A stretch of 64,000 nt of DNA from Eledone cirrhosa. Taxonomy: Eukaryota. The notes under the pieces were generated by a model that saw only the letters and a program-made list of their open reading frames with translations, was not told the DNA's origin and did not search any database. The stretch is taken from contig OZ024742.1 in the NCBI GenBank assembly GCA_964016885.1, forward strand, positions 58,280,001-58,344,000. The letters run 5' to 3'. Of this stretch, positions 1-64,000 are shown in pieces; positions within the stretch are counted from its first letter, which is position 1, and each line of letters begins with the position of its first letter. The position numbers and the translations under genes are program-made.

Positions 1-639
1 ATCCTGGAAAAAATCAAGTCTTTACCTAAACTGTAAGAAACATAAATTGTGCAACAATAAAGGATGGAATATCTTAAGACACCTGCATACTACAAAAACA
101 TGCCTTAATATGAGGGCCGATTTTTTTTAAACTGCTGAAATACATCCTACATAATTAGAAGAGCTCTGGATAACATCTAAACAGCCATACTCCACAACCT
201 TACACAATCCGAGCGTATCCCCATCCCTCATTATAAAATTTTGCCATCTACATCTAACCCCACCCCCCACCCCACTATCTCACACCCAAGAAACCTTTTA
301 GATAAACAACCACTATATCTTTCCAGCCCACATAATACATTCCCCAACCCTAAACAGGAGTAATTTTCTATTTGGTACAAGTCTAAGAAAAAGTTCTGTC
401 AACTGAACCCCCCAAGTTTTCACTTCACCCCTTCCGTAAGAACACTTTAGTGGGACTAATGCCAGCAGCATCCATTTCAAAGATGTTGGACTGATGAGCT
501 GCAAAGATTACATATTTGTCAGATGAAAATGTGAATAATTTTGTGTATTTTTTTTTTTTTTTAGCAAAAGACTCCTAGTCTTCATTAAGTCATCTCTAAG
601 AGGTAACTGATAAAAAAAAAAAAAAAAAAAAAAATTTTA

Positions 640-915
640 AAAACCTGCAACTTCGTTTGCATCCAATATTGTTGACAAGTTCTACTTTTTGGGCAAATGC
701 ATTCGATGTTCAGAGAGTGGGATTGGCCTCGTGCAAAGCCTTTCCTCACTTAAAAAAGCTTCAAGTACAGGCATCGCATGATATGTGACATATTTGTGGT
801 GCATGGCATTGCTTTCCATAGGCAAGTCCCTAGCAGGACTAAAATGCCATGTCCATGATGTTCATGCTTAAGTATCAAGCGATGGCATTACTCGAAATCA
901 AGTTGAAACCATCAT
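640..915 (+). mobile_element. Degenerate copy of the RTE-tailed non-autonomous element (family of 34119-34725), just downstream of the POLH stop
   Basis: Shares gagagtgggattggc..gtgca..gcctttcctcact and a ...gttgaaaccatcatgtatg tail with the 34k/37k/55k copies. Confidence 0.55.
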
Positions 916-1165
916 GTATGTATGTATATGCATACACACACACTGTATCAGCTCATGTGTATGTCACCCAATTTTACATATATCTGCAATGTACCATACA
1001 ATTAAAATGAGGTTTTGTATGTCAAATACATACTGGTTTTTAATATATTTTTGTGGTAAAATATGAGTGCTGCCTATGAGTAAATCAGAAGTTATTACAA
1101 TTTTTAAAAAATCAAAAACAAAATTAAAAGAATTCAACAAATAAATAAAATCGCAATATTTACAA

Positions 1166-2378
1166 TTATTTCTGTTTAAAAAAAACTTCTAACTTTTTCA
1201 TGTGTGGGTTGGCTTTCAGCTTTTTCCCTTTACTCATATTTTGGGTTTTCCGCTTTTTCACTGAAATCTCTGAAGTCGAGGTCCTGTGGATCATCTCTCT
1301 GTTAACAGTTCCCTGTAATTCTTGAGCAAAATGGTAATCGTGATGTTCCTGCAGGTCCCAGACAAGGACTGACTTTCCGCAGTCTTCGCACTCAATATAA
1401 TCTAATTTGTCTCTCTCAGAATGCAATGCAGAATCGGTTGAATGGCATGAATCAACTGAATCTTCCTTAAAGAAATGGTGTTGCTGGAGGTCATCGAACG
1501 GCAGCTTTTGAGAAAGGCTGCTGTTCAGTTTTTCCTGGTTGGGCAAAAATACATTATCTCTGAAACCACCAGCAGGATAATTCACATCATCATCATCATC
1601 ACTAGCTATATAAATTACTGATGCTTCCTGCTTGGTAACATCACAATTATCAGGAGAATTCACACCAACATCATTCACAAATTCAGAAGAATCACATGAT
1701 TTTAACAGAGAATTATTATAATCAGAAGAATCTGCTTTGGAAGAATTTGAAGAGTTGTCAAAACCTAACATTTTGGCTTCAGAATGGAGTAATTTTTCTT
1801 CAATAGATCTAGCAGGTTTTTTTACTGGCAAAGCTTTCAATTTTTGGACCTCGTTTTGTTTCATTGCAAAGAAACTAGGTTTGCTCTCAGCCTTATCTTC
1901 CCCAGAATCTCTGACAACATTAAGGAAAGAACTTTTAGTTTTTATAGCATTGTTAGAAAATTCACAAATAGAATTAGCTAAAACATTTTGGGAAAAGAAC
2001 CCTTCAATTGTTTTTTTGTTAAGTTTTTTAGCATTATTATTATTATCAGGATACTTTGAGATGGTGTTTGAACAATTTATTTGATTCTCACTTGAAGTTA
2101 ATGATTGATGGATATGTGAATGTTCAATGTTCTTTAAATATGACGTTAAAGTGTTGCTCTGCAATTTAGAAGACTTCTTCGTAGATTTCAAATTGGATGT
2201 CACAATCTTATGGGTGAAGTCATCAGCTGGACTAACATTGGTCTGTTTGTTGTGTGAGCTAACGTGGATGTTGTTGCTTATTTGTCTTTTAATGAGAGTA
2301 GAGATACTGCCAGTCTGAACTGTAGGAATATCAACAAATTTTCCCACTGAAATACTTAGCATCAGAATTGGAGGGGAC
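1166..2378 (-). CDS. POLH: DNA polymerase eta, coding exon 10 (end of little finger, disordered tail, UBZ finger, NLS, PIP box, stop)
   Basis: Acceptor tgttgtcag|G at 2378. Reads (W)SPPILMLSISVGKF...IECEDCGKSVLVWDLQEHHDYHFAQELQ (UBZ)...KKRK...MKKLEVFFKQK* (PIP-like). All 10 exons sum to 2439 nt = 812 aa + stop. Confidence 0.95.
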
Positions 2379-3522
2379 CTGACAACAGAAAGAAAAAAAC
2401 AAATAATAGGAAATTAAATTGAAAAGATGAAAATTAGTTTCTATTTAATCGTTTTGATACCAATCCACCTGAAATCAGGCCCGATTTATGACAAACTGCT
2501 CATTACAAAGTGTTCATATTTATATTAAAAACTTCCATTATAACATTTTAAAAGAAATTTATCTTAAATATTATTTTAATAAATTTCTCCAATTTTTTTT
2601 TTTATTATTCTCAAATGATCTGAAACATAGCTAGTGTATTTCATGAGAAATACAGAAAGAAAAGAGTTAACAGTAGACATTCCATTGTTTCCAAAGGGGA
2701 AAGTATATGCAGAGAGCTGGAGATGAAGACAACAATGGTGGTGATGGTGAAGGTAATGATGGCTGTCCCATGCCGGCATCTGCTGGATAAGACAATATTC
2801 TATGGCTGGAGGCCCTTTCTAGTGACAACCATTAACTTTTTTTGTTTTTGTTTCTTTTTAAATGTAAAAAGTACTTGTTCCAATGACCTTACTGAGGTTT
2901 GATTCAGTTAACTATGTCACTCAACTACACACTGCATTGGGTCAGCACTTTAGATCCATTTTTTTTTTTATGGCACAGGTTGGACAAAACTTTTCAAACA
3001 TTCTACAGCCAAATAGCCCTTCCTGATGCCAACTCTTACTTTCTGAGTAAGATATGGCTCTCCACTCATTCGATCACTGAGTCTTGAAACTTCTGTTTTT
3101 GTAGGATATAAAGACACATCACCAATGACATTAGTGATACCAAATGTAAAGTAAAAACATACATGTGGTTCCTGAACACAACCCAACAGGGAAAACAGCC
3201 ATAAAATGGTGCTGATGATACACAGTGGGTGTTCATCAGCCTGGGGTTATGGTAAGACATATATCTAAGGTGTCACACACTGGGATTGAACAAAGCAACA
3301 AGGATAGTGAGCAAAATTTTTAACCACACAGCCATGCCTATTACCAATGTAAGAAATTAACATTAACCCTTTTGATATCAAACTGCCTCTGACTCTATGA
3401 TATAAAATTGTTTGTTTTATATAAGAACATTTTAGTGATACAAACTCCATCTTAACAAAATTGAAATTTTAATAGATCCTTTTAAAATTTTCATGTATTA
3501 ATTAAAAATTATTCCATTAGAT

Positions 3523-6500
3523 ATCATCATCATCATTTTACGTCCGTTCTTCCACGCTAGCATGGGTTAGACGGGTTGTCCTGTTGTGGGCAGTGTCTGG
3601 TTGGCTGACCATGCCTTGCTCATACAGGAACTGATTTGGCTTGATTTCTACAGCTGGATGCCCTTCCTAACACCAACCTCATTTACAGTGAGTGCTGGGT
3701 GCTTTTTCGTGGCGCCTACACATCCACTTTACAGTGTGGGCTGGGTGCTTTTTTGCCGTGGCTACTTCCACGACCACCTTGCAGTGAGAGGGTGTGGGGG
3801 CATATTGTCTATATGCTTCAGCTTGTACCCATGGGAGGTCGGGTACTCTGTATTACTGCATCACGGTCGTATGTCATCGCCTTTGAGAGGTGTAATTGGG
3901 TAAGGTCGGCTTTTATCACCTCATCCCAGGTCATCTTCGGTCTCCCCACTCCGCGGTTTCCATCGACTTCTAGTGCTCTGCACCTTTTTATGCAGCTGTC
4001 ATCCTTCATACGCATCACATGTCCATACCAACGCAACTGCCTCTCCTGCACACAGCATTTGATTCCTCTTATGCTCAGTCTCTCTCTCAATTCATTTATG
4101 CTTTGTCGTTCACGTATATTACTGTTACACATCCATCGGAGCATGCAGGCTTCGTTTCTCTCTAATCTACGTGAGTCTTCTACCTTCAGCGCCCAGGTCT
4201 CACTACCATTTAACATTGCTGTTCGGATACACGCATCAGTCTGCCTTTCATTTTGAGGGAGAAGCCTTTTGCAGCTAGCAGTGGTAGTAGTTCCTTAAAC
4301 TTCTTCCATCCCGTTCTTACCCTAGTTATTGTACTTTCTGAACACCCACCTCCGCTGCTAATTCGGTCACCTAGGTAGCAGAGGCTGTCTACTGTCTCTA
4401 CAGAGCCCTCCCAGAGATTGGTGGTACTTGTTTCCTGTGGCTGTTTGCTGCTTGCTGTCCCAGTAAAGCTGCTGCATTGAAGCCTACATTCTTAATTAAG
4501 CTTCCTGAGATCCCGCTACATCTCTTGTGTACCCATTGTTTGCATTTGGGGCAGAGAATGGAGTTCCTACCTACACCTTTCCTACATACTGAGCAAGGCC
4601 ATTTCTCTGAGGGGATCTGGGTTCTGTTTTCTCGTCTACTTACAAGGACCTTAGTCTTTGTCATGTTGACTTTGAGACCCTTTCTTTCTAGTCTCTGCTT
4701 CCAAGTTTGGAATTTCTTCTCTAGTTCTACCATAGATTCAGCTATAAGTGTGAGGTCATCAGCATACAGGAGTTCCCATGGTCATCCGGTCTTAAACTTC
4801 TCCGTTATTACCTGCAGGACTATGATGAACAGGAGAGGGCTAAGAACAGAGCCCTGGTGGACCCCAACCTGTACGCTAAATTCCTCGCTATACTCATTGC
4901 TAATCCTAACTTTGCTGACTGCTCCCCTATACATGGCTTGTACAGCTTTCACAAGCCATTCATCTACTCCTAGTTTTCTAAGAGCCCACCAGATTGCAGC
5001 ACGTGGAACTCTGTCAAAGGCTTTCTCGAGATCGACGAATGACAGGTAGAGTGGCTTACTTTTAGCTAGGTACTTTTCCTGTAACTGCCTCACAAGGAAG
5101 AGGGCATCAGTGGTGCCTCTTCCTGGTACAAACCCAAATTGCATCTCATCTAGTTTCACCCGGTCCCTAATCAACTGTGCTATAACTCTTTCTGTTATTT
5201 TCATGACCTGTTCCATCAGCTTTATACCTCTATAGTTTCCTCTATCGAGTGCATCACCTTTACGTTTGTAGCAGTTGAAATGATGCTACTGCACTAATCT
5301 TTTGGTATGACACCTAGTATTACCTGGTTAACAATGCATGTGGTTATAGTGTGACCTACAGACCCAGATGCCTTCAGCATCTCGGCAGCTATACCCGATG
5401 GACCGGTTGCCTTCCCCATCTTCATATCTTTGATTGCCTTACTTACTACGCTGCTGCTGACTTGTACTGCTGGCCCCTCTATAGGGCCTACTTGGGGTAG
5501 GGTCTCTTCTTCCCATGCATTCTCCTCATTTAGTCATCTATCATAATGACTCTTCCATGCATCTTTCTTCTCAGCACTTGTGAGGGCAAGCTCACCTTTA
5601 TCATTCCGGATACACTTCTCTCCAATGACATCACAATTCTCTCTGACACACTGCCTCGTAATCTTGAATACATCCTGTTTCTGGTCCTCACGTTGCAAAA
5701 ACATGCTTGCATTTTCTATCCTCTGCTTCCCTCCTACCTAAGTATACTTGTCGCCTAGCTTCCCTCTTGGTCTCTATGTAATGTACCCTGCTCCCCCCGT
5801 TCTTCCATTCTTTCCATGCCTGTCTCTTGGCCTTAACTGCTTCATCTACCTTATTGTTCCACCACTAAGTCACTCTCCTCCTGCTTGTGGTCTTACTCCA
5901 GCCACAGACCTCATCTGTCGCCTCTAGTAAGTTATTTTTTAGGAACTCCCAGTGCTCTTCTACATTGAATGTCTATCTGTTCTTCTTTACTTTCGTAGGC
6001 GTTGAGTAAAATATCTTTAAATCTGTTACTGGCTGAGGGGTCTTTCAGCTTCCAGATCTTTCTTCTCCAGGTTGGCCTGTTTCCAGGTTCGTCTAGTTCT
6101 GACTGTGAGGTCGCTGACAACTAAGCTATGTTGGGAGGTACATTCCTCACTAGGGAAGGTTTTTGTGTTTACGACCGTCCATCTGTCACGTCCTCTGATA
6201 AGGATAAAATCTATCTGACTAGAATGCTCCCCTGATCTATAGGTGATCAGCTGGTTGTCAGGTTTTTTGAAGTTTGTGTTACATATCGACAAGTCATTGG
6301 CGTCGCAAAATTCTAGAAGTCTGAATCCTTCTTCCTTTCTTGTGCCAACCCCATGGCCTCCATGGACTCTATTGAAGCTGTCACAGTGTTTGCTTACGTG
6401 TCCGTTAAAATCTCCTGCGATGATTAGGAAGTCATTGTCGTTTGTTAGAGCAGTACTGTGCATTAGGGACTCGTAAAATCTATCCTTAAGTTCATCTGGC

Positions 6501-7290
6501 AACCCCGATTGGGGTGTGTAAGCTGATATTATTGTGGTAATTGTTTTATTCAGGACTAGTCTGAGTTTAATGATTCTTGCATTTACCCTGTACACTGAGA
6601 TTACTTTATCTACCCACTTGTCAGCTAGTAGTATACCTACACCACCCATCCCATCGTCATTTCCCACCCAGAAAAATTTGTAGCAGTGACTTTTTTCTAC
6701 AAGGACTCTAGCAGACTCTCCTCTCCATCCAGTCTCTTGCACACAGCATACATCAATTTCCTTTCGCTCTAGCATTTCTACGATTTCTCCTGCTCTTCCT
6801 TTCATTGTGCTTACATTGATGGTACTAACTCGGAGTTTTGGGCATTTGTCGACACTCGTAGGGAAGGGTCGATTTTTGCAGGGGTGTGTGTGTGCTTCCT
6901 CTCTCTGGATTGGCGCTTCACATGGGTGCTTGGTAGCTCGCGGATTCATATTCATACCATCTATTAATTCAGAGTTGCTCCAATTTATTCTCAGCTCATC
7001 CATCCATAACGGTAGGAAAATTCAGGTCTAGAAGAACAGTGGTGGTGGTAATAATGGCAGGGTGTGTTGGGCTGGGACGGGGGAGGAGAGAGTTAGGTAG
7101 TAGTAGTAGAAGAAGAAATGGCATGCTGAGGTTTGATTGGTCGAATAAGCTATGGTGGTGTTAGGGGGTGAGTGTGAGGGAAATTGTGAGGTAGAGAGAA
7201 GGTCGCCGTCAAGGCTAACAAACTAACTGATAGAATACAGCATGGAAAAGTAGCCGATAGAATACAGCAACAATAATATTAATAATAGCC
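3523..7290 (-). mobile_element. RTE LINE family A, near full-length, disabled by frameshifts and stops
   Basis: APE ORF 6026-7003, RT fragments (FVDLEKAFDRVP, QGSVLSPLLF, YADD), PHD-like finger, (GAT)n tail at 3523; colinear with the intact copy at 48709. Confidence 0.95.
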
Positions 7291-7387
7291 AGTCATGGCT
7301 GTCTCTGTCTATTTTTACATCAAAGGCTACCTTTGATGGAAAAATAGACAGAGACAGAGTCAGCATGGTAGGGGAAAATGAGGATAA

Positions 7388-8385
7388 TCATCATCATCAT
7401 CGTTTAATGTCCATATTCCACGCTTGCATGGGTTTGGACGGGAGTTTTCCCACTTGAGGCAAGAGTGGTTGTCTTGCTCGCATAGGACTGTCTGGCAGGT
7501 TTTCTACAGCTGGATGCCAATTCCTAACACCAACCACATTTACAGTGTCGAACTGGGAGGTTTTTACCGTGTTACCTACACGGCCACATTACAGCGTGGA
7601 CTGTGTGTTTTTTTGTCGTGACACCTACACGACCTCATTTGTTTTGGACTGGATGTTGTGGTACCAACATAACTTTACATTGAAAGGGGTGGTGTGGATG
7701 GGGTGGGGATAGTGGGACGGGGGTGTATTTTGTTAGAGGTGCCTACTGACTGTAGTAGATTTCACTTTGCACTTAGGTAAGGCGGGACTTCTGTATTACT
7801 GTGTAGCGCCAAAGATCTCGGTCCAGTGACATTGTCTTGGAGAGGTGTAAGTGTGTGAGGTCGGAATTTATCAAGTCGTCCCAGGTTTTTCTGGGTCTGC
7901 CTACTCCGATGCTACCGTCTATTTTTATTGCCCTGCACTTTTTTATACAGCCGTCGTCTTTCATGCGCATCACGTGACCGTACCAACGTAGTCTTCTCTC
8001 GAGTAAACAACATCTGATCCCTCTTATTTCTAATTTCTCCCTTAGTTCGTTTATGCTTTGCCGTTCACGTATATTACTATTACACATCCAGCGGAGCATG
8101 CAAGCTTCGTTTCTCTCCAGTCTGCGTATATCCTCTGCACACAATGCCCAGGTCTCACTGCCATGTAACATTGCTGTTCGTATGCAGGCAGCATACAGCC
8201 TGCCTTTCATTTTTAGAGAGAACCCTTTAGCGGCCAATAGTGGTATAAGCTCCCTGAACTTTTTCCATCCCATTCTGACTCTAGCTACTATACTTTCAGA
8301 GCACCCTCCCCCACTGCTGATTTTATCACCCAGGTAACGGAAGCTGTCCACTATTTCTATAGAACCATCTGTGCAATGGAATGAG
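7388..8385 (-). mobile_element. RTE LINE family B, 5'-truncated
   Basis: C-terminal ORF IVDSFRYLG...RRLRWYGHVMRM...GRPRKTW, family B 3' UTR, (GAT)n tail. Confidence 0.93.
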
Positions 8386-8506
8386 TTAACAAAATAGATA
8401 TATAGTAATGAAAAACTTAATAACAAGGAAGTTCGTTAAATTAGCATATTTTTAAATTTTGAAAATGAGAAATTTAGTCAAGAAACTAACACACATCACT
8501 TCTTAC

Positions 8507-8682
8507 CATGATGCTTGATGTGGAGGACATAAATTGAACTGTTGCAGCAAAGAAAATGCACCAGAAGCAAGCTTTTCAGCATTGTATTGCACAATTGCAG
8601 TTGTACGGCTGCTTGACTGAATTGTCTGAGTAACAGGACTTTGGAAACGAAGACTGGCAATCATTGATGTAGCTGTTCTTTT
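8507..8682 (-). CDS. POLH: POLH coding exon 9
   Basis: tttttag|AAAAGA...TCATG|gtaaga; KRTATSMIASLRFQ...YNAEKLASGAFSLLQQFNLCPPHQASW; 176 nt, phase fits neighbours. Confidence 0.9.
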
Positions 8683-9428
8683 CTAAAAATTGAAGAAAAT
8701 GAAGAAACTTTAAAGTCAAAATGCAGATTCTTTAACTCTTGTCCTGTAATGATTTAGCAGAAAATATCTAAAAGCAAGTTAATTCAAATGTTTATAGTAT
8801 CTTTACTCGTGGAGAGATCATGAAACGTTTTAGTATTAGATTAAATTTTTCTTCTGATACAGTCCACCATAAGGTGGTTGAACATGGAAAGTCTACTGTA
8901 GAATGTCATGGCAGTTTATGTTGGTTATAGATATTGGTCCAGCAGGTGATGATTTGGTCCTAAGGCAGCTTTAGACACTAGAGCTACAAGGCTTTTGTTC
9001 ATTATATGTGTGTCTGCTGATAAGGGGAGTTAGATAAAGTCCCTCGATCTCAGTGTCAGAAATGTCTGTGGCAGAGTTAGTGTTGTCATGTGTGCATTTT
9101 ACTTAAACTTTGAGTTTATTATATCATGTAACATCTTCCATATTGTATGGACCTGTAACTCCTGGTGGAGTGGTAGGGGTGTCAGTGTCTCATGGCATGT
9201 ATTACACATTTTAAACATATTGGAACCCATCTCTTCTCCAGGTTGGCGTAGAGAGAAAGAGAGAAACCCAGTTGTGAATTATTATTAACATTTAAATGAA
9301 CTACTGTACTTGATATTGATGACAGACATGTCTGAATGAATAGATCTATGACAAAATGAAGAGTCAACTGAATGTCTGATGTCCACCAAAAATCTCAAAT
9401 TACCAACTGACTCAAAACACTTGTGGTA

Positions 9429-9623
9429 CAAGGGTCAACTGAAAAGTTTATAGGTTGACTATGAAGGAGTGATGCTAGAGCTGTGAAATCTTGCATGCAT
9501 TAATTTCAATTCTTATTAATAATCCATGGAAATAAACAATGCAGTTATGTTGAAAAATAAACCTCATTTGGTCATTCCATGAGAATATCTTGGTCAGTTT
9601 ATGAACTTTCCAGCTGACTCTTG
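9429..9623. mobile_element. Mariner-derived MITE
   Basis: Imperfect TIRs caagggtcaactgaaaagtttata / tatgaactttccagctgactcttg flanked by TA; interior matches the Mariner 3' end at 33180. Confidence 0.75.
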
Positions 9624-9787
9624 TAGGTAACATTGATTGATTGCCATCATTTTTTGAAGCAGGTTGCAGAAAATTTCCCCCAAAAGTTTCATCCAACCCA
9701 CAACATAGAAAAGTGGATCTAAACTATACTATTAAATTCAAGCATTTTTAGACATATCTGTCAAACAAATTTTAGGGATAAACTTAC

Positions 9788-9853
9788 ATTTTCTTTGTCT
9801 TTAATCAGTCTTTCTTCAACTTCTATAGCCAGTTGTTTTAACCAATATTTCAC
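9788..9853 (-). CDS. POLH: POLH coding exon 8
   Basis: tttcag|GTGAAA...GAAAAT|gtaagt; VKYWLKQLAIEVEERLIKDKEN; 66 nt, phase 0-0. Confidence 0.92.
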
Positions 9854-10222
9854 CTGAAATAAACGCACGATTTAGTACACCACACCATACTTTATATAAT
9901 ATAAACATACAAATGGATAAAGCAGATAAAAGATATATTCAGTGATCTAACAATTCCGCCAATCCATACCCTGAAGTGGTTCTAACAATTCTTAATGCAT
10001 TTGTTACCTATTTCTAATGAAAAACAATGCCTATAATTTTCATATCAGATTTAGTAGTTTGGAACAAAGGTTCTTACATAAAATTATGATGGATGATTTT
10101 TAAATGAACATAAACAATTTAAAATAAAGTTTTGTATCCTAGATCCAGGGGCACTTTCTGATAGTTTATCAAAAACATTAAAGGATCAAAGGTAAAGTTG
10201 TTTATCTGTAAAAACATCTTAC

Positions 10223-10346
10223 CTTTTCTCTAGTGTCTAAAGCTGCTTTACCAAGAAAGTTCTTACTGCATCCAATAGATTTTGGTAACTGTCTCGCTGT
10301 CACTGTTTCATAATCAAACCCTCGACACAAGGAATGAAGCCAAGTC
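10223..10346 (-). CDS. POLH: POLH coding exon 7
   Basis: ttttag|G...GAAAAG|gtaaga; TWLHSLCRGFDYETVTARQLPKSIGCSKNFLGKAALDTREK. Confidence 0.95.
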
Positions 10347-10636
10347 CTAAAATAAACAGGCAAGTTTCTCTTAGATGGCTATGGAATTTAATCCTTTTGT
10401 GACCATATTTCGAACGAGAATATGCTTCCTTTGTGTTTTAACTATTAACATCCTGTAATAATTTAACAGAAAATATATAAAGATGGGCTTGTTTATTTAA
10501 ATGTTTATAGAATCTTTACTAGTGGGAATACTCCCAACCATTCCTTACTGCTTTATTACCATGCAGGTCTATTAGACACGGACTAATTCCTTGACTATTA
10601 CTGCCATACAGGTTTATTTCCTTGATCATTACTTAC

Positions 10637-10756
10637 CCTGTTTTACTGCCATACAGATCTATGAGGTGCTCCATAGAGAACTGCCAAATGTCTGACATCT
10701 TCTCTATTCCATGGACACGTTTCAAGTCATCACCAAATTTGCCACCAAGGTTACGC
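10637..10756 (-). CDS. POLH: POLH coding exon 6
   Basis: tttcag|GCGT...ACAGG|gtaagt; RNLGGKFGDDLKRVHGIEKMSDIWQFSMEHLIDLYGSKTG (thumb HhH). Confidence 0.93.
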
Positions 10757-11876
10757 CTGAAAAACCAGAGTAAAAATGAGACGTGGCTGGCAGGTGAAAG
10801 AGAGGGGAGCAGAGGGAAGAAAGAGAAAGGGGGAGCAAAGGTTGTTGTGTCTTTTACATAGTTGAAGAGTCCTTTCAACCCTTTTCTTTGACAAGTTGTC
10901 ACTGGTTTGATGTCCTTTACAAAGTGTACTGGGTGTTTTATCAAAGCACCAGCACTTCCAATTCATTGATAATAAATTCTAACATAAGTGGCACAGTCAT
11001 AATTCTTTTCAACAGTTGATTATATTAGCCCCAATATTTGACAGGTACTTTACAACCCCTGAAAGATGAAAGGCAAAGTTTAATAATAATGATTTCTAAT
11101 TTAAGCACGACAAAAGTACCTAGTCCACTCTGTAAGGTGATCGAGCTGGTAACATGACAAAAAAAAGCACCTAGTCCATCCTGTTGGTGGTCATGCTGGT
11201 GACACAACAAAAGTGTACCCATTCTATGCTGTTCGATGTTAGGAAAGACATCCAACCACAGAAATCAAGTCAAAATACAGATTTGTATGAGCAAGATATG
11301 GTCATCTGACATGACTTGTGTTATAACATGACAACCTATCTAATCTATGCAAGCATGGAAAATAGACGTACGATGATGCACAAGGCCAGCAAGCAATTTA
11401 TGGGGAGAGGAAAGTCGATTAAATCAACCCCAGTACATGACTGATACTTTATCTTAACTCTGACAGGATAAAATGCAAAGTAACAACTTGGAACAAAATA
11501 ATACAAAATAGTTTTTCCAACACTAACGATTCAACCAATCAAGTCATGTTTATTAGTGGAACCTCAGTTCACAAACTGATTTTTCTGAATATAAAATGTC
11601 TCAGGTGATAGTGTCTCGAGTTAGGAGGCAGATAACAACAGTTGGCAACAAGCTGGGAGAATTGGCAGGAAAGCATCACTTGTAGTGTAGTTAGTTACTA
11701 TGGTGATATCTGTCTTTCACACACAATCTCTCTCTGAATGTATTTCTCGGTCAATATTTTGTATGGTAAAAATAGTTTCAGTTTACAAACATTTCAAGTG
11801 CTGAACAGCCTTCAGGAAGAAATTAAGTTTGTGAACCAAGGTTCCACTGTAATTGAAATGAAAATAAAAGTCTTAC

Positions 11877-11980
11877 ACTTTACTTATTGGAGTTGTTTTG
11901 AAAAGTTCTTCAACTGATGAATGTGGCAGAACAGTCTGTTGATTTGGTTTATGAAGACCAGCAGCCAATTTAGCCAACAT
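11877..11980 (-). CDS. POLH: POLH coding exon 5
   Basis: aatcag|ATGTTG...AAAGT|gtaaga; MLAKLAAGLHKPNQQTVLPHSSVEELFKTTPISKV. Confidence 0.93.
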
Positions 11981-12827
11981 CTGATTAAGATGGAATGAAG
12001 AAAGAAAGAAAAAAAAAATACAAATATTGATTTAGTTTCACCATTAAAAATACCATCACATCACATCAATTCATCATCACCATCATCGTTTTTTTACATT
12101 CCGTTTTCCATGTTGTCCTGGATTAGAGGAGATTTTTTTTTAAACAGTTTTTCTACAGTAAAATGTCCTTCCTGTTGGCAACCCATACCTTATTTTCAAA
12201 TACAGTATATACTGGTAGCATTTACTGAACCACTGTACTGCAAAATGTATTGTTTATGTGGGATATGTCACAATTCTCTTTCAATAGTGATATGAATCAC
12301 TTGCAACACACACACAACAGGTTTCCTTAACACTTTGAACACTAAACCACTCAAACCCACCTGTTTTAAAGTATTTATAATTAAAAACTTTCATCAAATT
12401 TATATTACTAAATCTGTCCTAAATTTTTTTTATCTAGAACCAGTCTTTTGTGGAAAGTAAAGGAAGCAACTATCCTTACACAGAGTACATGGTTCACAAG
12501 TTTGTCACAGAGCAAACCAATGGTCTCAAACCCATCTAAGCCATTATATCCCCAGGGAAGAGACGAACAGTGAGCCAAAAGTGAGATTTACATCAGTTAT
12601 GTTAATCTGCAATACAGTTGATAGGCTATTTATTTTATTTTTTCCTCAAAATGATTACACATGATAGTGAATGGGATATGTGAATTAGTACAAAATGTAG
12701 GGGGACAAATTTTCTGTTTCAAATTTTCCATAATTCCACCTTTTCTTCTGGTAAATTCCCTTTTTTCAATTTTGATAAATTCCATTTTTTTTTTTTTTCA
12801 TTTTATTGTATTTCATGGGTAAATTAA

Positions 12828-14134
12828 CCCTTTTGTTACCATATTTCTAACCAAAATACACCCCTTATGTGTTTCAATTAATTTCTAACAATCATAAATT
12901 TAGTCTGGTTTCATTAAACAACTAACTTTTTTATTTATCAACATATTACAAGTAAATACAGGTAAATTCAACAAAATATGAAATTATTTAAATTTTGTTC
13001 AAACATCGCTATAGAAGATGGGTTATTAGCTAATATTCAATTGGATATACAACAAAATTTTACTATAGAAGAGTTGTGCACATTACTGGATTACTGGATT
13101 TATCAGGTGAATTTAAACACACAAAAGACAGGTGTACCATAAAGGTATAAATAAAACGAAAGACTGGAATTTGTCTGAAGAAAACTAGAAAACAAAATAC
13201 ACACACCATCAACTAGATTAAATAATCTCCCACATACATAGATACGCAGAAATATACAATAATGATTTACAAAAGAAATTAATCAAAACTCGTTACTCAC
13301 CTTACAGGTAAATTAAAATTACACATGAAGAAAAATAAAAACGAAGTAAATTTGAAATTAATAATAAAATAAAATCACACATATATACAAATCAAACAAT
13401 ATTCCATAATAATATTTATGGCAAAATAAGCTCTAATTTCATTTAAGCTTGTGGGAAACCACAAACTATCTTTTTTTCGCTTTGTTTACTTTCAGCGTAA
13501 CGGTTTGTTTCCGCCGTAATGATTTCTAACAAGCTCATAGGAAAAAGTAAAAGGAAATAGTCTAAAGCTTTGCTCTCCTGGGATAGACTGTGACTTGGTC
13601 CAGTTTCTTCACAAAAATCACTGAAAGAAAGTTTTTATATTTTTACTCCATTCAGGTGCCAATTCATTTTCTTTATCGCTGTCATCAGAGCTCTCAGATT
13701 CAGTGTTTTCACTTTCGGAAAATGAAACATCGGATTCATTATCAAATACCACGTGCTTTTTCTTTTCAGTTATAGAGTTAGATTTTTCAAGGTCTTCAGT
13801 AGAAAATCCTTCGAATTCTGACTCGCTGCTTGACTGAATGAAATTGGTATCCATTTTTTGTCAGAATTACAAATTTTCAAAACACAACAGGAACAAATTT
13901 GGAAAAAAAATCTCCCAAAATTCACAGAATTAAAATAACACGTCGATCGTTGTCCAAAACTGTAGCTCAATTGTTTACACAGTATAATCACATGTTTTCA
14001 CAAATGTACTAACAAGATTTGCTCTGATATTCTCATTTAAATATGAATGTGTGAGTACGGGCGGTTTTGGGCAGCTTGGTCACATGAACCAAAATTCTTT
14101 TCGGGCAGCTTTGGGCGGTTTGGTAACGAAAGGG
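12828..14134 (-). mobile_element. Internally deleted piggyBac element
   Basis: TTAA on both sides; TIRs cccttttgttacca / tggtaacgaaaggg; minus-strand acidic N-terminus (SSSESEFEGF...W) followed by DYFLLLFPMSLLEIITAETNRYAE...WFPTSLNEIRAYF, typical of a piggyBac transposase start. Confidence 0.85.
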
Positions 14135-14402
14135 TTAAGACAAATTGTACTAAATATTACAACAGGAACAATTTACCAAGTTTTAGGAAACTATTAGTCC
14201 CAAAAATTGTTCTGCTATAGGCCATAGAAAAGTAGTTTGCAGGACACGTGTTTGAGATCCCCTAGAATAGAGGCTGCTTAAGACACAACGTCAGATGTTG
14301 GCAGTATTAAACTGATGAACAGACCGTCAACCTTGTAAGACCAGTGCCAGCAACTAACAATTTAAGAGTCTGCAACTTCCAAACTCAGAGCTAGCAACTT
14401 AC

Positions 14403-14554
14403 TTTATTGCGAGATATCCCAGCTGAACAGTGGAAACCTGTATGTCTGTAAACAGCTGCTCTCATTTCTTCAACAATCACAGCACCAATAACAAGTTTAA
14501 TATCCTCAAACTGTACACTGGACAACCACCAAGAAATACCATTGTTAGAAGCTT
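14403..14554 (-). CDS. POLH: POLH coding exon 4
   Basis: tttcag|AAGCTT...AATAAA|gtaagt; ...WWLSSVQFEDIKLVIGAVIVEEMRAAVYRHTGFHCSAGISRNK. Confidence 0.94.
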
Positions 14555-14784
14555 CTGAAATAAGAAAGTGTTGACAAAACATCACTGGTTGCTGGTGTCA
14601 AAAGGTAAAGCAAAGTACAATTACCACCACCATCATTCAGGCTTGGTTTCTATGTTTGAATGTCCTTTGTAATGCTAAACACTTTTCAGAATGTACTGGG
14701 TACATTTTATGACAGCAGTACCAGTGTATCATTATCCCCATTTACATGCCCATAAGGAGTACGTATATAGTATACATATATATG

Positions 14785-15210
14785 AGCTGTTTAAACCCAT
14801 TAACATACAGGGTGGTTGCCAGCCCAGCAACAATTAGAAATTTGTGTTGGAGCTCTGAAATAGCGATGTATATACAATATGTACATTCATATATACATCA
14901 CTATTTCAGAGCTCCAACACAAATTTCTAATTGTTGCTGGGCCGGCAACTGCTCTGTATGTTAATGAGTTTAAACAGCTGAAACATAATTGGTATTCTAT
15001 AAGAATCCAGCTTCTACAGCTCACAGCAAAATCAGAGGCGATATATAACCTTGATAACCGCTAAACAGCGAGAAACAATCGATTGTCAGTTATTTCTCTT
15101 TGTTTTTGCTGAAGCTAGGTATGTGACTATAGTCACTATCTTAAATACAGTATATTATTAAATATACAATACATACATTCATATATATGTCGCTATTTCA
15201 GAGCTCCAAC

Positions 15211-15216
<6 letters not shown>
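14785..15216 (+). mobile_element. Non-autonomous HHR element (retrozyme/pLTR-like): ~292-bp unit, partial tandem copy, inverted arm
   Basis: Inverted arms 14785-14873 / 14891-14979; direct repeat at 14883 and 15175; TA-rich flanks; HHR motif at 15045-15093. Confidence 0.75.
15045..15093 (+). ncRNA. Type I hammerhead ribozyme, U3-A8 core variant
   Basis: ataacc-UUGAUAA-c cgct aaac agcg a-GAAA-caatcgattg-UC-agttat; palindromic stem III; one C.A mismatch at the base of stem I. Confidence 0.65.
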
Positions 15217-15257
<41 letters not shown>

Positions 15258-15804
15258 TACTATTATTATTTTCCCCCTTGTATCAGCAAACTACCAGCAG
15301 ACAGAAACCGAAACCCTTAAATAATATATTGTCTCCTAAGGAGGTATTGGAGTGCAGTTATTTCAGAGTTTCAGGAGAAAAGGTGACGTAATTATGATTC
15401 TATTGTTTGTTCCTTAATTAAACCACAGGTGTAATGTGTATTGTGAGTGTGTGTATGTGGAGCAACTGGGTATTGGAAATAGGTGTGTGTGTGTGGGTAT
15501 TTGGGAGGTGTCTGTGTGTAGGGAGCGTTAACCAGTGTTCACATTCCTGAAAAATGGTGATGACAATTCCCTTAAATCTCAGTTGTAAGGGTAGTAGGCT
15601 CTTGACTGAGGTTGTGAGTTTGATTCTGGAACAAACAATGTATTGTATCCTTAAGCAAGACACTATACTTTTATGATGCTCATAATCCACTCAGCTGGAA
15701 AACATAACAGGCTGCAACAGCAATGGTGCCAATTATCAGCTTTTGCCTTTGCCTTGGACAATATTGGTAGTGTAGAGAGAGCTGATCTTGACAGGGCTGT
15801 GCTA

Positions 15805-16075
15805 ATCCGATGCCAGATCAGATCCAATAATACAGGCAGTGTGATAGTGTTGACTAATAATATAGACATCAGATCCAATCAGATCAAATCCGATAATACA
15901 GGCAGTCTGATAGTGTTGATTAATAATACAGACATCAGATCCGATAATGTTGACTAATAATAGACATCAGATCTGATCCCAAATCCGATCATATAAAACA
16001 GGCACTCTGATAGTGTTGACACCAGATTCAATGCCAGATTAGATCTGATAATACAGGCAGTCTGATAGTGTTGGC
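15805..16075. repeat. Degenerate minisatellite, ~50-60-bp unit, about 5 copies
   Basis: Repeated gatccgataatacaggcagtctgatagtgttgactaataata...gacatca. Confidence 0.8.
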
Positions 16076-16090
16076 TAATTATATATATAT

Positions 16091-16683
16091 AAGTAAGTTA
16101 ATTTAAAAAAAAAAATTTTTTTTTATTTTCTTATTTTACGTCTTTTATATTATTGTTCTGCATCCTCCTGCATTGAACCACCTAGGTACTATGACATAAC
16201 CTGTGTATTTGCTGGCATTAGCGTACATCTGTACGCTTATGTTAGTAGATATATTAAATTATCTATATCTCCAAATCACTGATTTGTCGAGCAAACCTGC
16301 CAAAACCACTTCTAAATTTTTTGGGGGTGTTAGTAGGCGTCTGTCATCTTACCATCCCATTCCTACTGACTAGCCTCTGTGTCACGTGATTGATTCTTTA
16401 GAATCGGCCATATGACCAGTAGCAGTGAGAATTTTCAGTACCTGGAATCCAGTCCTCGATAGCTGTTCCATTTACCGAATTATTATTATTTTTATATGAG
16501 TCCCCAGTGTCCGCGCATTGCCTGGAGACTTGGCTGAGAATGATCTCCCTGATGACGCAATGAAATTCTCAACAGTTCATTACGTAACTGTCTTTATCCC
16601 ATTGCAGAAACTAATTAGTTGGAGTGAAAAATTAAGTAAGTTAATTTAAAAAAAAATTTTTTTTTTAATTTTCTTATTTTACG

Positions 16684-16690
<7 letters not shown>
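16091..16690 (+). mobile_element. Non-autonomous HHR element (retrozyme-like): 543-bp unit with ~58-bp terminal direct repeat, in (TA)n
   Basis: aagtaagttaattt...ttacgtcttttata at 16091 and 16634; no ORF; colinear homology to 39781-40943. Confidence 0.85.
16545..16624 (+). ncRNA. Type I hammerhead ribozyme with extended stem II
   Basis: ctcc-CUGAUGA-c gcaatg [37 nt] cattgc a-GAAA-ctaattag-UU-ggag; stem I ctcc/ggag; palindromic aactaattagtt stem III. Confidence 0.85.
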
Positions 16691-16719
<29 letters not shown>

Positions 16720-16723
<4 letters not shown>

Positions 16724-16884
16724 GAGGTTGGTGTTAGGAAGGGCATCCAGCTGTAGAAATCAAGCCAAATCAGTTCCTGTATGAGCAAGGCATGGTCAGC
16801 CGACCAGACACTGCCCACAACAGGACCACCCGTCTAATCCATGCTAGCGTGGAAGAACGGACGTAAAACGGTGATGATGATGAT
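16720..16884 (+). mobile_element. 3' tip of RTE family A
   Basis: Matches 51958-52126 including the ggacgtaaaacggtgatgat tail. Confidence 0.9.
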
Positions 16885-16900
16885 ATATATATATATATAT

Positions 16901-17090
16901 AACGAAGGAGTTGTGGTAAGGAACCAGATGGACCATAACGCACCAGAGTACTCAATACTTAGAGTAGTAGAGTGGGCAATAGGAAAATGTATGACCCCAA
17001 CGGCAGAGCCCAAGCCGTCCCGACGGCCACCTCCAGATGTGGCCGTCGGGACGGCTTGGGCTTTGCCATCGAGGTCATACATTTTCCTAT
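16901..17090 (-). mobile_element. Fold-back pLTR-like element, copy 1 of 3 (A-to-G hypermutated)
   Basis: Arms ~16979-17030 / 17039-17090 plus an 80-bp one-sided extension; TA flanks; homologous to 20131-20335 and 27442-27559. Confidence 0.8.
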
Positions 17091-17269
17091 ATATATATAT
17101 ATGCATACATACATACACACGTATATACATGTAATAATTTAAAATTAAGCTCACAAATGAAAAAGTTTATGAAATTTTATTTAATTCCTTTGAATTTTTG
17201 GTTATTTTCAAAATTAATTCAATCTTATAAGCTGTTTATTGTATTAGAAATGTGGTGATGATAGTGTTA

Positions 17270-17456
17270 ATAAATGTTTCTACTTTTGGCACAAGGCCAG
17301 CAATTACCCAGTGCATTACTGGTACTTTATTTTATCGACCCCGTAAGGATGAAAGGCAAAGTCAACCTCGGCGGGATTTGAACTCAGATCGTAAAGGGAC
17401 GTAACTATGCTGGAAAGCATGGCGTCAGACCCTCCACCGATACTGCCAATCCACCG
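17270..17456 (-). mobile_element. tRNA-derived SINE
   Basis: Box A tggcagtatcggt, box B gagttcaaatcc, central ctttcatccttacggggtcgataaaataaagtaccag; same family at 30380, 32450 and 32583. Confidence 0.85.
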
Positions 17457-17590
17457 ATGATAGTGTTAATAATGAAAATCAGCTATATTCATAAATCTCT
17501 GCAAATTTTTCATTTAAAATTTGTAGGTGGTGTCTTTAATTAGAAATACAGGAATGAAAAGGGTTAAAGAAAAAGAAAAATATTACTTAC

Positions 17591-17820
17591 TTTCCAATGT
17601 ATTTGTTCCATTGGTAGATTTTTCCTCTGATTCCCAACCCACAACATTTGTGTTGTTCAGTTGGTCAGCAAGTGAAGTAATAATAGTCACATCAATGGTC
17701 TTCAGTCTCTCTTCAATTACCTTTGTCAGATCAATATACGCCTCATCAATACTGGCTCTCTCCACACACTCACAGAATTGACGGAAGACATTGATCACTT
17801 CAGCTCCAGCTTCCCGGTAT
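17591..17820 (-). CDS. POLH: POLH coding exon 3 (catalytic SIDE motif)
   Basis: aattag|ATACCG...GGAAA|gtaagt; YREAGAEVINVFRQFCECVERASIDEAYIDLT. Confidence 0.95.
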
Positions 17821-18344
17821 CTAATTGGGATAGATCAAATAATAGTTAAAAATAAATATCAACACCATCATCGTTGTTTTTACGTCCATTTTTCATGCTG
17901 GCATGAGTTTTCACAGTCTAAGACAAGATCAGTCAAGCAACCTCATCTCACTCATACATTCTATATTTGGCACAGTTTCTATGGTTCAAAGCTCTTCCTA
18001 ACACCAACCAACTTACAAGGTGTACTGAGTGCATGCTCTCATGGCACCAGCACTGACATTTAACAGAGTGGACTAGATGTGTTTTATCGTGGTACCAGTA
18101 TTAGAATTATTACTATTGCCATCACAGTAGCAGTAGTAATTTTTCTAACATTGGCCCATGGCCAGCAATTAAGGGAAGTGGAAAGACTACATCAACCCCA
18201 GTACTTAACTGGTACTTTATATTATCGTTGCCAGAAGAGTGAAGTTGACCTCAGAATGTAGTAAGAAAGCCATAACTCAATATCAAAGCATTTTGTTCAA
18301 TGCTACTCCACTACATTAGCAGCAGTAATAACAATAATAGAATT

Positions 18345-18530
18345 TAACCCTTTTGTTACCATATTTCTAATAAAAGACACTGCACATGATTTTCAAATAA
18401 TCTTGAAAATAATCAATAATTCTGAGTGATTTAGTAATTTCGCTCATTAAGTTTAATAAAATGTTGATAAATACAGACTTTACAATATAACCAGGGCCAG
18501 TTTCAGGCAGTTTGGTATCAAAGTGGTTTA
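18345..18530. mobile_element. piggyBac-family MITE remnant
   Basis: Begins ttaacccttttgttaccatatttctaa like 12824 and ends tttggtatcaaagtggttta. Confidence 0.55.
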
Positions 18531-18937
18531 CGGAAATTTGATTGCTCTTTCTGAAAGTGCTCTCTCAGAAATTTGGTCACAAAAGGAGTTAGAACAATGG
18601 TTCCCAATCTTTTGTGCACAATGTCCCACCACATTTAAAAAAGATTATTATGCCCCCTTTGATATGAAAACAGTGACAATCAACTGCAAAGTGTAAACTA
18701 ATTGGCGTATAGGTGGTGTAAGATGCACAATGATGTGTACCAAAGTTGCCTTGGTATAAAAGTAATAAAGTAAAACCTCAAGTTTGTTCTCATTAACATC
18801 ATTTTCAAATTGCCTCCTCTAAATATTCAAATTGCGCTCCTGCAGAGTTGTTGTGTCTCACATTGGGAATCACAGAGTTAGAAATATTTGTGTGAAATTT
18901 CTTCAATAAAGTGCTGGCAATATTAACAATAACTTAC

Positions 18938-19072
18938 CTTGTAAGATCAGCTTTCCCTCTTAATTCTGGAATTCTTGCTAAAAGAATATCAGGACATTTG
19001 ACTTTAGCATCTTGAGCTGACATGCCACGTTTAACACCAAATACTCGAGCTTCATAGCTGACTGCTAGGATC
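18938..19072 (-). CDS. POLH: POLH coding exon 2
   Basis: tgacag|GATCC...ACAAG|gtaagt; ILAVSYEARVFGVKRGMSAQDAKVKCPDILLARIPELRGKADLT. Confidence 0.95.
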
Positions 19073-19790
19073 CTGTCAGAAAATAAAAGAAATTATGCAA
19101 CAGAGAACATTCTTTACCACGTTTAGAGGAACTGTTTGTAGTTCAACAGAAGAGGGGCCAATAAGCATTAAATGTGCAGTTTGTATAGCAACAGTGTGAA
19201 GCTGCAACTAATAAAAAAAAAACCTAAAGAATCATTTTTATGTAAATCTTTTTCATCCTGGCATAGGTTGGACAAGAATTGTTTTACAGCCGGAGGCCCT
19301 CCCTGACACCAATCATTTTAGTCAAGATATGCAGGAATACAGTGCACCTATTCTAACCCGAACACACATGGCCTAAAGAATCTGTTGTTAAATCTGGAGT
19401 TTCATCCAATGATGCACCAAGAGCATAATCTATTCCCATATTCCAGATTACAGTGGAATGGGGACGTTAACTTACAGCAGAGCTCCATATAATTCCCCCA
19501 AAAAATCTAAACTTTCACATTCACATAGATGACGCAACCTTCCTTTTGATATCAAAAGTCAATCCTCCTCCACGTCACCTGCACAAAATACTTACCAATC
19601 ATACCATCATTACAATCAAGTCCCAAAGCAACAACAATATCTTGAGCAACTTTAAGTTAATTATAGAAAGGGCTTTTAGATATAAACACAAGCAGTTTAA
19701 AACAAACAATTTGGTATTGTAGAACTAAGGTTAATTTGGTATAAAAATGGTTAAGATGGAAAATAGATGCTTTAAATTCATTTTACTTAC

Positions 19791-19909
19791 ACACCACGCT
19801 GAGTATATTGTGCAACAGCACATGGTTTGCCTTTTAGAGAAGAATCATAACGCTGTTCAACTTGCACAAAGAAGCAATCCATATCAACCAGAGCAATAAC
19901 ATGGTCCAT
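19791..19909 (-). CDS. POLH: POLH coding exon 1 (start codon, DMDCFF motif)
   Basis: caccATG at 19909; MDHVIALVDMDCFFVQVEQRYDSSLKGKPCAVAQYTQRG|gtaagt. An acceptor (tttttctgttgtag) 17 nt upstream implies a non-coding first exon further right. Confidence 0.95.
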
Positions 19910-20130
19910 GGTGAAGATTGGAAAGTCTACAACAGAAAAAGAATATTTTTAGTTCTAATAGTTTGTAAAACATGTAATATAGACTCAATTGCCTAAATTG
20001 AACATAAACAAATCAACCTCAATCCAAAGGTATTCATTCATAAACAGCTAAATACAGTAACAGAGACCTTAATGCCATATACCAGTTAACAGGAGTCTCA
20101 GTCTACAATGTATCATATATATATATATAT

Positions 20131-20335
20131 AACAAAGGAGTTGTGGTAAAGAACCAGATGGACCATAACGCACTAGAGTACTCAATACTTAAGGTAGTAG
20201 AGTGGGTAATAGGAAAATGTATGATCCCGACGGCAGAGATCAAGCCGTTTCGACGACTATTTCTAGATGCAAATAGTCCAAAAATAGCTGCCGAAACAGC
20301 TTGAGCTCTGCCGTTGGGGTCATACATTTTCCTAT
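20131..20335 (-). mobile_element. Fold-back pLTR-like element, copy 2 of 3, containing the 3' half of an HHR
   Basis: Minus strand ...gactattt..aaatagtc gtc GAAA cggc ttgatctct gccg UC gggatcatac; same end points as copy 1. Confidence 0.75.
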
Positions 20336-20448
20336 ATATAGGAAACAATTATTATTATTATTATATAAAAAATGAACTGGACTGGAAAAGTCAACAGTTG
20401 ACATGATTTTGATTTTGTATCAGTACTGACGGTAATATATATATATAT

Positions 20449-23400
20449 ATCATCATCATCATCATCATCATCAACGTTTAACGTCCGTGTTCCACGCTTG
20501 CATGGGTTTGGACGGGGGTAGTCCCACTTGAGGCAAGAGTGATTGTCTTGCTCGCATAGGACTGTCTGGCAGGTTTTCTACAGTTGGATGCCCTTCCTAA
20601 CACCAACCACATTTACAGTGTGGGTCTGGGAGGTTTTTACCGTGTTGCCTACACGGCCACATTACAGCGTGGACTGTGTGTTTTTTTGTCGTGACACCTA
20701 CACGATCTCATTTGTTTCGGCCTCGATGGCGCGGCACCAACATAACTTTACATAGAACGGGGTGGTGTGGATCGGGTGGGGGGGGGGGGGGGGGGGGTGT
20801 ATTTTGTTAGAGATGCCTACTGGCTGGAGTAGGTTTTACTATATATTTAGGTAAGGCGGGTCTTCTCTGTTACTGAGTACCGCCAAAGGTCTCGGTCCAG
20901 TGACATTGTCTTGGAGAGGTGTAAGTGTGTGATGTCGGAGTTTATCAGCTCGTCCCAGGTTTTTCTAGGTCTGCCTATTCCGTGACTACCGTCTATCTTT
21001 ATTGCCCTGCACTTTGTTATACAGCTATCGACTTTCATGCGCATCACGTGTCCATACCAACGTAGCCTTCTCTCGAGTAAACAACATCTGATCCCTCTTA
21101 TCTCTAATTTATTCCTTAGTTCGTTTATGCTTTGCCGTTCACGTATATTACTGTTACACATCCAGCGGAGCATGCAAGCTTCGTTCCTCTCTAGTCTGCG
21201 TATATCCTCTGCACACAATGCCCAGGTCTCACTGCCATGCAGCATTGCTGTTCGTATGCAGGCATCGTACAACCTGCCTTTCATTTTTAGTGAGAACCCT
21301 TTAGCAGCTAATAGTGGTATAAGCTCTCTGAACTTTTTCCAACCAGTTCTGACTCTAGCTACAGTACTTTCAGAGCACCCTCCCCCACTGCTGATTTTAT
21401 CGCCCAGGTAACGGAAGCTGTCCACTATTTCTATAGAACCCTCTGCGCAATTGAAAGAGCTAGTATTGGTGGGCACTTGCTGCTACTTATTGCACCAGAG
21501 CACCGGCCACATGTAAAATCTATGTTCTTAGTTAGCTTACCTGTGATCCCACTACATCTTTTATGCACCCATACTTTGCATTTAGGACATAAAATGGAGT
21601 TTCTACCTACGCCTTTCCTACACACCGAGCACGACCATTTCCCAGAAGGGACCGCCGCCTTGTTTTCTTTCCTACAAACTAGTACTTTGGTCTTAGCCAG
21701 GTTAATTTTAAGTCCTTTTGACTCTAGGCCGTGCTTCCATGTTTGGAATTTCTTCTCTAGCTCGGCCATTGATTCCGCTATGAGTGTCAGGTCGTCTGCG
21801 TATAGGAGTTCCCATGGGCAGCCTGTCTTGAACTCCTCTGTTATAGCCTGAAGGGCAATAATAAATAGTAGTGGACTGAGAACAGAGCCCTGATGGACGC
21901 CGACTTTTACGCTAAACTCTTCACTATATTCGTTGTTAATTCTAACCTTGCTGACTGTTTCTTTATACATGGCTTGTATAGCCCTCACAAGCCATTCGTC
22001 AACGCCTAGTTTTCTAAGAGCCCACCAGATAATGGAGCGGGGGACTCTGTCGAAGGCTTTCTCCAAGTCGACAAAAGCTAAGTAGAGGGGTTTACCTTTA
22101 GCTAGGTACTTCTCCTGTAGTTGTCGTACTATGAAAAGAGCGTCTGTGGTACTTTTGCCTGACACAAACCCGAACTGCATTTCATCTAGGTCAATTCTCT
22201 CTCTGATTAGTTGCGCTATTACTCTTTCCGTGACCTTCATGACCTGGTCGATTAATTTAATGCCTCTATAGTTACTCCTATCTAGGGCGTCTCCTTTACC
22301 CTTATAACAGTTAACGATGATGCTGCTATGCCAGTCCTTCGGAACAACCCCGTTCTGTACGACTTGGTTAACTATGCGGGTGACCATGGTGTGTCCCACC
22401 GTGCCAGATGCCTTCAGCATCTCAGCAACTATTTCTGAAGGCCCAGCCGCCTTACCAGTCTTCATATCCTTGATTGCCTTACTTATTATACTCCCCTCGA
22501 CTAACACTGCTGGTCCCTCTATTGAGTCGATATGGGGGAGACTGCCTTTCTCCCAATTATTCTCCTCATTTAGAAGCCTTTCATAGTGACACTTCCAAGC
22601 TACCTTCTTATCAGCGTCGGTGATGGCAAGTGTGCCATCGTCGTTTAGTACACACTTCTCCCCGACAATATCACGGTTTTCCTTGACGCATTGCCTAGCA
22701 ATCCTGAACACCTCACGTTTTTGGTCATCGCGTTGTAGAACATGCTTGAACTTTCTTTCCTCAGCTTCCCTTCTTGCTAAGTACACTTGTCTCCTAGCTT
22801 CCCTCCTGGCCACTTGATAGTCCTCTCTACTTCCCCCATCCCGCCATACTTTCCAAGCCTGCTTTTTGGCCTTAATTGACCCCTCCACCTTACTGTTCCA
22901 CCACCATGTTACTCTCCTCCTGCCTACAAGCCTGCTCCAGCCACAGACCTCGTCTGTCGCCAACAGCAGGTTTGCTTTCAGAAATTCCCACTCTCCCTCT
23001 ATATTGTCCGACTCTAAATGTTCTTCCTTACTGTCGAAAGCATCAAGTAATATGCTTTGAAATTTATTCCTGGCTGTGGGGTCCTTTAGCTTCCATATTT
23101 TCCTCCTGAGGATAGTCCTCTTCTGTTGTCGAGTACGTCTCGTCCTGACTATGAGGTCGCTAATTATCAGTCTATGTTGGGAGGTGCATTCTTCATGGGG
23201 GAGGGATTTAGTGTTAACAACAGACACTCTGTCACGTCTTCTGGTAAGGATATAATCTACCTGGCTTGTGTGTTCCCCGGATCTATAGGTGATCAGGTGA
23301 TTGTCACGTTTTTTGAAGTTAGTGTTACAGATAGTTAGGTTATTTGCATCACAGAATTCCAGGATTCTGGAGCCTTCCTCATTTCTAGTACCAAACCCAT

Positions 23401-23970
23401 AGCCTCCATGGATTTCGTCGTAGCCGTCACAATGTTGTCCAACGTGACCATTTAGGTCGCCTGCGATAATTATATAGTCACTGTCGGATATTTGGGAGGT
23501 AGTTAGCATCAGTGTCTCGTAGAATCTGTCTTTTATAGTGCCGGGCAGTCCGGATTGGGGTGCGTACGCAGATATTACTGTCACCGTAGTTCTATTGAGG
23601 ACAAGTCGTATTTTAATTATTCTGTCGTTCACTCTATTTACGTCTATTATCTTATCTGCCCACTTTTCTGCTACCATGATTCCTACTCCACCCAGCCCAT
23701 CGTCGTTTCCCACCCAGAAAAGCTTATAACAACGTTTTTTACCCTCAATGAACCTAGCAGACCCACCCCTCCACCTGGTCTCTTGAATACAACAAAGATC
23801 GACCTCCTTACGTTCAAGCATTTCTACAACCTCGTTAGCGCGACCCTTTAGGGTGCCTACATTTATGGTACCAACTCTGAAGTTTTGGATTGCGTTTGGG
23901 GGTTGGGGGCGGTGAGGGGCGGGGGGCGATGGGGTTATGTTAGCCGTCCGCGGTCGAAACAATGAGGAGT
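20449..23970 (-). mobile_element. RTE LINE family B, near full-length, single frameshift
   Basis: 843-aa APE-RT-PHD ORF (21431-23962) plus a 209-aa C-terminal ORF (20847-21476); (GAT)n tail. Confidence 0.96.
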
Positions 23971-24040
23971 GCTCGCATTCTCATATATATATATTCTACA
24001 TATATATATATATATATATTCTACATATATATATATATTC

Positions 24041-24093
<53 letters not shown>

Positions 24094-24229
24094 GTATGTG
24101 AGTGGTGTGTGTGTTTGTATGCATGAGTGTTGCTGTGTGAGTAGCGTGTGTGTTTGTAGTTTGTATGCATAAGTGTTGGTGTATGAGTGTGTGTCGTGTC
24201 AATAAGTGGGTTTTTTTTAGTTTTTTTTA

Positions 24230-27200
24230 TGACCATGCTGTAAAATGGAGGGGTAGCGAGGGCCCTTGAGTCTAGTAAGACATCCTCTCTAGTGCTGGTG
24301 GCACAAATAAAAGCACCCAGTCCATGCTGTAAAGTGGCACTGGTGTTAGGAAGGGCATCCAACCAGTGTATCAATGCCAAAACGCTTATCAGCACAGTAA
24401 CAAATAGATAGGAACAACAAAATATGAAGACGTTGCTTCTCAGAGTTGCAACACTTAATGTTGGCACTCTCAGAGGTAGATCTGCTGAAATAGCGGAGAT
24501 GCTGGAGAGAAGGCAGGTGGATGTGTGCTGCGTGCAAGAGGTGAGATGGAGAGGTGCTTCTGCGAGACTAGTCGTAGGCAAGCGTCTTAGCTATAAGCTA
24601 TTCTGGGTAGGTAAGGATGATGGGCTAGGAGGAGTAGGCATTTTCCTGGCTGAGAAATGGATTAATAAGACAATAGAGGTAGTTCGAGTTAGTAATCGAA
24701 TAATTAAGCTTAGATTAGTTGTAGGTAGGAGACTACTGACAATCATCTCGGCCTATGCTCCCCAAGCAGGCCTAGGCAAAGATGAGAAAGACTGCTTTTA
24801 TGAGCAACTTTTACAAACAACCGCAATGACAGAGGACGGAGACATCGTTATGCTAGCAGGAGACTTCAAAGGTCATGCTGGACAGCTCAAGGATGGTTAC
24901 ACTGGGGTACATGGTGGGCACGGTTACGGTTCAAGAAATGAAGAAGGAGTGAGACTTCTTGAATTTTGTGATGCGGGTACATTGACTATTTGCAACACAA
25001 ACTTCCAGAAACCTGCCAATCACCTAATAACCTACAAATCTGGTGAGCACATAAGCCAGATTGACTTCCTGCTAGTTAGGCAGCGAGACAGGCAGATAGT
25101 GTCTAATACCAAGGCATACCCTGGGGAAGAATGTACCCCACAGCATAGGTTAGTTGTTAGTGATATCTCAGTAAGCAAGAGATGGAATGAGACATATAGG
25201 AAGGTGTGGAGAAGAAAGGTCTGGAAGCCTTTCACTAAAATACAAATTTAGGAAAGCCCTTCAAGATGTATATGACGAAAAAGAAGACGATTTAGAGACG
25301 TATGACATAGATAATAACTGGAATTTCTTACGTGACAACTTGCTGCAGGCTACTGATGAAACCTGTGGCTGGAGCAGAGCTCCAACCAGACAGAGAGTGA
25401 CCTGGTGGTGGAACAGCACAGTAGATAAGGCTATTAGAGACAAAAGACTAGCATGGAAGGCTTGGAAAAAGGGTGGGAGTAGGGAAGAATATACAGCCAC
25501 TAAGAGAGAAGCTAGACGTCAGGTGTACTTAGCACGCAGGGAGGCAGAGAGTAGGAGGTTTGCCAATGTTCTGTGACGGGAAGATCAGAGGCGTGCAGTG
25601 TTCCACATTGCAAAGCAGTGTGTCAATGCAAATCAGGATGTTGTTGGAGATAAATATGTCCAGAATCATTCCGGTGTACTTAGTGTCACGAATGATCAAA
25701 AAAAGGAGGCCTGGAAATGTCATTATGAGAGACTGATGAATGTGGAGAACGAATGGGAGAGAGAGAAATTACCCTTGGTGGATCCGACAGAGGGACCAGC
25801 TATTGAGATTGACGAATATAGGGTCCAAGAGGCGATTAGGGAAATGAAAAATGGTAAGGCTGCCAGACCATTGGGAATAGTTGCTGAGATGCTGAAGGCA
25901 TCAGGGGACGTAGGCACTAAACTGGTTGCACGCATCATCAATCAGGCTATATATGGTGGTGTCATACCCAAAGATTGGTGCAGCAGTATTCTCATAAATT
26001 GCTACAAAGGTAAAGGGGATGCTTTGGAGAGGAGCAATTATAGGGGTATAAAACTGATAGATCAGGTTATGAAAGTGGCAGAAAGGATTTTAGCACAACT
26101 AATTAGAGAAAGGGTCAAACTAGATGAGATGCAGTTTGGTTTTGTGCCTGGGAAGAGTACAACAGATGCCCTCTTCTTGGTGAGACAAATGCAAGAGAGG
26201 TTCTTAGAGAAGAATAAGCCACTATACTTAGCCTTTGTTGACCTAGAGAAGGCCTTTGATAGGGTACCCCGATCTGTCATCTGGTGGTCCCTAAGGAAGC
26301 TGGGTGTTGAGGAATGGCTTGTGAGGACAGTGCAAACTTTGTACAGAGGTACTCTCAGTAAAGTCAGGGTAGGAATGGAGTTTAGTGAGGAATTCCAGAT
26401 ACAAGTAGGAGTACATCAGGGTTCGGTCCTCAGCCCGCTCTTGTTAATTATAGTCCTCCAAGCCATAACAGAGGAGTTTAAGACTGGCTGTCCATGGGAA
26501 CTTCTCTATGCTGACGATCTGGCTCTTATGGCAGAATCAGTAGAGGAGCTAGAGAATAAATTCCGGCTATGGAAACAGCAGTTGGAAGCAAGAGGACAGA
26601 GTAAATCTAGCTAAGACAAAAGTGTTGATGAGTAGAAAAGAGGACAAAACCCTGATTCCGTCAGGGAAATGGCCATGTTCGATATGCAGAAAAGGAACTG
26701 GCATAAATTCTATAAAATGCACACAATGCAGGTCCTGGGTACACAAGAGATGTAGCGGGATAGCAAGCAAACTAACAGGTAGGGAGAAATATGTATGCAG
26801 TAGATGTACAGGGAAATTAGACAGTAGAAGTCGCACTGATAGAGGGCGCTATAGAAGTGGTGGATAGCTTCCGGTACCTAGGAGATCAGATTAGCATGGG
26901 AGGAGGGTGTTCCGAGGCCATAGTATCTAGAATAAGGACGGGTTGGAAGAAGTTTAGGGAGCTGCTTCCTCTGTTGACGAAGATTGGTTTCTCCCTGCGT
27001 ACGAAAGGCCGGTTGTATGATGCCTGTGTGAGGAACGCGATGCTGCATGGTAGCGAGACATGGGCAGCAAGTGCAGAGGATATGCGACGGCTGGAGAGAA
27101 ATGAGGCAAGCATGATCCGTTGGATGTGCAGTGTAAATGTGCGTGAACGACCCAGCATAAATGTGTTGAGAGAGAAACTGTGTCTGAGAGGGATAGAATG

Positions 27201-27441
27201 TAGTGTACGGGAGAGGAGTCTGAGGTCGTATGGACATGTGATGCGCATGGAGGATGACCGATGGGTGAAGAAGTGCAAGGAATTGCCAGTTGAAGGAAGA
27301 CGTGGTAGAGGTAGACCACGAAAAACATGGGCGGAGGTGGTGAGAACAGACCTCAGATCATTGAAGCTCACGGTGGAGATGACGAGGGACCGAGTGGAGA
27401 GATGCTGTGCAAGCAGGGAAAAGCGGACGTAAAATGATGAT
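24230..27441 (+). mobile_element. RTE LINE family C, full-length but disabled
   Basis: ATG at 24424 (MKTLLLRVATLNVGTLRGR, APE); RT and PHD fragments; short 3' end ggacgtaaaatgatgat. Confidence 0.93.
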
Positions 27442-27559
27442 AACGAAGGAGGTGTGGTAAGGAACCAGATGGACCATAACGCACTAGAGTACTCAATACT
27501 TAGGGTAGTAGAGTGGGTAATAGGAAAATGTTTAACCCCAGGGTTAAACATTTTCCTAT
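27442..27559 (-). mobile_element. Fold-back pLTR-like element, copy 3 of 3 (minimal arms)
   Basis: Same 80-bp extension; arms ataggaaaatgtttaaccc / gggttaaacattttcctat. Confidence 0.75.
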
Positions 27560-27571
27560 ATATATATATAT

Positions 27572-29310
27572 AATCAGAAAGAATTGATCTAGATGAAATG
27601 CAGTTCGGGTTTGTGTCAGGCAAAAGTACCACAGACGCTCTTTTCATTGTACGAGAACTACAGGAGAAGTACCTAGCTAAAAGTAAACCCCTATACTTAG
27701 CTTTCGTCGACTTGGAGAAAGCCTTCGACAGAGTCCCCCTTCCATTATCTGGTGGGCTCTTAGAAAACTAGGTGTTGATGAATGGCTTGTGAGAGCTATA
27801 CAAGCCATGTATAAAGAAACAGTCAGCAAGGTTAGAATTAACAACGAATATAGTGAAGAGTTTAGCGTAAAAGTTGGTGTTCATCAGGGCTCCGTTCTTA
27901 GCCCCCTACTATTTATTATTGCCCTTCAGGCTATAACAGTGGAGTTCAAGACCGGCTGCCCATGGGAACTCCTATACGCAGATCATCTAACGCTCATAGC
28001 TGAATCAATGGCCGAACTAGAGAAGAAATTCCAAACATGGAAGCACGGCCTAGAATCAAAAGGCCTTAAAATTAACCTGGCTAAGACTAAAGTTCTAGTT
28101 TGTAGGAAGGAAAATAGGGCGCCGGTCCCATCCGGGAAATGTCGATGCTCAGTGTGTAGGAAAGGCGTAGGTAGAAACTCCATTTTATGTCCCAAATGCA
28201 AAGTATGGGTGCATAAAAGATGTAGTGGGATCACAGGTAAGCTAACTAAGAACATAGATTTTACATGTGGCCGGTGCTCTGGTGCAATAAGTAGCAGCAA
28301 GTGCCCACCAATACTAGCTCTTTCAATTGCACAGAGGGTTCTATAGAAATAGTGGACAGCTTCCGTTACCTGGGTGATAAAATCAGCAGTGGGGGAGGGT
28401 GCTCTGAAAGTACAGTAGCTAGAGTCAGAACTGGATGGAAAAAGTTCAGAGAGCTTATACCACTATTAGCCGCTAAAGGGTTCTCCCTAAAAATGAAAGG
28501 CAGGCTGTATGATGCCTGCATACGAACAGCAATGTTGCATGGCAGTGAGACCTGGGCATTGTGTGCAGAGGATATACGCAGACTAGAGAGGAAAGAAGCT
28601 TGCATGCTCCGCTGGATGTGTAATAGTAATATACGTGAACGGCAAAGCATTAACGAACTAAGGGAAAAATTAGAAATAAGAGGGATCAGATGTTGTTTAC
28701 TCGAGAGAAGGCTACATTGGTATGGTCACGTGATGTGCATGAAAGACGACAGCTGTATAAAAAAGTGCAGAGCAATAAAAATAGACGGTAGCCACGGAGT
28801 AGGCAGACCCAGAAAAACCTGGGACGACTTGATAAATTCTGACCTCACATACTTACACCTCTCCAAGACAATGTCACTGGACCGAGATCTTTGAAGGTAC
28901 TCAGTAATAGAGAAGACCCGCCTTACCTAAATACAAAGTAAAACCTACTACAGTCAGTAGGCACCTCTAACAAAATACACCCCCGTCCCATCCACACCAC
29001 CCCTTTCAATGTAAAGTTATGTTGGTACCACAACATCCAGGCCGAAACAAATGAGGTCGTGTAGGTGTCATGACAAAAAAACACACAGTCCACGCTGTAA
29101 TGTGGCCGTGTAGGTAACACAGTAAAAACCTCCCAGTTCCACACTATAAATGTGGTTGGTGTTAGGAAGAGCATCCAGCCGTAGAAAACCCGCCAGACAG
29201 TCCTATGCGAGCAAGACAACCACTCTTGCCTCAAGTGGGAAAACTCCCGTCCAAACCCATGCAAGCGTGGAATATGGACGTTAAACGATGATGATGATGA
29301 TAATGATGAT
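27572..29310 (+). mobile_element. RTE LINE family B, 5'-truncated, inverted relative to 20449-22210
   Basis: RT-PHD-C-terminal fragments nearly identical to the 20-24k copy; (GAT)n tail. Confidence 0.95.
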
Positions 29311-30029
29311 GAATCGTTTTACGTTCATTTATTTTATTTATTATTAAAGTTTATATTTATATATATATATATATAACTTTAATAATAAATCACTGTGCAG
29401 CAGGAAGTTGTGAGCATGAGCAATGGAGACAGCCAAGAAGTTATTATATAACCTTCCATGTATGAGAGAAATAAGATTTATTACTACTGTTACTGATGAT
29501 GATGGCAGCAGTGGCAGTTATTTCGCCATTAACTAAAAGCCAAGATTTCTTGCAAGGAAGCAATGAAAATGACCCGACCTAAACTTCTGACCTATTCCTA
29601 AACTTCTATTAATAGCCTCTCATCATTTAATGGTGGTGACTGATAGACAGTGGTACCAGGGGTGGTGGTGACGAAAAATTAAAAAAAAAATTATGGAAAA
29701 TTCAGAGAATGTTATCAAGGAATTATTGAGATTTCTTTTCTTTTTTAAATATACGTGGCAGTTGTGTTACTATTCTAAGAACCATGTGTGTGTTCTGCAG
29801 AGAAGAGAGAACCAAATACCACGGCTTGACCGACCGCTTTGTTCTCGCGCCTGACGCTCTCAAGTGTTCTCAATCTCCGACCTACGGCAGCCCACCTGTG
29901 GAAAGGAGCCCCATTACGGATGAGGAACTCAAGAACTCATTCGATCGTCTAAAAATAAGATATCTGGATATGGCTCTTTGAGCACAAAGATTATTTAAAT
30001 TTCAGAAAGATATATTCTTTTCATGTTAC

Positions 30030-30376
30030 AATATTAAAGAAAAAATGTAAGGGAAGGGGTGAACAACCGAGCCAACACCAGAGCAAAAGACAGCAGCGAG
30101 GGGTACGGGGCAACCGCTCTAATGATTTTTGAGGCAAGCCAGCACACTCGCAGCGTTGCCTTGGGTGATGGCGAGGCTGATGCGCTGAAACAGCCAGTTA
30201 CCTCTATTAGGCGAGCCGCCAGTGAAGAGAGGAACCTCGAAGTCAGCGGCCCGACTCCCTCAAACGTCTCGAAAGCCACAGGATGAAAAATGTAGCTGGC
30301 CGACAAATCAGAGTATTTGAGGGTCTTACTCCGCTTGGCCGCGAAAGCTGTGGCTCTCGTCCTAACCGCAGCATTA
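30030..30376 (-). mobile_element. 3' fragment of a restriction-like-endonuclease (CRE-like) non-LTR element
   Basis: AAKRSKTLKYSDLSASYIFHPVAFETFEGVGP...LAARLIEVTG...ITQGNAASVL-type C-terminus. Confidence 0.7.
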
Positions 30377-30379
30377 TTT

Positions 30380-30566
30380 AATGGATTGGCAGTATCGGTA
30401 GAGGGTCGGACGCCATGCTTTCAAGCATAGTTACGTCCCTTTACGATCCGAGTTCAAATCCCGCCGAGGTTGACTTTGCCTTTCATCCTTACGGGGTCGA
30501 TAAAATAAAGTACCAGTAATGAACTGGGTATTTTGCTGACCTTGTGCCTAAAGTAGAAACAATTAT
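30380..30566 (+). mobile_element. tRNA-derived SINE
   Basis: Box A and box B; same family as 17270. Confidence 0.85.
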
Positions 30567-30569
30567 TTA

Positions 30570-30770
30570 AATTGCATATGAATCAATAAAAGCCCCATCA
30601 CTACATGTCTTTAATACTTCATTTGCATCTGGAGTGTTCCCGGATAAAACGAAAATAGCAAAATTCATGTCTCTTTTTAAATCAGGAACAGACCAGACAG
30701 AAGTAATTATCAACCAATATCACTTTTGCCAATCTTCTCCAAATTGTTGGAGAGACTCATGCATTCTCTC
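30570..30770 (+). mobile_element. L2/CR1-group RT fragment
   Basis: HVFNTSFASGVFPDKTKIAK...NYQPISLLPIFSKLLERL. Confidence 0.6.
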
Positions 30771-31079
30771 GCTTTGGTCGTATATTTTGGTGGGTTGTAT
30801 TTATTATATGTGTTTATATTTTCATTTTGAAAGAATTGTGAGCAATTTGTAATGTTATTTATACAACTGTGAATAAAATAATAAGTACTTTATATTTCAA
30901 GTGTAAAGTCAAGAAAGGCCACAAAAGCTGTTCAGATGTTGGTGATTTAAACCTATTTCTCACAGTACTGTAAAATGTGGAACCAATTCACGGTTTAGCG
31001 TAGTTTCTGATGAAACGAAATATTTAATCATGTGGGTGATGGAACATCTACCCTAAACATGTTAATTAAAGTTATCATC

Positions 31080-31383
31080 AAAATAGAAACATGATGTCGT
31101 TGACTTTCGGAAACATTTTTTCACGCTCAGAGTTGCTGCAAGCATGGAACAAACTACCTGCATCAGTTGTTAGCTGTCGAGACACTGCATACTTTAAAGC
31201 CGCCATGCTTCCCGATTCGCCAACACTACACCTAATGTTCCCCCTCCATATACATACACACATGTATACCATGACTCATACACTATTCACTTCCCTGACA
31301 TTTGTATATGTACTATACATGCACCTTTGACGAGTTGTAGTGCACCTGAGCACTTTACACAATAATTTCATTATTATTATTAT
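31080..31383 (+). mobile_element. CR1/L2-group 3' end
   Basis: RKHFFTLRV..AWNKLPASVVS...YFK motif followed by an (ATT)n tail. Confidence 0.65.
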
Positions 31384-31824
31384 ATAACTAAGTTTGTACT
31401 TATACATAAATTATCAAAAGATAAACAATTTACAATAAGAAATTAATCAAAATAAATAAATAGCATTTCAACAAACCTCAATCAGTTTATACAAACATGT
31501 CTTTTCTTTTTATGCCATTTCACTATTTAATTTGACGAGATATTCAACTGATATCAAGATGAATTTACCGCGCATTTCTTTGAGTTAAAGAGCAGATCAC
31601 TCTATGTGACTTAGCAACTAACTCTTATTAAATCAGAGGTTAATAGACTACATATTGTTTAAATAAATATATTTACATAATTTATATAGTGAAAAATGGA
31701 ACTATAATTTTTTTTTTTTTATTAAAATATCTCATAAAATAACACGTGAATAAAAACTATACAAATGAATATATTAAAAAAAAAACTTGATATATTTACA
31801 TAGATTCGATTTATATATAGAGGG

Positions 31825-31960
31825 AAATGGAATTATAGTGGTTAGAGCGTTGGGTTGTAAGTTCGATTCCCGGACTGGGCAGTGTGTTGAGTCCTTCAGC
31901 AAGACATTTTATTTCACATTGCTCCAGTTCATTCAGCTTTCGAAATAAGTTGCGACATAA
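31825..31960 (+). mobile_element. tRNA-derived SINE (second family)
   Basis: agtggttagagcgttgg...gttcgattccc...gcaagacattttatttcacattgctccag; relatives at 45166 and 46195. Confidence 0.7.
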
Positions 31961-32064
31961 CTGGTAGCAAACTGTGCTGGCTTTCTCTTTGACAACATCG
32001 GTGGTGTGGATATCAGAGACTGATATGCACGTGCAACTGTTAGACTTCCACAAAAAAACCTCCT

Positions 32065-32450
32065 TACTCGGGTTGCGTTTGAGACGTTTGGGGGAGTCGG
32101 GCTGCTAACTGCAAGATTCCTATCTTCACCGGCGGCTCGCCTAACAGAGGTAACTGGTGAAGGTCGTAAGGGCGCTTGGTTGTTCCAGCGCATAAGCCTA
32201 GCCATCACCCGAGGTAACGTTGCGAGCGTGCTGGCTTGCCAAAACAATCATTAGAGAGATTTCCCAGAGCTCCTCGCGATACTGTTATGTTTTACGCAGC
32301 TCGGTTGTCCACCCCCTTTCGCCTGCTTTTTGTTGTATGTTGTCCCAAATGTGTGTGTGTGTGTTTTCTTTTCCTTTCTTTTTTTTTCTGTTTTCCCTCT
32401 CCCTTTCCTTTATATTATATTTGTTTGTGCTTTTGTTCTGTGTACCTTTA
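32065..32450 (+). mobile_element. Second CRE-like RLE 3' fragment
   Basis: VAFETFGGVG...LTEVTGEGRKGAWLFQRISLAITRGNVASVLA, followed by a T-rich UTR. Confidence 0.7.
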
Positions 32451-32756
32451 TGGTCTGAGTTCAAATCCCGCCGAGGTTAACTTTGCCTTTCATCCTTACG
32501 GGGGTCGATAAAATAAAGCACCAGTTATACCCTGGATTAATTGCTGACCTTGTGCCAAATGTAGAAACAATTATATCTCTTTTGGTGGATTGGCAGTATC
32601 GGTAGAGGGCCGGACGCCATGCTTTGTAGCAAAGAGTTACGGCCCCTTATAGTCTGAGTTCAAATCCCGCCGAGGTTAACTTTGCCTTAACTTTGTCGAT
32701 AAAATAAAGTACCAGTAATACACTGGCCTTGTGTCAAAAGTAGAAACAATTATTAT
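32450..32756 (+). mobile_element. Two tandem tRNA-SINE copies
   Basis: gagttcaaatcccgccgaggttaactttgcc at ~32457 and ~32656. Confidence 0.8.
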
Positions 32757-33143
32757 GGCACTACAACGCTATTAGCTGTCAGTCCAGTGGAAAACAGGCG
32801 AAGGTGACGTCACTCGTCAACGTCGTTTATTTCCGTATTACTACCACGCGTAAGTGGAGTTTTCACGCGTTTTTTTGAGAGAGGGGGAAGAGGAGAGATA
32901 GGGAAAAGAGAGAGAGAGGGAAGACTTAAAAGGGCCAAATTAGAAAACAAATAGAAAACAAGTCATGGTTATAAAGCATATCGATGTAAGTGGAGTTACT
33001 TAAATGAAAATATAGGTGGCTCTTAAAAGGGCCAAATTAGAAAACAAATTTAAGTTAATTAGAAAACAAGTCATTCATAAATTTAAGTTTTATAATCAAA
33101 TTTTTTCACCAACAAATATGACAGTTAATAGCGTTGTAGTGCC
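32757..33143. mobile_element. MITE with 25-bp TIRs (Merlin- or Harbinger-like GG termini)
   Basis: ggcactacaacgctattagctgtca / tgacagttaatagcgttgtagtgcc. Confidence 0.7.
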
Positions 33144-33179
33144 CGCAATTCTCTATCTTTACGTATTTTACGCATAGAT

Positions 33180-33411
33180 ACGAGGGTTGACAAAGATATT
33201 CTCATGGAATGTGACCAAATGAGGTTTATTTTTCAACATAGTCTCCCTTGCGTTCCACACACTTCTTCCATCGGTGTTGCAGTACTGAGATCAATGTTTT
33301 CCTCGGTAGTGGCAGTTGTAGGACGTCCAGACATTGGGTCATCTTCAAGAATCCCCTATCCTTTCCTAAATTCGGCTGCCCACTTTTGCACAAAGGAAAA
33401 TTGTGGTACAA
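33180..33411 (-). mobile_element. Mariner transposase 3' remnant
   Basis: LQHRWKKCVERKGDYVEK* C-terminal Mariner motif; terminus tacgaggg. Confidence 0.75.
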
Positions 33412-34118
33412 TATTGTAAGGTCTGCTTATGTGGATCTTTCAAAAATGAAGGTCCACATTTCGTTGACTTCAATACATTTTATTACATTTTATTGTATTG
33501 TAAACATTAACTTTTATGGAAATTTTATTACAAAATTTCAATTTAGTTCGATTTTATGGAATTTATTTAAGAAAAAATAAAATAAAAAATAATTTGATTG
33601 CCTTTAATAAAGAAGATAAATAGAGTGGAACTGATTTCCAGGTCATACTAATGAAACAAGGTTTTTTCCATTACTGATATTATCTGTCTGCCGCAAGTCC
33701 TGGTAGAAGATGCTACACAAACTAAAGTATTTCACTGAAGGACGCAACATGCTGCAGGATCGAAGAAACGAGCCCATGACTTTATAATGGTTAGTCCAGT
33801 ACCGTAACCCCTAAGGCATGTGCCTTCACAGAGGAAAGGTAAATCATATTATAACAGATTAGATGGGTACTATGTTAGATATTACTGTGTCATATTATAC
33901 CAAAGAGGAAGTGTGCTGTATAATAAATATTGATATCAGGTTGATTCAATAACTACCTGGTCCCAAATATGAACCCATGAACTTATGGTCGTCAGTCAAA
34001 CACTTTAACCATTGTATGTATGTATGTATACATGTATGGATGGATGTATGTATGTGTGTATACATTTATGTATGGATGTATGGATGGATGTATGCATGTA
34101 TGTATACATGTATATATG

Positions 34119-34725
34119 TCAGGTCACCAGTTGGTGCTACTGGTAACATATATCCCAGTACAACCTGTCTCATGGTCGGGTCGTTGGTGACTAAACTGGC
34201 AACCCCACCAAGGTTTCTTGGTGAGGAGGGTGACTTTGGACATCCTGCAGGACTAAAAACAAAACCTGTCAAAGGGCAAAGGAGCTCTTAAGAGTCAATG
34301 GCCATCCAAAATCACCGGGAGAGATGACCCCTTAGCCTTTGTCAAGGCAGAATTCTAGAAGGAAAACTCTGATATAACACCTGCAACTCTGATGGTATCC
34401 AATGATGTTGACATGTTCTTCTTTTTGGTAAATATCATCTTGGTTAAGGGAGTGGGACTGGCTTTGTGCAGTGCCTTTGCTCACTATAAAAGCTTCACGG
34501 CACAGGCATTGCTTTATATCTGCAGATCTCTCTGCACTTGTCGTCACATGGTGCCATGGGCCCAGCACTATGTGTCAATAATTGTCACAAGTGTAGTGTT
34601 TATACCAGAGTTTTCAAGTCGCTGGCTGGACTAAGAAGTCACACTCATTCAGCGCATCGGTAGGGGTTCTCCTACATGGATATAAAGTAGTGGCTGTAAT
34701 CAAAAACGAGTTGGCAGCCACCATA
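34119..34725 (+). mobile_element. ~600-bp non-autonomous RTE-related element
   Basis: Near-identical inverted copy at 55018-55592, relative at 37220-37770; 3' end cgagttggcagccacc resembles the end of the BovB-like LINE at 37190. Confidence 0.8.
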
Positions 34726-34749
34726 TATGTAAGTATGTATGCGTGTATG

Positions 34750-37206
34750 AGAACAACTGGAAGGACTTCAGGAACTCAGTCTATGAGGCTTCAGCAGAGG
34801 TCCTTGGCTTTGTCACAAGAAAACAAGGACTGGTTTGATGAGACTGACCAGGAGGTCAAGACTGCTAGACAGAAAACAAAAGGCACTTGATGCTGTTCTT
34901 AAAGGTGGTATCTCTGTTGGTGACAATTATGAGCGTTACAGACAGGTAAAGAAGGAAGTGCAGGTGAAACTCGGGGCTATGCAAAATACCTGGTGGAGCA
35001 ACAAAGCAGATGAAGTTCAAGTGGCATCTGACGGCAACAATGTGAAACTGCCGCACTTTCTACTCACAGAGGGGTATGGCCCTTTCAGCTCTCCAGTGGC
35101 CCCTTTGAGATCGAAAGATGGCAAGCAATTACTGCACTACCCAAAAGACACTCGACAGATAGAGAGATCACTTTGATGAGCTCTTAAACCAGCCATCCCA
35201 GGTTGATGATGATTTCATTTGTTCCATTCCTATTGAACCAGTGAAGCATATGAGATGGCTAATGTATCTTCTCTTGCAGAGGGGACTTCTGTTGTGCATA
35301 AGCTGAACTGTGGTAAGTCTCCTGGTCTGGATGGTCTGAGTGGAGCGGTTTTGAGTGTGGTGGTGAAAACTTCACGCAGCGCCTGACTGACCTCATGAAA
35401 ATGGTGTGGGAAGATGAGAATGTCCCACAAGAAGGATGCGCTCATGGTGATTCTCCATAAAGGAAAGGACGGCAAGGACAAATGTGGCAATTATCATGTC
35501 ATCCATTCTTTCAGTAGTTGGTAAAGTCGTGTCGAATATTGATGGATAGATTGATCCCATGAGTTGCTCTGAATGTGTTGCCTGAGTCGCAGTGTGGGTT
35601 CAGAAACGAAAGAGGAACAGTGGATATGATCGTTTCTGCTCGGCAGCTGCAAGAAAAGTGTATCGAACAATGTATGGACCTTTACCAGGTCTTTGTTGAC
35701 TTGACAAAGGCCTTTGACACTGTCAATCGAACTGCGTTGTGGGAAAAAAATCCAAGGTAGGGTAGAAGATTCTGCATCTTTTCCACGATGACATGAAGGC
35801 TTTGGTCAGTTTTCGTGGTAGCATCTCTGAACCAGGAGTGAAGCAGGGGGACATTCCGGCTCCAACTCTGTTTTCCTTATATTTTACGATAGTGTTTCTC
35901 ATGGCATTCAAATATTGTTCTCATGGGGTTTACATCAGGTATCGCACTTCAGGAAGGTTGTTCAACACCAGGTGCTTTGGTACAAGCACAAAGGTATTAA
36001 CATCTATAATCCGAGAGTTTTTGTATGCAGATGACTGCGATCTTTTTGCACACTCACAAAGTGACATGCAGATTATTAAGAACTCTTTTTCTGCAGCTTG
36101 CAGCACTTTGGGCGTCACAATAAGCTTGGAAAAGACTGTTGTGATGTATCAGCCAGTACCTGGAAACGAGTACACTGCACCAAGTGTGTACGTGTACGGA
36201 AAGAGGCTAAAAGTTGCTGACAAGTTTGTTTACCTTGGTAGTACGTTGAACACTTCATGCACACATGATAATGAAATATCCTTAAGAATCAAGAAAGCCA
36301 GTGATGCTTTTGGACGGCTGCATCAACGTTTATGGTCCAGACGAGGTATCACTATCGAAACCAAGGTGAAAGTGTATCTGACTTGTGTCGTCTCCTCTTT
36401 ACTTTGTTTGTGAAACGTGGGTCACATACAGAAAGCACCTCAAGGATCTGGAGAGATTTCACCAACAATCTCTTCATAAGTTACTTGGGGTGTGGTGTAA
36501 AATGTTCGCCAGTGATTTGGAAGTTCTAGAACGGAGCAGGTGCGTGACTATAGCGAGCATAATCTTTCGGTATCGGTTGAGGTGGTGCAGTCACGTGGTC
36601 CGGATGTCTGATGATCGTATTCCAAAACAACTTCTCTATGGAGAACTGTGTGAAGGAAGGCGACAACCACATAAACCAAAAAGGCGGTACCGGGACTGTA
36701 TCAGGGGCACCTTGGCTTGTGCTGGAATTTCATCTGACGAATGGGAGAAAATGGCTGACGAGCGTGTGAAGAGACGTTTGATCAAGTCAGGTGGTGAACA
36801 CTTTGAAACTCGTCGGAGAGAACACCTAACACTGAAAAGGAAGGTGAGGATTGAGACTGTTCTGAACTGCCTGCTGTTGAACATCATCTGGTTTGCCAGC
36901 ACTGTGGTCGAGTCATCCTGAGCAAAGCTGGTTTGATTAGACATGAACAAAGTCATATCAGTGGACCTCATGTAGATTATGATCTGAAAAGGTGTAAGAA
37001 ATGTACAAGCATGGGAGGTCTTAAAAGATACATGTGAACATACAGCCAGAACAAAGCAATGGAAGGTTTCGGGGGAGCCTAAAGTTGCCATGTGTGTGCC
37101 ATAGGGTGCAAGTATTTGGCTGGTTTAAAGAGTCACATTTGTGCTTCACATTTTTGAACATTTTATCGGGCGATGGCAATACTTGAACACGAGTTTGCAG
37201 CCATCA
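34750..37206 (+). mobile_element. Degraded BovB-like RTE LINE
   Basis: LPESQCGFR..RGTVDM...RQLQEKC.EQ...FVDLTKAFDTVNR; GVKQG..APTLF; YADD; F.YLGS; RLRW..HVVRM.D.RIPKQLLYGEL. Confidence 0.9.
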
Positions 37207-37219
37207 TGTATGTATGTAT

Positions 37220-37770
37220 GTCGGATGACTCTTGAGTGCTATTGGTAACATGTAACCCAGTACAACCTGTCGCATGGTCGGGTCGTCGGCGACTAAACCG
37301 GCAACCCCACCAAGTTTACTTGGTGAGGAGGGTGATTTTGGACACCCTGCAGGACAAAAAACAAAACCTGACAAAGGGCGGAAGATCTCATAAGAGTCAA
37401 CGGCCATCCAAAAGTGTGTAAATATGTATATAAACATGTACATATGTATGTATATGTGTATATACATGGGTGCATGTGTATGTACATGTGCGGGGACATT
37501 GAAATAATCGGGCTGGACACCCGATCGCGCGGTTAAACCACTGGGAGTGAAGGACCCCTAGCCTTTGTCAGGGCATTCTTCTAGGAGAAGGCAACCCAGG
37601 AAACTGGGATAACTCCGATATAAAACCTGTGGCTCAGTAACCGATGATGTTGATATTGTCTTCTTTTCGGGTTATAGCTACTGTCTCTCAGAGAGTGGGA
37701 TTGGCTCAGTGCACAGTCTTTCCTCACTTTAAAATATATCTTCATGCACAGGTATTTGCACGATAGAATT
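37220..37770 (+). mobile_element. Diverged relative of the 34119 element, split by a microsatellite
   Basis: cccagtacaacctgtcgcatggtcgggtcgtcggcgactaaaccggcaaccccacc; gacccctagcctttgtc. Confidence 0.7.
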
Positions 37771-37904
37771 AATTAATAATTATTAATAATGGTATATTGT
37801 GCAATGGCCATACTCGATAACGAGGGGGAAGCCATCATGTATGCATGCATGCATGTATGTCTGTGTGTTTGAGTGTGTGTGTATATATATGTGTGTGTGC
37901 GTGC

Positions 37905-37949
<45 letters not shown>

Positions 37950-38109
37950 CATGTGGGTGTGTATATATGTATCTCCACATACATATTTATTCAGCTGATA
38001 TAGGCTGGATTGGTTGGAATATTCTGACGCGAATTCTTTCTGCTCTGTTAAATCGAAACAAATCTTGACTTTTTATTTGAGGTTTTATAAGAGACCGGGA
38101 GACCATGTT

Positions 38110-38730
38110 GATACTATGAAGGCCATTTGTCCTAAGCCACCTGGACTATTGCTCCCAGCTGTGGTCACCCCATAGTATCAAACTAACCACGGAACTTGAG
38201 ACAATCCAACGAAGCTACACCAAGAGGATTGCACGATGAAGGAGATGAGCTACTGGGAGAGGCTAAAAGAACTGAAACTCTACTCCTTGGAACGAAGATG
38301 GGAGAGATATGCAGTGATATACATATGGAAAATCCTGGAACGACTAGCGCCAAACTTTAGTATTGAGAGCGGGACCAACCCCCGAACAGGACGTCACCGT
38401 GTGGTGACAAAGGTCCCGTCTTCCACATCTAGAACAAGAAGCAGATATTGCAATAGACTGGGGTTCAAAGGCCCTCAACTCTTCAACAAACTGCCAAGGG
38501 ATTTGAGAGATCTACATGGTGTGGCCGTGGATATTTTCAAGAAACTTCTCGACACCCTGTTATCCAGGATCCCGGATGAGCCCACATCATGGTACGAAGG
38601 TAACCCAAGGGCAGCAGCAACGAACTCCCTCTTACATCAATGGCCAGCCAACACAGGCTGGAGATAGAATGTGTAGCAACAAGGGCAGTGCCCAATCATG
38701 GTCTCAGCCGGATGGCTGGAACAGCTAAAA
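38110..38730 (+). mobile_element. CR1/Crack-group LINE 3' part
   Basis: HLDYCSQLWSP...MSYWERLKELKLYSLERR.ERY..IYIWKIL...GPQLFNKLP; second fragment on the minus strand at 45620-45955. Confidence 0.8.
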
Positions 38731-38760
38731 GAGTATATATATATATTTAATATAGAAATG

Positions 38761-38810
38761 GCTTCAACAGGACTAGAACTGTTTCATTTGGAGGAAATCA
38801 TCAGAAAAGC
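38761..38810 (-). ncRNA. Degenerate type I hammerhead motif
   Basis: gctttt-CUGAUGA-tttcctccaaat-GAAA-cag ttctagtc ctg-UU-gaagc; weak stem II; adjacent to (TA)n. Confidence 0.4.
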
Positions 38811-39039
38811 TGACTGTCAATGTAATATGGTGGTATTTTCTGGTGGTAGGGGAGGGTAGTAAATTGATGCTAAGTAGACAAACACATACACACTGACAGG
38901 CACTCCTAATTTTCAAGATTCATTTATTCCAAACAAAGGGTTTTCATTGAGTGGCAATATTAAAATGCTCTGCTAAAAGATATAAATATGTGTGTGTGTT
39001 TGTGTATATATATATATATATGTGCGTGTGTGTTTGGGT

Positions 39040-39682
39040 GTCATCATCATCATCATCGTTTAACGTCTGTGTTCCACGCTTGCATGGGTTTGGACGGGAG
39101 TTTTCCCACTTGAGGCAAGAGTGGTTGTCTTGCTCGCATAGGACTGTCTGGCAGGTTTTCTACAGCTGGATGCCCTTCCTAACACCAACCACATTTACAG
39201 TGTGGGGCTGGGAGGTTTTTACCGTGTTGCCTACACGGCCACATTACAGCGTGGACTGTCTGGCAGGTTTTCTACAGCTGGATGCCCTTTCTAACACCAA
39301 CCACATTTACAGTGTGGGACTGGGAGGTTTTTACCGTGTTGCCTACACGGTCACATTACAGCGTGGACTGTGTTTTTTTTGTCATGACACCTACACGATC
39401 TCATTTGTTTCGGCCTCGATTTTGTGGCACCAACATAACATTACATTGAAAGGGGCGGTGTGGATGGGGTGGGGGTGGTGGGACAGGGGGTGTATTTTGT
39501 TAGAGATGCCTACTGACTGTAGTAGGTTTTACTTTGTACTTAAGTAAGGCGGGTCTTCTCTATTACTGTATAGCGCCAAAGCTCTCGGTCCAGTGACATT
39601 GTCTTGGAGAGGTGTAAGTGTGTGAGGTCGGAATTTAGCAGCTCGTCCCAGGTTTTTCTGGGTCTGCCTACTCCGTGGCTAC
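39040..39682 (-). mobile_element. RTE family B 3' fragment with an internal duplication in the 3' UTR
   Basis: Matches 20449-20980; the ggactgtctggcagg...acattacagcgt block occurs twice. Confidence 0.88.
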
Positions 39683-39780
39683 TGTACTTTCACTACTGTA
39701 TGTGTGTGTGTTCGCTATATATGTGTGTGTGTTTGTGTATATATGTATATATATATATATATATATATACATATATATAT

Positions 39781-40943
39781 GAGAGACGTAAAATAAGAAA
39801 ATTATAAAATTAACTTACTTAAATTTCACTCCCAACTAATTAGTTTCTGAAAGGGATTAAACGTACTATCCGAAGAGAGCACGGAGAAGCCTTTCGTCAT
39901 CAGGGAAGTCTATTCTCAGCTAAGTTTCCAGGCAATACGTGAACACAGGGAACTTATACAAAAATAATTCAGTGGATGGAAAAAGCAAAGCGAGGACTAA
40001 TTCCAAGCCATTGATAAAATCACTGCCTACTGTGTCGGTGGCAAATTCAAAAGAATCAATCACGTGACATCGAAGTCAATCAGTGGATAGTGGTTTGTTA
40101 GTAAGACAGCAGCCGTACTGTTACCATAGCAGCAGTTTTGGAGATAATTATAAAGAATTAGTATATCTAGTAACATATATATACACAGATGCATACTTAT
40201 GTTAGCAAATATATAGGTTTTGTCTTAGTAACTATGTGGTTCAATGCATGGGGTTGCAGAACAATAATATGAGAGACGTAAAATAAGAAAATTATAAAAT
40301 TAACTTACTTACTTAAATTTCACTCCCAACTAATTAGTTTCTGAAAGGGATTAAACGTACTATCCGAAGAGAGCACGGAGAAGCCTTTCGTCATCAGGGA
40401 AGTCTATTCTCAGCTAAGTTTCCAGGCAAAACGTGGACACAGGGAACTTATACAAAAATATTTGTCGAGCAAAAATGGCCAAAACTGCTGCTATGGTAAC
40501 AGTACGGCTGCTGTCTTACTAACAAACCACTATCTACTGATTGATTCTTTTGAATTTGCCACCGACGCAGTAGGCAGTGGTTTTATCAATGGCTTGGAAT
40601 TAGTCCTCGCTTTGCTTTTTCCATCCACTGAATTATTTTTGTATAAGTTCCCTGTGTCCACGTATTGCCTGGAAACTTAGCTGAGAATAGACTTCCCTGA
40701 TGATGAAAGGCTTCTCCGTGCTCTCTTCGGATAGTACGTTTAATCCCTTTCAGAAACTAATTAGTTGGGAGTGAAATTTAAGTAAGTAAGTTAATTTTAT
40801 AATTTTCTTATTTTACGTCTCTCATATTATTGTTCTGCAACCCCGTGCATTGAACCACATAGTTACTAAGACAAAACCTATATATTTGCTAACATAAGTA
40901 TGCATCTGTGTATATATATGTTACTAGATATACTAATTCTTTA
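39781..40943. mobile_element. Retrozyme-like HHR element: ~1.4 tandem units on minus (494-bp period) joined to an inverted plus-strand unit
   Basis: HHRs at 39828-39909(-), 40322-40403(-) and 40691-40772(+); junction ~40460; TA flanks. Confidence 0.88.
40691..40772 (+). ncRNA. Type I hammerhead ribozyme (mirror copies at 39828-39909 and 40322-40403)
   Basis: acttcc-CUGAUGA-tgaaagg[..]cctttca-GAAA-ctaattag-UU-gggagt. Confidence 0.88.
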
Positions 40944-40960
40944 TATATATATATATATAT

Positions 40961-43286
40961 AAGACCACAAGCAGGAGGAGAGTGACTTGGTGGTGGAACA
41001 ATAAGGTAGATGAGGCAGTTAAGGCCAAGAGACAGGCATGGAAAGAATTGAAGAATGGGGGAACAGGGTACATTACATAGAGACCAAGAGGGAAGCTAGG
41101 TGACAAGTATACTTAGCAGAGGACAGAAAATTCAAGCATGTTTTGCAACGAGAGGACCAGAAACAGGAGGTGTTCAAGATTGCGAGGCAGTGTCAGAGAG
41201 AATTGTGATGTCATTGGAGAGAAGTGTATCCGGAATGATAAAGGTGAGCTTGCCCTCACAAGTGCTGAGAAGAAAGATACATGGAAGAGTCATTATGATA
41301 GATTACTAAATGAGGAGAATGCATGGGAAGAAGAGACCCTACCCCAAGTAGACCCTATAGAGGGGCCAGCAGTTCAAGTCAGCAGCAGCATAGTAAGTAA
41401 GGCAATCAAAGATATGAAGATGGGGAAGGCAACTGGTCCATCGGGTATAGCTGCCGAGATGCTGAAGGCATCTGGGTCTGTAGGTCACACTATAACCACA
41501 CGTATTGTTAACCAGGTAATACTAGAAGGTGTCATACCAAACGATTGGTGCAGTAGCATCATTGTCAACTGCTACAAAGGTAAAGGTGATGCACTCGATA
41601 GAGGAAACTATAGAGGTATAAAGCTGATGGACCAGGTCATGAAAGTAACAGAAAGAGTTATAGCACAGTTGATTAGGGACCGGGTGAAACTAGATGAAAT
41701 GCAATTTGGGTTTGTACCAGGAAGAGGCACCACTGATGCGCTCTTCCTTGTGAGGCAGTTACAGGAAAAAAACCTAGCTAAAAGTAAGCCACTCTACCTG
41801 GCATTCGTCGATCTCAAGAAAGCCTTTGACAGAGTTCCACGTACTGTAATCTGGTGGGCTCTTAGAAAACTAGGAGTAGATGAATGGCTTGTGAAAGCTG
41901 TACAAGCCATGTATAGGGGAGCAGTCAACAAAGTTAGGATTAGCGAGGAATTTAGCGTACAGGTTGGTGTCCACCAGGGCTCTGTTCTTAGCCCTCTCCT
42001 GTTCATCATAGTCCTGCAGGCAATAACGGAGGAGTTTAAGACCAGATGCCCATGGGAACTCCTGTATGCTGATGACCTCGCACTTATAGCTGAATCTATG
42101 GTAGAACTAGAGAAGAAATTCCAAATTTGGAAGCAGGGACTAGAAAGAAAGGGTCTCAAAGTCAACATGACAAAGACTAAGGTCCTTGTAAGTAGACGAG
42201 AAAACAGAACCCAGATCCCCTCAGGGAAATGGCCTTGCTCAGTATGTAGGAAAGGTGTAGGTAGGAACTCCATTCTCTGCCCCAAATGCAAACAATGGGT
42301 ACACAAGAGATGTAGCGGGATCTCAGGAAGCTTAATTAAGAATGTAGGCTTCACATGCAGCAGCTGTACTGGGACAGCAAACAGCAAACAACCACAGGAA
42401 ACAAGTACCACCAATCTCTGGGAGGGCTCTGTAGAGACAGTAGACAGCTTCTGCTACCTAGGTGACCGAATTAGCAGCGGAGATGGGTGTTCAGAAAGTA
42501 CAATAACTAGGGTAAGAACGGGATGGAAGAAGTTCAGGGAACTACTGCCACTGCTAGCTGCAAAAGGCTTCTCCCTCAAAATGAAAGGCAGACTGTATGA
42601 TGCATGTATCCGAACAGCAATGTTACATGGTAGTGAGACCTGGGCACTGAAGGTGGAAGACTTACGTAGATTAGAGAGAAACGAAGCCTGCATGCTCTGA
42701 TGGATGTGTAATAGTAATATACGCGACCGACAAAGCATAAATGAATTGAGAGAGAGACTGAGCATAAGAGGAATCAAATGCTGTGTGCAGGAGAGGCGGT
42801 TGCGTTGGTATGGACATGTGATGCGTATGAAGGATGACAGCTGCATAAAAAGGTGCAGAGCATAGAAGTCGATGGAAACCGCGGAGTGGGGAGACCTAAG
42901 ATGACCTGGGATGAGGTGATAAAAGCCGACCTTACCCAATTACACCTCTCAAAGGCGATGACACATGACCGTGACCTCTGGCGTCACGCAGTAATACAGA
43001 GTACCCGACCTCCCATGGGTACAAGCTGAAGCATATAGACAATATGCCCCGACACCCTCCCACTGCAAGGTGGTCGTGCAGGTGCCACGGCAAAAAAGCA
43101 CCCAGCACTCACTGTAAATGAGGTTGGTGTTAGGAAGGGCATCCAGCTGTAGAAATCAAGCCAAATCAGTTCCTGTATGAGCAAGGCATGGTCAGCCGAC
43201 CAGACACTGCCCACAACAGGACAACCCGTCTAACTCATGCTAGTGTGGAAGAACGGACGTAAAACGGTGATGATGATGATGATGAT
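40961..43286 (+). mobile_element. RTE family A, 5'-truncated
   Basis: 520-aa RT-PHD ORF 41138-42700; family A 3' UTR with (GAT)n. Confidence 0.95.
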
Positions 43287-43306
43287 ATATATGTGTGTGT
43301 GTGTGC

Positions 43307-44143
43307 AAATTTCAATAATATTAAGACACCCTAATGGGGGTTAAACGCCCTATAGTGAAAAGTTTGGCCAATAAATGGAACAAGATTTTACGAACTCCTC
43401 CTATGGTTTTGGAGATAGACCCCATAACCATATATATTCTGAAACTACATTGCCCAAGGTACTTGTATAAGTATATTTCATTTTAATCAAAGGGTTCATC
43501 GGAGGCACAAAACCGCCGCTGAAACTTTACCTTCGATTTATATGAAATTTAAACCATAGGTAAATGACAAGATATGATGCCTATTCACAAAATTCCAGCA
43601 AATTTCAATAAAATTAAAATACCCTAATGGGGGTTAAACCCCATATTAGGGTTCACCAGGGGGCACAAAATCCCCGCTGAAAATTTTTTCGGTTCGATTT
43701 ATATGCAATTTAAACCATAGATAAATGAAGAGATATGATGCCTATTCACAAAATTTCAATACTATAAGACACCTTAATGGTGGTTAAACCCCCTATTAGG
43801 GTTCCCCGGGGGTACAAACCCCCGCTGAAAACTTCTCCCTTTCGATTTATATGAAATTTAAACCATAGGTAAATGACAAGATATGATGCCTATTCACAAA
43901 AGTTTTCAATTGATATTTTGAAAAAAATTATTTACAAGAAACAAAATAAGAATAAGATTTAATAATTCAATTTTGATTTGATATATTACAAAAAATGATG
44001 TTTTCCAATTTTTCATGCATTATATTTTACATTGAGTAATATTGAGTTTTTCTCCATAAATTATATCACTCATTTAAAATCAATCATCATTTTCTTACAA
44101 AAAAAATGTGTGAAACGCAACAAGGCGCTGGTAATTCGGCTAG
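43307..44143 (+). mobile_element. Helitron-like non-autonomous 3' fragment with ~150-bp internal tandem repeats
   Basis: Three units of agggtt...ccgctgaaa...ttcgatttatatg..atttaaaccatag..tgatgcctattcacaaaa; ends gcaacaaggcgctggtaattcggCTAG|t. Confidence 0.55.
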
Positions 44144-44167
44144 TATATATATATATATGTGTGTGTG

Positions 44168-45150
44168 TGTGTGCTCATTATGTAGGAGAGGTGTAGGTAG
44201 AAACTCCATCCTCTGCTCCATATGCAAACTATGGGTACACAAGAGATGTAGTGGGATCTCAGGAAGTTTAGTTAAGAATGTAGGCTTTACATGTAGCAGC
44301 TGCACCAGGACAGTAAGCAGCAAACAATCACTGAAAACAAGTGACATCAAAGTCTGGGAGGACTTGGTAAAAACAATACCGAATTAGCAGCGGAGGGGGG
44401 GGGGGGGTGTTCTGAAAGAACGGGATGGAAGAAGTTGAGGGAGCTACTGCCACTGCTGGATACAAAAGGCTTTTCTCTCAGAATAAAAGGTAGACTGTAT
44501 GATGTGTGCATATGAACGGCAATGTTGCATGGTAGTGAGAGCTGGGCGCTGTGTGTAGAAGACTTGCGTAGATTAGAAAGGAATGAAGCTTGTATGCTCC
44601 GATGGATGTGTAATAGTAATATACGCGAACAGCAAACCATAAACAAACTGAAAGAGAAACTAGGCATAAGAGGAATCAAATGTGCAGTAGAGGAGATTAT
44701 GTTGGTATGGACATGTGATTCGTATGAAGGATGACAGCTACATAAAGTCCCAGAAAGACTTGAGATGAAGTGATAAAAGCCGACCTTGCCCAATTGCACC
44801 TCTGAAAGGCAATGACACAGGACCAAGATCTCTGGCGTTATGAGGTAATACAGAAACCCCAACTTCCCACGGGCCCAGGCCAAGGCTGAAACATACATAC
44901 AGTATGCACCACTCCATCCCACCCGCCAATATATCTTTCATGAGGACAGGCCGAAACACTGTAAAGTGGTCGTGATGGTGACACGGTAAAAAACACCCAG
45001 TCCACACTGTAAAGTAGTCGTGGAGGAATCACAACAAAAAACACCCAGTACTCACTGTAAATGAGCTTGGCATTAGGAAGGGCATCCAGCTGTAGAAACC
45101 AAGCCCAAATCAGTTCTTTATGAGCAAGACATGGTCACCTGACCTAACAT
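44168..45150 (+). mobile_element. Degraded RTE family A-like 3' fragment
   Basis: PHD finger and C-terminal fragments with many frameshifts. Confidence 0.85.
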
Positions 45151-45165
45151 TGCCAACAATAGAAG

Positions 45166-46315
45166 GCACATGGCTCAGTGGTTAGAGCATTGGGCTTGCA
45201 ATTGAAAGGTTGTGAGTTTAATTCTCGGACCGGATGATGTGTTGTTTCCTTGAGCAAGACACTTTATTTCACATTGCTCCAGTTTACTCAGCTGTAGAAA
45301 TGAGATGATAGGACTGGGGTCCCTATCATTCCACTGCAAAGTGGTCGTGGAGGTGCCACGGCAAAAAAAAAAAAAAAAAAAAAGCACCCAGCACTCACTG
45401 TAAATGAAGTTGGTGTTAGGAAGGGCATCCAGCTGTAGAACTCAAGACAGAATCAGTTCCCGTATGAGCAAGACAAGGTCAGCCGACCGGACACTGTTCA
45501 CAACAGGACAACCCATGCTAGCGTAGAAGAACTGACATAAAATGATGATGATGAAATATAACAGAGTTTTATAGCTTACTTGAAGCATTGATGAATAGGA
45601 AACACAAATTTAAATTTTGAAAACCAAGTTGAGGGCCTTTGAACCCCAGGCTATTGCAATAGCTGCTCCTGATTCTAGATGTGGAAGACGGGACCTTTGG
45701 TACCACACAGTGACATCCTGTTCGAGAATTGGTCCAGCTCTCGATGCGAAAGTTTGGTCTTAGTCCCCCAGGATTTTCCATATGTATATCATTGCATATC
45801 TCTCCCATCTTCAATCCGAGGAGTAGAGTTTCAGTTCTTTTAGACTCTCCCAGTAGTTTATCTCCATCGTGGCAACCTTCTTGGTGTAGCTTCATTGGAA
45901 TACTTCAAGCTCCATGGTTAGTTTGATACTATGGGGTGACCACAGCTGGGAGCACACATCATTTCATTTTACGTCCACTTTTTCCCTGCTTGCAAGGGTG
46001 GGACGGGAACTGATTCTGGTTTGATTTCTACAGCTGGATGCCCTTCCTAACACCAACCTCATTTACAGTGAGTGCTGGGTGCTTTTTTCCCGCTGCACCG
46101 CCACATCCACTTTACAGTGTGGGCTGGGTGCTTTTTTGCCGTGGAACCTCCACGACCACTTTGCAGTGGAATGATAGGGACCCCCAGTCCTATCATCTCA
46201 TTTCTACAGCTGAGTAAACTGGAGCAATGTGAAATAAAGTGTCTTGGTCAAGGAAACAACACATCATCCGGTCTGAGAATTGAACTCACAACCTTTCGAT
46301 TGCAAGGCCAATACT
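45166..46315. mobile_element. Inverted pair of composite SINEs (tRNA head + RTE tail) flanking a CR1 fragment
   Basis: 45166-45552(+) and ~45965-46315(-) are reverse complements in large part. Confidence 0.7.
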
Positions 46316-46345
46316 CTCAATATGTATATATAGATATACACACAT

Positions 46346-46414
<69 letters not shown>

Positions 46415-46605
46415 CATACATATATGGAAAGTTATATTTAAATTGTTGGGTTACAACTAGTAAATATTTATAACTGATATAAAAGCACTCGACAAGTATT
46501 TGGAGTATATTTACAATATTAAATAAATGGAAACTATATTTATAAAACCATATTCAATCTGAAAATATTGAAGAGATAAGACACAACTATATTTATAAAA
46601 CCATA

Positions 46606-48448
46606 TTCAATCTGAAAATATTGAAGAGATAAGACACTTTGCCATTCTTCTCTGCTAAAATGTACCACTAGAGCTGATTCAAATTTTCCCAGCCAGCCAT
46701 CCACCTAATCTACGAAGGTATTTTAGCCTACATATTGTCGTTAATATTATGATGTTCCCTGCTGTATTAGCGTTAAATTTTCCCTGCTGTATTAGCGATA
46801 AATTTTCGAGGGTTTCTCTTAGTAGCTTTTTCATGTCGTTAATATTATGATGTTCCCTGCTGTATTAGCGTTAAATTTTCCCTGCTGTATTAGCGATAAA
46901 TTTTCGAGGGTTTCTCTTAGTAGCTTTTTTCATGACGTTATTATTGTTAATTTTACTGATGTAGTATTAACTTATTAACTTGGATATTTACCATGCGGTA
47001 TTCTAATCCTATTGTATCTCTCTCAGTTCCTACCCCCCCCCCCCCCCTCTATGCACTTCTTTAAGGCTTACTACCCTGTCTTTAACCTAATTCATTCAAT
47101 CTGAAAATATTGAAGAGATAAGACACTTTGCCATTCTTCTCTGCTAAAATGTACCACTAGAGCTGATTCAAATTTTCCCAGCCAGCCATCCACCTAATCT
47201 ACGAAGGTATTTTAGCCTACATATTGTCGTTAATATTATGATGTTCCCTGCTGTATTAGCGTTAAATTTTCCCTGCTGTATTAGCGATAAATTTTCGAGG
47301 GTTTCTCTTAGTAGCTTTTTCATGTCGTTAATATTATGATGTTCCCTGCTGTATTAGCGTTAAATTTTCCCTGCTGTATTAGCGATAAATTTTCGAGGGT
47401 TTCTCTTAGTAGCTTTTTTCATGACGTTATTATTGTTAATTTTACTGATGTAGTATTAACTTATTAACTTGGATATTTACCATGCGGTATTCTAATCCTA
47501 TTGTATCTCTCTCAGTTCCTACCCCCCCCCCCCTCTATGCACTTCTTTAAGGCTTACTACCCTGTCTTTAACCTAATTCATTCAATCTGAAAATATTGAA
47601 GAGATAAGACACTTTGCCATTCTTCTCTGCTAAAATGTACCACTAGAGCTGATTCAAATTTTCCCAGCCAGCCATCCACCTAATCTACGAAGGTATTTTA
47701 GCCTACATATTGTCGTTAATATTATGATGTTCCCTGCTGTATTAGCGTTAAATTTTCCCTGCTGTATTAGCGATAAATTTTCGAGGGTTTCTCTTAGTAG
47801 CTTTTTCATGTCGTTAATATTATGATGTTCCCTGCTGTATTAGCGTTAAATTTTCCCTGCTGTATTAGCGATAAATTTTCGAGGGTTTCTCTTAGTAGCT
47901 TTTTTCATGACGTTATTATTGTTAATTTTACTGATGTAGTATTAACTTATTAACTTGGATATTTACCATGCGGTATTCTAATCCTATTGTATCTCTCTCA
48001 GTTCCTACCCCCCCCCCCTCTATGCACTTCTTTAAGGCTTACTACCCTGTCTGTAACCTAATTCATTCAATCTGAAAATATTGAAGAGATAAGACACTTT
48101 GCCATTCTTCTCTGCTAAAATGTACCACTAGAGCTGATTCAAATTTTCCCAGCCAGCCATCCACCTAATCTACGAAGGTATTTTAGCCTACATATTATCG
48201 TTAATATTATGATGTTCCCTGCTGTATTAGCGTTAAATTTTCCCTGCTGTATTAGCGATAAATTTTCGAGGGTTTCTCTTAGTAGCTTTTTCATGTCGTT
48301 AATATTATGATGTTCCCTGCTGTATTAGCGTTAAATTTTCCCTGCTGTATTAGCGATAAATTTTCGAGGGTTTCTCTTAGTAGCTTTTTTCATGACGTTA
48401 TTATTGTTAATTTTACTGATGTAGTATTAACTTGGATATTTACCATGC
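46606..48448 (+). repeat. Tandem ~486-bp monomers (3.8 copies) forming the 5' end of the intact RTE
   Basis: Unit starts ttcaatctgaaaatattg at 46606, 47095, 47581 and 48066; each unit has a ~98-bp internal duplication containing a ~25-bp duplication. Confidence 0.92.
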
Positions 48449-48708
48449 GACCCTCAGTTCCTACCTCACAATTTCCGTCCCCCCCACCCCCACACACCAC
48501 CATAGTCTATTCGACCAATCAAACCTAGCATGCCATTTCCACTGCTGCTGCTGCTACTACCTGCCTAACTAACTCTCTCCTCCTCTGGCGCATCCCAACA
48601 CACCCTGCCATTACCCCACCACCACTGTCCTTCTAGCCCTCAATTTTCCCACCGTTATGGATGGATGAGCTGGGAATACACGAGCAACTCTGAATCAATA
48701 GATGAAAT

Positions 48709-51700
48709 ATGAATCTGCGAGCTACCAAGCACCCACGTGAAGCGCCAACCCAGAGACCCTCCCCTACGAGTGTCGACAAATGCCCAAAACTCCGAGTTGG
48801 TACCATCAATGTAGGCTCAATGAAAGGAAGAGCAGGAGAAATCGTAGAAATGCTAGAGCGAAAGGAAGTTGATGTATGCTGTGTGCAAGAGACTAGATGG
48901 AGAGGAGGGTCTGCTAGAGTCCTTGTAGGAAAAAGCCAGTGCTACAAATTTTTCTGGGTGGGAAATGACGATGGGATGGGTGGTGTAGGTATACTATTAG
49001 CTGACAAGTGGGTAGATAAAGTAATCTCAGTGTACAGGGTAAATGCAAGAATCATTAAACTCAGACTAGTCCTGAATAAGACAATTACCACAATAATATC
49101 AGCTTACGCACCCCAATCGGGGCTGCCAGACGAACTTAAGGATAGGTTTTACGAGTCCCTAATACACACTACTGCTCTAACAGACGACAAGGACTTCCTA
49201 ATCATTGCAGGAGATTTTAACGGACACGTAGGTAAACACTGCGACGGCTTCAATAGAGTACATGGAGGCCATGGAGTTGGCACAAGGAATGAGGAAGGAT
49301 TCAGACTTCTAGAATTCTGCGACGCCAATGACATGTCGATATGTAACACAAACTTTAAAAAACCCGACAACCACCTGATCACCTATAGATCAGGGGAGCA
49401 CTCTAGTCAGTTAGATTTTATCCTCATCAGAGGACGTGACAGATGGACGGTCGTAAACACAAAAGCCTTCCCTAGTGAGGAATGTACATCCCAACATAGC
49501 TTAGTTGTCAGCGACCTCACGGTCAGAACTAGACGAGCCCTGAAACAGAGGCCAACCTGGAGAAGAAAGATCTGGAAGCTGAAAGTCCCCTCAACCAGTA
49601 ACAGATTTAAAGATATTTTACTCAACGCCTACGACAGTAAAGAAGAACAGATAGAGACATTTAACGTAGAAGAGAACTGGGAGTTCCTAAAAAATAACTT
49701 ACTAGAGGCGACGGATGAGGTTTGTGGCTGGAGTAAGACCTCAAGCAGGAGGAGAGTGACTTGGTGGTGGAACAATAAGGTAGATGAAGCAGTCAAGGCC
49801 AAGAGACAGGCATGGAAAGAATGGAAGAACGGGGGGAGCAGGGTACATTACATAGAGACCAAGAGGGAAGCTAGGCGACAAGTATACTTAGCTAGGAGGG
49901 AAGCAGAGGATAGAAAATTCAAGCATGTTTTACAACGTGAGGACCAGAAACAGGAGGTATTCAAGATTGCGAGGCAGTGTGTCAGAGATAGTTGTGATGT
50001 CATTGGAGAGAAGTGTATCCGGAATGATAAAGGTGAGCTTGCCCTCACAAGTGCTGAGAAGAAAGATGCATGGAAGAGTCATTATGATAGATTACTAAAT
50101 GAGGAGAATGCATGGGAAGAAGAGACCCTACCCCACGTAGACCCTATAGAGGGACCAGCAGTACAAGTCAGCGGCAGCGTAGTAAGTAAGGCAATCAGAG
50201 ATATGAAGATAGGGAAGGCAACCGGTCCATCGGGTATAGCTGCCGAGATGCTGAAGGCATCTGGGTCTGTAGGTCACACTATAACCACACGTATCGTTAA
50301 CCAGGTAATACTAGAGGGGGCCATACCAAAAGATTGGTGCAGTAGCATCATTGTCAACTGCTACAAAGGTAAAGGCGATGCACTAGATAGAGGAAACTAT
50401 AGAGGTATAAAGTTGATGGACCAGGTCATGAAAGTAACAGAAAGAGTTATAGCACAGCTGATTAGGGACCGGGTGAATATAGACGAGATGCAATTTGGGT
50501 TTGTTCCAGGGAAAGGCACCACTGATGCGCTCTTCCTTGTGAGGCAATTACAGGAAAAGTACCTAGCTAAAAGTAAGCCACTCTACTTGGCATTTGTCGA
50601 CCTTGAGAAAGCCTTTGACAGAGTTCCACGTGCAGTAATCTGGTGGGCTCTTAGAAAACTAGGAGTAGATGAATGGCTTGTGAAAGCGGTACAAGCCATG
50701 TATAGGGGAGCAGTCAGCAAAGTTAGGATTGGCAATGAGTATAGCGAGGAATTTAGCGTACAGGTTGGGGTCCACCAGGGCTCTGTTCTTAGCCCTCTCC
50801 TGTTCATCACAGTCCTGCAGGCAATAACGGAGGAGTTTAAGACCGGATGCCCATGGGAACTCCTGTATGCTGATGACCTCGCACTCATAGCTGAATCTAT
50901 GGTAGAACTAGAGAATAAATTCCAAACCTGGAAGCAGGGACTAGAGAGAAAGGGCCTCAAAGTCAACATGACAAAGACTAAGGTCCTTATAAGTAGACGA
51001 GAAAACAGAACCCAGATCCCCTCAGGGAAATGGCCTTGCTCAGTATGTAGGAAAGGTGTAGGTAGGAACTCCATTCTTTGCCCCAAATGCAAACAATGGG
51101 TACACAAGAGATGTAGCGGGATCTCAGGAAGCTTAATTAAGAATGTAGGATTCACATGCAGCAGCTGTGCTGAAACAGCAAGCAAACAGCCACAGGAAAC
51201 AAGTACCACCAATCTCTGGGAGGGCCCTGTAGAAACAGTAGACAGCTTCTGCTACCTAGGTGACCGAATTAGCAACGGAGGTGGGTGCTCAGAAAGTACA
51301 ATAACTAGGGTAAGAACGGGATGGAAGAAGTTTAGGGAACTACTACCACTGCTAGCTGCAAAAGGCTTCTCCCTCAGAATGAAAGGCAGACTGTATGATG
51401 CGTGTATCCGAACAGCGATGTTGCATGGTAGTGAGACCTGGGCGCTGAAGGTGGAAGACTTACGTAGATTAGAGAGAAACGAAGCCTGCATGCTCCGATG
51501 GATGTGTAACAGTAATATACGTGAACGACAAAGCATAAATGAATTGAGAGAGAGACTGAGCATAAGAGGAATCAAATGCTGCGTGCAGGAGAGGCGGTTA
51601 CGCTGGTATGGACATGTGATGCGTATGAAGGATGACAGCTGCATAAAAAGGTGCAGAGCACTAGAAGTTGATGGAAACCGCGGAGTGGGGAGACCCAAGA

Positions 51701-51828
51701 TGACTTGGGATGAGGTGATAAAAGCCGACCTTACCCAACTACACCTCTCAAAGTCAATGACACACGACCGTGACTTCTGGCGTCACGCAGTAATACAGGG
51801 TACCCGACCTCCCATGGGTACATGCTGA
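48709..51828 (+). CDS. RTE ORF: APE endonuclease, reverse transcriptase, PHD-type C4HC3 finger
   Basis: CVQET, SAYAP, AGDFN, LDFIL, SQH (APE); FVDLEKAFD, QGSVLSPLLF, YADD (RT); CSVC..CPKC....H..C..CSSC. Confidence 0.96.
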   Translation: MNLRATKHPREAPTQRPSPTSVDKCPKLRVGTINVGSMKGRAGEIVEMLERKEVDVCCVQETRWRGGSARVLVGKSQCYKFFWVGNDDGMGGVGILLADKWVDKVISVYRVNARIIKLRLVLNKTITTIISAYAPQSGLPDELKDRFYESLIHTTALTDDKDFLIIAGDFNGHVGKHCDGFNRVHGGHGVGTRNEEGFRLLEFCDANDMSICNTNFKKPDNHLITYRSGEHSSQLDFILIRGRDRWTVVNTKAFPSEECTSQHSLVVSDLTVRTRRALKQRPTWRRKIWKLKVPSTSNRFKDILLNAYDSKEEQIETFNVEENWEFLKNNLLEATDEVCGWSKTSSRRRVTWWWNNKVDEAVKAKRQAWKEWKNGGSRVHYIETKREARRQVYLARREAEDRKFKHVLQREDQKQEVFKIARQCVRDSCDVIGEKCIRNDKGELALTSAEKKDAWKSHYDRLLNEENAWEEETLPHVDPIEGPAVQVSGSVVSKAIRDMKIGKATGPSGIAAEMLKASGSVGHTITTRIVNQVILEGAIPKDWCSSIIVNCYKGKGDALDRGNYRGIKLMDQVMKVTERVIAQLIRDRVNIDEMQFGFVPGKGTTDALFLVRQLQEKYLAKSKPLYLAFVDLEKAFDRVPRAVIWWALRKLGVDEWLVKAVQAMYRGAVSKVRIGNEYSEEFSVQVGVHQGSVLSPLLFITVLQAITEEFKTGCPWELLYADDLALIAESMVELENKFQTWKQGLERKGLKVNMTKTKVLISRRENRTQIPSGKWPCSVCRKGVGRNSILCPKCKQWVHKRCSGISGSLIKNVGFTCSSCAETASKQPQETSTTNLWEGPVETVDSFCYLGDRISNGGGCSESTITRVRTGWKKFRELLPLLAAKGFSLRMKGRLYDACIRTAMLHGSETWALKVEDLRRLERNEACMLRWMCNSNIRERQSINELRERLSIRGIKCCVQERRLRWYGHVMRMKDDSCIKRCRALEVDGNRGVGRPKMTWDEVIKADLTQLHLSKSMTHDRDFWRHAVIQGTRPPMGTC

Positions 51829-52338
51829 AGCATATAAACAATATGCCCCCCCCCCCCACCGCAAGGTGGTCGTGGAGGTGCCACGGCAAAAAAGCACCCA
51901 GCCCACACTGTAAAGTGGACGTGTAGGCGCCACGAAAAAGCACCCAGCACTCACTGTAAATGAGGTTGGTGTTAGGAAGGGCATCCAGCTGTAGAAATCA
52001 AGCCAGATCAGTTCCTGTATGAGCAAGGCATGGTCAGCCGACCAGACACTGCCCACAACAGGACAACCCGTCTAACCCATGCTAGCGTGGAAGAACGGAC
52101 GTAAAACGGTGATGATGATGATGATGATTTCATTATATATATTTCAGGGATATCATATTAACAATATGCTATGCCTTCCTCAGACAAAATACAATATAAA
52201 TAGTTTTATAGATAAATATATTTGACATACCGTAACAACATCGACTTGTATTTGAAAAGTGCCAAATCAACTTTTCAAATACAAGTCGATGTTGTTACGG
52301 TATGTCAAATATATTTATCTATAAAACTATTTATATTG

Positions 52339-52404
52339 TATTTTGTCTGAGGAAGGCATAGCATATTGTTAATATGATATCCCTGAAATATATATAATGA
52401 AATA
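52339..52404 (+). ncRNA. AT-rich type I hammerhead ribozyme (mirror copy 52127-52191 on minus)
   Basis: tattttgt-CUGAGGA-aggcatagcatatt gtt aatatgatatccct-GAAA-tatata-UA-atgaaata; 8-bp stem I with 2 GU pairs. Confidence 0.7.
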
Positions 52405-52445
52405 AATATGGTTTTATAAATATAGTTTCCATTTATTTAATATTG

Positions 52446-52514
52446 TATACATACATATATATATTTATATATACATACATATATATACTTATATATACAT
52501 ACATATATATACTT

Positions 52515-52547
<33 letters not shown>

Positions 52548-52591
52548 CATACATACATACATACACATACATACATACATACATACATACA

Positions 52592-52623
<32 letters not shown>

Positions 52624-52637
52624 CATACATACATACA

Positions 52638-52673
<36 letters not shown>

Positions 52674-52935
52674 CATATATATATATATACATACATACAT
52701 ACATATATACATACATACATACATATACATACATATATATATATACATACATACAGTATTAATTATACTATTTATGGTTATGCAAATACAAAAACCTTTT
52801 GCAGTTATATATATTTTTATAAACCCTAAATAGTGGTAGGCAGTAATATATTACTACCTTATTACCAGTAAGTTAAATAGCTCAATGTAATAACATCAGA
52901 TGATTTACAGAGCAGTTATATGAATTCATACATAC

Positions 52936-52974
<39 letters not shown>

Positions 52975-53162
52975 CATACATATATATATATATATATATA
53001 CATACATATATATATACATACATATATATATATATACATACATATATATGTATACATACATATATATATATACATACATATATATATCTATATATATACA
53101 TATATATATCTATATATACATATATATATATACATACATATATATATACATACATATATATA
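52446..53162. repeat. (TA)n/(TACA)n microsatellite blocks
   Basis: Direct reading; a ~175-bp unique spacer at 52753-52927. Confidence 0.95.
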
Positions 53163-54665
53163 AGTAAGATGTATGGTAGGTCGTATGTGAATCGCGATGA
53201 TCACGTCTGACCTACCAAATATGTGACGGTAGCTAGTTAAGCTCTATGCGTATACGCAGAGCAGAAATATTAGTGAAAAAGAACAAAGGAACTATTATGA
53301 CATTATAACAAGTTTATTGCCAACAGCCGTTTCGTCCGACCCCATGGTGGGACTTTTCAAGGCATATAACATGTGATTGTAAGTTCATTATTTACATCAA
53401 CGTATCACTCAAGGCTAGCAGTTAGAAATTGTGGTATACATCAGCAACTCCGCTTGTATAGTTGGGGTCTATATTCTAAGGGGGCTCTTTTATATTAGTT
53501 GTCGGGGTCAGGGATTGAAGTTTAAAAATTAGATAATATATAATTTACGCATTAACAGTAAACTAAAAGACTTGGGGTCCCGTAGAAGCACCTTAGAAAA
53601 TCCCTCAATAAGTGCATAAAGCTTACAGGCTCCAATAAACCTACTAGACTGGAAGAAATTAAGAGGCTAATAAAATAAAAAATAAAAATATAAAGTTTCC
53701 CTAAAAAATATATAAAGTTTCCTATGAAATTTCTTCAAGAGAAAAAATTTTTTTCCGAAAGAAAAAAACCTTCTTCCCCCGAGATCACGTTTACAAATTT
53801 CAGAAAACTTACGAAGTTTTGATATTCCCTACTAAGTTGAAAGAAACTAATCAATTAAAGGTTAATTCAAAGAGCCTTCTATAATTCTCTCAGAAAAGGC
53901 CCCTTTAATATTTTTAATAGGAACTTCTTCCGAGAGACCCTTCGAAGAATTAAAATTTTAGAGAGCCTTTAAGGATATATATAAAAACGAATTGAGGAAA
54001 ATTATACATTAAAAATTAAAAATTACGGTATTTGGGATATCCGAGGAATTTTCAAAAGGCTGCTTCAACAGATACAACTTAGGCATAATAGATACAATAA
54101 TTTAAGTAATTTAAGTAATTTAATTAGGGAGCAATTCAAGGAGTTTATCAAGTTGGGCAAGATTAAAGAAAGTGGTGAATAAGAAAATACATAAGCAAAA
54201 AGACAATAATTATAAAATGTATTTTTAAGAAGGTATAAGGTAGCTTCAGTAATCTAACAATGTATTATCACAAAAAATTATTATAAAATTATTGATACAG
54301 GATTAACAAAGGCATAATAATATATTCCTGCCTAATTAACAAGTAATCAATACACTATTAACAGTCAGGCAAAATTAGCTCAGGGATATCCCGCGCTCGG
54401 ATACTTTACACACACACAGCAACACATAGGATTAGCACAGACATAATGGTATATTCCTGCCTAATTAACAAACAATCGATTAACAATTGATGGTCAAGAA
54501 AATGTACTCAGGGATATCCCGCGCACGGATATTTACATACATACAACAGGATGAACAGTACTGGTGACCTTGTGGGCGCGATATCCATTATGCGTATGTA
54601 GTCATCTGCATAGCTCCAGGCACAGCTGGTCTTGTTTAAAAGCTCATGGATCAACTGGGATTCAC
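53162..54665 (-). mobile_element. 5'-truncated Penelope-like element (probable endonuclease tip, AT-rich 3' UTR, HHR)
   Basis: [11 protein letters not shown] resembles the C-terminal E..I....LLNK of GIY-YIG domains; ~128-bp tandem duplication 54315-54545; HHR at 53318-53364; TA flanks. Confidence 0.6.
53318..53364 (-). ncRNA. Type I hammerhead ribozyme, U3-A8 variant
   Basis: tgcc-UUGAAAA-gtcc caccatggggtc ggac-GAAA-c ggct g-UU-ggca, followed by aataaa. Confidence 0.75.
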
Positions 54666-54693
54666 ATATATATATATATACATATATATATAC

Positions 54694-54747
<54 letters not shown>

Positions 54748-54849
54748 ATATATACATACATACATACATACATATATATACATACATACATATATATATA
54801 TACATATATATATATACATATATACATATACATATATACATATATATAC

Positions 54850-54880
<31 letters not shown>

Positions 54881-54887
54881 CATACAC

Positions 54888-54966
<79 letters not shown>

Positions 54967-55017
54967 CATATACATATATATACATACATATATATACATA
55001 TACATATATATACATAT

Positions 55018-55592
55018 ATGGTGGCTGCCAACTCGTTTTCGAGTACAGCCACTACTTTATATCCATGTAGGAGAACTCCTACCGATGCGCTGAACGAGTG
55101 TGACTTTTTAGTCCAGCCTGTGACATGAAAACTCTGGTACAAACACTACACTTGTGACAATTACTGACACATAGTGCTGGGCCCATGGCACCATGTGACG
55201 ACAAGTGCAGAGAGATCTCCAGATATAAAGCAATGCCTGTGCCGTGAAGCTTTTATAGTGAGCAAAGGCACTGCACAAAGCCAGTCCCACTCTCTTAACC
55301 AAGATGATATTTACCAAAAAGAAGAACAAGTCAACATCATTGGATACCATCAGAGTTGCAGGTGTTATATCAGAGTTTTCCTTCTCCTAGAATTCTGCCG
55401 TGACAAAGGCTAAGGGGTCATCTCTCACGGTGATTTTGGATGGCCATTGACTCTTAAGAGCTCCTTTGCCCTTTGACAGGTTTTGTTTTTAGTCCTGCAG
55501 GATGTCCAAAGTCACCCTCCTCACCAAGAAACCTTGGTGGGGTTGCCAGTTTAGTCGCCAACGACCCGACCATGAGACAGGTTGTACTGGGA
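55018..55592 (-). mobile_element. Copy of the 34119 non-autonomous element inside a microsatellite
   Basis: Reverse complement of 34155-34725. Confidence 0.85.
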
Positions 55593-55640
55593 TACATATA
55601 TATATACATACATACATATACATATACACATACATATACA

Positions 55641-55671
<31 letters not shown>

Positions 55672-56111
55672 ATATACATATACATACATATATATACATA
55701 TACATACATATATATACATATACATACATATATATACATATACATATATATACATATACATATATATGCATATACATATATATGCATATACATATATATG
55801 CATATACATATATATGCATATACATATATATGCATATATACATATATATGCATATATACATATATATGCATATATACATATATATATATATATATACATA
55901 TATACATATATATACATATATTCATACATATATACATACATATATACATATATACATATATACATACATATATACATACATATATACATACATATATATA
56001 TACATATATATATACATATATATATACATATATATATACATATATATATACATATATATATACATACATATATACATATATATATACATACATATATACA
56101 TACATATATAC

Positions 56112-56186
<75 letters not shown>

Positions 56187-56555
56187 CATATATATATACA
56201 TATATATATACATATATATATACATATATATATACATATATATATATATACATACATATATATACATACAATAAATAACAAAGAACGCCTATAGCATATG
56301 CATATCTTTACTTGCTAACATTGTTTCATCCGCACTATAAGTGGGACTCATCAGAGCATAAAGGTTAATTACATACCATACAAGCAATAACAAATCCAAG
56401 ACATTGAAGAATGAAAAATAATAGAAGATAAAGGATATTAAGGAAGTAAAAGTAAAAATAAGAATAAAAATAAAAATAAAAATAAAAATAAAAATAAAAA
56501 TAAAAATAAAATAAAAATAAGAATAAAAATAATAAAATAAACAATGAAAAATAAG

Positions 56556-58809
56556 AGAGGCGTAGTTTTAATAATTATGGATTTAAGACTTATAGGAGCC
56601 CCCCGCATAATAGCCTGTTGGATAACTTCGAAAGTGAGCTATTATCCCTTGTTAGGAATATTAGATATAAAAAATCTAGATGTACCAATAAATTTCAGAG
56701 TAAACTAAGTTCAATCGTTAGGGACTTTAGGGATAATAAATCCATTCTGGTCCCCTCTGACAAAACTAAAAACTTATATAGTATGGATTATAAAACCTAT
56801 CGAGGCTTCATTTATAATGAACTACATAGGAACTACAAAAAAACAACGCAGAGTAATTTAGATAATATTAATCTGGAGGGATATAACATAGTGGTAAAAC
56901 TAGGTCTGGATAAACACACTCAGCCTTATTACCCCAAGCAGCCTAGATTCACCCTCAAGGACCACAAGGAAGATTTTATTAGCAGACCCTCAGTTAGGCT
57001 TATCTGCCCCTCCAGGTCTGACCTGGGGATTATTAGTAAGGGAATCTTGGATAGCGTTATTCCCCTGGTTAGAGAAAAAACTTTCCTTGAGCTTTGGGGT
57101 AACACTAGTGAAGTCATTAGGTGGTTCTCTACGGATTGTGGTCGTGACTCACTCAAATTCATCCAATTTGATATTGATGCTTATTATACATCTATATCTC
57201 CTATTATCCTCAATAAGGCCCTCATCCTAGCCATGCAGAGGGGGGCAATTACAAGGCCACAGATAGATATTGTTCTCGCTGCACGTAAAACCATTATCAT
57301 GTTTGAGGATAATCTATGGACGAGAAAAAACACACCTGATAATTTGACATTACTATGGGGTCGAGTGACTCTGCTCAGGTCACCGACTTAGTTGGGCTAT
57401 ACCTCCTCAATGAACTGCATAGTAACTTCCCTTTCCTTAGGGGCGGGTTGTACCGGGATGACGCCCTACTCTCCATAGATACTAGTAAGTATAATATAGT
57501 GCGCATTAGGAAAAAGCTGCATAGTTTTTTTAAAACCTTTAACCTATCCATTACTATGGATATAAATGATAGAACTGTGAACTTCCTGGATATTACATTA
57601 GACTTGGATAACCATACGTACACACCGTACCATAAGCCTAATGAATTGCTGACTTACGTGAATACCAACTCTAACCACCCTAGGTCGGTCATCAGCGGTA
57701 TACTGAAGGGCGTATCTAACAGAATAAGTTCACTCTCACATAGTGAGGAGGCGTTTGACTCGCAGGCTGATTACTATAATGATGCCTTAGCTAGATCCGG
57801 CTTTAGGGACAAATTGTATTACACCCAGGGAAATAATAGTCCTAATAGTAGCTCTACCAGTGTTGTTATAACACATAATATGTCCATTGGTAATGGAGGT
57901 GTCGCGAATGGGAGGTTTCTAAATGCCGGTGGAATGAAGCAGCAGGGCACCATTAGTCTAAGTAATAGCAATGGTAGGCCTCGCAGCTCCCCGCATAGAC
58001 TAGGTGAGCATAGTAACCGTAGAAATAATAATGCTAATAATAGTGATGGAAATAGAAAGAATAAAAAGAATAGAAGAAGATTGAATACATACTTCAACCC
58101 CCCTTTTAATTCTGAAGTGGCTATAAATATTCCTAGGGCCTTCTTCTCTGTGTTAGAAAGGAACTTCCCTCTTGGTAATAGGTACCACTCTATCCTCAAT
58201 AAGAATGTTGTTAAACTTTCGTATTCTACAACCCAAAGTCTGGCCTCTCATCTGGCCATTACTAATAATAAGAAAATAAAGGAAGGCCTGGACAACCTAA
58301 GCCTAGGGGAAAACACGGTAGTGGACAGAGTGGGCCGAAACACAAGTGGTGATCATTCTGAGAATAACATCACCAGAAGTTGTAACTGTAGAAGGGCTTC
58401 AGGCTGCCCCCTGAATGGTTTCTGCCTTGTTAGAAACATAGTTTATGCGTGTGATGTGGTAACTACGGCGTCCACTAAAACCTATATAGGATCAACCTCC
58501 ACCCCCTTTAAGACCAGGTTTAACTCTCACCAGTGCACTTTTAGACATAATAAACTGAGGAACTCCACCTCCTTGGCAGCGTACGTCCACAATTTAAAAA
58601 ATGCACGAACACATTACACACTTACTTGGCGGCAGGTTGCTAAATCCCATCCATATACTCCTCATAATAGAGTATGTAACCTATGCCTTGCCGAATCCCA
58701 CTCTATTATATTTGCTAAATGCCCTCTACTAAATAGAAAGTCAGAAATATTTTCCTCTTGCCCCCACCGAATATTAAGCTCTTTCTTCTACTTTAAACCT
58801 ATTAGCTAG
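56556..58809 (+). CDS. Penelope-type reverse transcriptase and GIY-YIG endonuclease; N-terminally truncated, one frameshift near 57345
   Basis: YGFKT..PP, DKT, QFDIDAYYTSI, MGS.DSA...DLVG, YRDD, FLDITL, YHKP, SNHP; CNC..CPLNG.C, IVY..YIG..FKTR..H, C.LCL.E, LLNRKSE..CPH. Confidence 0.92.
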
Positions 58810-60864
58810 CACTTCCTTATTTCTACAGTTGGGCTATCTTGTGTAACTGTCTCTGATTGTGTGTAACTGTCTCCTATTGTTTGTCTTCTATGTATATGAG
58901 TCGGTGAGTGTATACGTATGCCTGCGGGAGGATATTGATCTGGATATTGGGGTGTACAGGTGAGTGGGTGTGTATGTTAATAAGCACCCCTGTTTGGCAC
59001 AGCGGATGTAACCCATCCACGCTCGCCTACCCACCATTGGTGCATTGGTGGGTCTATCCTGACGTGTATCTTGTGGATCTGTACCTCTGTATGCGCATGA
59101 GTTGTGATGTAATGTATCTATGTAGAGCGTGTACTGTGATATAGGCTGCACTAATAGAAATTTAGCCTGTAACTGTGGGCGGACCTGAGCCATCTCGCCG
59201 TAAGCAGTAGATACGTGGCGCATGTACGTGTTGCCCTCCGATTCTGTGGTTTAAGATCTACAGGCTGACTTCTGGGAGCTCTTGCCCGGGGTTGTAGTCT
59301 TTCTAGCACGATCGGCCTTCCATATATTGACGGTCGTTGTTATGATCCCGAAAGTAACGTTTTGGCCCCGATAGCCCTCCGTAGTTACTAACGGTCTGTG
59401 TACACTTAAATCGGACAATGGCACGTGCGGACATGATTATCTCCGTAGGAATTCAATTTTATTTTACTACATCTCATCGTATGTATTTATTTTGAATGTA
59501 TTATCCGTGGTGGTGGGTCTTGCCTAATGTGGTATTTCTGTGTTTAATATCAGCTTTGACCCGGGTGTCCTACGCTGTGTGTGTGTGCGTGTGTGTATAC
59601 ATTTATATGTGTATGGGTGTAGGTGGTTGTATATGTCTGTATATAAAAAAAAATATATATATGTATACCGTCTCTGCATATGCATGTGGTGTGTATATGT
59701 GCATATACGTGCTGAACATATTGGTGTGTATAATCTTGTGATGTCCCAATGCGGTGACTTCATGGCTCTTGAAGCTATTTTTTATATATCTTTTGTCTTT
59801 TTATATATCTTTTGTATGCGCTCCAACTGTGTCTGCTTGCTTTGGCTAACCCGCCTGCACCTTGCTTTCGGCCTCTTGCTACTGCACGTGAATTCTCCTA
59901 CCTTCCTTCGATGCACCTCTGTTTGACCATTGGACTCCTGCCCGGGTGTGAACCGGTTTTTGATTACCCCACCGCTCAACTGTGTGAATGCACACCCGTG
60001 ACTTTCGAGTGAACTTTTGAGACTGCCCAACCTGGGACGTCTCCATTGCATTGCAATGGTCAAGTGATACTGATAACTGTGACACTTAGTGCCTTCGTGG
60101 GCCCCTGATATATTCAAGAGATATATTCTAAAAAATATATATCTTATCTCAATTTACTTTATTTTATTTCATTTCATTTTATTTAATTTTATTTAATTTT
60201 ATTTATTTATTTATTTAATTTCATTTATTTATTTATCTACTTATTTATTTATTTATTTATTTAATTTTAATTTTAATTTTATTTATTTATTTAATTTTAT
60301 TTATTTATTCAATTACATTTAATTATATCTTAGTCTATTTTATTTTATTTTAGTTTACCTTATTTTATCTTATTTTATGATTATATTATATTATGTTCTA
60401 TTTTATATAATTTTAATTTTAATTTTATATTATTTTATTTCATTCCTTACCCTGTATCACTATTATCTGTATATTTTATATTTTATATTTTACATGTAAG
60501 TTTGTTATATTTTTTTTATATTTTTATATTTTCTTATATATATTATAAGTCTGTTTTTCACCTATTTTTTACCTACTCTTACCTAATCCTATCTATCTTA
60601 TCTACTCTTGTCTGTTCTCTTATCCATGTGTATGCTTGTATGTAACTATATGTTGACAGCACCCCCGCCCAACTGTGACTGATAGCACCCCTTATTTTTT
60701 CATTGTTTATTTTATTATTTTTATTCTTATTTTTATTTTTATTTTATTTTTATTTTTATTTTTATTCTTATTTTTACTTTCTTAATATCCTTTATCTTCT
60801 ATTATTTTTCATTCTTCAATGTCTTGGATTTGTTATTGCTTGTATGGTATATAATTAACCTTTA

Positions 60865-60910
60865 TGCTCTGATGAGTCCCACTTATAGTGCGGATGAAAC
60901 AATGTTAGCA
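60865..60910 (+). ncRNA. Minimal type I hammerhead ribozyme of the Penelope pLTR (mirror copy 56313-56358 on minus)
   Basis: tgct-CUGAUGA-gtcc cac ttata gtg c ggat-GAAA-c aat g-UU-agca. Confidence 0.88.

Positions 60911-64000: not shown

What the first reader, a model, noticed from the sequence alone, without database searches (positions are those of the whole stretch)
8961..10250. Intronic perfect antisense copy of POLH exon 7: candidate editing-complementary sequence
Seen: 8965-8983 (gcagctttagacactagag) is the exact reverse complement of exon 7 positions 10228-10246. The match extends to 22 of 23 nt with one exon-A : intron-C mismatch (10247/8964). In the pre-mRNA the duplex ends 5 nt from the exon 7 donor and loops out the 66-nt phase-0 exon 8. 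Shorter antisense blocks to exon 6 lie nearby (catggaa..atgtca..tggcagtt at ~8883-8916; ggtgatgatttg at ~8945). A rough uniform-base estimate for a chance 19-mer exon-intron match in this gene is ~1e-4. Established: ADAR recoding uses intronic ECSs, favours A:C mismatches and UAG contexts, and is extensive in coleoids. Inference: possible editing includes AGA->GGA (Arg->Gly in LDTREK), or control of exon 8 skipping, in a translesion polymerase.
Basis: partly seen in the sequence, partly recalled or inferred. Interest (0 to 1): 0.75.

Follow-up and report, generated by a model that had tools for sequence, protein, structure and literature searches.

The report
Backwards exon patchwork in octopod POLH
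An intron of an octopus-type DNA-repair polymerase gene (POLH) holds a 23-base backwards copy of the end of exon 7, next to a broken mobile element; it is predicted to pair with the exon in unspliced RNA, but it is likely a DNA-copying scar, and no RNA editing or splicing effect could be tested.

Summary
The match is real: 19/19 and 22/23 nt, both arms single-copy, and no comparable match around 197 control exons. It lies in intron 8 of an intact 10-exon octopod POLH. The 19-bp helix has predicted pairing probability 0.83-1.0. The neighbouring 96 nt resemble exon 6 in colinear blocks (significant only with gap-tolerant scoring) and start exactly where a MITE copy breaks off. That suggests one inverted, multi-template copying event. 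The A:C mismatch is silent (AAA to AAG). The only recoding UAG (Arg to Gly) equals human R334G, a tolerated, mildly faster variant, and the Arg is Thr in Argonauta. No exon-8 skip appears in 11 cuttlefish-cluster or 6 octopod proteins. New here: a local hairpin is predicted to bury the exon-7 donor beside the helix, like Drosophila paralytic ECS plus DCS, but 5-11 of 94 control donors do as well. No RNA run or relative's intron was available. The scan's unchecked notes report similar inverted exon copies in other genes of this genome. Verdict: likely a scar, possible by-product editing, functional ECS not excluded.

The parts
10223..10346 (-). POLH exon 7 (TWLHSLCRG...KAALDTREK; human residues about 296-336)
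10228..10250 (-). Exonic arm of the duplex; 10228-10246 is the perfect 19 nt
8961..8983 (-). Intronic arm in intron 8, antisense to exon 7 in the pre-mRNA; single copy
8865..8960 (-). Patchwork segment with six colinear exact blocks (5-8 nt, 37 nt in all, 8873-8932) antisense to exon 6; weak extra likeness to the missing MITE tail
8729..8864 (+). Truncated copy of a roughly 225-bp MITE-like repeat with terminal inverted repeats; 108 of 117 aligned bases match the family consensus; the last 70 or so nt are missing or remodelled
10188..10226 (-). Predicted local hairpin (10226-10211 with 10203-10188, -12.1 kcal/mol) that buries the exon-7 donor and abuts the long-range helix
10247..10247 (-). 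A of the A:C mismatch; third position of AAA (Lys), so A-to-I would be silent
10238..10238 (-). UAG-context A in mid-helix; TTA to TTG, silent
10231..10231 (-). UAG-context A, AGA to GGA (Arg to Gly, equivalent to human R334G), 3 bp from the helix end
9788..9853 (-). POLH exon 8, 66 nt, inside the loop; aligns to human residues 338-357
10637..10756 (-). POLH exon 6, likely template of the short blocks
8507..8682 (-). POLH exon 9; its acceptor lies about 280 nt beyond the intronic arm
10437..10525 (+). Second, shorter copy of the same MITE in intron 6 (direct orientation; explains the direct repeat with 8731-8812)

Best explanation
Intron 8 of this octopod POLH gene holds an inverted 23-nt copy of the end of exon 7 beside a truncated MITE, likely left by one template-switching repair event that also copied short pieces of exon 6, and the unspliced RNA is predicted to form a 19-23-bp duplex that is likely unselected and would at most draw low-level, mostly silent ADAR editing. 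Shown: the match, its single-copy state, its rarity, the MITE breakpoint at 8864/8865, the codon consequences. Computed: the duplex and the donor hairpin. Inferred: origin by repair at or after damage to the MITE's right end, with the polymerase copying the opposite strand 1.3-1.8 kb away in several jumps; neutrality; by-product editing.
For: The patchwork begins at the base where the MITE alignment ends (8864) and runs about 96 nt to the 23-nt core. It is colinear with exon 6 in the same orientation as the core: 7 of 20000 GC-matched genomic windows score as well with gap-tolerant scoring, 12 of 10000 by exact-block chaining, and decayed MITE tails do not explain this (0 and 1 of 5000). Yet two of these blocks have predicted pairing probability 0.0 and a third 0.19-0.44, and the six-block duplex (-28.8 kcal/mol) is weaker than the two strands folded apart (-25.4 and -11.3): copy traces without useful pairing. 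One mismatch in 23 nt needs no selection if the copy is as old as the MITE (expected 2.3, P(<=1) 0.33 at 7.7% divergence). The favoured adenosines are silent. The exonic arm differs by amino-acid changes in O. bimaculoides and Argonauta. Complex multi-template inverted insertions with microhomology are common germline events in humans (PMC8421209, abstract and first part of section 10 read). Low-frequency coleoid recoding may be a by-product (PMC9068888 passages).
Against: The exon-6 likeness vanishes with strict gap costs (4212 and 1411 of 20000), intron 6 scores 35 against exon 6's 37 in the block chain, and no clear microhomology junctions were resolved, so the multi-jump origin is not proven. 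Isolated long-range inverted copies are rare in this genome: of 18 unique-arm inverted matches of 19 nt or more in 0.72 Mb, 14 have spacers of 405 nt or less, 3 are pieces of one long inverted pair, and only POLH is isolated at over 1 kb. All recognisable pieces match exons. Flanks extend the duplex more than most controls (25 and 58 of 3000) and a donor hairpin abuts it; both fit selection. With the older MITE copy's divergence, P(<=1 mismatch) is 0.09. 43% of unique bases lie within 100 nt of a repeat, 7% within 10 nt, so the MITE adjacency is only moderate evidence.
Confidence: 0.55

Rival explanations
1. Functional editing-complementary sequence with a donor-sequestering hairpin: the hairpin would delay splicing at the exon-7 donor while the intronic arm pairs, and ADAR would edit A10247, A10238, possibly A10248/A10249 (Lys to Arg/Glu), A10231 (Arg to Gly) and A10224/A10225 in the hairpin. 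It may have begun as a repair copy and then been kept by selection.
For: Helix probability 0.83-1.0 at 37 and 12 C; A:C mismatch with 19 bp on its 3' side; 0 of 197 control exons have such a match; joint flank extension 25 and 58 of 3000; donor hairpin z -4.1, 0 of 200 shuffles, 0 of 94 control donors in a fixed window; same layout as Drosophila paralytic ECS plus DCS (PMC4299485 passages); no variant in 8870-9070 in contigs that differ from each other nearby.
Against: Each flank alone is not significant (226 and 312 of 3000); with sliding windows 5-11 of 94 control donors have an equal hairpin; best sites silent; exon arm not conserved at protein level; no Arg-to-Gly among 11 cuttlefish-cluster proteins covering the site (a distant lineage, majority calls only); no POLH entry in the supplements searched (these files may not hold site tables).
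Confidence: 0.27
2. Pure chance: a 19-mer coincidence picked out by a very large scan, with the flanks and exon-6 blocks being over-reading of lenient alignments.
For: 0.7-1.0 such 19-mers within 1.5 kb of coding exons are expected per genome; two unrelated exact hits in metagenome contigs and three 1-mismatch hits in G000 show how often such words recur; exon-6 likeness is not significant with strict gap costs or as duplex energy (43 of 250; 33 of 600).
Against: Extension to 22 of 23; adjacent colinear exon-6 chain in the same orientation at 7-104 of 20000 under four gap-tolerant schemes, 4 of 500 after allowing any of nine exons.
Confidence: 0.12
3. The duplex loops out exon 8 and promotes its in-frame skipping, to make a shortened polymerase or to turn down activity.
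For: Exon 8 is 66 nt and phase 0-0 and lies inside the loop; the exon-7 donor is predicted to be buried.
Against: The arm lies in intron 8 only and pairs with an exon, not with the upstream intron, so it does not bring the exon-7 donor to the exon-9 acceptor in the usual way (inference); it forms equally after intron 7 is removed. All 11 cuttlefish-cluster and 6 octopod proteins covering the junction keep exon 8. Exon 8 encodes 22 residues of the crystallised core, recalled as the first helix of the little-finger domain.
Confidence: 0.06

Closest known systems
Complex microhomology-mediated templated insertions (MMB-TI / MMBIR-like; PMC8421209, abstract and first part of section 10 read)
   Same: Short inverted copy of a nearby template, several apparent template pieces, next to a breakpoint (the truncated MITE).
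   Different: Empty allele not seen; junction microhomologies not resolved; pieces of only 5-8 nt; template 1.3-1.8 kb away; the published calls used a 25-bp threshold.
Drosophila paralytic editing structure: intronic ECS plus donor site complementary sequence (PMC4299485, passages read)
   Same: Exon 3' end predicted to pair with a distant intronic arm, with the splice donor held in an adjacent duplex.
   Different: There editing, conservation and mutational dependence are shown and the gene is a neural ion channel; here none is shown, the donor partner is a local hairpin 20-35 nt into intron 7, and the arm lies beyond the next exon.
NEIL1 K242R recoding (named in PMC12562983, passage read; its exon-intron hairpin is recalled, from no call)
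   Different: Measured editing with altered lesion handling; here editing is hypothetical. Human POLH editing in that paper is intronic or 3' UTR and Alu-based.
Human POLH R334G (rs9333548; PMC10048814, abstract and table passages read)
   Same: Same residue and same substitution as A-to-I at 10231 would give.
   Different: A germline variant: 1.8-3.5-fold higher kcat/Km, unchanged Kd, and among the variants that rescued knockout cells.

Membership tests
Editing-complementary sequence (ECS) of an ADAR recoding site | Intronic sequence complementary to the exon, forming a stable duplex in the pre-mRNA | tested here: met
   Computed only: pair probabilities 0.83-1.0 over 19 bp
Editing-complementary sequence (ECS) of an ADAR recoding site | A-to-I editing observed in the paired exon segment | not testable with these tools
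Editing-complementary sequence (ECS) of an ADAR recoding site | Conservation or compensatory change of the intronic arm in relatives | not testable with these tools
   G000 has no relatives held; the metagenome scan gave two unrelated hits
Editing-complementary sequence (ECS) of an ADAR recoding site | Exonic arm constrained across related species | tested here: inconclusive
   Protein level only: O. vulgaris and O. sinensis keep AALDTR, O. bimaculoides has SALDTR, Argonauta AALDTT
Editing-complementary sequence (ECS) of an ADAR recoding site | Favoured adenosine (A:C mismatch or UAG) at a recoding position | tested here: inconclusive
   A:C site and mid-helix UAG are silent; the recoding UAG is 3 bp from the helix end
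Editing-complementary sequence (ECS) of an ADAR recoding site | Editing lost on mutating the arm and restored by compensatory mutation | not testable with these tools
   Needs a minigene
Donor site complementary sequence (paralytic type) | Splice donor held in a duplex more stable than at ordinary donors | tested here: inconclusive
   0 of 94 in a fixed window; 5-11 of 94 with sliding windows
Templated inverted insertion (MMB-TI / template switch) | Inserted bases match a nearby template in inverted orientation | tested here: met
   22 of 23 nt to exon 7 at 1.24 kb; single copy
Templated inverted insertion (MMB-TI / template switch) | Several templates or jumps (complex class) | tested here: inconclusive
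   Exon-6 chain significant in 4 of 6 alignment schemes and both chain metrics, not in 2 strict schemes
Templated inverted insertion (MMB-TI / template switch) | Empty allele and junction microhomology | not testable with these tools
   No variant in 8870-9070 in three runs of one sample; no relative's intron available
DNA polymerase eta (POLH) | Orthology of the host gene | tested here: met
   Exon 7 is 85-88% identical to named octopod Pol eta proteins and matches human Pol eta structures at E 1.6e-12; intact 812-codon frame

The most novel reading that the evidence does not exclude
A repair accident at a MITE gave this octopod lineage a newborn ECS that, with a donor-burying hairpin, rebuilds the paralytic-type ECS plus DCS module on a translesion polymerase, so that ADAR recodes the little-finger entry (Lys328- and Arg334-equivalent codons) and tunes lesion bypass, Arg-to-Gly matching a human variant that is 2-3.5 times more efficient.
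Probability: 0.12. Interest if true: 0.75.

Novelty: new member of a known kind. Interest (0 to 1): 0.32.

Why it matters
If neutral, it is one more dated example of how exon-complementary arms arise by DNA repair in a lineage with very active ADARs, which is the raw material for new editing sites. If functional, it would link coleoid recoding to translesion synthesis and show an ECS being born beside a transposon, with a predictable biochemical outcome because the human equivalent (R334G) has been measured. It is cheap to test: one deep RNA-seq data set and one PCR across intron 8 in relatives.

Tried and rejected
RNA test: no RNA holder listed; this is no evidence either way. X1-X3 behave as DNA of one sample. 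Assembly artefact rejected: contigs cover each arm without differences, though no single contig spans both. Arm as part of a dispersed repeat rejected: single-copy depth and searches. 8865-8960 as a decayed SINE: no profile hit. As plain decayed MITE tail: weak only (131 of 5000 lenient, 651 of 5000 strict, no profile hit) and it does not account for the exon-6 likeness. Spliced cDNA origin: the 12 nt at about 8943-8957 fit a spliced exon 6/7 junction, the unspliced donor, or an out-of-order exon-6 block about equally; undecided. Patchwork from exact matches of 9 nt or more within 2.5 kb: 5 matches, fewer than most control windows. Cross-species DNA: none held; metagenome scan gave 2 hits with unrelated flanks. 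Editing tables: no POLH or 'polymerase eta' in the held supplements of PMC8382921, PMC4384741, PMC9068888, PMC6881472 and PMC5850729; most held files were small and the 2017 Cell site tables were not held, so supplements I could not see may list POLH sites. Literature searches for an octopus POLH ECS or POLH recoding (listings only) showed none among the listed papers.

Full report
Observation. The inverted match is as described: 8965-8983 is the exact reverse complement of 10228-10246, and 8961-8983 / 10228-10250 agree at 22 of 23 nt with 1244 nt between the arms. The host gene is a minus-strand POLH with 10 exons, GT-AG introns and 812 codons without internal stop. Exon 7 is 85-88% identical to named octopod Pol eta proteins, so the organism is taken to be an octopod other than those named. 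The helix ends 5 nt from the exon-7 donor, encloses the 66-nt exon 8, and its intronic arm lies in intron 8 about 280 nt before the exon-9 acceptor. The exact 19-mer occurs only at these two places in G000; three 1-mismatch hits belong to one unrelated repeat family. Contigs of three runs of one sample cover each arm, and 8870-9070 shows no variant although the contigs differ from each other just outside it.

How rare is it? Of 204 kinase and ion-channel matches in G000 I entered 203, and 197 lay in fetched DNA: 70.8 kb of coding match, 4.6e8 exon-flank pairs, about 11 times POLH's search space. None had a complex inverted match of 17 nt or more; the two longer hits were (CA)n runs. These controls are imperfect: some are single-exon genes, some matches run into introns, and many have only 1.5 kb of flank. 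In 0.72 Mb of unmasked sequence out of 1.23 Mb there were 18 inverted matches of 19 nt or more; 14 have spacers up to 405 nt, 3 belong to one long inverted pair, and only the POLH one is isolated at over 1 kb; mirror controls stopped at 17 nt. Against this, composition predicts 0.7-1.0 chance 19-mers within 1.5 kb of coding exons per genome for an assumed 25-35 Mb of CDS. The core is rare per gene but not impossible per genome.

Surroundings. 8729-8864 is a truncated copy of a roughly 225-bp repeat with terminal inverted repeats (MITE-like; 49 matches, profile from 27 copies); 108 of 117 aligned bases match the consensus. A second piece lies in intron 6 (10437-10525). The 96 nt between the MITE breakpoint and the 23-nt core align colinearly with exon 6, in the same orientation as the core, as six exact blocks of 5-8 nt or 62 identities, 6 mismatches and 60 gap columns. 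Significance depends on scoring: 7, 21, 41 and 104 of 20000 GC-matched windows under four gap-tolerant schemes, 1411 and 4212 of 20000 under two strict ones, 12 and 19 of 10000 by exact-block chaining. Allowing any of nine exons gives 0.008 and 0.018 for two tolerant schemes and 0.36-0.97 for three others. Intron 6, which is longer, chains almost as well (35 against 37). The segment also has weak likeness to the missing MITE tail (131 of 5000), which does not explain the exon-6 likeness (0 and 1 of 5000). No SINE profile hit was found.

Predicted RNA structure. The 19-bp helix is in the minimum-energy fold of 10800-8650 at 37 and 15 C and has pair probabilities 0.83-1.0 at 37 and 12 C, both in the unspliced RNA and after removal of introns 6 and 7. 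Flanks add stability beyond most controls (25 of 3000 shuffled, 58 of 3000 random intronic), but neither side is significant alone (226 and 312 of 3000) and the windows were chosen after looking. It beats all 94 putative control donors in a fixed window, but with sliding windows 11 of 94 reach the -10.8 that POLH scored there and 5 of 94 reach -12.1.

What editing would do. The A:C adenosine (10247) is the third base of AAA, so editing is silent; the mid-helix UAG (10238) is silent; the recoding UAG (10231, Arg to Gly) is 3 bp from the helix end. That adenosines near a duplex 3' end are poor substrates is recalled, from no call; UAG as the preferred context is in PMC10661471 (passages). The Arg is human R334. 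Human R334G has 1.8-3.5-fold higher kcat/Km and unchanged DNA binding (PMC10048814, table passages), and the abstract names only three other variants as failing to rescue knockout cells. Under the helix, O. bimaculoides has Ser for Ala and Argonauta Thr for Arg. Of 24 members of the cuttlefish protein cluster 15 were listed; 11 cover the site, all with Arg and with exon 8, and so do the 6 named octopod proteins for exon 8. These are majority sequences from other lineages and cannot exclude partial editing here. Exon 8 aligns to human residues 338-357 in the crystallised core. In squid, 91% of robust recoding sites are neural-type and low-frequency recoding may be a by-product (PMC9068888, passages).

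Interpretation. The simplest account of all parts is one copying event: the right end of the MITE was lost or rewritten and filled with inverted pieces of exons 6 and 7. This explains the breakpoint, the shared orientation and order, and the blocks that match in sequence but are not predicted to pair. One mismatch in 23 nt needs no selection at the adjacent MITE's divergence (P 0.33), though it is less likely at the other copy's (P 0.09). Complex multi-template insertions are an established class (PMC8421209, abstract and first part of section 10). I put this at 0.55. A selected ECS with a donor-burying hairpin, laid out like Drosophila paralytic ECS plus DCS (PMC4299485, passages), gets 0.27; the two readings can be stages of one history. 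Chance gets 0.12 and exon-8 skipping 0.06. Some low-level editing of this duplex in neurons is plausible under the first two readings and would not by itself show function.

Limits. No RNA holder was listed and no relative's intron was available, so editing and conservation, the two defining tests, were not run. Held supplements of five editing papers had no POLH entry, but the main site tables were not held. Four searches (listings only) showed no report of a cephalopod POLH ECS. Earlier, unchecked notes of this scan describe inverted exon copies in EPS8, PIG-S and TM9SF4 of this same genome and in other octopus genomes, mostly read as repair scars; I did not test them, they gave me the PMC8421209 lead and the word 'scar', and they lower the surprise of the class. 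Nothing was on record near this locus or for this sequence.

Verdict. Real and beyond local chance; a new member of a known kind (inverted templated copy, candidate ECS); function not shown. Interest 0.32.

Noticed in passing
window 10553-10662: Three decayed tandem 45-nt units covering the end of exon 6 and the start of intron 6 (D3); the exon-6 3' end and donor region seem to have been tandemly duplicated into the intron.
   Followed up: no
window 10188-10226: Local hairpin predicted to bury the exon-7 donor; described in the report.
   Followed up: yes
window about 3820-8435 and 20850-23980, minus strand: Several long, partly broken endonuclease and reverse-transcriptase frames typical of RTE-type LINEs (family name recalled) fill intron 9 and the region upstream of POLH, in the gene's orientation.
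   Followed up: no
window 7299-7357: Near-perfect 28-nt inverted repeat with a 3-nt loop in intron 9 (I1), next to a LINE end.
   Followed up: no
window about 12830-14140: Element in intron 4 with TTAACCC-type ends and an acidic N-terminal-like frame, possibly a decayed piggyBac-like transposon (family recalled).
   Followed up: no
window 8468-8514 (minus strand): The exon-9 donor also folds into a hairpin, -10.6 kcal/mol, z -2.3.
   Followed up: no
window 46680-47840: Three copies of a unit of about 488 nt with identical 61-residue translations: a young tandem repeat.
   Followed up: no
L178:2126 and L159:5087: Exact 37-nt and 29-nt direct copies of ion-channel coding sequence within 300 nt of the exon match on contig C17.
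   Followed up: no
L116:7214-9151: Long, near-perfect inverted repeat pair about 1.7-1.9 kb apart near a kinase exon match.
   Followed up: no

What the first reader, a model, noticed from the sequence alone, without database searches (positions are those of the whole stretch)
39781..40943. Tandem plus inverted retrozyme array with three hammerheads
Two minus-strand HHRs 494 nt apart define an excisable monomer, and their palindromic stem III loops could pair into the dimeric active form. A third HHR sits in the inverted arm. This locus alone could generate a ~494-nt linear or circular RNA and long dsRNA. Position 10.1.11.1 is C.A in two copies and U-A in the third, rather than the usual G-C.
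Basis: partly seen in the sequence, partly recalled or inferred. Interest (0 to 1): 0.75.

Follow-up and report, generated by a model that had tools for sequence, protein, structure and literature searches.

The report
Two-start-site hammerhead retrozyme insertion
This is one of thousands of copies of a non-coding repeat that carries a predicted self-cutting RNA fold, and its mirror-image insertions end at two fixed points, one per arm, which likely records a Penelope-type jumping-gene enzyme copying the RNA from both broken DNA ends at once.

Summary
Observation confirmed: two minus-strand type I hammerheads 494 nt apart, and a third in an inverted arm. The locus is not special. It is one young copy of a dispersed family of ~521-nt units (10,291 hammerhead-pattern hits). 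The 494-nt length is a private 27-nt deletion. C·A at 10.1/11.1 is the family norm (183 of 190); the U-A is a recent CpG transition. The tandem-plus-inverted layout is the known Penelope-like (PLE) insertion footprint. What the tests add is a strict rule: in all 65 two-arm insertions whose ends both fall on fixed sites, one arm ends 61 nt and the other ~179 nt past the cut site. The arms come from one lineage, and in 14 of 33 neither could be a fold-back copy of the other. Best reading: a borrowed PLE enzyme primes from both cut strands of a (TA)n target at two sites around a structured 118-nt tail, probably on a circular or multimeric RNA. Cleavage, expression and the partner PLE are not shown. 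Monomer release and long dsRNA are predicted to compete. The scan found this pattern before, on other DNA.

The parts
39716..39780 (.). (TA)n-rich left flank into which the left arm's 3' end runs
   Evidence: sequence
39777..40463 (-). Left arm, 687 nt: unit positions 386-521, 1-521 (27-nt deletion) and 1-61; ends at the 'near' fixed site
39828..39909 (-). Type I hammerhead fold 1 (C10.1.A11.1, GUU triplet; predicted cut after 39834)
39834..40327 (-). Predicted 494-nt monomer between the two minus-strand cut sites (family unit 521 nt minus a private 27-nt deletion near 40140)
40322..40403 (-). Type I hammerhead fold 2 (C.A; predicted cut after 40328)
40453..40463 (.). Head-to-head junction of the two arms; 11-nt overlap with one mismatch (imperfect microhomology)
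40453..40945 (+). Right arm, 493 nt: unit positions 188-521 (private 20-nt deletion near 40540) and 1-179; ends at the 'far' fixed site
40691..40772 (+). Type I hammerhead fold 3 (U10.1-A11.1 from a C>T change at CpG, 40704; predicted cut after 40766)
40828..40945 (+). 118-nt 'tail' between the near and far end sites. It holds a short hairpin (about 40832-40855, nearly invariant) and a long hairpin (about 40881-40932) with compensatory and G.U changes
40942..40961 (.). (TA)n right flank into which the right arm's 3' end runs
   Evidence: sequence

Best explanation
This is a dispersed copy of a non-coding ~521-nt hammerhead repeat (a non-LTR retrozyme) that was likely written into a (TA)n tract by a borrowed Penelope-like reverse transcriptase/endonuclease, which would have primed from both cut DNA strands at two fixed RNA sites, one per arm. 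SHOWN by sequence: the unit, its covarying hammerhead fold, the two fixed 3' ends 118 nt apart, their one-of-each use in inverted insertions, variable 5' ends joined head to head, arms longer than one unit, and (TA)n flanks. INFERRED: the family RNA is cut by its hammerhead and circularised, or stays a uniform multimer. A PLE protein, probably a dimer, binds the structured tail and nicks both strands of (TA)n. One 3' end primes at the near site (unit 57-61) and the other at the far site (175-179), using 4-nt AUAU/UAUA microhomology. Both cDNAs run upstream, often past one lap, stop at variable points and are joined by short-homology end joining. This locus is probably a product of that process; whether it is itself transcribed is untested.
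For: Copy number: 247 exact and 10,291 pattern hits. Ends: 102 of 107 outer ends in 69 subfamily-A loci fall at one of two sites, and 33 of 33 two-arm insertions with both ends at fixed sites are near+far. An independent set of other subfamilies gave 32 of 32. 101 of 109 3' flanks are TA-rich, as are 19 of 31 5' flanks of one-arm copies. 24 of 66 arms exceed one unit. Both arms carry the same subfamily stem II in 12 of 12 elements where both have a hammerhead, and sub-lineage markers occur in every unit of a locus in 22 of 24 cases. In 14 of 33 loci, this one included, neither arm is contained in the other, which excludes simple fold-back copying there. Structure: 97.3% of cells paired, 11 of 43 pairs with two-sided changes, 0 of 500 shuffles reach the covariation score; G.U changes in the tail hairpin fit the hammerhead-sense strand. 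Protein-coding PLE families in the same genome have the same two-end layout, with tails of about 94 and 171 nt between my end motifs, and 2 of 2 inverted pairs seen are near+far. Literature: tandem/inverted units with a one-sided tail (PMC8557442, PMC3846280); two internal RT start sites define the tail, both strands are cut and extended, and a dimer is predicted (PMC11167929); retrozymes derive from PLE pLTRs (10.64898/2026.07.22.740005).
Against: No autonomous partner was found: no similarity to the unit or its tail in the pLTRs of 50 GIY-YIG loci or in the scanned 3' segments of two divergent PLE families. Cleavage is untested; a conserved alternative fold pairs the core with loop III and is 2.5-4.2 kcal/mol more stable. 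In print, 8 of 9 predicted Xenopus retrozyme dimers did not cleave in vitro, and for the anole PLE the uncut RNA was the main substrate and no strand bias in start site was seen. A circle is not distinguished from a uniform multimer or from jumps between monomers. 15 of 107 insertions with two arms across both sets (5 of 38 and 10 of 42) have at least one end at neither site; I read them as truncated or rearranged and left them out of the 65. Covariation counts come from 17 related sequences of about 6 subfamilies, so the shuffle control is not a probability.
Confidence: 0.8

Rival explanations
1. One reading: this locus is itself an active source of a 494-nt linear or circular RNA, cut by a dimeric hammerhead, and of long dsRNA.
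For: The two minus-strand hammerheads are intact and identical to the family norm, and their palindromes pair in the predicted fold of the left arm alone. The locus belongs to the youngest lineage (1.5% from the lineage consensus). Retrozyme repeats in coral, mussel and axolotl are expressed as circles (PMC7229834).
Against: The 27-nt deletion that makes 494 nt occurs at no other of 69 loci except the duplicate of this region, so this monomer has left no offspring in the sample. Only 136 nt of unit lie upstream of the first cut site. A read-through transcript is predicted to pair the outer hammerhead with the inverted arm.
Confidence: 0.15
2. The copies are 5'-truncated end pieces (solo or tandem pLTRs) of an autonomous PLE that I did not find, not an independently replicating retrozyme.
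For: The insertion anatomy is the same as for protein-coding PLEs. Only 150 of 10,597 GIY-YIG candidates were scored and 50 loci were examined.
Against: Arms run through up to about 4 head-to-tail units with no other sequence. No PLE ORF is joined to the unit in any of the 94 loci tested by tblastn; the few hits are separate neighbours. The unit has diversified into at least 6 subfamilies as a whole circular permutation.
Confidence: 0.12
3. The inverted arm arises by fold-back self-priming of one cDNA or of an antisense template, as proposed for rotifer Penelopes (PMC3846280), or by L1-type twin priming that tiles one linear RNA.
For: 19 of 33 two-arm loci are geometrically compatible with one arm being a copy of the other. 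A few junctions are near-palindromic (L045, L186), and a few far arms stop where the near arm starts (L081, L211).
Against: In 14 of 33 loci, including this one, neither arm is contained in the other. The arms overlap in unit coordinates instead of tiling. Tail-hairpin G.U changes favour the hammerhead-sense strand as the structured RNA.
Confidence: 0.08
4. The tandem and inverted layout formed after insertion, by DNA-level unequal crossing over or repair, as in satellite birth (favoured for multimers in 10.64898/2026.07.22.740005).
For: Units within a locus are more alike (2.5-2.8% divergence) than units between loci (4.9%), which conversion could also give.
Against: DNA recombination has no reason to place one end at unit 61 and the other at 179 in 65 of 65 cases, each running into (TA)n.
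Confidence: 0.05

Closest known systems
Metazoan non-LTR retrozymes (Cervera and de la Pena 2020, PMC7229834: abstract, outline, Discussion and search passages read; Li, Clavereau and Pollet 2026, 10.64898/2026.07.22.740005: parts 1-3 of 5 read)
   Same: Non-coding, low-GC tandem unit with one type I hammerhead per unit; thousands of dispersed monomers and short multimers; palindromic loop III; a mismatch at the base of stem II is known (U.U in axolotl HHR_Amex2); PLEs are the proposed mobilisers.
   Different: The unit is 521-560 nt against ~170-400 nt in Cervera, though within the 51-972 bp range of Li. Stem II is oversized (49 nt, with an inner hairpin), with conserved C.A and a GUU triplet. 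Inverted two-arm insertions with fixed ends are not described in these papers: 'inverted' occurs 0 times in Cervera's main text and once, in a reference title, in Li, where 'tail' does not occur. Expression and cleavage are shown there and untested here.
Insertions of endonuclease-positive Penelope-like elements (Craig et al. 2021, PMC8557442, and Arkhipova et al. 2013, PMC3846280: search passages read)
   Same: Partial tandems, adjacent inverted 5'-truncated copy, a tail at one end only, (TA)n targets, hammerhead in the terminal repeat.
   Different: No RT or endonuclease ORF. The tail is 118 nt against 30-40 bp. In the passages read the tail is 'optional' or 'often only at one end'; here it is on exactly one arm in 65 of 65 cases.
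Anole Poseidon PLE in vitro (Frangieh et al. 2024, PMC11167929: parts 1-2 of 4 read)
   Same: Two internal RT start sites define the tail; both DNA strands are cut and extended; AT-rich target; protein predicted to be a dimer.
   Different: That study saw no start-site difference between strands and no homology between target and start site. Here the two arms use different sites, and both sites share 4 nt with (TA)n.
Minimal and variant PLE hammerheads (Cervera and de la Pena 2014, PMC4209133: parts 1-2 of 4 read; Perreault et al. 2011, PMC3088659: search passages)
   Same: Long stem II, extra nucleotide after A9, palindromic stem/loop III proposed to act as a dimer; pairs of hammerheads 100-700 bp apart on opposite strands were already noted.
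   Different: Here the extra C is matched by an extra A before G12, giving a C.A opposition above a conserved G-C. Loop III is a 6-nt palindrome.

Membership tests
Type I hammerhead ribozyme | Core CUGANGA, GAAA and NUH with stems I, II and III, stem I open | tested here: met
   covariation in stems I and II
Type I hammerhead ribozyme | Canonical G10.1-C11.1 pair next to the core | tested here: not met
   C.A in 183 of 190, U-A in 6, G.A in 1; an invariant G-C follows one step out. Mismatches here are known in natural variants (PMC3088659, PMC7229834)
Type I hammerhead ribozyme | Self-cleavage at the NUH site | not testable with these tools
   Only folding energies; Rfam gave no match at gathering thresholds
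Non-LTR retrozyme | Head-to-tail non-coding units with one hammerhead each, GC below 45% | tested here: met
   36% GC, longest ATG ORF 44 aa; tandem units
Non-LTR retrozyme | Many dispersed copies | tested here: met
   247 exact and 10,291 pattern hits, controls 0
Non-LTR retrozyme | Expressed as linear and circular monomer RNA | not testable with these tools
   No RNA run was available for this stretch
PLE-type insertion | Partial tandem plus adjacent inverted 5'-truncated copy | tested here: met
   38 of 69 and 42 of 66 insertions have two head-to-head arms
PLE-type insertion | Fixed 3' ends with a tail on one side | tested here: met
   65 of 65 near+far; tail 118 nt rather than 30-40
PLE-type insertion | AT-rich or (TA)n target | tested here: met
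   101 of 109 3' flanks and 19 of 31 5' flanks TA-rich
PLE-type insertion | Target-site duplication | tested here: inconclusive
   Cannot be read in (TA)n flanks
Autonomous EN+ PLE | RT plus GIY-YIG ORF inside the element | tested here: not met
Non-autonomous partner of a named PLE family | Shared pLTR or tail sequence with a protein-coding PLE | tested here: inconclusive
   None found in 50 GIY-YIG loci or two divergent PLE families; the sample is small against more than 10,000 candidates

The most novel reading that the evidence does not exclude
The 65-of-65 near+far rule is a genomic record of an asymmetric PLE dimer. It sits on the structured tail of one circular retrozyme RNA and starts two rolling-circle cDNAs at once, one from each cut target strand at its own start site, with telomerase-like repeat stuttering at initiation: (CT)5-14 at far ends where the template has only two CT units. 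This would explain the PLE tail, the head-to-head inversion and retrozyme tandems in one mechanism.
Probability: 0.4. Interest if true: 0.7.

Novelty: new variant of a known kind. Interest (0 to 1): 0.45.

Why it matters
How PLEs make tandem/inverted insertions with a one-sided tail is called undefined in PMC8557442, and PLE mobilisation of retrozymes is proposed but not shown in PMC7229834 and the 2026 preprint. This family carries the full PLE insertion footprint with no coding sequence, and it yields a sharp rule: one arm per start site, both from one RNA lineage. That turns the open question into an in vitro test with a 521-nt RNA and a (TA)n target. The locus itself is an ordinary copy.

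Tried and rejected
Rfam scan of the window: 0 hits at gathering thresholds. Sequencing runs: no RNA holder listed; three runs of unknown kind from one sample hold up to 0.40 of the words. Laying two of them gave only short repeat-family contigs, which say nothing about this locus. Partner search: GIY-YIG family search (150 of 10,597 candidates scored; 50 loci examined); a short-stem-II pattern (38 hits, nearly all deletion variants of this family by their matched sequence); a near-end motif pattern (30 loci; 25 were family copies, the other 5 showed no link to a PLE); two divergent PLE families (60 loci; no nhmmer hit at E<5 in the 3' segments scanned, which for one family and part of the other stopped at an internal TA run before the terminal repeat; alignment of one tail no better than shuffles, 0.89). 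A-to-G editing scars: no clear strand bias (singletons A>G 22 vs T>C 20 and 20 vs 32; multi-locus variants 7 vs 2 and 12 vs 13). Run-off at the hammerhead cut: 0 of 107 5' ends lie within 5 nt of the cut in set A. Ends are enriched 6-35 nt downstream in set A (19 observed vs 6.5 expected, window chosen after looking), but this replicated only weakly in set B (11 vs 6.5, p 0.07), so I do not rely on it. Locus-private variants shared between units were few (12 of 163 between laps, 16 of 193 between arms) and do not decide circle versus multimer. The short ORF starting in the hammerhead core is not conserved across subfamilies. No structure or complex prediction was run; there is no protein in the element.

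Full report
1. Observation. The element lies at 39777-40945 between two (TA)n tracts. The left arm reads on the minus strand from 40463 to 39777 and holds two hammerhead folds whose predicted cut sites (after 40328 and 39834) are 494 nt apart. The right arm reads on the plus strand from 40453 to 40945 with a third fold (cut after 40766). The arms are 98% complementary over 320 nt. Each fold has the type I core CUGAUGA...GAAAC-UAAUUA-GUU, a 6-bp stem I, a 49-nt stem II region with an inner hairpin, and a palindromic loop III. Rfam found nothing at its thresholds.

2. It is one copy of a large family. The window lies at G000:C3:58280001-58344000 in a 3.0-Gb animal genome. A 29-nt piece of the hammerhead has 247 exact hits and a looser pattern 10,291, with reversed controls at 0. 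The unit is 521 nt in this subfamily and 522-559 nt in at least five others. The 494-nt length comes from a 27-nt deletion between short direct repeats; the right arm has its own 20-nt deletion. Neither occurs at any other of 69 loci. A 99%-identical duplicate of at least 9.7 kb on contig C7 (segmental duplication or second haplotype; not resolved) has C at 10.1 in all three folds, so the window's U is a later C>T change at a CpG. Across 190 hammerhead sequences from the fetched loci, a count that includes overlapping loci only once by context, 10.1/11.1 is C.A in 183, U-A in 6 and G.A in 1.

3. The fold is under selection. In 17 units from about six subfamilies, 97.3% of cells pair and 11 of 43 pairs change on both sides; 0 of 500 shuffles reach the covariation score and slid controls fall to 26-47% paired. 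The sequences are related and part of the structure came from their consensus fold, so these are not probabilities. Two-sided changes lie in stem I, stem II, the inner hairpin and a long hairpin just upstream of unit position 179, whose one-sided changes are G.U type and so fit the hammerhead-sense strand. A conserved alternative pairing of the core with loop III is 2.5-4.2 kcal/mol more stable than the active monomer fold. In a transcript of the whole element the outer hammerhead is locked in the long duplex.

4. The ends follow a strict rule. Set A is all 68 loci among the first 100 listed exact hits, plus this locus. 102 of 107 outer ends fall at unit 57-65 ('near') or 174-181 ('far'). Of 38 two-arm insertions, 33 have both ends at fixed sites and all 33 are near+far; 5 have one end elsewhere. 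One-arm copies are 21 near and 10 far. Set B is 63 loci from the first 100 listed pattern hits (7 overlapping duplicates dropped, 3 shared with set A and 3 others not fetched), giving 66 elements. Of 42 two-arm elements, 32 are near+far, none near+near or far+far, and 10 have an end elsewhere. Under independent 50:50 choice, 65 of 65 has probability about 3e-20 (my arithmetic). 3' flanks are TA-rich in 101 of 109 cases, and so are 19 of 31 5' flanks of one-arm copies, so (TA)n is a real target. Both sites share 4 nt with (TA)n.

5. Both arms come from one RNA lineage. Where both arms carry a hammerhead, they share the subfamily stem II in 12 of 12 elements, including a rare deletion variant; in the young lineage, multi-locus markers are present in every unit of a locus in 22 of 24 cases. 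Over all set A markers, discordance is 12% between arms and 15% between laps against 83% between loci. 24 of 66 arms are longer than one unit, and one runs about four units, so the template was a circle, a uniform multimer, or monomers with jumps; my data do not separate these. In 14 of 33 loci, including this one, neither arm is contained in the other, which excludes fold-back copying there. Where the template has two CT units at the far site, 6 of 6 terminal copies found have 5-14 units while 6 of 6 internal copies have 2. This suggests stuttering at initiation, but the sample is small and priming in a (GA)n tract is an alternative.

6. Mechanism. Inferred: a PLE RT/GIY-YIG protein, probably a dimer, binds the structured 118-nt tail, nicks both strands of (TA)n, and primes one cDNA at each site; the two 5'-truncated cDNAs are joined head to head. 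Support from print: PLE insertions are partial tandems with an inverted copy and a 30-40-bp tail often at one end only (PMC8557442, passages; PMC3846280, passages). The anole PLE cuts and extends both strands from two internal sites that define the tail, and is predicted to be a dimer (PMC11167929, parts 1-2 of 4); that study saw no strand difference in start site and found uncut RNA to be the main substrate. Protein-coding PLEs are abundant in this genome. Two divergent families, which I read as Hydra-type from their motifs (no Pfam hit; clade description), also end at two fixed sites, about 94 and 171 nt apart, and 2 of 2 inverted pairs seen are near+far (three copies scored 'near' there are in fact cut by the locus edge). 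None shares detectable sequence with this family, so the partner is unnamed.

7. Relation to what is known. By anatomy it is a non-LTR retrozyme (PMC7229834, abstract, Discussion and passages; preprint 10.64898/2026.07.22.740005, parts 1-3 of 5), with cleavage and circular RNA untested. Palindromic loop III, long stem II, a mismatch at the base of stem II and opposite-strand hammerhead pairs are all in print (PMC4209133, parts 1-2 of 4; PMC3088659, passages). Six literature searches (listings only, apart from the papers named) turned up no statement of a strict one-site-per-arm rule or of PLE tails on retrozymes; subscription journals and all supplements were not seen. Earlier AI notes of this scan report the same two-armed pattern in other families of this and other genomes. 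I had found the rule before reading them, and they are not independent support.

8. Verdict. The locus is an ordinary young insertion of an abundant retrozyme family. Its value is as one instance of a family-wide end rule that makes the PLE insertion mechanism testable. Interest 0.45; new variant of a known kind.

Noticed in passing
window:16090-16693 (+): A one-arm copy of another subfamily of the same retrozyme (about 75% identical, hammerhead at 16549), ending at the near site in (TA)n and starting at the GTAAGT motif just after a cut site.
   Followed up: partly
window:52183 (-) and 52347 (+): A short head-to-head inverted pair of another hammerhead-bearing family (core CUGAGGA, TATATA loop III), like a PLE terminal stub.
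   Followed up: no
window:56354 (-) and 60869 (+): Two identical hammerhead folds of a third family in opposite orientation 4.5 kb apart; could be the two ends of one inverted PLE insertion.
   Followed up: no
window:40961-42700 (+): A 5'-truncated LINE fragment begins right after the right (TA)n; its 527-aa frame hits RVT_1 and PHD. Other copies lie at about 5439-5894 and 49735-50189.
   Followed up: partly
L091 (G000:C7:71736500-71746400): At least 9.7 kb around the element is duplicated at 99% identity on contig C7; segmental duplication or uncollapsed haplotype not resolved.
   Followed up: partly
unit positions 14-25 (window:40780-40791): A GTAAGT(AAGT) motif like a 5' splice site is conserved in all subfamilies just after the cut site; 8 of 102 set A 5' ends fall at positions 16-19 but only 1 of 92 in set B.
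   Followed up: partly
L159, L161, L177, L180, L204, L206: (CT)5-14 runs at far ends where internal copies have two CT units; possible telomerase-like stuttering by the RT.
   Followed up: partly
L126:6700 and 7159; L135:8068 and 8579: Tandem hammerheads of other families, 459 and 511 nt apart, with U.U at the base of stem II; several more retrozyme families exist in this genome.
   Followed up: no
L305-L334 and L275-L304: Two very abundant protein-coding PLE families with long-stem-II hammerheads and tails of about 171 and 94 nt, much longer than the 30-40 bp in print; no Pfam hit for their proteins.
   Followed up: partly
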